Shown piece after piece: positions 1 to 64,000 of a DNA stretch of 64,000 nucleotides. The notes beneath the pieces were generated by a model that did no database searches, was not told the origin of the DNA, and saw nothing but the letters and a program-made list of their open reading frames with translations. Position 1 is the stretch's first letter. The number at the start of each line of letters is the position of its first letter. Where the stretch lies: contig NC_086097.1 in NCBI RefSeq assembly GCF_963921235.1, forward strand, positions 137,022,001-137,086,000, read 5' to 3'. The translations under genes and the position numbers were made by a program. Source of the DNA: Mobula hypostoma (taxonomy: Eukaryota).

Positions 1-420
1 AATTGTCAACATTTCAAACCAAAACATCGACAATCTTTCCCCCTCAACAGATGCGGCTTGATGCATTTCTTTTTCCACTAAATTGTTGATTGCTCCAGAT
101 TCCAGCACCTGCAGTCTCATATCTCCTTTGGAGGAATTAATTGGATCACTCTTTCCAAAATAAGCAGTGTATGCAGAATGGTTCCTTCCTGTGCTTCTTG
201 TTCCATCTTTCTCTAAATCCTTTCTGAAGTAAAATGATCAAAGTTTCCCCAAACTTAAGACAACTTGATCCAAATTGTTTGATTCCAACGAGATTAGAAC
301 TACTCTCTCAGCTCTTTCCAACACCTACATTCCCTCAAAGTAACTCTTCCTGTGGATACCGGAGGTACAGGCTGGACCCTGTGCAAACCAATTGCAGACC
401 ATTCTCTGACTTGGACTTAC

Positions 421-537
421 CTTGGAGGGATTGGATAAGCACTCTATAGGTAGTGGCATGTTGGTGTAACTGCCAGCGGGTGCACATGGTTGTCATCCGA
501 ACATCATACGAGGCAAGATTTGTCACCCCGAGATATA
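421..537 (-). CDS. COL14A1: COL14A1 exon, FN3-8 first half ([39 protein letters not shown])
   Basis: ttgtag|TA acceptor, G|gtaagt donor, 117 nt, phase 1-1. Confidence 0.94.
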
Positions 538-1491
538 CTACAAGAGAGATTGTGGTAGTGGACAGTTAGCTTCACGTGACAGAGGAGACACTCAAACTTA
601 CACCATGCATTTATGATCCCAGTGGTGGGAATGAAGCATCTATTACAGAGTTGCAACCTGGAAATCTAATTTCACGCAAGTAACGTCTGGACTTCAAGTA
701 ATGTAATCAGGTCACATGGGTGTGCGGAATAAGCCACACCTACAAAATATCTCTGCAAATCTTAGACCGATGGCAAAGCCCTATTTTGCCGTCTGCCAAA
801 GCTGTCACGGATTTTATAAGCTTCTGAACATTCCTGATATTTGTCAAAATTCAAAGGATATTAGCAATGAAAAATAAATAAAACACTTCTATTTTTAAGA
901 AATAAAAGTAAATGAATAATTTAAAATATTAAGATAGAAACAAACAAATCTGGTTTGTTGCTCTTAATGTCTTCACAAATTTGTATGGAATCCTGTACTC
1001 AGGAAGGTTGCATAGGTACACTAAGCAACAATCTGCTGGAGGAAAATTGGGTTTGAGCAACATCTGAAGTATGGTCTCAACCCAAAATATTGACAATTGG
1101 TTTCTCCCCACAGATGCTACTCGACTTGCTGAATTCCTCCAGCAGATAGTTTGTTGCTGTGTATTCCAGCTTCTGAAGTCTCTGGTGTCCTATGGGCATT
1201 CCCAACAGCAGGCTCCATGGAGTCAGTGCTGATGAATTTTGGGAGCATCCAGACGACGCAGGCTCTGAGCTGGAGCACTACCGTGAAAGCTCAAGCAGAG
1301 CTTGGCCAGGAAGATGGAAACTTCCACATAAATAGAGGAGATTTGGACTTGGCAGCACTGGCAACCCCATGGCACGGCCACTCCTCTCCGGGGAGCCCTA
1401 ACGTGCCGTTAAGGCAAATCCAAGATTCGGATGCACGCTTCAGGAAGCAGCACACTCCTCAGCATCAACACAGGCAGAGAAAACATCTTAC

Positions 1492-1641
1492 GTGTCTTGG
1501 CTCTTCCTATCAGCGGCTTGCTGGAACCTGTGGAGTACGTTGCAAACACTTTGACGAGGTATTCGGTTCCACTGAGTAGGTTAAGAATGAACATGGTGTT
1601 CACGTCATCTCCAACAAAGGTATCTAGAACTGGCCCAGGAG
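1492..1641 (-). CDS. COL14A1: COL14A1 exon, FN3-7 second half ([50 protein letters not shown])
   Basis: tttcag|CT acceptor, C|gtaaga donor, 150 nt, phase 1-1. Confidence 0.95.
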
Positions 1642-1694
1642 CTGAAAGTGACAACAAATGCAGAGGAATCACACCGTGAACATCTCTTCTGGAG

Positions 1695-1777
1695 CAGGGG
1701 CTCCCAGCTTTTTTTTTAAATGCCATTGACCAATACCATCAAGCAAGGGTCCATGGGCCCCAAGTTGGGAACCACTG
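1695..1777. mobile_element. 83-bp hAT-type MITE
   Basis: Imperfect TIRs CAGGGGCTCCCAGCTT / AAGTTGGGAACCACTG; degenerate TSD TTCTGGAG / TTCCAGAG. Confidence 0.7.
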
Positions 1778-2893
1778 TTCCAGAGAAACTGAGAGCTGAA
1801 TCAGAAGTAATCTGAAAAAGATCCAAATCTGATATGACAAGCTTCTCACTGCATTATGGTGCATGTGACAATAATAACCCAATTTCAAAGTTCAGATGGG
1901 AATATGGACAAACAGAAACATTGAGTGTTAGTCCCAGATCCTTCATGAATTCTATCAGTTCAGTGGAAGGGTCTATCTGTATTGCAATAATGAAGTAAGA
2001 AGGACATCCAGCCCATTTTGGCAGCTCCCAGTAAAGCAATCCCATTAGTATCTGATAACTCGGGTGTCCAGAGAATATAAAGCTCCGATTAGGCCATATA
2101 TGGAGAATTATATTCAGTTCTGCTCACCCCATTACAGGAAGGATGTGGGGGCTGTGATGAGGGCATAGAGGTGGGTTAGCAGGATGTTACCTCAGTCAGA
2201 GGGCACGTGCTTTGAGGAGAAGTTGGACAAACTTTAATTCTTTACTCTGTAGCAGCAGTGGCTGAAGGGGAAACCTGACAGAAATTTGTAAGATTGAGAG
2301 GCATAGATGTAACAAACAACTGGTATCTTTCTCTCCAAATTGAAATATCGAATACCAGCGGATGTGCTTTTAAGGTGGGGGAGCGTGGGGAGAGGAGTGG
2401 AAATGTAAAAGAGGTGTTCAGGGCAAGTGTTTTTAAAGCAGAGAGAGAAGTGGGTGTCTGGAATGTATTGCCAGGGCTGGTGGTGGAAACAAATACAATA
2501 AAAACATTTTAGAGATTCTTAGAGAGACACATGAATGTGCAGAGAAATGGACGGATATGGACGTTACGTAGGCGGAAGAGATTAGTTTGGTTAGGTGTTT
2601 AATTCTAGTTTAAATAGCCTGACACAACCGTTCTATGTGTGTGTACTAACGTCAGACCTTACTGACCACCTTCGTAGAACAACACCTCCATCACAGGAAT
2701 CCATCAACCCACTTGAACCCTTGTGAGGCAATTCAATACCTCAGCAAGGAGAAGGCCCTTCAACCCATCATGTCTGTTCTGGCCTTTCCCCCACTAAATC
2801 CAAATTATAACTGGGATAGAACCATGCATACTTAAAAGTTTTTGTAAAATGTTGAGACATCTTCTTAGCTTTACTGAACAAAGATAGAAATAC

Positions 2894-3016
2894 CAGATGC
2901 AGAGGTGTACACCACTCGGTAGCCCATAGTTGGTGATGGTGGAGGGTCCCATCTAATCCGGAAACGGTTGTACCATTCATCTGACACTTGCAGGTTTGTG
3001 GGACCGGACAGTGCCA
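2894..3016 (-). CDS. COL14A1: COL14A1 exon, FN3-7 first half ([41 protein letters not shown])
   Basis: Translated by hand. ttgcag|TG acceptor, G|gtattt donor (weak), 123 nt, phase 1-1. Confidence 0.92.
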
Positions 3017-3717
3017 CTGCAATCAGAAGTAATCACCAGAGGTAATTCAGTGTTTTGTAAAAATGTTCATCAAATTAATAAACTGCCCAGTCTCCGTGGA
3101 CAGCTGTTGCTGGGGGGCCACACTGGCCCCGTAGGGTCAGGGTATTGTGGGTTTGAGAACCAGCTTCAGGGATTTGAGCACCAAATTCAGGATGGGCAAT
3201 GCCGTACCAGCACAGTGTCACCATCACAACTGCACTCTTCAGTGAGACGACCTGCCTCTCCGGTGGAAAGAAATATTCCTGAGTCACCACTTTAAAGACA
3301 AAAAGGAGTGTGCTCCCATAGTTTTGTTTTCTCCCACGCCGCTGCTCCCTCTTGCAGTTTACCTCCTCCCCCTGCACCACACAGACAGTCCCCCTCCCTT
3401 GCACAGCCTCTCTCTATCCACTTCACAGCATTCTTCTCCCTTCCTAAACGTCTAACTCTCTTCCTCGCCCTACTGACCTTCCTTCACCATCTCTCACTCT
3501 CCTCCCACTCCCCCAGCCTCACTCTTTTTCTTGCGCATTCTCTCCCCTCCTTCACTCCTGCACCGACACAGACATTCCCAGCTACGAAGGCTGAGGAACA
3601 GCCGATGGATCAGCCAGGCCAGATGTACTTCCAGTAATTTCACCATCAAGGTTGCTTCACCCCACCTGCTCCCCCAGATGGATAGGAGTTACCTCATTAA
3701 GTGGACCCCTCACTTAC

Positions 3718-3847
3718 ATGTCTTCCCCGTAACCGTGAGGCTGGCGCCTTCTCCGTCGACATAAATCGGCGTTACTGTAATTTGGTATGCGGTGTCCGAA
3801 AGCAGAGGTTGGAGGATGAGGGTGTTCTCTCTCCCTGGAACCATCAC
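3718..3847 (-). CDS. COL14A1: COL14A1 exon, FN3-6 second half ([43 protein letters not shown])
   Basis: attcag|GTG acceptor, T|gtaagt donor, 130 nt, phase 0-1. Confidence 0.95.
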
Positions 3848-6023
3848 CTGAATAACATGGACAGTCAGCAGTTGGCGTATAATGGAGGAGAAGCTCACAG
3901 CTCTTTGAAGTGATTACTACTTCCAAACGTACTCCACAGAAGGGTGAACGTGACAGAAAGTTTGACCTGAACCAGATAAGGAGGTGTGGGGCCACATGGC
4001 AAGAGCTTGGTATGAGCAACAATTTATAAGGAGGAGAACGAGGTGGGGAGGCAGAGAGGGAGTCTGGTTCACACCCGCAGCTCATGAATTAGGTAACCAG
4101 TGTCACAACTTCCACAGGTAGAAGTGAGGTGCAAAGGTAAAGGTAGATAAGCTCCATTTGTCACACGTATACCCAAATGTCAAAACAGAGCAAAATGCAC
4201 CAATGTAGCGAGTCCACAACTTACTGACCCTTACCCATACGTCTTTAGAATGTGGGAGGAAGAACCCTGAAGAAACCCACATGGTCACACGCAGAACATC
4301 TTACAGGCAGTGGCGGGATTAGTACCTTGATCACTGGTGCTGTAAGGGATTACGCTAACTACTCAACTACCATGTTGCCGTGATCAAAAAGTTCTCAGAG
4401 CGTTAAACAAGATCACCAGGAACACAAGAGCAGAGAATAGGTTCCTAGAGCTCACCCTATCATCAACAAAGATCATGGTTGATCCAATCGTGGCCTCAAC
4501 ACCACTTACTCTCTCCATACTCCTTGTCATTGAAACATGTGTCAATCTCTGCCCGAATCTGTTCAATGACTCCACCTCCACAGTTCACTGGGGTAGGGAA
4601 TCCCAAAGATCCACAACTCCTTGAGCAAAAGAAATCCTTCTGATCATTGCCTTTAGTCAGTGGCCCTTGCTCACCAGATCTAAGCCACCTGGGGTGTTAT
4701 GTTGCAGTTGTATGAGACATTGGTGAAGCATTTGGAATATTCCATTCCATTCCACATTTGTAATGTTCTATTCAGTTTTAATCACCCTGTTAAGACCATA
4801 AGCATAAGATAAAGGAGCAGAATTAGGCCATTTGGCCCATCGAGTCTGGTCTACCATTTCATCATGGCTGATCCATTTTTCCTCTCAGCCCAAATCTCCT
4901 GCCATCTTCCCCTGTATCCCTTCATGCCCTGACCAATCAAGAATCTATGAACCTCTGCCTTAAATATACATAAAGACTTGGCCTCCACAGCTGCCTGTGG
5001 GAAAAAATTCCACAGATTCACTACACTTTGGCTAAGCAGCCTCATGTGTGGCACCTTGTCAAAGGCCTTCTCAAAATCCAAGTACAGTACACAATATCAG
5101 CTCATTCTCCTTTGTCTATCCTACTCATTATTTCTCCAAAGAATTCCAACAGATTTGTCAGGCAAGGTTTTTCGTTGAGGAAACCATGCTGAATACAGCC
5201 CAATTTACCATGTGCCTCCAAGTACCCAGAGACCTCATCCTTAATAATCGACTCCAACATCTTCCCAACTACTGAGGGCACTTGTCAGCCTTTATCCTCA
5301 TTAGTCCAGTAGTTTTTCCCCAGTGTACTGCTGGTGGGAGAAAGGGACAGGCAATGGAAGGTCCTGACAAGGATAGATTGATAAAAGGGAGCTTTTCTGG
5401 AATGGAAGTTACATTAAAACACAGACAGATGGGAATAGGCTTTGGCACAAGTGGAGGATGAGTAGAGCTCTGTGATGAGTTCAGGTTTGGAAAGAACTGG
5501 GATTGTAAAACTGGCCATGGAAACATAAGGTCAATTGAAAATCAAAGAGCTGCAGATGCTGGAAGTCTGAAATAAAAAAAAGACCCTGGAAACACTCAAC
5601 AGATTAGGCAGCATCTGTAGAGACACAGGGACAGGGACAGGGACGGGGGGAGGGGGGGAATAGGGTTAATGATTGATCTCTGTGAACCTTTATCAGAACC
5701 ATAAAATTAGGAAAACAATGTAGTTTTAAGTTGTATAAAGGATTGGGGAGAGATGGATGGGACAAAAGGGATATCTCTGAGAAGGTGATGCTCCGGTTGT
5801 CATGGGGATACTTTTGTTGAAGCTGACTGCTTGATAGATTAATGTAGGATTTTACAGGGAGGGTGAAAAGTCAGCGTATGAATAAAAGAGTGAAGAGAGA
5901 AAGAGAGATAACAGAAACACGGAAATAGATACGATTGTAGGACAAAGGGGTTGGAAGGTTGTAAAGGTTAGACAACGAGGAGGAAAGACCTCCCAAGGAA
6001 ATGAGGCTCCTGACCATCTAGGA

Positions 6024-7229
6024 CAGGGGTCCCCAACCTTTTTTGCATTGCGGACCGGTTTAATATTGACAATATTCTTGCGGACCGGCCGACCGGGGGG
6101 GTGGGGGTAAGGTTGCCAACGGACAAGAGTAGCAGTCAAATGCGTTGTTTACCCAGAAAGACTACAATGACCATGAAGCCTTGCGCGTGCACCCCAGTGC
6201 GCATGCGCTTCGTGACCTGCCGATTCCCCCCCACCAGCAAATCCTTTTTGGCGATTCTGTTCGTGGGGGTGGGTGTTAATCACTACTGGAATATAGGCGA
6301 TAAGTGGGTAATACACTCAATTTTGTTTCTAAAAGGGTTTATCTAACAAATTTAATATTAAACACACAGCGCATATTTTCCTCACATGAATATAGTGATG
6401 TCAATTATCAGGGGAGGACAGGGGAGCTTGAAGTAAGTGTTGAACAAACTTCCAGTAGAAGTGGTAGAGGCAGGTTCGATATTATCATTTAAAGAAAAAT
6501 TGGATAGGTATACGGACAGGAAAGGAATGGAAGGTTATGGGCTGTGGGCAGGTTGGTGGGACTAGTTGAGAGTAGCGTTCGACATGGACTAGAAGGGCCG
6601 AGAAGGCCTGTTTCTGTGCTGTAATTGTTATAGGGTCACTTATAAGTCAATAGCATCATAACATTTTAAGTAACATTTGGATATTAAACACACAGCACAT
6701 ATTTTCCCCGTATAAATATATAAAATCATTGCAACACACCAATATTGCTGAATCAGTGGGAGCCGTGGGCTTGTTTCCCTGCAACAAGACGGTCCTATCG
6801 AGGGGTGATGGGAGACAGCGATACTCGAAGGGGGTTCCTTAAGCCCAGTCTATTCCGCAATTTAGTTTTCGTTGCATTCATTGCAGAAAACTCTGCTTCG
6901 CAGAAAAATGTTGGAAATGGAAGCAACATTTTCAGTGCTTTCGTGGCTATCTCAGGATACTTAGCCTTGACTTTGATCCAAAATGCCAACAGAAATGTTA
7001 TGTCAAACATACTTTTCAGCCCATTTGCAAGCTCAAGGAGTTGATCTCCTTCCCACCCTGACACAGATGACGCGCGGGTCACGATCTCGCATGCGTAATG
7101 GCTGATCAACGGTCATGACAGGGAATGAGGAAAGGTGCAGCTGACCAAATCATATCGCTTCCTCGCGGCCCGGTAGCGCATGCTCTGCGGCCTGGTACCA
7201 GTCCGCGGCTCGGTGGTTGGGGACCGCTG
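6024..7229 (-). mobile_element. Non-autonomous hAT (Charlie/Buster-type) element retaining a transposase C-terminal fragment
   Basis: Same TIRs; perfect TSD ATCTAGGA. Minus-strand peptide FWIKVKAKYPEIATKALKMLLPFPTFFCEAEFSAMNATKTKLRNRL resembles the hAT dimerization domain. Confidence 0.93.
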
Positions 7230-7764
7230 ATCTAGGAGACAATGGACCGATGTTCAACGGTGAGGTCATGGTCCACTGGGAGTTAGGAGGAGATGACACC
7301 GAGACAGAGGTGGATGCTGTTGAAGGTTTGATATCACATCTTTAGGTAGGCCTAGCCCAGAAACTGTAGGGAACTGAGGATAGATCTCCTGGGCAAGAAA
7401 GGGAAGGAAAACATTACTGGTCCCACTAGGCCATTAGGAATAGAACAGTGCCTGGTTTTGATTTCGTGTTCATTAAGTCCCTGTTGGCTTGCTTCTTCAA
7501 GCCAGCGAGAGATACAACTGTAGCCCTGTATGTATGTCTACATACTGAGCTCTTTTCAGGCACAAAAGGTCACATTTGGTGACTGCATTCATTTGCTGAT
7601 TATCTTGCTTTACTATTAATAGCCAAACTAGTGCCAAAAATAGTGTTGTTTTCAACTGTTGTAACAGACACTGTAATAAAACTTGATTTCATAAATCAGT
7701 TATCTCCAAAAGTGAAGCTGAACAAATTCAGTAAGAGTCCTCTGCTACATTATTTCATCATATT

Positions 7765-8592
7765 GAACTGAATTGACTTTATTACTTACATCCTTCACAT
7801 ACATGAGGAGTAAAAATCTTTATGTCATGTCTTCGTCTAAATGTGCAACCATCGTAATTAATAATCATTTATAGTAAATAGAACAGTCGATGTCATATAG
7901 AGTACACTCAAGTCAGTGTGAGTTCATCAGTCTGATGGCCTGGTGGAAGAGGTTGTCCCGCTGCCTGTTGGTCCTGGCTTTTATGCTGCGGTACCATTTC
8001 CCGGATGGTAGCAGCTGGAATAGATTATGGTTGGGATGGTTTGCATTCCCAATGATCCTACGGGCCCTTTTTACACACCTGTCCTTGTAAATGTCCTGAA
8101 TCATGGGAAGATCACAACTACAGATATGCTGGGCTGTCCGCACCACTCTCTGCAGAGCCCTGCGATTCAGGGAGGTACAGTTCCCATACCAGGCAGTGAT
8201 GCAGCCTGTCAGGATGCTCTCAATTGTGCCCCTGTAGAAAGTTCTTGGGATTTGAGCACCCATACCAAACTTCTTCAACTGTCTGAGGTGAAAGAGGCGC
8301 TGTTGTCTACAGACCATGTGAGGTCCTCAGTGATGTGGATGCTGAGGAACTTGAAGCTGTTTACCCTCTCAACCCCAGATCCATTGATATCAATAGGGGT
8401 TAGCCTGTCTCCATTCCTTCTGTAATCCACAACCAGCTCCTTTGTTTTTGCGACATTGAGGGAGAGGTTGTTTTCTTGTCACTACTGTGTCGGAGAGATG
8501 ACTTCCTCCCTGTAGACCACCTCGTTATTGATTGAGATGAGGCCAATCAATGTTGTGTCGTTGGCAAATTTAATTAGCAGATTGGAGCTGTG
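7765..8592 (-). mobile_element. Rex1/Babar-like LINE 3' fragment
   Basis: Peptide QQRLFHLRQLKKFG...FYRGTIESILTGCITAWYGNC...LLPSGKWYRSIKARTNR; short-repeat tail at about 7765. Confidence 0.8.
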
Positions 8593-8692
8593 CCTCCCAA
8601 CCAAAGAGTTAGTTAAATACCCAACCAGATTCTCGACCTTTTTATACACTCTAACCCTTCAGTCTGCTAACATTCTAGTAATTAATGCCTAA

Positions 8693-9315
8693 GGAGGAGG
8701 AGGAGGAGATAGCCGCGCGCTGTGCGTGCACAGCCCTCCAGTGAAAATGATATCGTATCCGTTAAATAGGGGCCGTGGACAATTCTGATTTGATGGAGAC
8801 AGACGTGAAAGCACAATCTGGATAAATTTCTGAAACGCCAGTTCGTTGCCATTGTTACTGCGTGATCGAGAAATCTTCCGGAGGGAAGGCCCCAAAATCC
8901 CCGGCTTTGCCTGCTGCTGGCGACCGAGATTGAGGTCGAATCTTTCGGATAGAGATGGTGCTTGGTATTCGGTGTCGGAGGGCTGATCGGAGGCTCAAAG
9001 TTTTTGGATGACTCAGGGTCGGACTGTGGTCGGGCATGGCAGGGAGAGTTTTCTTCCTTCTCCCGTCTGCGTGAGATGTGGGACATTTGAGAGACTTTGA
9101 ACTTTACTGTGCTCATGGACTTTCTTCATCAAGTTATGGTATTGTTGCACTGTTGTAACTATATGTTATAATTACGTGGTTTTGTCAGTTTTTTCAGTCT
9201 TGGTTTGTCCTGTGTTTTGTGATATCACACCGGAGGAAATATTGTATCATTTCTTAATGCATGCATTACTAAATGACAATAAAAGAGGGCTGCATGTCTT
9301 CATAATCATCATAAT
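8693..9315 (+). mobile_element. Unclassified SINE-like or non-autonomous retroposon
   Basis: (GGA)n start, CpG-rich 5' half, AT-rich 3' end with AATAAA and a cataat-repeat tail. Confidence 0.5.
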
Positions 9316-10050
9316 TGCACAAAGCTCCAATTCAGTTCCCAGACTGAGCAGGCAGACCTTGCATGGACAGCCCACGGCTCAGGACTGTAGGACTGTGGCA
9401 CTTGGCACTGGTGAAACTGTGCACAAAGACCCATGTAGAGAACTCGCCCTTCCTGGCGTGGGTCCCCATGAGTCAGTTCAGGAGGCCCTTGACATTCACC
9501 ACACCCCCATCGTCAAGCTGGCTCTGCGACCATTTGCACAGTAGAATTCTCAGACAACACAAAAGATCCCACTATAACTCTTTCACCAGACAGTGGAGCC
9601 ATACTAAAGTGATATCAAAGCTGATTTTTAAAAATACTGACTAATTATGTTTCGAGGGAAGGGAGGTTTGAAATAATTGTGGAAGAATTAGGCTCTACAT
9701 AATTTTCAGGAACAGGGAAGATGTTCCGCCATTATGACTTAGCAGGGAGGTACACTTACAAGGGGTTTGGCAGTCTATTTCTAGCTACATTCCATGCCTA
9801 AGAGGCACAGACAAGAAAAGACCATCACTAACTGAAGCCTCAGAATATTGGTCTGTAACTCCACCTGTATAGGTACCACCATGTACAATGACAACAATAA
9901 TTTGAAACAAGTGAGATGTTACGTGTTAAAAACCGAAGATGTTGCTCTCCTCTTCACACTCACAGGTTACCCTTTACTCAGCCTTGTACTGGTAAGGACA
10001 GTTCTGGATACCAAAGTAAACATCTGAAGACTCATTCCAACCATGCTTAC

Positions 10051-10193
10051 CGCTTCTTCCGCCCGATCTCCTTTGAGAGAGACGTAAGAGACTCTGTACT
10101 GGGTGATGAAGGAATCAGCAGGCTCCCACGACACATGGACACTGAACGTGGTCTCGTCATCCAGGACCAGGTTCCTTATTCCAGATCGGACAA
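10051..10193 (-). CDS. COL14A1: COL14A1 exon, FN3-6 first half (VVRSGIRNLVLDDETTFSVHVSWEPADSFITQYRVSYVSLKGDRAEEA)
   Basis: gcttag|TT acceptor, GCG|gtaagc donor, 143 nt, phase 1-0. Confidence 0.93.
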
Positions 10194-10780
10194 CTAAGCC
10201 AAACAAAGCAGAGTGAATTAGAACCCGGAGCTTTGGGAATAGACTTGGTACTCGTCCTTGGGAAGCAATTGGTTGCTGAGACGGTATGGAATTGTGAGAA
10301 TGGAAGTACAGGGTCATACAGCTGATTGTGCTCTTTCTTGTGAAAACTGTGTACAATTTACATCCAAGTTATTTTTTTCTTCTGAATGCTGCTCATCTAA
10401 TGCGATGTGGCTGTGGTGCTGCTACAAGCAAGTTTTTCATTGCACCTGTGCATACATATGTGTGCGTTTGACAATAATCACGACCTTGATTTAGATGGTG
10501 ATAGTGTTGCTGTGTCAGGAATCAGGTGTGAACAAGTGTCTCCCATTTACTGCTCCTGTAACAATGAAACAGTGATCATCACACCAATCAGCTCCTGTTC
10601 TACATTTCCTAACTCCAAAGCCCTCACTCTAAATACACCCCAGCCCTTCCACTGCCCCAGCTCTCACCTTCTTCCTGCCACAACCACCACACTGCCCCCA
10701 GCCATACCACTCCTATGTTTTGGATTTATAGATTCCACTTATTCGACATTACTGATAAAGTTTTCTCATTAACTACATAC

Positions 10781-10840
10781 CTACTGTAGTTGGAGGAAGA
10801 GTGGTTGTAGTGGTTGGTGTTGTCGTGACTATTTGCTGAA
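10781..10840 (-). CDS. COL14A1: COL14A1 60-nt Thr/Pro-rich linker exon (LQQIVTTTPTTTTTLPPTTV)
   Basis: ttacag|TT acceptor, G|gtatgt donor, phase 1-1. Occupies the position of the Thr-rich linker between FN3-5 and FN3-6 in human COL14A1. Confidence 0.85.
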
Positions 10841-10989
10841 CTGTAATTTGGAAATAGAGTTAAAATTAATTTTACAACATATCACCATTCAGAATAAAAT
10901 CTTATATTTATTTCATTACGTGGATCTGAGTTTTCCCCAGTCAGTTTATTAATTGAATAAACGTGTGAATTTAATGAGAAAACACCATA

Positions 10990-12230
10990 AAACCATAGAC
11001 ATAGGAGTATAATTGGGCCATTTGGCCCATTAAGTCCACTCAGCCATTCCATCATGGCAGATTTATTATGCCTTTCAATCCCATTCTCATGCCTTCTCCC
11101 CCTAAACTTTGATGCCCAGACTAATCAAGAACCCATCAACCTCTGCTTCAAATGTACTCAATGACCTGCCCTCCACACCAGTCTGTGGCAACGATTTCCA
11201 CAGATTCAGCACCTTCTGGCTAAAAAATTGCCTTCTCATCTTTGTTGCAAATGGACATCCCTCTATTCTATGCTAGGCCCTCTGGTCCTAGACTCGTCCA
11301 CTATAGGAATCATCCTCATCATATCCACTATAGCTAAGCCTTTTAATATTTGATAGGTTTCAATGAGATCTCCCCTCATTCTTCTAAACTCCAGCGAGTA
11401 CAGGCCCAGAGCCATCCAGTGCTCCCCATACGTTAACCCATTCATTCTTGGAATCGTTCTCGTAACTTTCCTCTGTACCCTCTCATGTGTGGCACCTCGC
11501 CAAAGGCCTTCTGAAAATCCACGTAAACATCCACCAATTCTCCTTTGTTATTTCCTCAAAGAATTCCAACAGATTTTTCGGGCAAGATTTCCCCTTAAGG
11601 AAACTATGCTGACTTTGGCCTGATCTATCATGTTCCTCCAAGTACCCTGAAAGCTTATCTTTAATAATGGACTCCAACATTTTACCAACCATTGAAGTCA
11701 GGCTAACTGACCTACGTACCTTTCTTCTGCTCCTTTCCTTTCTTAAAGCGTGGCGTGACTACCCCTCCAGCGTCATTCTTCATGGTCACAGAGTCTCCGA
11801 TCTCTCCCTGTCCAGCAGTATGCAAAGGGATACACTTGTTGCTGGAAGGAATAGCCGTGAGAAACCCTGCACTGACTACTTACTCCTCTTAATTTTCCTG
11901 GTGGTCTCCCATCTATTTGAAGCCTGCACTCTGGGTGTGACCACCTCAGTAAAAATCTCATCTTAGAGGTTTTCCTGAGCGCATCCAGTTCCAGCTCCTT
12001 GACCTTGTCGGTCAGGAGCTGCACGTGGATGCACTTCCTGCAGAAGTAGTCACCAGGGAGACAGTTAGGTACCCTGAAATCCCACGTCTCAGAGGAGGAG
12101 CATTCCATTGCACTGAACTACCATCCTAAAGACATCTGTCATCCCTCTAACTTCTCAAGCAAGTCCTAGCCTGCACCTGTTCTCGCCCAAGCCTAGCCAC
12201 TCTAACAACCATATCTAGTCATGGCCTGAA
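10990..12230 (-). mobile_element. Internally collapsed CR1 (ORF1 zinc-finger region, short ORF2 pieces, 3' end)
   Basis: Peptides ECSSSETW...DYFCRKC..QLLTDKVKELELDAL, VGKMLESIIKD...FLKGKSC and LGLYSLEFRRMRGDLIETY within 1.2 kb. Confidence 0.8.
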
Positions 12231-13389
12231 GTGGGTTAAAAGGAGTTTCCTTGTCCCTTTTTTGTATCAGAATCCTGGAACAAAATAAAAATGTTGAGAC
12301 TCTGAAGAATGCATGTCCAAGATCCCTTAGATCCTTCAGCACAACCAAGACAGTTTTAGGTTCATACATCCGTGGTTATAAACACAGAAAAAGGCCCTTC
12401 ACCCCAACTCGTCTATGCTAACCACGTCCCTGTACCTGCATTTGGCCCCCGTACCTCTGAATCTTTCTCGTCCATGAACCTACTCAAATGTCTTTTAGAT
12501 ATAGTAAATGTAGCTGCATCTATCACTTCCTCTGGCAGCTTATTCCGTATACCCACCCCATTGTGTGGAATAACTTGCCTTTCTGATTCCCTTTAGATAT
12601 CACCTTAAACCTTTGACTTCTACTTTTAGACTTGATTCTCAGGGAAAAAGCTGTCACTATCTAACCTATCTAAAGACATTATGTCATTTTTATAAACTAT
12701 AAGATCTCACCTCTACTGTTTTCACTCCATAAAAACAACTCCCAGTTTATCCGTTCTGTCCTTATAACTCAAGTCTACCAGTTCCAGAAACAACATTATG
12801 CACTCTCACTACTTAATCACACCCTTACTGTCTTCCTGACCATTTTACAAACCACTCTACACAAGGATAGCTAATACCCTTGCACATGTCCTTACTACTA
12901 CACAAACCCAGTACTGTACACCAGCGTGCATTGTTCTTGCCAATCGGAGCAACGGCAGGATTTTAGAATTCTTAATCTGGCTTTTTAAATGCATCCATAG
13001 CTACACATGACTGTAACTCTTCCCACCCCACTTTCTCCACAAAATCTTTTGGAGCTCTCCACTCGTACCACTCCCGCACATCTCATCACTACTGCTTACC
13101 CCAAGTCTCCCGCCCTCTATTTCACTGGCCCAGCTTTTAGTCACTCATTCCAATTCCTCTTCAGGTCAGGTATATCAAGTTTTATTTGAGACCACTCCCA
13201 AGAAGTTGCTTGAGATGTTTTATTGTGTTAAAGGTACTTTATGAAGACAAGCTGCCTTTGTCGACAGCATGCAGCCAAATTATTTTGTTGTGCTTGTAGC
13301 CATTCGCAGAACTTACACTGTTGTTATACATGTACAATTTCATGATGCATGCAAATTGAACGGGATAGTTTAGCATGCTGTCATCTTAC

Positions 13390-13522
13390 GTGTAGTTTCA
13401 AGGACAGTAACAGCTTCACTTTCCGCCTCATCGCTATATATTGCTGAGAGAGACACTTCATATTCTGTCCCAGGCAATAAATCATCAAGAATTACTGTGT
13501 CTGTATCCCCACTGAAGACAAA
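13390..13522 (-). CDS. COL14A1: COL14A1 exon, FN3-5 second half (FVFSGDTDTVILDDLLPGTEYEVSLSAIYSDEAESEAVTVLETT)
   Basis: Translated by hand. ttacag|TTT acceptor, C|gtaaga donor, 133 nt, phase 0-1; LxPGTEY motif. Confidence 0.94.
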
Positions 13523-14944
13523 CTGTAAAGGAGAAAAATACCCTGGTTAGGGAAGTAATATGTTACTTAAGGAGGTTTGAAGTAATGTAATACACCGTCA
13601 TGAACAGACTTTATAATAGTTCCAGCTTAGATCTTACTGGTGGTATTAATACCAACTATATATTTAATTGGAATGGATAGTGAAAGATCCTGGGCCTTTG
13701 AGATATCCAATACTCTCCAAATTAGTGATGAAATTCTTGGGGTTGCATTATAATATGGGGGAGGTTCATTTCTGGTAAAATAGTAAATTGGTTTATTATC
13801 ATCACATGTGCTGAGGTACAGTGAAAGTCTTTGCACGCCATCCATACAAATCATTCCATCGCAGCAGTACCCTGAGAGCACAGTGGAAGTCAGTAATAGA
13901 ATGCAGAACATATGTAGCGTTACAGTCACAGAGAGAGAGTGCAGTGCAGGTAGACAATAAAATGCATGGACCAAAATGAGAGATTGAGTGGTCAAGAGTC
14001 CATCTTATTATACAAGGGAAACGTTCGATAGTTTTATAACAACAGGATAGAATCCGTCCTTGAACCTTGCGATACACGCTTTCAGGCTTTTCTACCTTCT
14101 ACCTGATGAAAGGAAGGAAAAGAGAGTATGTCTGGAATGGGTGGAGTCCTTGATTCTGTTGGTTACTTTATCGAGACAGGGAGAAGTATAGACAGAGTCT
14201 CAGGAGGAGAGACTGGTTTCCGTTATCTGCTCAGCAGTGTCCACAACTCGCTGGACTTCTTGTGGCTCTGGGCAGAGCAGTTGACATACCAAGCTGCAAC
14301 ACATCCAGATTGGATGCCTTTTCCTCTCTAAAAATTGGTGATGTTCAAAGAGGACATGCCAAACTTTTTTTTTAATCAACTTAGAAACTTTTCACACTAA
14401 TGTTTATTATATTGACGAATAAAAGTGAAAAGGGCAACGTGTCAGGATCAGAGTCAGGTTCCAGGTAGAACAGACTCACTCTGGCCCCATTTACTGTGCA
14501 TTATTAATCAAAGCTAATTGCACCCTTCTCTGATATCAGATTTTCTATTTTCACAAGATCTCTACAATGTGCTGCATCAAAGGTAGCTTTTGCCAATGCC
14601 TTTCTGAAAGCTGTGTATTTATATTGCCTCTTTCTCAGCCCCAGGATCTCTCACTGTGAAGTTCAGTCACTGCAGGAAATGTCACAGCCAATTTGTGAAC
14701 AGCAAACTGCTACAAACAGCAATGTGATGCTGGCTTAAAAAAAATCTGCCCAGGTTTAGAAGTTGAAGGAAAAAAATATCTATCTCTATTCCCAAATAAT
14801 TCCATGGGATGCTATCCATCCACCTGAGGAGATGAATTGGCCTCTGTCTATCTGGAAAACGGCATTTCCTACATGCAGCACGGTTTAATGTGATGCCTCA
14901 AAAAGGTAGCATCCTTCATTAAGGGCTTTCGTCACCCAGGACGT

Positions 14945-15232
14945 GCTCTCCATCCCCAGGGCCAAAACTAAGCATGGTGAAGCAGCTTTTAGTTACTATG
15001 CTCCACACATCTGGAATAACCTTCCAGAGGATCTGAAGTCTACCCCAACTTTAAGCTCTCTTAAAGCAAGGCTTAAAACTTTGCCTTTTGATGTAGCTTT
15101 TAATGAAACTCTTCTGCACTGTAACTGCTATTTATCATACCTATTTTTGTTTGATTTTATTCTCTTGGATGTTGTCTAAAATTTGATGTTTGAACTCCTT
15201 GCGTTTGAAAAGGGTTATACAAATAAACTTAC
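14945..15232 (+). mobile_element. L2-clade LINE 3' fragment nested in an older Rex1-like 3' fragment
   Basis: Peptide IPRAKTKHGEAAFSYYAPHIWNNLPEDLK...LKARLKT. Confidence 0.7.
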
Positions 15233-15654
15233 TTGCTCTTTTTATTACTACCAGAGAAATGGTACATAAACCTAATGACAAACACTCAATGTTTTAGAAA
15301 CAGCTTCTTCCTTTCCAGGATCAGATCTCTGAACAGATAATGAACCAAGCCATGAACACCATCTCATTGTTTTTGCAAAACTACTTAATTAATTATACTT
15401 TTATTTTTATATATATATTATTGTAATTTATAATATTATTGATATATTACACTGTACTGCTGTGCAAAACTATAAATTTACTGATGTACGCAATGATATT
15501 CCACCAGATTCTGATTCTCCCTCCGTCCTGGTGCAGTGCAATCTAAGTGTACAAATTAAGTCTTCCTAGTGAGATGAACCCATGGACAAGAGGAGCTCTG
15601 GTTCATGTATTAACTCCCTGAACTACCATTGCGCCTTGATACATTGTGCTTTAC

Positions 15655-15794
15655 CTCTTTTGCCTCTTCCCCACTCAAGGGAGTGCATGCTAGTCTGTAC
15701 AAGGTAACATCTTCAGCAGCATGCTTCCAGCTAACTCTGAACTTGTCCAGAGAAACATCACTGACCCTTAAGGATAACGGCTTGGGAACGCTCT
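15655..15794 (-). CDS. COL14A1: COL14A1 exon, FN3-5 first half (KSVPKPLSLRVSDVSLDKFRVSWKHAAEDVTLYRLACTPLSGEEAKE)
   Basis: Translated by hand. atgcag|AG acceptor, GAG|gtaaag donor, 140 nt, phase 1-0; FN3 pattern F-R-V-S-W...Y-R-L. Confidence 0.92.
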
Positions 15795-15923
15795 CTGCAT
15801 AAACACGGAAATAAACAGGAAACCATTACAATAGCAAGTTCATTTGAATCTATAAAGATGAATCATTGTCTTTGGATACAAGGTGAGCAACAGACGTGCA
15901 ATGTGAAGGCAGAGACAACTTAC

Positions 15924-16047
15924 TTGTGGTAAAGCTGCCCGTCAGTGGCTCTGATTGTCCCTCATCATAGATCGAAAACACTGCAATTGTGTACTCTGTA
16001 AGTGATGTCAGGTTTCTTAAAAAAGTTGTCGTATCTTCAACTTCAAC
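15924..16047 (-). CDS. COL14A1: COL14A1 exon, FN3-4 second half ([41 protein letters not shown])
   Basis: Translated by hand. ccttag|GTT acceptor, A|gtaagt donor, 124 nt, phase 0-1. Confidence 0.95.
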
Positions 16048-17657
16048 CTAAGGGTGACAAATAAAAGGGATAACCAGTCAATTCAAAAGATAAATCAAGA
16101 GAATTTTCTTTTCCAGAGAGAAGGTGAATGTGGAACAGAGAACTTTCAAACTCAAGTGCAGACACTGATTTAAAAGGGAGGTAAATAAGCACACAAGGGA
16201 AATACAGGTAATATTGAAATAATGATCTCGAAAGTGTCCTGATAGAGATTATTTAGAATACTGAAGGATTTGATAAGGTAGATGGAGAGATCATGCTTTG
16301 AACAGTAGGGCAGTTCAGGACTAGAGGTGCTACAAAGTTAAATGGGGCAGGAGTCAGCCATTCAACCCTCATCCTGTGCTAGCATCAAGACCAACACTGA
16401 CATGCACTTCAATACAGGAGTTGTGAGGACATTCAGGAGAAACCGCTACATTTTGTAACTTCACAATATTAAACTAATTCAAAAAAAAAGGCACCAGAAT
16501 CCAAAATCCGAGTGTTACTCTGTGTTTACTTTAAGCAGTGGAGATTACCTCAGTAAATATATATAAGACAAGGCTGGATAGATTTTTACATAGTAGGGGA
16601 ACTAAGGGTTATGGGGAAAAGGCAGAGGTGGTGGTGAGTCATGGTCAGATCAGCCATGATCTTATGGAATGGCGGAACAGGCTCGACAGGCCACATGGCC
16701 TACTCCTGCTCCTATTTCTTATGAAAGCGAAGCATGCGAGTATAATTTGGTAGTGTAATGACACATGCATTTATTTATACATATAACTTATAATGAATTA
16801 TTTAAATGAACAAAAATGCTTAAACAACACACACACACTGCAAGAAAATGAATCTCAGGGCTGTACATGGTGACATACACATACTTCAATAATACATTTA
16901 CTTTGAACTTTAAAAGTTTGTCCAGGGGCCAGACATTATCCTTCACGAAAGCTCCGAGCAGGACACTGTTTAATACCATTCCCTACTTGTTCCTGAACCA
17001 GCTCTCTCCCTCAGTATTTCAGAGGGCTGTGTTCAGTGTTGTCAGTCTGGGAACCAGGTGGAAAGACATGTCCGATCTCCCTCCTCAGAGGCATGAATGA
17101 ACAAAGTGGTTTACAAGAATCCTGTGGTTTCCTGGATCCCGTTACTGCAAATAAGTTCACCAGTGGCTGTGGTGGGATTTTGAACTGTCCTTAAATCAAA
17201 CATCCAAGCCTCTCGATTAGTTACAAAATGACAAGGGAGGTGGGCACTTGGCCCGTTTTGTCTCCTAGCAGAGCAATTCCATCAGCTCTGTTGACATCAC
17301 TCATTTCCACCACACTCACCAAATCCCCCAGATTTCACTGTACCACTCACCCATACACTGGCGCCAATTACAGCGGACTAGTAACCTACCAACTCATCCA
17401 CCTTTGGAGTGTGGGAGGAAACCAGACACCAGGAGAAAACACAGGCAAAACCTGCACACTCCACATAGATAGCATCGGGCTGCTGGGGCTGTGTCAGCAG
17501 CATTCCTTCAGCATCACTTTATATGGCCCACTAACACTATGATCACATTACTAAGGCAATGTGATTAACACTATAGTTACATTGTCTTAGTGATATTGGA
17601 CAATATCACATGTTAATCATGGACAAGATCGACACCGACATACAAGAGACTACCGAT

Positions 17658-20375
17658 GACAGGAGATTTTGTGGACATGGGAAGGACACCCACATGGTTT
17701 GTTGCCTCCCGGGTGCCAGAGTCCGGGATGTCTCTGACCGGGTGCACAACATCCTGGTACAAGAGGGAAAGCAACCAGAAGTCGTGATACACGTTGGTAC
17801 CAACGACATAGGCAGGAAGAGGGATGAGGTCCTGAAGTGTGAGTTTCGGGAACTAGGCAGAAAGCTGAAGAACAGGACCTCAAGGGTGACATTCTCAGGA
17901 TTGCTGCCAGCGCACGTGATAGTGATGGTAAGAATTGGAGGAGATGGCAGTTGAATGTGTGGCTGAGGAGCTGGTGCAGGGAGCGGGGTTTTACATTTTT
18001 AGATCATTGGGATTTCTTCTGGGGAAGGTGGGACCTGTACAGATTGGATGGGTTGCACCTGAACTCGAGGGGGAGCAATATCCTTGCAGGTAGGTTTGCT
18101 AGCATGGTTTGGGAGGGTTTAAACTAATTTGCAAGGGGGATGGGACCCAGAGCGATAGAGCAGTGAAAGAAGTGCATGGAGTAAAGCCAGATCTAACATA
18201 TAGAGAGGCTTTGAGGAAAGAGAAGCAGAATAAACGGTGTAAAGACAGTAAGGTAGAAGGGCTGAAATGTGTGTACCTCAATGCAAGAAGCATCAGGAAC
18301 AAAGGTGATGAACTGAGAGCTTGGATACATACATGGAATTATGATGTAGTGGCCATTACAGAGACTTGGCTGGCACCAGGGCAGGAATGGATTCTCAATA
18401 TTCCTGGATTTCAGTGCTTTAAAAAGGATAGAGAGGGCGGAAAAAGGGGAGGAGGGTTGGCATTACTGGTCAGGGATACTATTACGGCTACAGAAAGGGT
18501 GGGTAATGTAGCAGGATCCTCTTTTGAGTCAATATGGGTAGAAGTCAGGAACAGGAAGGGAGCAGTTACCCTACTGGGGGTATTCTATAGGCCCCTTGAT
18601 AGCAGCAGAGATACAGAGGAGCAGATTGGGAGGCAGATTTTGGAAAGGTGCAAAAATAACAGGGTTGTTATCATGGGTGACTTTAACTTCCCTAAATTAA
18701 TTGGCACCTGATTAGTTCCAAGGGTTTAGATGGGACAGAGTTTGTTAAGTGTGTCCAGGATGGATTCCTGTCACAGTATGTGGACAGGCCAACTAGGGGG
18801 AATGCCATACTAGATCTAGTACTAGGTAATGAACCGGGTCAGGTCACAGATGTCTCAGTGGGTGAGCATCTGGGGGACAGTGACCACTGCTCCCTGGCCT
18901 TTGGCTAGGATCTTTATGTCCTTGTTGTCCACGGGAATGCTATCGGAGGATTGGAGGGAGGCGAATGTTGTCCCCTTGTTCAAAAAAGGTAGTAGGGATA
19001 GTCCGGGTAATTATAGACCAGTGAGCCTTGTGTCTGTGGTGGGAAAGCTGTTGGAAAAGATTCTTAGAGATAGGATCTCTGGGCATTTAGAGAATCATGG
19101 TCTGATCAGGGACAGTCAGCATGACTTTGTGAAGGGCAGATCGTGTCTAACAAGCCTGATAGACTTGTTTGAGGAGGTGACCAGGCATATAGATGGGGGT
19201 GGTGCAGTGGATGTGATCTATATGGATTTTAGTAAGGCATTTGACAAGGTTCCACATGGTAGGCTTATTCAGAAAGGCAGAAGGCATGTGATCCAGGGAA
19301 GCTTGGCCAGGTGGATTCAGAATTGGCTTGCCTGCAGAAGGCAGAGGGTCATGGTGGAGGGAGTACATTCAGATTGGAGGATTGTGACTAGTGGTGTCCC
19401 ACAAGGATTTCTTCTGGGACCTCTACTTTTCGTGATTTTTATTAATGACCTGGATGTGGGGGTAGAGGGGTGGGTTGGCAAGTTTGCAGATGACGCAAAG
19501 GTTGGTGGTGTTGTAGATAGTGCAGAGGATTGTCAAAGATTGCAGCGAGACCTTGATAAGATGCAGAAGTTGGCTGAGAAGTGGCAGACGGAGTTCAACT
19601 CAGAGAAGTGTGAGGTGGTACATTTTGGAAGGACAAACTCCAAGGCAGAGTACAAAGTAAATGGGAGGATACTTGGTAGTGTGGAGGAGCAGAGGGATCT
19701 CAGGGTACGTGTCCACAAATTCCTGAAAGTTGCCTCACAGGTGGATAGGGTAGTTAAGAAAGCTTATGGGGTGTTAACTTTCACAAGTCGTGGGATACAG
19801 TTTAAGAGTCGCAATGTAATGATGCAGCTCTATAAAACTCTGGTTAGGCCACACTTGGAGTACTGTGTCCAGTTCTGGTCACCTCACTATAGGAAGGATG
19901 TGGAAGCATTGAAAAGAGTACAGAGTAGATTTACCAGGATGCTGCCTGGTTTAGAGAGTATGCATTATGATCAGAGATTAAGGAAACTTTACTCTTTGGA
20001 GAGAAGGAGGATGAGAGGAGACATGATGGAGGTATACAAGATATTAAGAGGAATATTAAGTGGATAGTCAGCGCCTCTTCCCCAGGGCATCACTGCTCAA
20101 TACAAGAGGACATGGATTTAAGGTAAGGGGTGGGAAGTTCATGGGGGATATTAGAGGAAGGTTTTTTACTCAGAGAGTGATTGGTGCGTGGAATGCACTG
20201 CCTGAGTCAGTGGTGGAGGCAGATACACTAGTGAAGTTTAAGAGACTACTAGACAGGTATATGGAGGAATTTAAGGTGTGGGGTTATATGGGAGGCAGGG
20301 TTTGAGAGACGGCACAACATTGTGAGCCAAAGGGCCTGTACTGTGCTGTACTATTCTATGTTCTATGTTCTATGA
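17658..20375 (+). mobile_element. 5'-truncated, internally deleted CR1 copy of the same family as 38302-42595
   Basis: Near-identical ORF1 C-terminus, APE and RT peptides; frameshifts; about 740-bp deletion at about 18900; (TTCTATG)n tail. Confidence 0.95.
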
Positions 20376-21242
20376 TGGAATATGGAAAACAGATGCTGGA
20401 GGAATTCTGGAAGTCAGGCAGCATCTGTGGAGAGAAATGGGGTGTCAACGTTTTTATTGCCCATCCATAATACAACACAGGTGCTTGTGAGCCTACATTA
20501 GGTTGGGTTTGGGAGACTGAATCACTTCTAAACTGAGATACAGCAAGGAGAGCAGATTTCTGGGCACAAAGGTTTCACTGGGCTTTCATTGCCTGTCCAA
20601 CAGCTCTACGGTCATGTTACCTGGTACCAGATTTGGGGGAAAGACATACACAAAGCAATTCTCTCCAAAGGGTCTCAGCCTGAAGCGTCGACTGTACTCT
20701 TTTCCATAGATACTGCCTGGTCTGCTGAATTCCTCCAGCATTTTGCGTGCGCTACTTGGTTTACCAGCATCTGCAGAATGTCTCTTGTTTGTAAGCAATT
20801 CTCTCCCCAGTTTGTATCCAACAACGAGGCTGTCTGATTTTCCCTACGTATGTGCTGTTGCATATCACCGGATACTGAAAGGCCTGGATAGATTGGACGT
20901 GGAGAAGAAGTTTCCATTAGTTGAAGCATCTACAATATGAGGGCACAGCCTCAGAATAAAGGGATTCTCCTTCAGAACTGAGGTAAGGAGCAATTTCTTC
21001 AGACAGACTGTGGTGAATCTGGAATTTGTTGCCACAGAGGGTTGTGGAGGTCAAATCTTTGCGTGCATTTAATGCAGAGATTGACTGGTTCTTGATTGGT
21101 AAGGTGATTAAGAGTTATGGGTAGAAGGCAGGAGATTGGGGTGGAGAAATAACATGAACGATGATTTAAGAGGCCGAGCAGACTTGATGGGCTGGATGAC
21201 TTAGCTCTGCTCGTATACCGTATAGTCAATTGCCACACTCAC

Positions 21243-21382
21243 CTCGCTCATCATAGTCCCATCAGTTTTCACATACATGACACGATAACCCAGAGCTTTC
21301 TTTGATCCTGCTTCCCAGCTGACCCTGCCTGTACTGTGCCCAATTTCGGAGAACTGAAGGTTCTTGGGAGGAGTAAGTGGCA
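21243..21382 (-). CDS. COL14A1: COL14A1 exon, FN3-4 first half (LPLTPPKNLQFSEIGHSTGRVSWEAGSKKALGYRVMYVKTDGTMMSE)
   Basis: actcag|TG acceptor, GAG|gtgagt donor, 140 nt, phase 1-0. Confidence 0.94.
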
Positions 21383-22984
21383 CTGAGTAAAGAAAACAAA
21401 ACGTTTACAGTTAAAGACACATTCACAGGGAGACACAATACAGAAACAGAGCCTCGGATCACAGAGTCCACACCGTCACCAACTACCCATTTATACTAAT
21501 CTACACTCGTCTCTTTTATTCTCTGCTAAGAGCAAAAACTTCAGGCAAGTGCCCATACTTTTGATTATGTTATTAAATTTCAACTAAATAATGAAACTCA
21601 CAATGCCTGCATGTTCAAATTCTTCCATTGCTGCCAATATTTTTACTATTCTGTGTTGTCGCACAAGTTGCTCAAGATTCCCGGAGTCAGTACGAAAACA
21701 GGTCATTCAGCCATTGAGTCCGTACTGACACAAACTACCTACTTACACAGAGGCTACATAAACTCCTGCCTGCTCTGCCCCAGATTCTACCACTCACCTA
21801 CGTGCTCGGAGCCAATTATCCTATCGGGCCTCTGTGACATGGGAGGAAACCCTGAACTTACAAACTCCACAACTGCAAAGACATTTCTTAACTTTAAAAA
21901 ATTAACTTTCAATCTGTGAGACCCATTCTGCAGCTTACTTACCATTCAATAATACCACCATGAGCCAGCTGACCTACACTGGTTCCGAGTTAATCTCAGG
22001 CTCATTTCCAACCCTACAAGCCTCTGTGCCCCTGCATTCACAGCAAATACCTAGGTTAGGAATAGCATTGGTGGCCATGCCTTCAGTCACCCCGAGCCTC
22101 CAGTCCTGGATCGTCCTCCCTAAATCCCTCTTCTCGTTGAAGAAGGATTCTTGACCTTGTTGTGGCCCTTGCGCTCTACCATGTGCCTGCACTGCACTTT
22201 TTCTGTAACTGTAGCAACATTTCCAGCATAATACACGCAAAGTGCTGGAGGGCTGACAAAAAGTCTTGGGCTGAAATGTTGACTGTGTATTCCACTCTAT
22301 AGATGTCAGCTGACATGCTGAGTTCCTGCAGCATTTTGTGTGTATTACACCAGATTTCTAGCGTCTGCAGAATCTTCCATGTTTACACCACGTTCTACAT
22401 TCTGTTATTGCTTCTCCCTTGTACTATCTCAATGTACTTATGTTTTGAAATTATCTGTATGGACGGCATTTTTCACTGTACGTCAGTATGCATGTCAATA
22501 GTAAACCAGTTCCAATTCCAACTCTCTGCCTCTTGGCAGCTGAAGCCAGAGATGGGGTGTTGAGATTCAGGGGCCAGAGCTGGAGCAAGGCAGAAATCTC
22601 AGAGGACTGGTGAAGGGACTGGATAGGACCATAAAGGATTTGGACATAAGGAAGAGGATTTTGATGCTGGGGCATTGTTTGACCAGCAGCCAGCGCAGAA
22701 TGGCTTGGAGAAAATGAATAAATGTGACTTGGGACAAGGGAAGCTGAGAGTTAGATGACCCCACAGTCAGTAGAACAAGGGAAGCCAACCAAAAGCCTGC
22801 CATGACAGTCAAGTCTAGTGGTAACAGCAAGGGTATGAACTCCATCACAGATTTTTTAGGGTGCAGCCAGGCAATATTACTGAGATAGAAATGGGTGGAT
22901 TTGCTGATGGTGTAAAGCTCCTCTGAGGTCAACTGTGATGTTCATGTGTTGAAATGACTTGAACAAACCCCCATCAGGACCTAC

Positions 22985-23114
22985 ATGTTGTTTCTTGTCC
23001 AGTCAGAGGGTCGCTTGCCTCGTCTCCATACATGGCATACACGGTCACAGTGTATTCAGTGTTTGGCATTAAACCTTCCAGTTCTATATCCGTAACAAAA
23101 TCAGCCACCTTTAC
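22985..23114 (-). CDS. COL14A1: COL14A1 exon, FN3-3 second half ([43 protein letters not shown])
   Basis: Not in the ORF track; translated by hand. ccacag|GTA acceptor, T|gtaggt donor, 130 nt, phase 0-1. Confidence 0.95.
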
Positions 23115-23975
23115 CTGTGGAGAAAGAGGAACAGGTTATTTCTTGCCACCTCATTGCCAGTGTCAACCCAATCGACACAAGTTGCACAAGCAGGGCTCAG
23201 GGTAGGAAGAGATTTCCACAATGCTTGGCTTCAAAGGCTTCAGATTGGGGTGAGATCACCCAAAACTCTTACAGACGACTCTGCAAACTATTTGAAAGCA
23301 GCCTTTGAGATCCCAGCTCAACCCCAGTAACGCAGTAATTGTTTCTGACATGCAGACTCCGGGAGAAGGGAGAGTTGGGTATTAAAAACTGCCCAGTAGG
23401 CCTTGGAATACCGAAGCAATTGGGAGAAGAAAGTTAGGAGACACAAGATTGAGCAGCATTTGGGCGAGGTGAGAAAGGAAGGTTGCAGATAAGAGAGGAA
23501 GACAAAGTGGACAGTTGACCAGATAGAAAGTTATCAATTCCTGATCAAGACAATAGTGCTTATTGCATTAGATGAGTGAGTGAATCCTGCTATGTGTTTG
23601 CTGTTGGCCTGTGAATGCAATTTTGTAAGCAGACAGCCATTAACAGGAGCAACAAACAATCTGCTCAAGGAACTCAGCGGGCCGAGCAGCATCTATGGGG
23701 TGGGGGGGTGGGGGTAGAAAATTGTCGATGTTTCTGGTCGAAACCCTGCATCAGGGCTCCTTGCTAACAATTCCTTTCCTCCCACTGATGTTGCCTGAGG
23801 TGCTGAGCTCCTCTCGCAGGTTATTTATTGCTCCAGATTCCGGTAGCTGCCGTCCCTCCTGTTTCCAATCAGGCTGAGCAGTATCTGTGTGGGGGAAAGG
23901 AAATGTGGATATTTAGGGTTGAGGCCCCGCATCAGGACAGCCACCGTTAACAGGAGCTAATTTATTCAACTCTAC

Positions 23976-24121
23976 CTCCTTTTCATCGGCTGTGTCTCCC
24001 CCTGTGAGTGCTGCATAAAGGATCATGTAACCAGAAGCAGATTCAGCAGGTCTCCACTTAACTCTCATGCTGTTGTGGGTCACGTCGTACACGCGCAGGT
24101 CCGCAGCTGCGGGAAGTGCCA
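23976..24121 (-). CDS. COL14A1: COL14A1 exon, FN3-3 first half (LALPAAADLRVYDVTHNSMRVKWRPAESASGYMILYAALTGGDTADEKE)
   Basis: ttacag|TG acceptor, GAG|gtagag donor, 146 nt, phase 1-0. Confidence 0.94.
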
Positions 24122-27100
24122 CTGTAAGGAGATAAATAGAGGGACATTCACACCGGATAAGCAGCCTCCCTCCAACCCACTCGCTGTTCAGTGGCTGAGG
24201 TAAGTTTCGTCTCTTTCTACTCCCTCTCTCAAACTACACCAGTCTCAGTTCAGACATGTTCAAGTGGCCCTTCAGCCTTGTTACGATCCTCAGGGCAAGA
24301 TCTTGAGTCTCACTGCCCCGTAGATGAGAAACCACATCCTGATATCAGTACTGACCAACCCAGTTCGAATATTAGGGGCATGCCTCAGGAGCTGTACATC
24401 ACTGTACACAGCCTTGCCCCGTCAATTCTCTCAACTCCTTTCACCAACTCGAAATGCACAATTAGATCATTCCATAATCTGCTAATCTGAAAATACAAGT
24501 CTAGTCTACTTATGCAATTTTCTCAGTTTAATACATCCAGCTCCCAGCAGCTCTGTAGTTATAACCCTGATTTATATTACTCATTACAGCGTAGGCCAAC
24601 CAAAGTAGGGTAGTGTCCCAACATGCCAGATCCTGTGGCGAACACAATCAACAGCCATTATATTCACAGTCCTCAGCTCGAGATAAGTGCGATTCAAAAA
24701 TTGTTTAGTATTAGTTATTTCCAGTACACAAGTGTAAAGGAGAATGAAATAATGGTTGCTCCTGATTCAATGCAGCACAAAAAAAGCACAAGGAACATAA
24801 TAATAAAAAAACAATAAATATAAATACATATTTACATATACATAGTTAAATGCATGGCTCAAGGATTGGTATTGGAGAAGTGGGTTTGAATTAATGGGAA
24901 TCTGGCACCAGTACAGGGGAGGGAGGGAGGGAGCTGTTCCATTGGGACTGGCTTCACCTGAACTGTGATGGGACCTGGATTCTGGTGAATCGCATAACTA
25001 GGGTTATGGAGAGGGCTTTAAACTAAGTAGCACGGGGTGGGTTCAACAGATTGGAGAAGTATGAATTAAAAAGTGTGGATAAAGATAAAGTAACAACAAA
25101 AGTTGAAGAGAAAAGTAAGGGTGGAGCACAGAAAAGTTAAGTGCATAACAGACAAAGATTACTAGATTTTAAAAGCATAATGAGTGTAAGGGCACTTTAT
25201 CTGAAAGCCCATAGTATTCATAACAAGGTCAATGAACTTGTGACACAAATCAATATGAAGGGGCATGATCTAGTGGCCATTGCAGAAATGTGGTTGCAGG
25301 GTGGAGGGGATTGGGAATTAAATATCTAAGAATATCAGTTAATATGGAAGGGTAGGCAGGAAGGTAAGGGAGGTAGGGCAGCACTCTTAATTAAAGATGA
25401 GATCAGGGTGACAGTGAGAGATGATACAAAGTCTAAGCAGCAGAATATTGAATCCATCTGGGATGGGATTAGGAATAGTAAATGGAAAAAAAAATCATTG
25501 GTGGAAGTTGTCTATCGTCCACTGAATAATAACATTACAGTGGCACAGGCAATAAACAGAGAAATATCTGAGGCATGTAAGAATGGAACTGCATTTATTG
25601 TGGGGGACTTTAACTTGCACATAGATCGGGTGAATCAAGCTGGTTGAGACAGTCTGAGGTGAACTTCGCAGAATGCATCCATGATGGCTTACTTGAACAG
25701 CATGTTACTGAACCTACAAGGGAACGTGTAATCTTGGATCTGGTCCTGTGCAATGAGACTGGTAAAATTAGTGATCTTGTAGTTAGCGATCCTCTTAGAA
25801 ACCGTGATCACAGTATGACTGAGTTTCTCACACAAATGGAGGGTGCAATAGTTCGGTCTGAAACCAGTGTATTATGCCTAAACAATGAAGACTACAATGG
25901 GATGAGCGAAGAGTTGGACAGGGTAGACTGGAAACACAGGCTAAATGGTGGGATTGTTGAGGAACCTTGGAAGACTTTCAACAAGATTTTTCACGGTGCT
26001 CAACAAAAGTATATTCCAGTTAAAAGCAAGAACAGTAAGGATGGGAAGAGCCAGCCTTGAATAAATAAGGAAATAAAGGAAGGCATCAAACTAGAAGCTC
26101 AAGTAAGCAAAGTCACCAAGAGTAGTGGGAAAATGGAAGATTGGAAGATCTTTAAAAAGCAACAAAGAACCAATAGGTGAGTAATAAAGAAAGGGAAGAT
26201 AGATTATGAAAATAAACTAGCTCAAAATATGAAAATGGATAGTAAAATTTTTTATAATTATATAAAGTGGAAAAGGGTGGCCAAAGTGAACGTAGGTCCC
26301 TTGGAAGACGAGAAGGGGGAATTGATATTGAGTAATAAGTAATTCCTGAGGCTTTGAACAACTATTTTGTGTCAGTCTTCATGGAGGAGGACGCATCTAA
26401 CATGCTGAAGAGAGATGATATGGATACGATGGGAGGTGAGGATCTTGATACAACAGATATCACTAAAGAAGTAGTGTTGAGCAAACTTGTGGGCGTAAAG
26501 ATAGACAAGTCCCCGGGTTCTGATGGAATGTCTCCCAGGGTACTGAAAGAAATGGCAGAAGTTACAGTTGAGGCTTTGGTGGTAATTTACCAAAATTCTC
26601 TGGACTCTGGGCAGTTCCCTGCAGATTGGAAGAAGGTGAAAGTAACACCGCTGTTCAAAAGAGGATGTAGGCAAGAGGCAGGCAACCATAGGCCAGTTAG
26701 TTTAGCATCTGTAGTTGGGAACATGCTTGAAGCTATCATTAAAGAAGAAATAGCAAGGCATCTGGAAAGAAATGATTCATCAGGCAGATATAGTGTGGAT
26801 TCAGCAAAAGCAGGTCCTATTTGACAAACTTACTGGAGTTCTTTGAGGATATAATAAGCGTAGTGGATAAAGGGGAACAGATGAACCTTATTTTCTTGGA
26901 TTTCCAGAAGGCGTTCGATAAGGTGCCACATAAGAGACTTCTCCAGGATGCATAGAGCTGGGGGTGATGTATTAGCATGGATAGAGAATTGGTTAACTAA
27001 TAGAAAGCAGAGAGTTGGGATACATGGGTGTTTCTCTGGTTGGCAATCAGTGGTGAGCGGTGTGCCACAGGGGTCGGTGCTGGGCCCACAACTGTTCACG

Positions 27101-27730
27101 ATATACATTAACCATTTGGAAGAGGGAACCAAGCATTGTGTGTCTAAGTTTGCTGATGATATTAAATCGAGTGGAAAAGTAAATTGTGCAGAGGATATGG
27201 AGTGTCTGCAAAGAGATATCGATAGGTTAAGTGAGTGGGCAAGGATCTGGCAGATGGAGTACAATGTTGGTAAATGAGAGGTCTTCCACTTTGGAAGGAA
27301 AAATGGAAGAGCAGATTATTATTTAAATAGTAAAAAATTGCAGCACGCTGCTGTGCAGAGGGACTGGGAAGTGCGTGTGCTTGAATCACAAAAGGTTGGT
27401 TTTCAGGTGCAGCAGGTTATCAAGAGGGCAAATGGAATGTTGGCCTTCATTGCTGGAAGGATTGAATTTAAGAGCAGGGAGGTTATGCTGCAACTGTACA
27501 GGGTACTGGTGAGGCCACATCTGGAGTACTGTGTGCAGTTCTGGTCTCCTTACTTGAGGAAGGATATACTGGTGTTGGAGGCGGTGCAGAGGAGGTTCAC
27601 TAGGTTGATTCTTCCAGGGATGAGGTGAAGGGGTTAGACGATGAGGAGCAATTCAGTTGCCTGGGACTGTACTCGCTGGAATTCAGAAGGATAAGAGGAT
27701 ATCTTACAGAAACAGATAAAATTATGAAAA

Positions 27731-28890
27731 TGTAACCCAGGTTAATTAATCCAAAGATGTAATGTTAAAAAGCTTCACCTGCGAAGGGATGAAAACGAGC
27801 CTTACTGATTTATTTTTAAGAAGAGAATTTGAAAAAAAACACACCATGCAAGAGCGGAGTGTGGCTGACACAGACACGGACAAGGAGAAAACTGCAGCAA
27901 CGATCAGAAGCTAAAGACATGAACTGTTAAGAGCAGAATTAGTAGTGAGTATCTTTACCCTTCTAACTTGAAAATGTCAGTGAAATCCCTGGAGGAGAGA
28001 CAATAGTGATAAAAGAATTATTGAAGCTACGGCTATAACACGCAGCAGCTGTAATGAGACAACATCGGCAGAGACGAGTGTCAAAGTCCTTACCCTGTAG
28101 TCAGGTGTGAGTTCAGTAAAATCATACCAAGGGATTTAGTCAAGTTTTTGTACAAGTTTGTGAACTGACTTTCGATGGATGATCAACTATTTTATGCAAG
28201 CCACCCAAGATGAGGAACCAGCGTGGGAACAAAATGTGTAATGATGCAGAAGATTTAATCCAAATTTGATTTTCTGCAGGAACTGATTATTTTTCCAAAG
28301 ACTTTGATAAGTCACTGAATGAAATTTACTTGGCTTTAAAGTTGTGATGTTGGGGAATTGTCGTGAAAGGAGTTAAACTGTGTATATATAATTTTTGAAT
28401 TTGAATTTAAACTTGTAGGTATACTGCCTGGAACTGAAACTAAAGTTAACTATAATACTTAAGAATAGGAATTATATTTGGGTTTCTAACTAACTCAGGA
28501 TAAGTAAAAAGGAAAGTTTAGTCTGTAAACTTTTAAATAGCGAATAGCACTAGATCTAATTAGTTAGAGAGATTAGAGTAGTAAAGGAATCTCACAGATT
28601 CTAATTAAAAAGGAATTTGCTTTGGTTTGATATCTAAGATTTGGAACCTAAATAGAATTTTGGAATTTTAAACTGTCCTTGCTCATGTAAATATTTTGTA
28701 CAAATTTTTTTTTTCCTTATAATCAAAACTTATCTCCAGAAGTATGTGGTTTCTAATCACTGCCTCCTTCCGATACCTAGAATCTTCTGATGGCGTACTA
28801 GCATCCAGTGTAGTACTCTCTAGTTTGATTTTCTCAAAGAGTGTGGTAACTAGTCACACACGATAAGATCAGTGCTGCACAGGTGTTACA
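27731..28890. mobile_element. Probable solo LTR (1160 bp)
   Basis: Begins TGTAAC and ends GTTACA (TG...CA, 6-bp inverted termini). Non-coding and AT-rich; splits CR1 ORF2 (attatgaaaa | aaggggatagataag). TSD not clean. Confidence 0.7.
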
Positions 28891-29160
28891 AAGGGGATAG
28901 ATAAGATAGAGGCAGGAAAGTTGTTTCCACTGGTAGGTGAGACTAGAACTATGGGACATAGCCTCAAAACTCAGGGGAGTCAATTTAGGACTAAGATGAG
29001 GAGGAACTGACTTACCCGAAGAGTGGTGAATCTGTCCCAATGAAGCAGTGGAGGGTACCTCAGTAAATATATTAAAGACAAGGTTGGATAGATTTTTACA
29101 TAGTAGGGGAATTGAGGGTTATGGAGAAAAGGCAAGTAGGTGGAGATGAGTCCATGGCCA

Positions 29161-29930
29161 GGAGGAGGAGCTTAGGAGAAACAATGGCACCCAACGATGA
29201 CTCTCTTGCTTACATCTTCGGAAACAGCTCTATTTCTATCTTTTATATCTCTATTTTTCCCTTTCAGGGTTCATTTGAAGACCCTGACCTGGAGTTACAT
29301 GCTGACTTTGGTTCCTTGCGGAAATGGGACCCGCTCTCGGGGTCTCACGACTGGCCATTATTCGATATACCAAGGACGCGGCCTAAAAGATTAGCTCGCC
29401 TTCAGTTTTGGGATTTCATGGCTCTGGAGGTGGGCCGCTGCAGGAAATCGGCATGTTGGGGGAGACAGAAGATCTTTGCCAACGTGCCCAGAGATCAGCG
29501 ACGCAATGAACTTTTAACATGGTAATTCAGCGAGTTGTTTGTTATGTCTCCCCTCTTACTGTGAAACGAAGACACCTCTTTTTCCCTTATTAGGGAGAGA
29601 GAGAGCCTGTGGCATGTTGAATACTGGGTGAACGAGTAGTCTTTGGGGTACTGCACGTCTGTGTCTTTGCTGATGCTTTGCTGCACGCTTGAGTGCTCGG
29701 CGGTGGGTGCTGATGCTTTTTTTTTGCTGGTGGGGGAGGGGGGACTGTTACTTTGCTGCTGCTTACGTGTGGGTGGGGAGAGCTTGGGGAGCTTTGAGGT
29801 TCTAACATTTAACTGTCATTCAATCTTTGGGGCACTCCTCTGTTTTCGTGGATGGTTGCGAAGAAAATGCATTTCAGGATGTATATTGTGTACATTTCTC
29901 TGACATTAAGTGTACCTTTGAAACCTTTGA
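29161..29930 (+). mobile_element. Non-autonomous retroposon (SINE-like) inserted in the CR1 3' end
   Basis: Splits the CR1 motif tccatggcca|gatcagccatg. Starts GGAGGAGGAG and ends in a repeated (acctttgaa) tail. Confidence 0.65.
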
Positions 29931-30012
29931 GATCAGCCATGATCATATTCAATAGTGGACCAGGCTTGACAGGCCAGATAGCCTACTCCTACTCCTATTT
30001 CTCATGTTCATA

Positions 30013-33000
30013 TAAGATATATTATAAACATAGATTGATTGCATGTCAGTAAGTGACGCCAGGCAGAGGAATGTCTGTATGTAAAGTGACTGACAGGAAA
30101 TGATAAAGTAGTGGTGGCCGGGGGTGTGGAGAGGTGGGTTAGTGCAGGGGTCCCCAACCCTTTTTTGCACCGCAGACCGGTTTAATATTGACAATATTCT
30201 TGTGGTCCATCCAGCCGGGGCGGGGGTGGGAGTGTTTAAGTAGGGTTAAACTCACCTCAACATGTCTTTTACAGTTAGGGTTGCCAACTTTCTCACTCCC
30301 AAATAAGGGACAAAAGTAGCAGTCAAATCCCGGGACAGTGTTTACCCCGAGAAAGACTACCATGACCATGAAGCCTTGCGCAGGCACCTGTGTGCGCATG
30401 CGCATACGTGCCAATTTTTTTCCACGAATCGGTTTTGACTTAATCTTCCCGACTACACTGTACATACATTATTTCTACTTTATATAGGCTGTGTATTTAT
30501 CATATCATTAATACACTTACTATATGTTAGTGTTATTTTCGGTTTTATGTGTTATTTGGTATGATTTGGTAGGTTATTTTTTGGATCTGGGAACGCTCAA
30601 AATTTTTTCCCATATAAATTAATGGTAATTGCTTCTTCGCTTTACACCATTTCGGCATGAAAGGTTTCATAGGAACGCTCTACCTTAGTGGGGGGAATAC
30701 GGGACAAGGGCGGTCCCGTATAGGACAAAACAACTTAGCCCAATATACGGGATGTCCCGGCAAATACGGGACAGTTGGCAACCCTATGTTCAAGTTCAAC
30801 AGTGCGTGACAGGGAATGAGGAAAGGTGCAGCTGACTCACATCGTTTCCTCGCGGCCCAGTAGCACATGCTTTGCAGCCAGGTGGTTGGGGACCGCTGGG
30901 TTAGTGGGTGGTGGTGTTGATCAGTCTTACTGCTTGGGGAAGGTAACTGTTTTTGAATCTGGTTGTCCTGGTGTGGATGCTACATAGTCTTCTCTCTGAC
31001 AGTCCATGAGCAGGGTGGGTGGATCCTTCATGATGTTACTGGCACCTTTCCGTCTATACGCTCTCGATGGTGGGTAGGCTGGTGCCAGTGATGCGTCGGG
31101 CAGTTCTGGCCACCCATTCCTGTTCTCTGCAGTGCAATTTCTGTACCGTGCAGAGACGCAGCTCGTTAAGCTGTCCTCTACTGCCCATCTGTAGAGTGAA
31201 GTGAGTATGGATGTGCAAAGTCCAGCTCTCTTCAGCCTTCTCTGAAAGTAAAGGCATTGGTGAGCTTTCTTGAATGCATATGATGCGTTCTGGAACCATG
31301 AGAGGTTGTGTGAGATCAGTTCCTTTATCTTGCTGACATTATTTGCCTGGCACCAGGCACTGAGCTCTTGCATCTCCACCCTGCTGGCCAGCTCATCGTT
31401 CTTGGTGATGAGCCCCACCATCACCGTGTCATCGACGATGTGATTGCTCGGGTGTTTGGTCATGCAAATACGTGTGAGCAGAGTGTACAGCAGTGGGCTC
31501 AGCACACATCCCTGAGGGGGCACCCGTGTTCAGGATGATGGAGAGGAAGGAGCGGTTATGCATCCTGAGGCCTGTTCGTTAGGAAGTCCAACACCCAGTT
31601 GCACAGTGGTGTATTGAGACCGAGGAGTAGGAGTTTGATCACCAAGGTCTGTGGGACAACAGTGTTGAATGCCAAACTGAAATCCAGAAACAGCATTAGC
31701 ATTCCGACAGAAATGTCCTTCTTTTCGAGGTGTGTCAGGACCAGGAGCAAGACAGATGCTATAACATCTGTCAGAGAGTGGTTCTCTCGGTAAGCACTTT
31801 GGTGAGTGTCCAGTGTGGCAACAGGGCAGCTTTTGGTATGTGCCATTATCAACCATTCAAAACATTTCGTGCTGGTTGGCATCAGTGCCACTGGGCAGGA
31901 GTCATTTAGTTCCGAAGGTGTAGAGTTCTTTGGTACAGGGATGATGGCGGCTGACTTGCAGCATGCGGGGACAGCAGCCTGGATGAGGGAAGTGTTGAAG
32001 ATGTCTGTGAAGATGTCAGTGAGCTGGTATGCACTCTCCACGAGTACTCAGGCACCTTATGGGAGATGACTTTCTGCAGAGTCCTTCCCACGCCTGCTGC
32101 TGTTACAGACAGTGGCTGCTCACCTGGGAGAGGAGTGATTTTTGTGGCAGACGTCGGGCTGCAACCCTCGAAGCGAGCGTAAAAGTCGTTTAGAGTGTCA
32201 GGGAGGGAGGTGTCACTGGCACAGTCGATGATGTTTATCCTTGCACAGTCAGTAAAGGCCCTTAATACCCAGTCGCATACACTGGAAATCGTTATTGGAC
32301 AGGTGTTCCTGAATTTTGAGGGTTCGGAGGTCTCAACCCTATCGATGCCCAAGATGAGGTTTCTCTTGCCTGTCCTGAGAGCTGCTCAGTCACCAGTCTT
32401 GAAGGCACCATCCTGGGCTTTTCGTAGGGAGCGCACCTCCATGTTCAGCTGTGGCTTCTGATTGGGCTGTGAGATGGCTGTTCTTGAAGTACTATTGACA
32501 TGCGCACACCTACTGATGCAGCTGGTGACAGCTGAGGCATAATCCTCGCGACCTCTCTCTTCTCTGGTTGTGACAGCCTCCTTGAACATCTGCCAGTTAG
32601 TACATTTAGAACAATCCGGAAATATAGAGCCCTGTATAAGTCCATTCTAAACCGTCCTCTGGATAGTCCTCTTCACTGGTTTCTCCATTTTCTGCAGCAG
32701 TCGGCATGCTGGTGTAAACTTTGTGGAGGTGTTGCCAGGGAAGTCAAGATGAGGTCAGGGGATGGCTTTGTAAGTACTGTGTCTGCTTGTATAGACATAA
32801 TCCAGTTTGTTTGTCCCCCTAGTGGCCATGGTGATGTGTTGGTAGAATTTGGGTAAAATATCCTGCAAGTTCTATGATCCAGGATTCCTGTAATTATGAA
32901 GAGACCGTCCGGATGCTTGTCTTGTAGAGGGCTGACGATACTGTAAAGCTTTCCCAGTGCGTCCTTCATGTTCGTGCTCTGGGGTGGGGGATGTTCACAC

Positions 33001-33520
33001 CAGTGATGAATGAAACAGTAAACTCCCCGAGCTGGTAATGTTTCTGGCATTTAATTATAAGATGTTCAATTGCCCCAGAACAGTGACTGCTATCTACACG
33101 TGAGTTTGTGCTTTGTCAATGTACACACAGATTCCACCTCCTCTGGATTTCCTCAACAGTGAGTCCATTAGTGTCATCCCGTCGAGTCAAAATGCCAAGT
33201 CGGTCAAGTTGTTGTTTAGTCATGTTTCAGTAAAAGCTAGAATGTAGCAGTTTCTCATCTCTTTCTGTGCAATCATTCACAGTCTCAGTGAGTCCATTTT
33301 AATTTCTAGCGAGCGGACATTGGCCAGGAAAAGTGATGGTTCTGCTGGTATGGTTGGATTAGCTCTCAGCCGAGCTGGTGCCCTCACTCATCTGCTGCAT
33401 TTCTATGTCCTCTCACACTGCCTTTGTTACAAGTTATTACAGATTTCTCTCTGGTGCCTGAAAACCATCTAGGATGCAGGAGAAGAAACATTTCCTAAGT
33501 GATCTGCAGTGATGTGCCAG
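30013..33520 (-). mobile_element. Decayed Rex1/Babar-like LINE (endonuclease plus RT), interrupted by a hAT element
   Basis: Fragments LANVRSL, AFTET*L, RGGGICVY, LNDFYARFE, IIPVPK, DFSLAFNTVVP, WVLDFLTNRPQ, PQGCVLSPLLYTL, KKAHQCLYF. Boundaries approximate. Confidence 0.8.
30145..30898. mobile_element. Non-autonomous hAT (Charlie/Buster-type) element
   Basis: TIRs CAGGGGTCCCCAACC / GGTTGGGGACCGCTG; perfect 8-bp TSD GGTTAGTG (nnnTAnnn). Confidence 0.92.
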
Positions 33521-33789
33521 AGCTACTAGTATTTGATGGAAGGTAAATTGGACAAGATTTTCATTACATATGGTATAGAGTTGGGATTGGATGATGAGTT
33601 GGCGAAATCACCTGCATTTCTACTCCAAGTTTCAGCCCTACAGAAATGCCCCCTGACAACTATAAAGCGAGATGTCTACTTTCTGAAACGTATACACCAT
33701 CGGCATTGGTAGCTGGTTTATTATCGTCCTGTGTACTGAGATACGGTGAAAAGCCTTTGTTTTGCATGCAATCTAGCCAGATCACACTA

Positions 33790-35100
33790 TACAAAATGCT
33801 GGAGGAACTCAGCAGGCCAGGCAGCATCTATGGAAAAAAAGTACAGTTGACGTTTTGGGCTGAAACCCTTCGGCAGGACTGGAAGGAAAAGCAGAGGAGT
33901 AGATTTGAAAGGTGGGGGAGGGGAGAGACAGACACCAGGTGATAGGTGAAACCTGGAGGAGGAGGGATGAAGTAAAGAGCATAGAAGCTGATTGGTGAAA
34001 GAGACAAAAGCCCATAGAAGAAAGAAGAAAGGGTGGGGTAAGCACCAGAGGGAGACGATAGGTGGGCAAGGAGATAACATGAGAGAGGGACAAGGGGATG
34101 GGAAATGGTAAAGGGGGGTGGGGGGAGGCATTACATGCCATCAGGTTGGAGGCTACCCAAACGGAATACAAGGTGTTGTTCCTCTGACCTATGTGTGGCC
34201 TCATCACGACAGTGGAGGAGGCCATGGAGGGACATATCAAAATGGGAATGGGAAGCAGAATTAAAATGGGTGGCCATTGGGAGATCCCGCCTGTTCTGGC
34301 AGACAGAGCGTAGATGCTCGGCAGAGCGGTCTCTCAATCTATGTCGGGTCTCACCGATATACAAGAGGCCACACCGGGAGCACTGAACACAGTAGAAGAC
34401 CCCAACAGACTCACAGATGAAGTGTCGCCTCACCTGAAAGGACTGTTTGGGGCCCTGAATGGTAGTGAGGGAGGAGGTGTAGAAACAGGTGAAGCACTTG
34501 TTCTGCTTGCAAGGATAAGTGTCAGGAGGGAGATCAGATCAGTGGGGAGGGATTAATGGACAAGGGAGTCGCGTAGGGCGAAATCCCTGTGCAAAGCAGA
34601 AAGTGGGGGGAGGGGAAGATGTGTTTGGTGGTGGGATCCAGTTGAGGGGGCGGAAATTTCGGAGAATTATGTATTGGACACGGAGGCTGGTGGGGTGGTA
34701 GGTGAGGACAAAAGGAACCTTATCCCTGGTAGGGTGGAGGGAGGATGGGGTAAGATCAGACGTGTGTGAAGTGGAGGAGATGCGGTTGGGGACAGCGTTG
34801 ATGGTAGAGGAAGGGAAGCCCCTTTCTTTGAAAAAGGAGGACTTCTCCTTCGTTCTAAAATGAAAAGCCTCATCCTGAGAGTGGCTGCAATGGAGACGGA
34901 GGAATTGAGAGAAGGGGATGGTGTTTTTACAAGTAGCAGGGTGGGACGACGTATAGTTCAGGTAGCTGTGAGAGTCCGTTGATTTATAATAGACATCAGT
35001 GACAAGCTGTTTCTGGAGATCGAGACAGTGAGATTGAGAAAGGGAAGGGAAGCGTTGGAAATGGACTAGGTGAATTTGAGGGCCGGGTGGAAGCTGGAGG
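33790..35100 (-). mobile_element. Penelope-like element 3' part (RT C-terminus, GIY-YIG endonuclease, terminal repeat)
   Basis: Peptides TDVYYKSTDSHSYLNYTSSHP..CKNTIPFSQFLRL and GVFYCVQCSRCGLLYIGETRHRLRDRSAEH...HFN...LGSLQPDGM. Confidence 0.88.
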
Positions 35101-35554
35101 CTTCTTTTGTTTGTGGTTTGTTTACGACTGTGCACTCTTGTCTGTGATTTCATGCTATACATCTTGCATTAAGGTAGTAAAATGTCAGTCTTCTGTATGT
35201 TCTTCTATCTGACAGGAGAGGGGAGAAGGGAGAACGCCCAGGGCTGGAGGCATCCTAGACTATGCTGGCGGCTTTCCTGAGGCAGCTGGAAATGAAGATG
35301 GAGTCCATGTAGTGATGACTGGTTTGTGAGATGGACTGGGCTGCGTTCACAATTCTCTGCAATTATTTTCAGACTTGGGCAGAGCGGCAGCAATACCGCA
35401 CTGTGATGCATCGGACAGGCTGCTTTCTAGAATGCACCTGGAATAATGGGCGAGGGTCACTGGGGACGTCCTTCGCTTTCTGAGCATGTAGAAGTGTTAC
35501 TGTGCTTTCTCGGCCTTAGCATCCAGGAGGCTGGACCAGGTTATATTTTTGGTG

Positions 35555-35700
35555 ACTGGGGAAACCTATCAGCTAACTTATGCACAGCAAGCTCCCACAA
35601 GTAGCAACATGATACTGACCAGATTATCAAACTTGACAATATTGCTCCAAAGGGTAAGTGTAGCCAGGACACCATTGGGAAGTTCCTTGCACCTCTTCCA
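35555..35700 (-). mobile_element. Deu-domain SINE remnant (AmnSINE1/SacSINE1-like); similar remnants at about 14665-14880 and 45216-45350
   Basis: cagctaacttatgcacagcaagctcccacaagtagcaacatgatactgaccagattatc...gccaggacacc resembles the reverse Deu-domain consensus as I recall it. Confidence 0.55.
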
Positions 35701-37397
35701 CTAGACAGTAAAGTACTCCTGCAATGGTACACATGGTGTGTGGCCAAGTGATCTGAAGGTTGTGGGTTCAAGTCTCGGCCAAGGCACTTAACCACACACT
35801 GCTCCAGTCTACCCAGCTGAAAATGGGTTTAACCTCGCAATAGACTGGCATCCTATCCAGGGGAAAGTCTTGTACTCTCAGTCGCTTCACCGGCCTGATG
35901 GGCCACAAGGCTCGGGACAAATTTTAACCCTGGTACACAGGGACTGTCAGCCCCAACTATGCATTAAAGTGACTACAGTGGGATTCGAGCCGAGATTCAG
36001 TGCCAAGATCATATTACCTTGTTATGTTCAGAATAGTGCCTCAGTCATGTCAGGTACACTGCCAACTGCCTCTACATCTAATAATAAAGCAAGCTTGAAA
36101 ATAGCTTACTTTAAGGAAAAAGCCAATTGGAAGCAGTAAAGAGACAATTCCCGGTGACGTTGACAGCAATTCCATTTGCCAATGGCACTGGCTCTGGCTC
36201 CCAGTTGCAAACCAGCATCATGCTTTGTAAGGCTACCATGCAATTTAGGTTTACACTGGTTAAATGGAAAACATTCCAGTTAGCTGCATTTATCTAGTTA
36301 ATCCATTTAACTTGTTTAGAGGGCACGCGCTATAAGGAGAAGACGGACAAACCTGAATAGGTTTCTGTGGAGGGGAAACCTGACAGAGGTTCATAAAATG
36401 ATGAGAGGCAGGGTTAGGGTAGAAAGTCAGAATCTTTCTCTCGGGATGGAAACGTCAAAGATACAAGAACATGTATTGAAGATGAGGGGGGAATACTTTA
36501 AGGAGATATACAGGGCAAGTTTTTTTTTAAACAGAGAGAGGTGGGTGGCTGTCAGGGGAGGTGATAGAACCAGACGCAAAGGTGGCCTCTCAGACACTTT
36601 TAGACAGACACGGGAATGTGGAGGGGATGGAGGCATATGAATCGGAAGCAGGCAGAAGAGATCTAGTTTAATTTAGTGCTATGCTTGGCACGGACATAAT
36701 GGCCCAATTCATGTGCTGTACTGTTCTATGTATAGTGTTCAATCATGAATTTATCCTTTAAAATGTCTGTACAAGCTAATCAGTCAGAGGGAGGAGAAGG
36801 CAATTCAGCCCTTTTCAAATGTGATGGTAGCCTCAGCTCCATATTCCTACCCACCTTCAATCCATTGCGTATCAAGATGCAATCTAGTTTTGCCATTGAA
36901 GTATTCAAACACTCTGCTTCCACAGCCATTTGAGAGAAAAAAATTCCAAAGACCCACAAACCTTGCCTAATCTCAGTCTAAATTTATTCAGTGAGCCTGG
37001 TTCTAGATCCTCCCACAAAACTAAATCTGCTCTCCATATCCACAATGATCTTACAGCTGTCAGGTTTATAGACTAACATCAATGAACTTGACCTTAAACC
37101 AAATCTGGGACTGCCATGTAGTCTAATTTTGTGAACAATGAATAATCTTCTGTCCAATGCTACAAAGCATTATTGATGAATTACTGTGTGAGTTGTTTCA
37201 GACTTTTATAGGAATAGGCTCTGCCAAAACCTTTGTCTCCAGTAAGACCCTTCTTTCCCCTGGCTGACCTTTATTACAAAAAAAAAGTTTTCAGCACTGT
37301 TCCTGCATTCCATGCATAATCATAACTGTTTCTCAATCTCAAATATTTAAAGTTGCAAATGTCAGAGTTGATATTTAAGTATGTTACCGACTTGCCT

Positions 37398-38114
37398 CAG
37401 ATGTAGAGGTTATATCATGAGATCTCGACCTCCCACCATTCTCAGCTGCCTAAATACTCCTTGAGCATTTCCAATCTTTCCCTTGCCAAAGCCATCAGCC
37501 ATTTTTCCTCCGGATCAGAGCAATAGGCAATAGACAATACCCACCAAAGAATCCAGAGAATTGGCCAGGAGACATACAAAAGCAGTGACCAGGAGACCAA
37601 TCTTTAATTCCTGGAGACTCCAAGAGGGTTGGCAGTTCTCATAATTGGAGAAAATCTTTTTTTTTTTGCATGCCATCCAGACAGATCATTCCAGATGTAG
37701 AGATTATATCATGAGATCTCGACCTCCCACCGTTCTCAGCTGCCTAAATACTCCTTGACCATTTCCAATCTTTCCCTTGCTAAAGCCATCAGCCATTTTT
37801 TCTCCAGATCAGAGCAATAGGCAACAGACAATAGTAGGTCATTCGGCCCTTTGAGCCAGCACCACCATTCACTGTGATCATGGCTGATCATCCACAATCA
37901 GTATCCCGTTCCTGCCTTCTCCCCATAACCCTTCACTCCGCTATCTTTAAGAGCTCTAACTCTTTCTTGAAAGAATCAGAGAATTGGCCAGGAGACATAC
38001 AAAAGCAGTGACCAGGAGACCAATCTTTAATTCCTGGAGACTCCAAGAGGGTTGGCAGTTCTCATAATTGGAGAAAATCTTTTTTTTTGCATGCCATCCA
38101 GACAGATCATTCCA
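37398..38114 (+). repeat. Local tandem duplication (period 294 bp); the second unit carries an extra 136-bp CR1 segment
   Basis: cagatgtagag...gacagatcattcc starts at 37398 and again at 37692. Confidence 0.93.
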
Positions 38115-38366
38115 AACACGTGTAAAGAAGTAGCAAAACATTAAAACAGGATGAAGAATATAGGGTCACAATTACAGAGAAAGTAGACATATAAAATGTA
38201 ACAACCATGATGAGGCAGAATGAGAGATTAAGAGTTCACCTCTACCATACATGGAGCTGTTCAAGTCTCAACACAGCAGGACAGAAGTTGTCCTCGAGCT
38301 TGAACATAGAACATAAAATAGTACAGCACAGTACAGGCCCTTCAGCCCACAATGTTGTGCCGACCC

Positions 38367-41300
38367 TCAAACCCTGCCTCCCATATAAGCCCCCACCTTA
38401 GATCCCTCCATATACCTGTCTAGTAGTCTCTTAAACTTCACTAGTGTATCTGCCTCCACCACTGACTCAGGCAGTGCATTCCACGCACCAACCACTCTCT
38501 GAGTAAAAAACCTTCCTCTAATATCCCCCTTGAACTTCCCACCCCTTACCTTAAAGCCATGTCCTCTTGTATTGAGCAATGGTGCCCTGGGGAAGAGGTG
38601 CTGGCTATCCACTCTATCTATTCCTCTTATTATCTTGTACACCTCTATCATGTCTCCTCTCATCCTCCTTCTCTCCAAAGAGTAAAGCCCTAGCTCCCTT
38701 AATCTCTGATCATAATGCATACTTTCTAAACCAGGTAGCATCCTGGTAAATCTCCTCTGTACCCTTTCCAATGCTTCCACATCCTTCGTATAGTGAGGTG
38801 ACCAGAACTGGACACAGTACTCCAAGTGTGGCCTAACCAGAGTTTTATAGAGCTGCATCATTACATCGCGACTCTTAAACTCTATCCCTCGACTTATGAA
38901 AGCTAACACCCCATAAGCTTTCTTAACTACCCTATCCACCTGTGAGGCAACTTTCAGGGATCTGTGGACATGTATCCCGAGATCCCTCTGCTCCTCCACA
39001 CTACCAAGTATCCTGCCATTTACTTTGTACTCTGCCTTGGAGTTTGTCCTTCCAAAGTGTACCACCTCACACTTCTCTGGGTTGAACTCCATCTGCCACT
39101 TCTCAGCCCACTCCTGCATCCTATCAATGTCTCTCTGCAATCTTTGACAATCCTCTACACTATTTACAACACCACCAACCTTTGTATCATCTGCAAACTT
39201 GCCAACCCACCCTTCTACCCCAACATCCAGGTCGTTAATAAAAATCACGAAAAGTAGAGGTCCCAGAACAGATCCTTGTGGGACACCACTAGTCACAATC
39301 CTCCAATCTGAATGTACTCCCTCCACCACCACCCTCTGCCTTCTGCAGGCAAGCCAATTCTGAATCCACCTGGCCAAACTTCCCTGGATCCCATGCCTTC
39401 TAACTTTCTGAATAAGCCTACCATGTGGAACCTTGTCAAATGCCTTACTAAAATCCATATAGATCACATCCAGTGCACTACCCTCATCTATATGCCTGGT
39501 CACCTCCTCAAAGAACTCTATCAGGCTTATTAGGCACGATCTGCCCTTCACAAAGCCATGCTGACTGTCCCTGACCAGACCATGATTCTCTAAATGCCTA
39601 TAGATCCTATCTCTAAGAATCTTTTCCAACAGCTTTCCCACCACAGGCGTAAGACTCACTGGTCTATAATTACCCAGACTATCCCTACTACCTTTTTTGA
39701 ACAAGGGGACAACATTCGCCTCCCTCCAATCCTCCGATACCATTCCCGTGGACAACAAGGACATAAAGATCCTAGCCAGAGGCTCAGCAATCTCTTCTCT
39801 CACCTCATGGAGCAGCCTGGGGAATATTCCGTCAGGCCCCGGGGACTTATCTGTCCTAACGTATTTTAACAACTCCAACACCTCCTCTCCCTTAATATCA
39901 ACATGCTCCAGAACATCAGCCTCACTCATATTGTCCTCATCATCATCAAGTTCCCTCTCATTGGTGAATACCGAAGAGAAGTATTCATTGAGGACCTCGC
40001 TCACTTCCATAGCCTCCAGGCACATCTTCCCACCTTTATCTCTAGTCGGTCCTACCTTCACTCCTGTCATCCTTTTTTTCTTCACATAATTGAAGAATGC
40101 CTTGGGGTTTTCCTTTACCCTACTTGCCAAGGCCTTCTCATGCCCCCTTCTTGCTCTTCTCAGCCCCTTCTTAAGCTCCTTTCTTGCTTCCCTATATTCT
40201 TCAATAGACCCATCTGATCCTTGCTTCCTAAACCTCATGTATGCTGCCTTCTTCCACCTGACTAGATTTTCCACCTCACTTGTCACCCATGGTTCCTTCA
40301 CCCTACCATTCTTTATCTTCTTCACTGGGACAAATTTATCCTTAACATCCCACAAGAGATCTCTAAACATCGACCACATGTCCATAGTACATTTCCCTGC
40401 AAAAACATCATCCCAATTCACACCCGCAAGTTCTAGCCTTATAGCCTCATAATTTGTCTTTCCCCAATTAAAAATTTTCCTGTCTTCTCTGATTCTATCC
40501 TTTTCCATGATAATGCTAAAGGCCAGGAAGCGGTGGTCACTGTCCCCCAGATGCTCACCCACTGAGGGATCTGTGACCTGACTCAGTTCATTACCTAGTA
40601 CTAGATCTAGTATGGCATTCCCTCTGGTCGGCCTGTCCACATACTGTGACAGGAATCCGTCCTGGACACACTTAACAAACTCTGCCCCATCTAAACCCTT
40701 GGAACTAATCAGGTTCCAATCAATAAAGTCACCTATGATAACAACCCTGTTATTTTTGCACCTTTCCAAAATCTGCCTCCCAATCTGCTCCTCTGTATCT
40801 CTGCTGCTACCAGGGGGCCTATAGAATACCTCCAGTAGAGTAACTGCTCCCTTCCTGTTCCTGACTTCCACCCATATTGACTCAAAAGAGGATCCTGCTA
40901 CATTACCCACCCTTTCTGTAGCTGTAATAGTATCCCTGGCCAGTAATGCCAACCCTCCTCCCCTTTTTCCGCCCTCTCTATCCCTTTTAAAGCACTGAAA
41001 TCCAGTGAGAATCCATTCCTGCCCTGGTGCCAGCCAAGTCTCTGTAATGGCCACTACATCATAATTCCATGTATGTATCCAAGCTCTCAGTTCATCACCT
41101 TTGTTCCTGATGCTTCTTGCATTGAGGTACACACATTTCAGCCCTTCTACCTTACTGTCTTTACACCATTTATTCTGCTTCTCTTTCCTCAAAGCCTCTC
41201 TATATGTTAGATCTGGCTTTACTCCATGCACTTCTTTCACTGCTCTATCGCTCTGGGTCCCATCCCCCTTGCAAATTAGTTTAAACCCTCCCGAACCATG
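38367..41300 (-). CDS. CR1 ORF2 (APE endonuclease plus reverse transcriptase); stop-to-stop frame, no AUG before the endonuclease domain
   Basis: Motifs LNARS, ITETWL, YRPP, LDLVL, SDH, KSPGPDG, YRPVSLT, DFSKAFDKV, GVPQGSVLGP, KFADDTK, RPHLEYC. The ORF-track start at 41240 is GTG. Confidence 0.92.
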   Translation of the reverse strand, partial: HGSGGFKLICKGDGTQSDRAVKEVHGVKPDLTYREALRKEKQNKWCKDSKVEGLKCVYLNARSIRNKGDELRAWIHTWNYDVVAITETWLAPGQEWILTGFQCFKRDREGGKRGGGLALLARDTITATERVGNVAGSSFESIWVEVRNRKGAVTLLEVFYRPPGSSRDTEEQIGRQILERCKNNRVVIIGDFIDWNLISSKGLDGAEFVKCVQDGFLSQYVDRPTRGNAILDLVLGNELSQVTDPSVGEHLGDSDHRFLAFSIIMEKDRIREDRKIFNWGKTNYEAIRLELAGVNWDDVFAGKCTMDMWSMFRDLLWDVKDKFVPVKKIKNGRVKEPWVTSEVENLVRWKKAAYMRFRKQGSDGSIEEYREARKELKKGLRRARRGHEKALASRVKENPKAFFNYVKKKRMTGVKVGPTRDKGGKMCLEAMEVSEVLNEYFSSVFTNERELDDDEDNMSEADVLEHVDIKGEEVLELLKYVRTDKSPGPDGIFPRLLHEVREEIAEPLARIFMSLLSTGMVSEDWREANVVPLFKKGSRDSLGNYRPVSLTPVVGKLLEKILRDRIYRHLENHGLVRDSQHGFVKGRSCLISLIEFFEEVTRHIDEGSALDVIYMDFSKAFDKVPHGRLIQKVRRHGIQGSLARWIQNWLACRRQRVVVEGVHSDWRIVTSGVPQGSVLGPLLFVIFINDLDVGVEGWVGKFADDTKVGGVVNSVEDCQRLQRDIDRMQEWAEKWQMEFNPEKCEVVHFGRTNSKAEYKVNGRILGSVEEQRDLGIHVHRSLKVASQVDRVVKKAYGVLAFISRGIEFKSRDVMMQLYKTLVRPHLEYCVQFWSPHYTKDVEALERVQRRFTRMLPGLESMHYDQRLRELGLYSLERRRMRGDMIEVYKIIRGIDRVDSQHLFPRAPLLNTRGHGFKVRGGKFKGDIRGRFFTQRVVGAWNALPESVVEADTLVKFKRLLDRYMEGSKVGAYMGGRV

Positions 41301-42225
41301 CTAGCAAACCTACCTGCAAGGATATTGCTCCCCCTCGAGTTCAGGTGCAACCCATCCAATCTGTACAGGTCCCACCTTCCCCAGAAGAGATCCCAATGAT
41401 CCAAAAATCCAAAACTCCAAAACCCTGCTCCCTACACCAACTCCTCAGCCACACATCCAACTGCCATCTCCTCCAATTCTTACCATCACTGTCACGTAGC
41501 ACTGGTAGCAATCCTGAGAACGCCACCCATGAGGTCCTGTTCTTCAGCCTTCTGCCTAGTTCCCGAAACTCACACTTCAAGACCTCATCCTTCTTCCTGC
41601 CTATGTCATTGGTACCAATATGTATCACGACTTCTGGCTGCTTTCCCTCTCGTACCAGGATGTCGTGCACCCGGTCAGAGACATCCCGGACCCTGGCACC
41701 CGGGAGGCAACAAACCATGCGGGTGTCCTTCTCACGTCCACAAAACCTCCTGTCTGCTCCCCTGACTATAGAGTCTCCAATGACGACAGCTCTCCTCTTC
41801 TCCGTCCCACCCTTCTGCACCACCGGGTCAGACTCAGTGCTGGAGGCCCTGCCACCGTGGCTTACACCTGGTCGGTCGTCCCCACCAACAGTATCCAGGA
41901 TGGTAAACTTATTTTTCAGGGGAATGGCTACAGGGGTGCTCTGCACTACCTGTCTGCTCACCTTTGCTTTCCCCCCTCTGACTGTCACCCAATGACCTGC
42001 TTCCGACAGCCTAGGTGTGACTACCTCCCTGTAGCTCTCATCTATGACTGCCTCATTCTCCCTTACGAGTCGAAGGTCATCCAGCTGCTGCTCCAGATTC
42101 CTGACACGGTCTTCCAGATCGCCCAGCCGTATGCACTGCTGGCAGATGTGACTCTGCGGGAGAGGGGAGTTCCCCCAAGACTGCCACATCTCACATGAGA
42201 GGCACATCACCGTCTCAGGAGACAT
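41276..42225 (-). pseudogene. CR1 ORF1 (CxxC...CxxC zinc finger, leucine zipper, SGNH esterase-like), frameshifted by an 8-nt duplication
   Basis: ATG at 42225. Motifs CLSC...CQQC, GDSIVR, LPGA, HIGTND. TCCAAAAC is duplicated at 41408-41423; removing one copy restores ...LDGLHLN...EGLN* (942 nt). Confidence 0.9.
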
Positions 42226-42809
42226 TGTAAAAACTAACAAGGAACAAGCTCATCCTCTGCCTCTTCTTGTCGAAGCCTCTCGAGTCAAAGCCTCAAAGCT
42301 CCACTCCTTCACTGGCCCACTCACGCACTGGCTGCTTCGATTGAGCTGTCCCTCTATTTATCTGTTTGAGCTTTTCAAAATGTTTGGTCACCTGACTTCG
42401 ACTGCCCAATTAGCTGCTTTCTGCTGAGTCTGAGCTATTCAAATCTCGATTGTCTAATCAACAGCTTTCTGCTGATCTATTCAAATCTTGATTGACTTAA
42501 TTGCGCAGACCAACTGCCAAAACTGCCAGAACCTCTCGAGTCAAAGTCTCAAAGCTCCACTTCTTCACTGGCCCACTCACGCACTAGCCGCTTTCCTGGT
42601 CCTGGTGGTACTCAAGCTATTTTGTACATTTTGCCTGGTGAAGGGGGTGAGAAGAGAGAATGGCCAGGTGGTAGGGCTCTTTGATTATGTCGGTGGCTTC
42701 CCCGAGGCAGTGGGAAGTGCAGAAGGAGTCACTGGAGGAGAAGCCAGTTTTCAGGAAGGTCTGGCTCTGGCTTTGATGAGGAGTTGAAGCTTAGCCATGT
42801 GATACCTAC

Positions 42810-42939
42810 GTGTAGTTGCTGCGCCTCGAAGACCTTCACTTGCAGCCTTTGTGTAAACGGCAAACACTGCAATCTGATACTCCGTCAGGGACATCAGGTT
42901 CTGGAGGACAGCAGTTGACTCTGTCCCATCCACAACCAC
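42810..42939 (-). CDS. COL14A1: COL14A1 exon, FN3-2 second half ([43 protein letters not shown])
   Basis: ttctag|GTG acceptor, C|gtaggt donor, 130 nt, phase 0-1. Confidence 0.95.
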
Positions 42940-43104
42940 CTAGAAGTGAAAGAGAAAGAGAGACGCATGCATTTTATCTGTGCCACCATAATATCATTCC
43001 TGTATTCCTACGCCATGACCATCCAATTCCTCACACTGAGACGTACAGAAGCATTATGGGGCTTGATAAGGTGTATGCAGCACTGTAAAGCTCAGTCAGA
43101 CCTA

Positions 43105-43300
43105 CAGCTGATAGAGCTGCTGCGTTACAACTGAAGCAACCCAGGTTCAACCTGACCTCTGGCACTGTCTGTGTGGAGTTTGCATGCTCACCTCGTCACC
43201 CTGTGGCTTTTCCCCTGGTGTTCCAGTTTCCCCCGCAGGCCAAAGACATGTGGATTGTTGGGCTAATTGGCAGCTACAAATTGCCCCTGGTGTGCAAACG
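43105..43300 (+). mobile_element. V-SINE (HE1-like); further decayed copies at about 4200-4380 (-), 17350-17520 (-) and 21790-21870 (-)
   Basis: tRNA-like box B (ggttcaacc) followed by V-domain-like gtgtggagtttgcatg...ccagtttcc...caaagacatg...taattggc...aaattgcccctggtgtg. Family assignment from memory of the consensus. Confidence 0.7.
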
Positions 43301-44101
43301 AGTGGTGAAACATCCCTACTTTCTTTGAACAAGGATAATATTTAATAAAACCCCTTGCAAGTGGAACTAGGTACAAGCTATATTGAATATGGAACGTAGA
43401 ACATAGAACAGTAAAGCATAGCATAGGCCTTTTGGTCCACAATGTTATGCGAATCAGTACAGACCTACTCTACAATCAATCTCACCCTTTCCTACCTCCT
43501 ACATAGGCCCAGAGCCCAGCATGGATCATGAACAACTTAGATTTACATAGAAACAAGGTACCCCAAAGCAGAGCAATACAGTCAAAGAACAAAATCAAAC
43601 CAGAATCAGTTTGGAATACATTTACAAATTTGATTGAAATTACTTAAAGAAATTATAGAAACTATTGTTGTATTCACTGCAGCCTAGACTTACAAAGGGA
43701 ATTTGACGGCAGTCTTCAAAGCATTAAGGGAAAATCAGTGGAACAGGTGGGAGAGCAGGACTGGGGAACTGCATCTCAGAATTAGAACTAGGCCCTACAG
43801 TTACACAGAGCCTGGTAAATTGGCTCGGGCACCCAGCAGTTGTTTATGGGACACTGGCCTGAAAGACCTCATCAGGTTCAGGGGCCATTACCTGCTCCTG
43901 CCTGATATTGGATTCTGACCCATGGTAACCTTCCCAGAATAAATGAGAGTTAAACTAGCAGCCATTAAAAGCCTGCTATCAGCAGCGGACTCCATACTCT
44001 GACAGGCTGGACAAACCTGGGCTGCTTTCTCTGGAGCAGCAGAAGCTGAAGGCAGATCTGATAGAGGTTTGTAATATCACAAGAAGTGCTGAAGCAGCTA
44101 G

Positions 44102-44325
44102 TATCTGACAGTGGAGGGTGTGCATTTAATGTCCAACAGTGGAGGGTGTGCATTTAATATCCGACAGTGGAGGGTAAGCATTTAATGTCTGACACTGGAG
44201 GGCGTGCACTTCATGTCTGACACTGGAGGGTGTGCATTTAATGTCTGACACTGGAGGGTGTGCATTTAATATCTGACAGTGGAGGGTGTGCATTTAATAT
44301 CTGACAGTGGAGGGTAAACATTTAG
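44102..44325 (+). repeat. Minisatellite, 28-bp unit x about 8, inside a CR1 3' fragment (about 44005-44580)
   Basis: Unit tatctgacagtggagggtgtgcatttaa with period 28. Confidence 0.95.
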
Positions 44326-45041
44326 GTGAGAGGGGTAAATTCAAAGGGGAAGTGAAGGGGAAGTTCTTTTTTAAGAGTGGTGGGTGCCTGGAATGCACTG
44401 CCAGGAATAGTGGTAGAAGCAAATATGAGACTCTTAGAAATGCACTGAAATGTGCAGAGAATGAAGGAATGTGGATATCATATAGACAAAGGGATAGTTA
44501 TGGTTTAATTACTAATTTAGTAAGTTTGACATATCATCATGGGCATTCCTCTGCTGTACCGTTCCACGTTCCATGTTCTAACACAAAATGTACTTTATAG
44601 GTGTGCTCAACCCAATGTGTATAACCACACTAACATAATTAGGCATATTATAATTTCTGATCAACACTACTGCCCTATTTTTCAAACACCTCCCGCTCTG
44701 ATCTACTGTATCATATATATACCCCTGGACACAGCTCCGCTACCTGTACTTATCTCACTGTGTCTCTGATTATGTCTTCTGTATTTTAATCTCTTGCTCA
44801 CCATTCTGCAACTCTTTTCCTCTCACTGCATCACTACTTAATACCCACTTTATCTTAAACATTTGCTAGTTCTGGCAATAGATTGAGCCGAATTGTTAAC
44901 TCTGCTTCTCTCTCTGCCGCCTGACGTGCTCAGTGTTTACAGCTCTTTCTGATTGTGTTTCTGTTCAACAGCATCTGCAGTATTTTGCTTCTTTAATGTC
45001 CTCTGTACCACCTCAAAGTTAGGAGTTTGCAGTTGAAGTAC

Positions 45042-45199
45042 CTCTTCTGGCTGACCTGTGGTGGAGTAATAGACTACGCGATATTTCTCCACGTTCCCCG
45101 GTGCATGTGACCAGCTGACACGGAAACTCCGAGCAGTGATATCAGTGATGACGAGGTCCGTGGGTGCCTCTGGGGCTGAAGTCACGCTTCCCGTTGCTT
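45042..45199 (-). CDS. COL14A1: COL14A1 exon, FN3-2 first half ([53 protein letters not shown])
   Basis: ccttag|AA acceptor, GAG|gtactt donor, 158 nt, phase 1-0. Confidence 0.92.
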
Positions 45200-47843
45200 C
45201 TAAGGACAGTGAGATCAACAAAGGCATTTCTATAGCACTTTACACATCTGCAAGACATCCCAAACCCTTCATATAATAATCAATGCCCACTTCACTGCAG
45301 GAGCCCATATACAGCAACCTGATGATAAGCAGCCAGTCTGGATTCTGTGATGATGTGGGATTAAACTGCACAGACTACTAGGGTTAACTAGGGTCCAGAT
45401 GAAGTATCTTGGCCCGAGACGTCGACTATACATTCTTTTCTATAGATGCTGCCTGCCATGGTGAGTTCCTCCAAAAATCTGCTTGTTACTAGGGGCAACA
45501 GACTTGCTTTTCAAAATGTTAAGAGAGCTGGCACACGAGGGGTGAAAGTTTATTTAACAAGACCTTCATTAAATACATTTTGGAATTGGGGTTGGATAGT
45601 TGCTTTAATTTGAAGAGATCAGCTTGCTTTTCCATGTCAGATTTCACCTCACAGAACCCTAGCTACCAGCTCTACAGCCAGCTGCTTACTAAAGACACGA
45701 AGACATACTTTACCAGTTCAGCCAAGGTATGGTTATCTCGGTAGTCCCGCCCTCTCTATGTAGTGCATTACTCCCAACTGAAGCCCAAGTCTCTGGAGTA
45801 GGGGGTGAACCCTCACCAATGACACTACTGTCGGTGGGTGGCTTGTGGGTGCTGATCAGTCGCATACGGGGGAGAGGTTGGGCTCCTGGTTGAAGTGGTG
45901 CTGCAACCAATCACTCAGCATCAGTAAAACTAAAGAGCTGATTGTTCACTTCAGAAGGGGAAAGTGGGAAAATATGCACCGATTTTCGGGGGGGAAGGGG
46001 GAAATCGGTGGTGGAGAGAATCATCAGCTTTAAAATCCTGGGTATTAACATATCAGATGGCACACCAGTGTCTTCACCTTCACAGAAGTTTGAGGAGGCT
46101 TGGCATGTCAATGAGCACTCAGACAAACTTCTACAGATGTATTGTTGAAAGAATCCTGGTAGGTTGCATCATGACTCCTGAGGTAGTGCGGATGCTGGGA
46201 ATCTAGAGCATTACACCCAATGTGCTGGAGGAGCTCAGCAGGTCAGACAGCATCTTTGAATGGGTATAAACAGCTGACGTTTTCGGCCGAGACCTCTCAT
46301 CATGATCCGGTCGGGCAATTCAAATCAGAATTGTCAATTAAATGGTGACAAAATTCAAAGCTCAAAGTAAAATTTATTATCAGAGTACATACTTGTCACC
46401 ACATACAACCCTGAGATTCTTTTTCCCGCTGGCATACCCAGCAAATCTATAGAATAGTAACTGTAAACAGGATCAATGAACAACAAACTATGCAAATGCA
46501 AATATAAATGAATAGTAATAAATAATGAGAGCATGAAATAACAAAATAAAGAGCCCTTAAAGTGAGATTACTGGTTGAGGGAACATCAGAAATATAATGA
46601 ACGTTCAAGAGCCTGATGGTTGTGGGGTAGTAACTGTTCTCAAATCTGGTGGTGTGAGTCCTGATGCACTTGTACCTTCTACCTGTTGGCAGCAGCGAGA
46701 AAAGAGCACGTCCTTGGTCAGGATCTTTGATGGTGAATGCTGCCTTTCATATAGATGTGCTCAATGGCTTTACCCATGACATACTGGGCTGAATCATTTG
46801 CCTTTTGTAGGATTTTCTGCTCAAAGGCATTGGTGTTCCCATACCAGGCCGTAATGCAGCCAGTCAGCACACTCTCCACCACTCATCTGTAGAAGGTTGT
46901 CAAGGCTTTCGATGACATGCCAAATCTCTGCAGACTCCTTAGGAAGTAGAGGCGCTGCGTGCTTTCTTTGCAATTGCATATATTTGACATTTATATGATG
47001 AGTGCGGGAATCTGGATTTGATTCCTTGTTCAGTCCAAGAAAAGTACAAACTGAGTGTGAGGGGGGTGATACCTGCTGTGCATTATTTTCATCAGCATCT
47101 AGAATGTTCCCCTCAGCCCTTTGCAACATTTACATCAGCAACAGAGATAAATTTCTTTTTAACAAAGCTGTCAGTGTAAGGGAGTGAGAAAGGAATCAGT
47201 GGGTTCCTACCCACAAACTTAAAACTGTGGATAAGATGCAGACAGAGGGAGAGAAGGAAAGAAAGAGGCGGACATTAAACAGAAAGAATGAGAGAAATAC
47301 ACTTTCTTTCATTCAAAACTCACATCAAATAGATGGTTACAGTCACTGAAACTTACAAAAAAAATGGAAAGTGAACTTTTTAAAATTAACATTGGTAAAT
47401 CGGTTTATTATTGAAGCGCAGTGAAAACTTTTGTTTTGCATGCCATCCAGACAGACTCATTTCAACAGCACATTGAAGTAAAACAAGAGAAACGCAGAAT
47501 GCAGAATAACGTGTTACAGTTACAGGGAACGTGCCATATAGGCAGACAGCAAGGTGCAAGGCCATGATGATATAAACTGTGAGTCCAAGAGTCCATTTTA
47601 TTGTACCAGGCGACCATTCGATCGTCTTGTAACGTCAGGATGGAAGCTGTCCTGGATGCATGTACTTCCAAGCTGTTGTACCTCCCACCCAAGGGAAATG
47701 AAGAGAATTTCTGGGGCAGGCGGGGTCTTTGATTATGTACATTCAGCCAATTGATCATTGACTGTCCAGCCAACATTGCAATTATTACCATTGGGGCAGA
47801 ACACTATTACACTGAGGCAGAACACAGATAAACAGTTCCATAC

Positions 47844-48005
47844 CCTTTATCTCTTTATCCTGTTCTTCCACGCGTGCACACACCGTCTTTGTGAGGCTTT
47901 CAATGATCGTGTTCATGATGTTGAAGTCAGCCACGTTGTAAACGTGTGTCTTGTCAGGCTCGGAGGCTATTGCCTTCAGCTCGTTTGCATCTGCGTTTTT
48001 CACAC
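47844..48005 (-). CDS. COL14A1: COL14A1 exon, vWA1 end ([54 protein letters not shown])
   Basis: actag|GT acceptor, G|gtatgg donor, 162 nt, phase 1-1. Confidence 0.95.
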
Positions 48006-48363
48006 CTAGTTTGCAATGGAGACAGTGAAACAAAGCAATGACATTACAACCCAGCGACATTAACAATGCAGCGAGACCTGCAAAGGCCACATTTTCAAAA
48101 GCATCCTTCCACGTGCTATAAATAGTTCTCAATCAAATGGGGAATTATCAACCTAGTAATGATCAAGATGGGCAAAGAGGCTCTTCCTGTTACATGTCTC
48201 CAACACTCTAAATATCCATATCAGCAGAAAAATCTTTCTATGCCTGGAATAACACCACACGAGCAGCTGGCCCACAGCTGGAAGGGTTTCCCAGATAGTC
48301 CCTCAGGACCGGGGAAGGCTGGCTTCCACTCCTGTTCTGTGATGAGTCCAAAGTGGGACCCAT

Positions 48364-48925
48364 GGTCTCTGGAAGTGGCTGATGGGATGGGGAGATGAGC
48401 TGTTTAGGATGACATGCACGGTCTCTGGAAGTGGCTGATGGGATGGGGAGATGGGCTGTTTAGGATGACGTGCACGGTCTCTGGAGGTGGCTGATGGGAT
48501 GGGGAGATGGGCTGTTTAGGATGACGTGCACCGTCTCTGGAAGTGGCTGATGCGATGGGGAGATGGGCTGTTTAGGATGACGTGCAAGGTCTCTGGAAGT
48601 GGCTGATGGGATGGGGAGATGGGTTGTTCAGGATGACATGCACGGTCTCTGGAGGTGGCTGATGGGATGGGGAGATGGGTTGTTCAGGATGACATGCACG
48701 GTCTCTGGAGGTGGCTGATGGGTTGGGGAGATGGGTTGTTCAGGATGACATGCATGGTCTCTGGAGGTGGCTGATGGGATGGGGAGATGGGCTGTTTAGG
48801 ATGACATGCAAGGTCTCTGGAGGTGGCTGATGGGATGGGGAGATGGGCTGTTTAGGATGACGTGCAAGGTCTCTGGAAGTGGCTGATGGGATGGGGAGAT
48901 GGGTTGTTCAGGATGACATGCACGG
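48364..48925 (+). repeat. Minisatellite, 56-bp unit x about 10
   Basis: Unit ggtctctggaagtggctgatgggatggggagatgggctgtttaggatgacgtgcac; starts at 48364, 48420 and onward. Confidence 0.97.
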
Positions 48926-49283
48926 CTGAAGCAAAGCCTTCAGTCCTCCCACTGTGCCTATCCAAGGTTCTCTCCGACTTCCAAGGAATTCCTCCATGCT
49001 GTGCAGTCACAGGCCAGGCATTCAGGGAATGCTGAGGATGTTGCCTTACTTCTGAGAGATTCTGCTGCACGGCGTACAAAGAGCTCTCCTGAGCCTTTTA
49101 GAAATCCACCTGCTTTTTGACCAAGTCTGCTTACACAGGACTCACTAACACACAAATTACAGTGCTGAATAAACCCCTGGGAGAAGCCCGCCAGCCCACT
49201 TCAACCTGATGTATGGAAAAAAATCACCAGCAATTGCACAGGTCACACCCTGCCAGAGAAAGGAAGGACCCACAGCAACCTAC

Positions 49284-49448
49284 CTATGGCAAAGAGCTCG
49301 ATGCCCGCATCCCGTAAGCTTTTAGCCGGCGGAAAAACATCATCCTGCGATTTGCCATCTGTGATCAAGATCCCAATCTTCGGCACTCCGGCTCTGGATC
49401 CAGCCTCGGGTTTAAAACTATTCTCCTGGATGTAAGTTAGAGCGAGGC
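49284..49448 (-). CDS. COL14A1: COL14A1 exon, vWA1 ([55 protein letters not shown])
   Basis: ttttag|GC acceptor, G|gtaggt donor, 165 nt, phase 1-1; ITDG motif. Confidence 0.95.
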
Positions 49449-49880
49449 CTAAAAGCAGGTGCAAAGAGACAAGTTAGAATGGCGGTACAAGGGGCAACCC
49501 GGAGGTACAAGGGCCTGCACATGCTATTATCTGGATATTAGAGGAACATATCTACTCAGTTCCTGTCAATCTTTCAGGCAACCTAACAGACAGTTAGACT
49601 TGAGTCCAGATGAAGGGGCTTGACCCGAATCATTGTCCATTTCCCTCTACAGATGCTGCCAGACCCATTGACTTTGTCCAGCAACATACTTTTACATCTT
49701 GTAATCCTGTGCAGAAGAATGTGAGGAATTCTACCTCAACACACATTTCTATCCCAATTTCAATTGAGCCGCACCTCAGTTTCTATCCCTAACGACACCA
49801 GTCCAGGACACACATCAGAAATGATCATACCAGGTTAGGCAAACAGGAGGAAATCTGCAGATGCTGGAAGTTCAAGCAAT

Positions 49881-50041
49881 ACACACAAAAAAATGCTGGT
49901 GAACGCAGCAGGCCAGGCAGCATCTATAGGAAGAGGTACAGTCGACGTTTCGGGCCAAGACATCTCAGTCCGAAACGTCGACTGTACCTCTTCCTATAGA
50001 TGCTGCCTGGCCTGCTGCGTTCACCAGCATTTTTTGTGTGT
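49881..50041. repeat. Near-perfect inverted repeat (about 72-bp arms, 16-nt spacer) built from two Penelope termini
   Basis: 49881-49953 is the reverse complement of 49970-50041 apart from one base in an A/T run. Confidence 0.92.
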
Positions 50042-51609
50042 GATACCAGATTCGGGACTGTTTAGAGCTGCCTGTTTCCACAACAAATGAACGTTAAAAA
50101 AAAAGGAGCAGGATTAGGCCACTCAGCCTCTCAAACCTGCCCCGCTATTCAATATGATCATGGCTGATCTGCCCTAGGCCTCAAGATCCTCTCTGTGCCA
50201 ACTCCACATAACCCACAATTTCCCAATGTTTCAAAATTTATCTGCTTCCTCCTTCAGTGCCTCCAATGATCCAGCTTCCAAAACCCTCCAGGGCTGGACT
50301 TTCCAGAGAGTCACCACAATGTTTAATACAGTTACCAAAGAGCCTAAGCAGACACCTTGACCTCACCTGGCTCACCTTGGTTTCCATGGTAACTAATTTG
50401 GAGATGGAGGAGGAGGAGCTCATTCAAGCCTTTCAGCCTGTTCCATCATCAGGGATTATTTGTTTCTGAGATATGAACTTCACTCCCAAGACCAACCTTA
50501 ATTGTTCAAGCCTAATACCCCCTGAATTATTAGGAGCCTTTGCCATGGGTCTAGAGCTACATACAAGGCAGACAATGTTAAGGGAGCAGACTTTCTCTCC
50601 TTGGAAGGACATCAGTGAATGAGAGAAGTTTTTATGATAATCAGACAGGTCATGGTCAGCCTTACCATGACCAACTTCTATTCAAACCCAGATTTAATAA
50701 ACCAAATGTGATTTTCATGGGCTGCTGCTGTGGGCTTTGATCTCACATCTCCAGATCAATGATCTAGTGCTCTGGGTCACTAATACCTCAACACCGTGCT
50801 GTAACTTAGCCTATCAGTAATTTGAGCTTCGGACACAGGAGGCAATGGGACAGATGAACAAAAACTCGATCAGCCATGCGATTTTGGAAACTTAGTGAAT
50901 TAGAGAAAGAGGTCTAGGATAGAAATTCCAGGGTTTAGGACACAGTGCTTGTAGACTCGTTCACAAAGGCTGGAGTGAAGGAGATGAGGAAGTGCAAGAG
51001 CATCTGACACCAGACTGGTGCGCACTGTCTGCATCAGCCTGGTTTTGTGTTTGGGTTCTGAAATGAATCCAGACAAAGGACCGCAGACCCAACGCCCTGA
51101 CAGATGACTGTTCCTCTCTCCAATGATGCTGTCTGACCTACTGAGTATCTGCAGCACCTTCTGTCTTTGTTCCAGATTTCCAGCATCTGCAGTTTTTTTA
51201 TTGACCTACAAGGTTATGTTGGAACCAATTCACAGAACAAGGCACAGACGCCAGCCCTACAGTAACATTCTGGTTACCATCAGCACAAGAGTAAATTGAA
51301 TGGAAATAGCAGAACACCCACTCGTTTCCTTGTGCCTCTTTCCAAAATTCTCTTCAACAGAACAGCTTGTGACTGTGGGATGCAAATGTCTCACAAACTC
51401 CAGGCGTCATTTCACTCAACTCTCTCTTTGTCCATAATAAAACAGCCCTCTGACTTCTCCCTAAGTTCATCACAATAGAAAGCCTTGGATTTCTATGGCA
51501 CCTTTCACAATTTACAGAACAAAGCATAGGGTAATACAGTACAGAAACAGGCCCGTTAGCTCACAGTGTTGTGCTGAACATGGTGCCAAATTAAATAAAA
51601 TCCTTTCTA

Positions 51610-52350
51610 AGACCATAAGACATAGGAGCAGAATTAGGCCATTTGAAATTGGGTCTGCTCCACCATTCAATCATGGCTGATCCTTTTTTCCCTTCCTCAA
51701 CCCCACTCCCCAGCCTTCTTCCCCATAACCTTTGATGCCGTGGCCAATCAAGAACCTATCAATCCCTGCCTTAAATACACCCAATGACCTGGCCTTCACA
51801 GTTGCCTGTGGTAACAAATCCCACAAATTCACCACTCTCTGGCTAAAGAAATTTCTCCGCATCTCCTTTTTAAATGGATACCCCTCTATCCCGAGGCTGT
51901 GCCTTCTTGTCCTAGACTCTCCCCACCATGGGAAGCGTCCTTTCCGCATCTACTCTGTCTAGGCCTTTCAACGTTCAAAAGGTTTCAATGAGATCCCCCT
52001 CATCCTTCTAAGTTCGGGTGAGTACAGACCCAGAGCTACCAAACACTCCTCGTATGATAACCTTTTCACACTTGGAATCATCCTTGTGAACCTCCTCTGG
52101 ACCCTCTCCAATGCAAACATCTTTTCTTAGATGAGGAGCCCAAAACTGTTGACAATACTCAAGGTGAGGCCCCACCAGTGCCTTATAAAGCCTCAGCATT
52201 ACATCCCTGCTCTTGCATTCAAGACCTCTTGAAATGAACGCTAACATTACATTTACCTTCTGCACCACTGACTCAACCTGCAAGTTAATCTACAGGGTGT
52301 TCTGCACAAGGACTCCCAAGTACCTTTGCATGTCTGAGTTTTGGATTTTC
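51610..52350 (-). mobile_element. CR1 3' fragment; similar fragments at about 2060-2620 (+), 4795-5275 (-), 16537-16725 (+), 20860-21215 (+), 36320-36730 (+) and 54875-55410 (-)
   Basis: Peptides RDVMLRLYKALVGPHLEYC and RRNFFSQRVVNLW; CR1 3'UTR tail (ttatgtc/ttatggt). Confidence 0.85.
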
Positions 52351-52589
52351 AAATCCCACTCTGGAGTTTAAAGACAGTCACTTTGCCCCCTTATGCCAGC
52401 ACAGCACTGAGTGTGTATCACGTTGCTGGAAATGGCAGCTTCTGGTTAAGATATTTATCTCCGGCCCCATCTGTAGCTGAATATCTTATTTGAAATGGGA
52501 AACACTGACTGTGCAATGCTCTGTTAGTACTGCACTGCGAGTATCAGACTTGAACCCAAACCTCTGTCTCATCCACCACAAACGGTGGG

Positions 52590-53165
52590 ATATCCCAGTA
52601 GCCACTCATTTGAATTCAACTTCCCATTCCCATTCAGACAAGTCAGTCCCTGGCCTCCGCTACTGATATGATGAGGCCACACTCAGGTTGGAGGAGCAAC
52701 ACCTCACATTGCATCAGGGTAGGCTCCAATCTGATGGTATGAAGATCAATTTCTCTAAGTTATGGTGATTTCTCCCCCCATCTCCCTTCTCTCTTTTTCC
52801 ATTCTCCTCTTAATCCTTGTCTTCTCCCGATCGGGCCATCATCTCCCTCTGGTGCTCTTTTTCCTTCCTTTTCTCCCATAGACACTGTCCTCTCCTATCA
52901 GATTCCTTCTTCTTCAGCCCTTTACCTCTTTCATCAATCACATCCCAGCTTATTTCACCCCCCCCCCACCCACCTTATCCATCACCTGGTTCACCTATCA
53001 CCTACCAGATTGTATTCCTTTTCCTCCCCCCAACTACTCGTTCTGCTTCTTCCCCCCTTCCTCTCCAGTCCCAATGAGGTGCCTCGGCCTGAGACATCGA
53101 CTATTTATTCTTCTCCATAGATGCACTTTATGTGTGTTCCTCAAGATTTCCAACATCTCTTGTGT
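52590..53165 (+). mobile_element. Penelope-like element 3' fragment
   Basis: gatgaggccacactcaggttggaggagcaacacctc...ctccaatctgatggtatg matches the GIY-YIG C-terminus of the other copies. Confidence 0.75.
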
Positions 53166-53277
53166 ATAGTTCATCATTCTGATTTAATACATGGAAACAA
53201 CTGGAACCGATAAGCTTGCCTATGGTCCCCAAGATGCCAGCCATTATGCAGTGGGTCACTTGGACAAGAGACAGTAC

Positions 53278-53397
53278 CTGTGAGCGTGTTGCCGCCTTTG
53301 TAAGGCAGGTTTCTGACAGCATCCAGTACAGCCTCCTTTGTGGTATATTCATTTAGATTCCATTCTATCCGTGGGTCTCCACTGTACTGAGCCAATC
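53278..53397 (-). CDS. COL14A1: COL14A1 exon, vWA1 ([40 protein letters not shown])
   Basis: tttcag|GA acceptor, G|gtactg donor, 120 nt, phase 1-1. Confidence 0.95.
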
Positions 53398-56300
53398 CTG
53401 AAACAAGTGGACAACAAGCTCAGAATATACCAGCTGGACATTGCTCAATCAACACAAGTGCATATTCAGTGGGGGGGGGGGGAGCAAATCAGCTTTGCCT
53501 GCTTGAAGCAGGACTCACTACATAACACAGAGTGAACCTTCCATTCAGTCCATTTAACGGAATTCAATCACACAATTCAGTAACTTTGCATTACTGTTAA
53601 TGTGAAGTTTACACAGAGTAATTTGGTGTTCCGGGGAGCGGAGGGGCGATTCATGAATCATTTCCAAACACAGCTGCCGGCCCAGAGGCAAAACAAACCC
53701 TTGCCTGCGGCTCTGATAACCATTTCATTTACCCCATAATGAAATCCAGGAAACTATTAAACAGTCAAAGAGCAAAACATCAGTGTCTCTTCATTAACCA
53801 TTTAAAGTCTGTTTTTAATTGTAGCCTCAAGCTGACTTTTGCCTCCTTATTCTCACTGATGCCGAGACCAAACCTTCAGCAGCGAACATCACCGCTGCAT
53901 AGAGTACAGTCAAATGCAAGGGAGTTCAGTGCAGAGACGAGTACATTTGGGGCTGCTCTGCTCATAGAAGAGCAGGTTAAATAGAGGTTTTTAAGAGAAT
54001 AAATCAGTACATGGCTCCTGCTGCAAGAGGGTCAGCGGAGATAAATTTCAGGGAAAGTGAGAGTTATCTTAAACTGTGAGCTGGGATGTTCTTCCTGAAA
54101 GAGCAGTGCAGGCCAATTCAACACAAACTTGCAACCAAGATGACATATTCTTGAAAAGGAAGCAATCACAGGGTTAAGGTGAAGCAGTGGAGCTTCAAAG
54201 AGCTAGCATTGGCTTGATGGGCTGAGTGGGCTGGCACATTTCATGACTCCATGAAATAACAGAGCGATAACCCAGTGGGCTCCAGCATCATAGAGGTTCA
54301 GTGGTGTACCAGACCCTCAGCTGGGGACCCTGGTGGAGGCTCAGGATCTAGGAAGGATTTGGCAAATTGGCTGATTGTTGTCACATGTACCAAGGTGCAG
54401 GGAGAAGCTTTGTTTTTGCATGCTATCCATACAGACCATTTAATCGCATCAGTGCATTGAGGTAGTGACAAGGGAACGGCGACATCAGAAGGCAGAATAT
54501 AGCGTTATGCAAGGGCCTAACGAGGTAGAGTGAGAGGTCAATTATTTATTATACAAAATGACCACTCAATAGCCTTATAACACCAGCATAGAAGCTGTCT
54601 TTGAGCCCAAGGGCATGTACTATCAATCTATTGTACCTCCTGTCCAATGGAAGGAGGGGGGAAAAAGAAGAATGTCCAGGGTGGGTGGGGTTTTTGATTA
54701 TGTTGGTTGCTTTATTGAGGTCGTGAGAAGTGTGGACAGAATTCACGGAGGGGAGGCTGATTTCCATGACGCCATAACTCTGCAGTTCCTTGTGGTCTCA
54801 GGCAGCAGTTGCCATACCATGCTGTGACAAATCTGGATACTTTCTGTAGAGTATCTATAAAAATCGGTGAGGGTCCATAAGACATAGGAGCAGAATTAGG
54901 CCATTCAGCCCATCAAGTCTGCTTCGCCATTTCATCATAGCTGACCCCAGGTCCCATTCAACCCCATATACCTGCCCTCTCACCATATCCCTTGATGCCC
55001 AACCGATCAGGAGTCTATCAACTTCCACTTTGAATATACCACAGTCTGTGGCAGAGCATTCCACAGATTTACCACTCTGGCTAAAAAATTTCCTCCTTAC
55101 TTCTGTTCCAAAAGGTCACCCCTCAATCTTGAGGCTGTGCCTTCTAGTTCTGGATACCCTTATTATAGAAAACATCCTCTCCGCATCCACCTTATCTAGT
55201 CCTTTCAACATTCAGTAGGTTTCAATGGGATTTCACCACCCCCCCCCGCATTCTTCTAAATTCCAGTGAGTACAGGCCCAAAGCTGCCAAATGCACCTCA
55301 TATGTTAACCCCTTTATTCCCAGAATCATCCTCGTAAACCTCCTCTGGACTCTCTCCAATGACAACACATCCTTTCTGAGATAAGGGGCCCAAAACTGTT
55401 GACAATAGGGTCAATGAGGACATGCCAAATTTCTTTAGCCTCCCAAGGAAGGTTTGCTTTCTGATTAGTAAGAGCAACAGCAGAAAGCACTCGGCAGTCT
55501 TTGCCCTCACCCTGAGGACAGGAGCTCCCCAAGGGTAGTGATACAGCCACCCAGCCAGAGAGTGGTGCATTCAAGAAAGGGAAAGCTGAGGCTGAGTATC
55601 AGAATGGATGAATGAAACTAACAGGAGGAAATGAGGGAAGACCCCTAACCCAGAAAAACAGAGAAAATGCATCATGAACCACCTTGGTAAAGTAGATACA
55701 GAGAAGGGGAAATGTTGAATAAACTAACAGGAGCAGTATTATGCTGAGAGTGGGAGAGCTTATTCCTGCAGGAAGGGGTTGAAATGCATGGCCGAGAGGC
55801 GTTCAGTTGAAAGATGGATAAACCCAAGAGGGGGAGGAATACAAGGAGGGTAGGAGAGGGATGGGAGATGGAGGGAGGTAAGAGGAGACTGTTCTCGGCC
55901 ATCAACACTAGTACACAGCAGAGGAGGCGCTTTCTCTGCTGTAGTCTCAGTGTTGTATCACAGAAATGAGACTAATTCAGGAACAAGAGTACGGCTGAGT
56001 GGTGGGACACTGACTCAGCTGAGAAATGGCCAGAGCACCCTCCCCCACTGGAATTAACACAACAGAAGGTTAACCCCTCCAGTTTCAGGTTCCACCCATA
56101 TAACAGGGGTCTGTCACAGGGGTGACGGCGGTAAGTGCCAGTTATCTAATTACATCTACTATATTCAACCAAAGGCAGACACAGCTTCAGTGAATGTTGA
56201 AACTCTCAGTCTCACTACATTTGCTTCAGTAGTTCCCCACTCCCACATCCCATTTCCCCCACTCACACTGACCCCTCACAAAAACCCCTCCCACTCGACA

Positions 56301-57004
56301 GGGGAATGGAAAACCCTTCCCATTACACATTGCACCTGATTTCTGACTACCGAGGTGTTTTTCCCCTGATAATTCATTGCACTGAGGACCACAGTCAATT
56401 GAGATCTCTGCTCAACCCCTCTGGTCAAGCCCCGTATCTCCACCACCACATAGCCCAGGAAGGGTAGGAAAATAGCATTAATTTCACAGGATAACAAAAC
56501 TGTTAGAACAATCAGATATTCAACATTGGCAGCATCACATCAGCTAGTTTTACAATGGCCATATATCATAGGCTCTACTTTTAACACTGGTGTCACTCAA
56601 CTCAAAAGTGACAGGATTCCATCTGCTTTGCACAAACATCAAAGTCTAAATTACACTTACAAATATGGGTAACATTATTGAGACCTGCCAACTTACAGGG
56701 AGATGGGGTGGGGGGAGGACTTGCAATACACAAATAAAAAACAGACAATAAAACACTCAGCACGTCATGCAGCGTCTATGGAGAAAGAAACAGAGTCAAT
56801 AGTTCAGCTAAATGACTTTTCATCAGAAATGGAAAAGGTCATAAACACCTTTTTTGCTTTTTCTCTCCACAGATACTGTCCAACCTGCTGAAAGTTGCAT
56901 ATCTTTATTTTCAGTTTCCTGCATCTGCAGAATTTTGCTTTGGAAGTTTTTAGTTCAGGCTGGGGGGTGGGGGAGTGCAAGAATAGAGAGGAAATGGCAG
57001 ATGT

Positions 57005-57345
57005 TTTTGGAACCTGCTGATGATAGTCAGGAACCTGGTTCAGCTATAGGCAATAACAGTCAGGAACCTGGTTCTGCTTCAGGCAATAATGGTGTTTGGG
57101 ATCCTCCAACAATGATGGTCAGGAACCTGGTTGTAGAATAGTTGATGATAATGAGGAACATGGTCCTGTTACAGGTAAAGGTGTTTGGAAACCTGGTTCT
57201 AGTTGAGATAATGATGGTCGGAACCAGGTTCTTGTACTGGCAGTGATAATCAGGAACTTGGTTCCAATACAGGCAATGATGTTTGGGAACCTGCCTCTAG
57301 TATAGGTGATGATAATTGGGAACCTTTCTGTATTACAGGTGATCA
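57005..57345 (+). repeat. Degenerate tandem repeat, about 33-bp unit with core caggaacctggttc
   Basis: Recurring (c)aggaacctggtt and caatgat/gtttgg motifs. Confidence 0.8.
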
Positions 57346-57419
57346 TAGATCCTTCAATTTGAACAGACAGACAAACATCAAGCGAATATTTTCACAGTGT
57401 TGCGGGAAGATGGACTCAC

Positions 57420-57575
57420 CTATTCTCGTTTTGTCAGAATCTACATTGAAAGCACTAACCAAATTCTCCAAAAACAGCCGCACGAGTCGGAAGTTAAGTC
57501 GGCCAATGCTCCAGGAGCCATCCACCAGAATGACAATGTCTGCAATAGCAGGTGACTTGCACAGAAACTGAGAGC
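57420..57575 (-). CDS. COL14A1: COL14A1 exon, vWA1 start ([52 protein letters not shown])
   Basis: tgcag|GC acceptor, G|gtgagt donor, 156 nt, phase 1-1; contains MIDAS DxSxS (DGSWS). Confidence 0.95.
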
Positions 57576-58289
57576 CTGCAACCAAACAGATTGGGGAAAA
57601 AAAATGACACCAGTGAACAGGTCATATGCCAACATCAAAACGAACAGGTCTTTGAATTCATTCTTCTCATGAGACAGTCATCGCTGATGTGCAGATGAAC
57701 AAAGTTAGTCAATCATTTATTAATCATATGATCTAACCAAAGTGTAACCATGTATATTAGTGATCACCGTTTAATTTTCATAGATCCTCACAGCAGAGAA
57801 ACAGTCCATTCAGCCCACAATGACCATGCTAGCCATCAAGAATGTACCCTTCTCCACTACTCCCATTTGCCAGCACTTGTTATGCCTTGGCAATTCAAGA
57901 GCATCTCCAGATACTTCCTATAGGTAATCTTTACCCAGTTAGAGATAAGATGCTGTTTTGAGTAACCATGACAACGAAGTGTGTTTCAAATAATGAACAT
58001 TAGAACTGCCTCTGCTTCCCACGGGGGTGGGAACGATAGAGTGCCTTTATTTTAATGTCATCACAAAGGGCAGGAGGAGGGATGCAATACAGAAAGATTC
58101 ATTGTCAATTTATTCAAATAGCTTGCACAAAAAAAATCTAGCATTTATTATCTCACACTGAGTTACAAAGCATGCACAGACAATTCTGTTGCGTCAGGAA
58201 CTGCGTTCATTTCAGCAAGTCACCACAAACCCTTTAAGTGCATTGAAGAGGCAATGAGTTTGAATCCTTTGTCTCAGAGATCATGCGAG

Positions 58290-59335
58290 TGCACCATTCA
58301 TGCTGCCTTCATCCACATCTCCTCTATTTCCCGGACATCAGTGCTCACCCCATCCTCTCTCTCCCTTAACAGGGTTAGAGTTCCTCTTGTCCTTACCTAC
58401 CACCCCATGAGCCTACACATCCAACGGGTTATTTTCTACAACTTTTGCCATCTTCAAAGGGATTCTACAACCAAACATATCTTTACTCACCCACTCTCTG
58501 CTTTCCTCTGGGATTGCGTTCTCCATGATTCCCTTGTCCATTTGTCCCTACCCATTAATCTCCCTGCCACCACTTATCCCTGCAAACAGCCAAAGTGCTA
58601 CACTTGCCCGTTCACCTCCTCCCTCACCTCCACTCAGGGCCCCAAACAGCAGATTCGCAGGTGAGGTAACACTTCACCTGCGAATCTGCTGGAATCTTCT
58701 ACTGTATCCAGAGCACCCGATGCTGCCTCCTTCTACACTGGTGAGACCCATCGTAAGTTGAGGGACCACATCGTCGAGCACCTCCGCTCCATCCACCTAA
58801 ATCAGAAGTTCCCAGTGGCCAAACATTTTAATTCCGATTTCCATTCCCCTTCTGATATGTTTGTCCGTGGCCTCCTCTTGTGTCACGAGGAGGCCACCCA
58901 TAGGGTGAAAGAGCAAGACCTTACATTCCGCCTGTGTAGCCGTCTCCAACCTGATGGCATGAATATCTATTTATCCTTCTAGTAAAACGTTTTTTCCTCC
59001 CCTTTCCCTCTTCTTCTAATCCCCACTCTGACCTCTAACCTCTTCTCACCTACCAGTCAACTCCTGCTGGTGCCCCTCCTCCTTCATTTTCTCCTATGGT
59101 CTTCTCTCTTCCCCTATCCGATTGTTTCCTCTCCAGTCCTTTACCTTTTCACCTGCTTGGCTTCATCTATCACTTTCTCGCTATCCTTCTTCCCCTCACC
59201 CCCACCTTCTTCATTCTGGAATCTCCCCCCCCCCCACCTTTCCTTTCCATCTTGAAGAAGGGCATGGCCCAAAATGTTGGCGGTTTGTTCATTTCCATGG
59301 ATGCTGCCTGACCTGCTGAGTTCCTCCAGTTTCCG
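58290..59335 (+). mobile_element. Penelope-like element fragment
   Basis: RVPLVLTYHP, YPCKQPKCYTCPF, LRDHIVEHLRS...VAKHFN...LQPDGMNI; same terminal repeat as 33790. Confidence 0.85.
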
Positions 59336-60264
59336 CAGAATTTCTTTGCTTATCAAGTGAATGAGTAGTCCAAACCACAGCAGGTTTTCAGCTTGATGTT
59401 TACAGTGTGTTTCCATGAATCAGGGGAGAGTTTCTTCCTCCTTCCTCGACAGATGTAAGGTGCTGCTTAACTGATGCCAATCCATCTTGGCCTTTGTTCC
59501 GCAGGATTAATAAACAAAACTAATCTATCTTGAACGACACACACAAAATACTGGAGGAACTCAGAAAAGAGTAAACAGTCGACATTTTGGTCTGAGTCCC
59601 AATGAAGGGTCTCAGCCCAAAACACGACTGTCTACTCTTTTCCATAGATGTTGCCTGGCCTGCTGAGTTCCTCTAGCATTTTGTGTGCATTGCTTGGATT
59701 TCCACCCTCTGGAGATTTTCTCATCTCAATCTATCTCGAGTCCTGTATAACAAAGCTTCATTAACTTCTCCTGAACGACGGGATCCCTGGCCACTTAGCA
59801 CATCAGAACTGCTGCATCTCACTGTTCACTGAGGGTCCTCGAGGAGATTTACAATCCACAGTCTCACCAATGCACCCTAACTGTGCCTGGATTTTCTCAC
59901 TCCCATTGCATAGGGAAAGGGAGATCTGCAGAAATAAAACAACAGACTTAATGTCATGTTTCACCCAAGCAGAATATTTCACACACAGCAAGATGTGACA
60001 GCTCATTGTAATTTCAATCTAAGAATAAATCACACGCACAGAAGTTTTGTTGTATTGGGATAGGAACAGAATGGCATTTCAGCCCTTTGAACCTGTAGTA
60101 CGTCAGTGAGATTGAGACTGCTCTGTAAATTTAGTTCTGGGACTTCCACACTGGGATTATTTTTGCGATAATAATTAGTGTAGAACATTTTATTTTGCAT
60201 CTTTCACTATTTTGAGGAAGGTCAAATGTAAAAAGAGTAAATGAACCAATCAGAGAACACAGGG

Positions 60265-61200
60265 ATCATTTTTACCTACCACCACCTGAGCCTCCAGATC
60301 CAACACGTCACTTCTCTGCAACTTCCACTGTCTTCATTTGACAGGATCCTACCACCAAACACATCTTCATGTTCCCCTTTCCCTCCATTTTCTGCTGTGG
60401 TCACTCATTCCTTGTCCATTCGTCCCTCCCCACTAATCTCCCTCCTAGCACATAACACTGCAAGCAATAGAAATGTTGCACCTGCCCACTGCCCATTCAC
60501 CTCCTCCCCTACCTCCATTCAGGGCCCAAACAGTCCTTCCAGGTGAGGCAACACCACCTGCGAATCTACTGGGGTCAACACCTGTATCTGGTGCTCTTGA
60601 TGCAGCCTCCACTACAATGGTGAGACCCGACAAAAATTCGGGGGATGCTTTATTGAGTACATCTGCTCCATCTGCCGAAAGTGGAATTCCTCAGTGGCCT
60701 GCCATCTTAATTCCTAACGCCATTGTTTTGTTCTCGGGGTGAAGAGTAACACCTCACATTCCTTTTAGGTAGACTCTAACCTCATGGCAAGAACATTGAT
60801 TTCTTCTGGTAACTTCTCCTTACTTTTCCCCTCCCCCCCCTTCTATTCCCCACAATGGCCTCTTACCTCTTCTCCATACCTGCCTATCACCTCTCCCTGG
60901 TGACCCTCCTTCTTCCCTTTCTCCCACGGTCCACTCCAATCTTCCATCAGATTCCTTCTTCTCTGGCCCTTTATCCTCCTCACCAACTAGGCTTCACCTA
61001 TCACATTCAAGCTTGTCCTCCATCCCCTCCCTCCACCTTTTTCCTCTGGAACCTTCCCCCTTCCTTTGAAGTCCTGATGAAGGGCTTTGGCCCATAATGT
61101 CGATGGTTTATTCATTTCCGTGGATGCTGCCAGACCTGCTATTTCCTCCAGCATTTTATGATTGCTGCTCTGAATTTCCAGCATCTGCAGAATCTCTTGT
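60265..61200 (+). mobile_element. Penelope-like element fragment, more decayed
   Basis: Collinear similarity to 58290-59335 (cagggcccaaacagtccttccaggtgaggcaacac...) and the same terminal repeat. Confidence 0.75.
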
Positions 61201-61786
61201 GTTTAGAGATGTTTTTGTTCATCTACATCACGTTTAAGGTCAGAAATTATGGCCAATCCCTAATTGCCCTCGAGAAGTCATGGGGGAGGGAGTTGGGGAA
61301 TGGTGAGATACGTTCATCAAACACAGCAGCGCTTCTGGTGAAGGTGCCTCCTCAGTGCTCCAGGCCAGAGAGATCCACAGTTTGGACACAGTTATGATTT
61401 TCCCATTATAATGGGGTAGATCTGCTGCCTTTGTCCTCCCAGCTGGCAGGAGATGGGGAGGGTAGCAGAGAACCTTTGTGATCTGCTACAGTCCATCTAT
61501 TAAATACTGAAGCTCAGGACCAAACGCCTCATTCAGCAGAGCGTTACACCAAAACCTTATTACTTCTCGGATCCTTGTCATACAGGAATACCTCACCCTG
61601 AACTGCTTAACATTTGATTATCTTGAAAACCTCGAAACACACAACACCTGGCTTGAAGACTGCCGTTATAAGACTTAAGCAGACCTCCTATACATAGAGA
61701 TGAAAATAGGACCTCATGATATATCTCATTATGACCCTGCACTGCATTTCTCTGTAATTGTAGCACTATCTTCTGCAATCTAGTCA

Positions 61787-62005
61787 CACACACAGAAAGC
61801 CGGAGGAACTCAGCAGGCCAGGCTGCATCTATGGAAAAGAGTAGTCAGTCGACATTTCGGGCCGAGACACTTCATCAGGACTAGAAAAAGAGGTGATCTC
61901 ATGTCTTTTTCCAGTCCCGATGAAGGATTTCAGCCAGAAACGTCGACTGCTTACTCTCTTCCACAGATGCTGCCTGACCCACTGAGTTCCTCTGGCTTTT
62001 TGTGT
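61787..62005. repeat. Imperfect inverted repeat of Penelope termini (about 100-bp arms)
   Basis: ggaggaactcagcaggccagg...ttcatcaggactagaaaaaga versus tctttttccagtcccgatgaag...gagttcctc. Confidence 0.85.
61846..61883 (-). ncRNA. Candidate minimal type-I hammerhead ribozyme motif (Penelope-terminus derived)
   Basis: Minus strand reads UAGUC-CUGAUGA-A-GUG-UCUCGG-CCC-GAAA-UG-UC-GACUG. Core boxes intact, stem I UAGUC/GACUG, one mismatch in stem II. Confidence 0.6.
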
Positions 62006-62661
62006 TTACTACTTTGATTTTCAGCAACTGCAGGTTTTCTCTTGTTCTGCAATCTGTTATTGCTTTTCCCTTGTACTACCTCAATGGACTTGTGTTTTCA
62101 ATTCAATGGCTTGCAAAACCACGCTTTTCAAATTCAAGTTCAATTAGCATTCAACCATTCATGAATACCCATGAACACAGCCAAATGAAACAGCGTTACT
62201 CTGGGGCCAAAGTGCAAGACACAGTACAAACAGTCATACCCACAAGGCACACACAGCACACAAGACAATGAACACATAAAATATTGGTGAAATACCGTCA
62301 CGCACACAAAAATAAATCCAAGACCCTGAGTCCATGAATGTTGCAGCAGTCTGCAGTTGAAAACAATAGGCTTGTCTTTTGCCAAGTGAACACTAGGGTG
62401 TAACACCAGCTCCAGCTTGGATGCCACGGCACACCGCCCCGGTAATTTGGTGAAGTGTCCAATGTCAACACCTCCCCCGGACGATTGCAAACAAGTGACA
62501 CTGTGGCTTAAGGCCTAGTCCTAACTGTGACCAAGGCCACACAGCTCCCACACTGTCTGCCCTCCCATCTGCCAGAAATCAGTGAATCACTCTTGCAGAA
62601 TTTCACATTGACAATGTCCGACAGTGTCTTGCGGTCACGAGAAAAGTGACTACGCCAATCA

Positions 62662-64000
62662 CAGACATCCCACCCTGCAAAAATCCATTTCAGGGAGGTA
62701 GCCCCCCACAACCCCATATCCCCTCCCCCCCCCCACCTCCGTCGTCCTCCAAGGTATGTAATACTTTGTTTAGTGATTTTGTCTAATCTGTAAACCAAGT
62801 TGGGTATATGCAGAAAATGTGACATTAAAGTATGTACTTATATTATATTATATTATCATGTTTATTCTATTACAACTTTAAGCAAGTCTACAGGGAGTTT
62901 GGCCTCATCACGTAGGACATCAATAGCTTAGCTCCTTAGCAGCCAGCCAGCTAGTTTAAATAATGTTAGCTATGCTAATGAACGAATGACACCTGTTAAA
63001 CTCACCTCAACATGTCTTTTACATTTTAACCCACCATGGGCAATAGAAAAGTCACTGTCGCAAACAGTGCAGCAAGCATCACTGTCATTATTTTTGAGGT
63101 TGACTGTAAAGCCCACAGAGAAAACTGATAGATTTACTTAGCAGGGGTCCGCAATCATTTTTGTACCGCAGTCCGGTTTAATAATGACAATATTCTTGCG
63201 GACCAGCCGACCGGGGGCGGGGGTGTTAATCACAACCGGAATATAGGTGATAAGTCAATCGCATCATAACATTTTAAGTAATATTTGGATATTAAACACA
63301 CAGCGCATATTTTCCCCGTATGAATATATAAAATCATTGCAACACACCAATATCGCTGAATCAGTGGGAGCCCTGGGCTTGTTTTCTTGCAACAACACGG
63401 TCCTATCGAGGGGTGATGAGAGACAGCGATACTCGAATGGGGTTCCTTATGTCCAGTCTATTCCACAATTTAGTTTTCGTTGCATTCATTGCAGAAAACT
63501 CTGCTTAGCAGAGATATGTTGGAAATGAAAGCAACGTTTTCAGTGCTTCTGTAGCTTTCTCAGGATATTCAGCCTCGACTTTGATCCAGAATGCCGGCAA
63601 GGAAGTTATGTCAAACATACTTTTCAGCCTGTCGTCATTTGCAAGCTCGAGGAGTTGATCTTTTTCCTGCGCTGAAATGGATGATTCACCAGGGACATTC
63701 ACAAATGGGTCACGGACCCATTCCTTTGCACGTCTCGGGTCACTGATGGCCTCGCGTGTGTTCAAATTCAACAGTGCGTGATAAGGAATGAGGAAAGGTG
63801 CAGCTGACTCATATCGTTTCATGTTGCCAAATCATATTGTTTCCTCGCGGCCTGACTCTTAGCGCGAAGAGAGACCAATCAGGATGCTTGCTCTCCCTCT
63901 CCCTCTCAAATAAATCTATTTCCGGGATATTGTATATAATTTCCGGGCGACAGGGAGCCACTACCGACATGCAGGAGACTCCCGGAACTTCAGGGAGAGG
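62662..64000. mobile_element. Probable DNA-transposon-derived element hosting the hAT copy; runs off the window end
   Basis: Starts CAGACATCCCACC. Shares the module gttaaactcacctcaacatgtcttttaca with about 30245-30273. The other terminus is not visible. Confidence 0.4.
63142..63852 (-). mobile_element. Third copy of the hAT family, right TIR missing
   Basis: Left TIR CAGGGGTCCGCAATC; transposase fragment QLLELAND...FWIKVEAEYPEKATEALKTLLSFPTYLC. Confidence 0.85.

Follow-up and report, generated by a model that had tools for sequence, protein, structure and literature searches.

A conserved slippery heptamer and a candidate −1 frameshift between ORF1 and ORF2 of esterase-type CR1 retrotransposons

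The CR1 copy in the window

The window is a stretch of 64,000 nucleotides of the Mobula hypostoma genome (contig NC_086097.1, positions 137,022,001 to 137,086,000), and all coordinates are window positions. Its minus strand carries a near full-length LINE copy of family A at 38302 to 42596, with an approximate 5' end since the sibling alignments stop between 42584 and 42596. The element is presumably of the CR1 type, a label given from its architecture. Among the LINEs of birds, reptiles, and cartilaginous fishes, CR1 is the principal one; it ends in a short microsatellite in place of poly(A). The 3' tail of the copy reads ttctatgttc (38311 to 38302), and tattttatgttctatgttc at 38320 to 38302, at this 3' end, resembles a decayed repeat. 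A first-look search of genome G000 gave 722 candidates for the family A copy, the best 40 of the 722 at 99 to 100% identity, and more than 120,000 ORF1 candidates in this genome alone.

ORF1 (41276 to 42225, minus strand) was assigned by frame reading and by comparison with the intact sibling L028. It encodes a zinc-finger/coiled-coil part, with CxxC pairs present in the translation, and an SGNH esterase, and it ends in ...REGLN*. ORF1 of L028 matched PF13472 of Pfam (E 1e-13) and the ORF1 esterase of PDB entry 4c1b (E 7e-30). In the window copy, ORF1 is broken. Eight extra bases at approximately 41408 to 41415, private to this copy and missing from its relatives ("left out 8" at 41408), shift the frame into a TGA at 41343 to 41341. 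The statement in the first-pass annotation that ORF1 runs into the junction with ORF2 is correct for intact siblings but not for the window copy itself.

ORF2 (38367 to 41300, minus strand; frame reading and Pfam) is open, with 977 stop-free codons, and encodes an APE endonuclease (PF03372, residues 59 to 256) and a reverse transcriptase (PF00078, residues 536 to 758), with no other Pfam family and no RNase H. It has small in-frame deletions, the GDFN motif among them. The plus strand of the window contains a second, 5'-truncated family A copy (17660 to 20302) with the same junction (heptamer at 18118 to 18124) and an old, divergent CR1 of family B (24880 to 27622), with an ORF2 30 to 46% identical and GCT TTA AAC TAA at about 25015 to 25026.

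The ORF1-ORF2 junction

The ORF1 frame ends on the minus strand with GAG (41290 to 41288), GGT (41287 to 41285), TTA (41284 to 41282), AAC (41281 to 41279), and the stop TAA (41278 to 41276). Reading the sequence gave two overlapping heptamers in ORF1 phase, G_GGU_UUA at 41288 to 41282 and U_UUA_AAC at 41285 to 41279. ORF2 lies in the −1 frame. It becomes open behind a TAG at 41303 to 41301, whose offset is −25 in all 31 copies of family A, and overlaps ORF1 by 25 nt. Apart from the family A count, all of this had been annotated before, and both heptamers had been regarded as relevant. This held for U_UUA_AAC, the candidate shift site, which is conserved in 127 of 137 ray-genome copies from seven families, but not for the lineage-restricted G_GGU_UUA, which occurs in 29/31 copies of family A, 11/12 of E, 15/20 of G, and 3/5 of F but in 0/29 of B, 0/20 of C, and 0/20 of D. 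Missing from three of the seven families, G_GGU_UUA was rejected as a working shift site.

The ORF1 stop directly 3' of the heptamer is TAG in 12, TAA in 7, and TGA in 1 of 20 lineage representatives. A G-tract, GGGGG-N2-GGG (41268 to 41259, minus strand), follows 10 nt past the heptamer, is conserved in a comparison of 19 lineages, and is a candidate stimulator. Between the junction and the first endonuclease Asn, the −1 frame forms an AUG-free linker of 155 nt (41278 to 41124, minus strand). Of the 31 family A copies, 29 have this linker open, and 28 of these 29 have no AUG in it.

Conservation of the heptamer between lineages

The 20 lineage representatives, with ORF1 tails that were 20 to 89% identical, were picked blind to the motif. 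Their last ORF1 codons were NNT in 20, TTA in 20, and AAC in 19 of the 20 cases, with the complete T|TTA|AAC in 19, so that the synonymous drift looked for at the heptamer between lineages was not found. The codon use of the same ORF1 tails, in which TTA represents 10% of the Leu and AAC 36% of the Asn codons, yields a chance expectation for T|TTA|AAC of 0.0096 per lineage, to be read with the shared ancestry of the lineages in mind, which makes counts across representatives not independent trials. The conservation of the heptamer is far beyond chance. In 16 other conserved ORF1 columns used for comparison, the commonest codon occurred in only 43 to 94% of the rows, the most biased being one Asp codon with 16 of 17. 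The T-ending codon preceding TTA encodes eight different residues across the lineages. The heptamer is conserved beyond what the amino acids need.

How well the copies of one family agree with each other was not counted as proof of selection because inserted copies decay neutrally. A search of the own genome for DNA of the clade with Gly-Asn or Gly-Phe endings (below) yielded only U_UUA_AAC-type families, and the heptamer was intact at 11 of 15 loci, changed from AAC to AGC at two, and broken at one.

The −1 frame, the linker, and AUG positions

In almost all lineages read, no stop interrupts the −1 frame between the heptamer and the endonuclease. The endonuclease starts in this frame in 31/31 copies of family A, 11/17 of C, 10/13 of D, 10/10 of E, 4/4 of F, 14/17 of G, 1/2 of H, and 1/1 of I and also at seven single metagenome loci. 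Linkers of 110, 125, 140, 149, 152, 155, 182, 194, 197, 209, 251, and 323 nt were found, and family B linkers in the −1 frame had 185 and 194 nt. In most ray families, with family D as the exception, the −1 frame closes 13 to 25 nt upstream of the ORF1 stop.

The first AUG of ORF2 had been placed beyond the endonuclease, which applies to the window copy (residue 265, FSIIMEK, 40508 to 40506) but not to intact siblings. In 16 of 26 sibling copies listed, it lies inside the endonuclease, 131 codons past the first endonuclease Asn (V-I-M-G-D-F), and the window copy reads ATA (40736 to 40734) at this position. An AUG ahead of the APE domain, as considered in the first-pass annotation, is missing from family A but present in several other lineages. 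Ahead of the endonuclease, an AUG is missing from seven lineages (A, F, H, I, L061, L062, and L101) and also from 5 of 11 family C copies. Distant AUGs occur at +38 in B, +47 in G, and +107 in E, and the stretch above the AUG is still open and in phase. An in-frame AUG is positioned 2 nt past the start of the stop in family D and L083, as a UAAUG overlap, and 5 nt past it (2 nt past the stop itself) in the bird-type loci L066, L067, L069, L071, and L113, which would permit reinitiation there. In family A the corresponding bases are UAAUU, and a stop-start AUG of the SART1 type is missing. For L089-type loci, a stop-start arrangement at AUGA was rejected because that −1 frame closes ahead of the endonuclease.

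The dN/dS evidence for the linker is mixed, with L061/L062 giving 0.84, next to 0.65 and 0.43 in their other frames and 0.13 in the endonuclease, and L063/L067/L069 giving 0.32 to 0.60. No fused ORF1-ORF2 family was found among longer relatives in a weak search with 2 matches; one of these, P0212, is a single in-frame ORF1-endonuclease copy.

The G-tract and the downstream RNA

The positions +11 to +15, which form the GGGGG, were G in 19, 18, 17, 19, and 18 of 19 lineages, and those of the second G run, +18 to +20, in 15, 16, and 15. Folding revealed no stimulatory structure shared by the 19 lineages (z −1.76 to +1.47), in agreement with the earlier remark that no convincing one was visible; the conserved downstream feature is the G-tract. 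This indicates that the junction is not of the classical structure-stimulated −1 frameshift type. Taken alone, the 96-nt segment from the window had a fold z of −3.45, and the first 70 nt of that segment had one of −0.37. A hairpin 5 nt past the heptamer in family A was rejected since it is not common to the 18 other lineages. A possible G-quadruplex appeared in the minimum-energy fold of 6 of the 19 lineages, family A not being among them. The search for a long-range downstream partner of the G-tract gave none that was shared, the best duplexes being at differing places, and the recurring duplexes were upstream, in C-rich ORF1 codons. Rfam had 0 matches at the junction. Contigs of six runs of presumed-RNA or unknown type had no joint starting at the G-tract among the joints listed and no substitution in 41272 to 41291 among the substitutions listed; neither result carries evidential weight.

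ORF1 endings in distant relatives

Among 96 distant ORF1 representatives, 42 end in Leu-Asn. Tails of 25, 26, 27, 32, and 39 residues past the DGxH motif all end this way, and the solved esterase 4c1b aligns without a terminal Leu-Asn. The dipeptide therefore tracks the stop and not the fold. ORF1 of a distant clade ends in Gly-Asn or Gly-Phe/Phe-Phe, which is compatible, at the protein level, with other slippery heptamers. The end dipeptide suited a canonical heptamer in 29 of 98 non-LN tails (mean of 6.4 and maximum of 16 in 2000 shuffles), in a test devised after the tails had been seen and with 24 of the 29 tails ending in GN, 18 of these 24 in QGN, mostly from one clade. No DNA of the GN/GF clade was found in viral contigs, prokaryote genomes, or plasmids.

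A proposed mechanism and its alternatives

As judged from the sequences, ORF2 at the junction of esterase-type CR1 elements is probably made by a programmed −1 ribosomal frameshift as an ORF1-ORF2 fusion. The gag-pol-like reading proposed in the first-pass annotation came through every sequence test that was able to refute a −1 frameshift; each favored it. In a ribosome ending ORF1, the tRNA-Leu on UUA and the tRNA-Asn on AAC would slip back to UUU AAA. CUA (or CUG) would be read next, followed by a variable linker of 36 to 107 codons, the endonuclease, and the reverse transcriptase, with the predicted joint ...REGLN-LICKGDG.... From the transframe peptide predicted before, EGLN-LICK was retained but FK was not; EGLK-LICK would be expected instead, if tRNA-Leu kept the P site. 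Most ribosomes would stop, so that ORF1p would be in excess over a fusion made in a small, constant proportion, similar to Gag and Gag-Pol. More tentatively, the pause may result not from a hairpin or pseudoknot but from the stop plus an unstructured G-tract, protein-bound at the mRNA entrance of the ribosome.

Termination and reinitiation near the ORF1 stop, at an AUG or a non-AUG codon, would produce a separate ORF2p, with the heptamer-like sequence and the G-tract holding or positioning the 40S subunit. This is unlikely but the strongest of the alternatives, with the UAAUG of family D and L083 and the close AUGs of the five bird-type loci in its favor. LINE-1 reportedly tolerates a non-AUG start, as is said of work by Alisch in 2006. 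Reinitiation is the known route of SART1, with a UAAUG and a required downstream RNA structure, and was proposed for LINE-1, in the parts of PMC3708506 and PMC5972666 consulted. A common start codon, AUG or near-cognate, does not exist at the CR1 junctions, however; the bases past the stop vary freely, the seven lineages named above are without an AUG ahead of the endonuclease, and reinitiation does not explain the in-phase X_XXY_YYZ identity or the GN/GF/FF/KN endings.

Less probable still is a different role for the motif, as a signal at the RNA or DNA level (a splice acceptor of a spliced ORF2 mRNA, an internal promoter, or a packaging or protein-binding site), with ORF2 coming from a separate message. 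An A at +10 before the G-tract yields AG|G in 13 of 19 lineages, and a branch-point-like ACUAA is located upstream, but in the 6 lineages without this AG the heptamer and the G-tract are retained, copies of family A have either AAG or GAG, an internal transcript would still be without an AUG in family A, and it would not explain why the heptamer has its −1 phase with respect to both ORFs. Least probable of all is a protein constraint or inherited chance, meaning that ORF1p requires a C-terminal Leu-Asn with codons frozen by ancestry. The many distant LN endings and the codon bias elsewhere in ORF1, up to the 16 of 17 for one Asp, agree with it, but the 20-representative codon comparison largely refuted it: the rare TTA is present in all 20, and its preceding T-ending codon stands for eight residues. 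LN at five distances from the fold and its absence from the solved esterase argue in the same direction, and ORF2 translation would not be explained.

Relation to known systems

The proposed frameshift resembles that of coronaviruses such as IBV and of gag-pol, with the same in-phase heptamer, a short overlap, and a structural ORF followed by a −1 enzyme ORF; U_UUA_AAC, G_GGA_AAC, A_AAA_AAC, and G_GGU_UUU belong to the heptamers at which mammalian ribosomes shift most readily, according to the consulted part of PMC5009743. Unlike these viral and LTR signals, the CR1 signal belongs to a non-LTR element, has the stop adjoining the heptamer, and has no conserved hairpin or pseudoknot. Since Pfam revealed no protease in CR1 ORF2, a fusion would not process itself as in viral and LTR systems. 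In the arterivirus PRRSV, CCCANCUCC is positioned 11 nt 3' of the slippage site and is bound by nsp1beta and a poly(C)-binding protein (PMC5009743, in part). The CR1 GGGGG from +11 is likewise short, without structure, and rich in one nucleotide, and its spacing is constant, but it is G-rich, and it is a candidate for the protein-bound type by analogy only.

Among APE-type non-LTR elements, TRE5-A and TRE3-A of Dictyostelium need a −1 frameshift for ORF2, as given in a figure legend of the review PMC5911963, but CR1 is of a different clade with a different ORF1. SART1 and LINE-1 share with CR1 the bicistronic LINE RNA, and the UAAUG overlap also occurs in CR1 family D; as far as the sources consulted go, their ORF2 AUG is at or after the stop, whereas in family A and in six further lineages no AUG precedes the endonuclease. 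LINE ORF2 cases studied so far use reinitiation. ORF2 translation from bicistronic LINE RNA is described as unclear in the part of PMC3708506 consulted. The literature searched gave nothing on a frameshift in CR1; outside its scope were the 1997 accounts of CR1 in chicken and turtle, Kojima 2005, Kapitonov and Jurka 2003, Alisch 2006, and the Repbase/Dfam notes, any of which may contain such a mention. The word "frameshift" does not occur in the consulted parts of PMC4120745 and PMC3905857, which do not address the route of ORF2 translation.

If the frameshift is true, the active CR1 enzyme would be an esterase-endonuclease-RT fusion, ORF2 annotations starting at an internal Met would truncate the endonuclease, and CR1 assays would require an intact junction. 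A frameshift without a fold but with a G-tract at a fixed distance would be a new kind of stimulator; the candidate signal spans about 30 nt.

A wider proposal, on the whole rather doubtful, is that an entire branch of the animal LINEs, with an esterase ORF1, makes Gag-Pol-like fusions by recoding. Vertebrate CR1 and distant relatives would use U_UUA_AAC with the stop and a protein-bound G-tract, a clade that is probably crustacean would use G_GGA_AAC, G_GGU_UUU, or U_UUU_UUN, and another clade would use readthrough of a single in-frame UGA. The element shares its ORF1 Cys pairs, coiled coil, and SGNH esterase and the APE and RT of its ORF2 with type IVB CR1 LINEs, the type of CR1 subgroup 7 that has a zinc finger/leucine zipper and esterase in ORF1 (Metcalfe and Casane 2014, PMC4120745, in part). 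Named relatives of the element occur in rays, sharks, a turtle, and an eel. The range of type IVB is given as "exclusively vertebrate" in the part of PMC4120745 consulted, whereas related esterase ORF1s adjoined crab and crayfish matches here. In an esterase tree, which was unrooted and weak at depth, the ray rows were apart from the ...RTI group.

ORF1-ORF2 junction in the window

The CR1-type LINE of family A was located on the minus strand at about 42596-38302 (4.3 kb), with an upstream ORF1 for Cys pairs, a coiled coil and an SGNH esterase and, on the same strand, a 977-codon open ORF2 frame for the APE endonuclease and the reverse transcriptase. The nearest named relatives of ORF1 were ray proteins, at 86-95% to Mobula proteins across part of the query. 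As read from the sequence, ORF1 ends with GAG GGT TTA AAC TAA (41290-41276, minus), and the ORF2 frame, one base back from that of ORF1, is limited upstream by a TAG at 41303-41301 (minus). The anatomy of the signal was directly visible, and re-reading the window confirmed the coordinates and the phase assigned to the junction by the first-pass annotation. The window copy is dead because 8 extra bases near 41408-41415 end its ORF1 at 41341 and its ORF2 has lost residues in the endonuclease motif GDFN, plus a Met carried by its siblings just ahead of this motif. Its junction is typical, being present in 31/31 family A copies. The 5' UTR contains a unit of ~60 nt in two copies (42277-42337 and 42529-42596, minus) with shorter repeats between them, which are candidate promoter units.

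Conservation of the heptamer

For comparison, further families were collected from the ray genome, and metagenome and viral contigs supplied 54 loci. An esterase-tail HMM, blind to the motif, was used to locate where ORF1 stops; of 195 records, 168 could be anchored, and most of the remaining 27 were cut off ahead of the junction. Two overlapping slippery heptamers had been proposed: U_UUA_AAC was conserved, being intact in 127 of 137 copies from seven ray-genome families, but G_GGU_UUA was absent from families B, C, and D.

Lineages were compared with one copy each of nine ray-genome families and 11 metagenome loci (n = 20; bird-type, plus the distant loci L061 and L062), excluding loci with a tail indel and seven loci with an in-frame stop. 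The ORF1 tails of these representatives were 20-89% identical (median, 34%), and synonymous sites elsewhere in them have clearly turned over. The third-last codon specified eight different residues, yet ended with T in 20/20 lineages; the second-last was TTA in 20/20 and the last AAC in 19/20, followed by TAG, TAA, or TGA. T|TTA|AAC was kept in 19 of 20 lineages versus a chance of 0.26 × 0.10 × 0.36 = 0.0096 for each, calculated from the codon usage of these ORF1 tails, which is not a p-value since the lineages are related. At 16 other conserved ORF1 columns, the shared codon occurred in 43-94% of the rows. The heptamer has been conserved beyond amino-acid constraint, a point on which the first-pass annotation had asked for a check.

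Frame and start codons of ORF2

Counted from the heptamer, the endonuclease began in the −1 frame in most copies of every readable lineage (family B and locus L083 were not captured by the scoring pattern). The linkers ahead of it were 110-323 nt long and had little in common in sequence from lineage to lineage. In families A, B, C, E, F, G, H, and I, a stop closed the −1 frame 13-25 nt upstream; the open stretch was about 160 nt long in family D and 49-121 nt long in several single loci. The closing codon in 24/28 family B copies is a TAG two codons upstream of the heptamer (overlap, 13 nt); the window has a family B copy with just the last ~150 nt of ORF1 at 24880-25030 (plus). The other two linker frames contained stops in 27/30 cases (one open copy per lineage, selected for an open −1 frame). 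Because dN/dS values were mixed, 0.32-0.60 in three bird-type pairs and 0.84 for L061/L062, selection on linker residues is weak or unproven. Families C and D (L115-L134 versus L135-L154) share a linker, to which C adds 18 codons, including a second G-tract unit, with the frame preserved.

Mechanism of ORF2 expression

The junction signal is, judged by these comparisons, real and conserved and probably functional, and programmed −1 frameshifting at U_UUA_AAC is its probable function. tRNA-Leu and tRNA-Asn would slip in tandem from UUA AAC to UUU AAA, and CUA would be read next, with a predicted transframe joint ...REGLN-LICKGDG..., or ...EGLK-LICK... for a slip ahead of Asn decoding. The fusion would be a minority product alongside free ORF1p. 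We infer the slippage, its efficiency, and the role of the stop and of the G-tract.

The main rival is reinitiation, as described for SART1 and LINE-1 in the parts of the sources consulted (PMC3708506, PMC5972666). The first-pass annotation had placed the first AUG of ORF2 past the whole endonuclease domain. An AUG ahead of the endonuclease was absent from 28/29 open family A copies, from families F, H, and I, from L061, L062, and L101, and from 5/11 family C copies, but not from all lineages: UAAUG was found at the stop in family D and L083, an AUG two bases past the stop in five bird-type loci, and one further downstream in B, E, G, and L063, with the heptamer retained in each case. These AUGs count against a simple story, and reinitiation may occur alongside frameshifting in lineages with a near AUG; as the explanation of the junction, reinitiation is unlikely. 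A splicing or promoter role fits the data poorly and is very improbable, and constraint on the protein, equally a poor fit next to a third-last codon that varies in residue and keeps its T, is slightly less probable still.

Downstream region

G was found at positions +11 to +15 past the heptamer in 19, 18, 17, 19, and 18 of 19 lineages and at +18 to +20 in 15-16/19, while the seven bases between the stop and +11 varied. Because GGG accounts for 31% of the Gly codons in ORF2, the G-tract reflects a base-level constraint. Folding of the downstream region, as suggested by the first-pass annotation, did not yield a shared stimulatory structure: no common fold was detected in 70-nt windows of 19 lineages (z, −1.76 to +1.47), and the 96 nt of the window itself, with a z of −3.45 the sole result favoring a structure, formed stems not common to other lineages. 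The CR1 junction has the coronavirus heptamer and would work like a viral −1 signal, but lacks the shared downstream fold that classical −1 signals require. An arterivirus C-rich motif, protein-bound and 11 nt after its shift site according to part of a review (PMC5009743), resembles the G-tract in its fixed spacing, by analogy only.

According to a figure legend in a review (PMC5911963), expression of ORF2 in Dictyostelium TRE5-A and TRE3-A depends on a −1 frameshift. "CR1" did not occur in the first 300,000 of 449,034 characters of the frameshifting review PMC5009743, nor "frameshift" in the available portions of two papers on esterase ORF1s (PMC4120745, PMC3905857); those of PMC4255032 and PMC5006619 had no bearing on the question. 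The portions of literature searched held no report of a CR1 frameshift; an earlier mention, for instance in the original CR1 papers of 1997 or in databases of repeats, is possible. A −1 frameshift here would be recoding of a known type, in a class of hosts for which the portions examined do not describe it, and would surprise a LINE specialist.

Wider relatives

A profile search over 1.84 billion representatives gave 12,838 matches. The best 150 included 96 with a readable esterase tail, 42 of these ending with LN, which stood at five different spacings from the DGxH motif, and a further 10 with GN. With 45 further tails added, 71/140 ended with a dipeptide encodable by a canonical heptamer (shuffle mean, 10.4), and 29/98 when LN was set aside (shuffle mean, 6.4; maximum, 16; 2000 shuffles), in a test of protein sequences only that was devised after the tails had been seen. 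In an esterase tree of 58 rows with weak deep forks, LN, GN, KN, and GF/FF endings were interleaved. Since the heptamer-encodable endings exceeded shuffles and were interleaved, these protein tails suggest exchange among U_UUA_AAC, G_GGA_AAC, A_AAA_AAC, and G_GGU_UUU, the four heptamers named as most shift-prone in the part of PMC5009743 consulted.

The ORF1 proteins P0113, P0118, P0119, P0227-P0231, P0235-P0261, and others end with xGN, GF-x, GFF/GFL, or KN; at the protein level, all of these endings are encodable as slippery heptamers. This clade is probably crustacean since its named relatives are Portunus and Procambarus. SGN/SKN and PQGN/QGKN were sister pairs in the tree. In P0032, P0212, and P0100, each a single genomic copy annotated as a host protein, a one-base change has brought ORF1 into frame with ORF2 (...GFKL...). 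P0021 and P0258, CR1-type ORF1 proteins under bacterial names (Pseudomonas aeruginosa; Brocadiaceae MAG), are likely animal DNA contamination.

A separate clade of esterase-ORF1 LINEs (L089, L093-L097, L103) had no heptamer, and its ORF2 followed in the ORF1 frame behind one stop (0-based positions: L089, 3986; L093, 2883; L094, 754; L096, 1111; L097, 832; L103, 586). The stop was UGA-C in four loci, UGA-U in two, and UAA in L095; the frame was open to the endonuclease in 7/7, without an AUG in L089, L093, and L097. This looks like stop-codon readthrough to the same ORF1-ORF2 fusion. A more distant element bearing a reverse transcriptase, at 24-31% to CR1 ORF2 and with several broken ORFs, was present in the window at 31400-32050 (minus), within 30927-35168.
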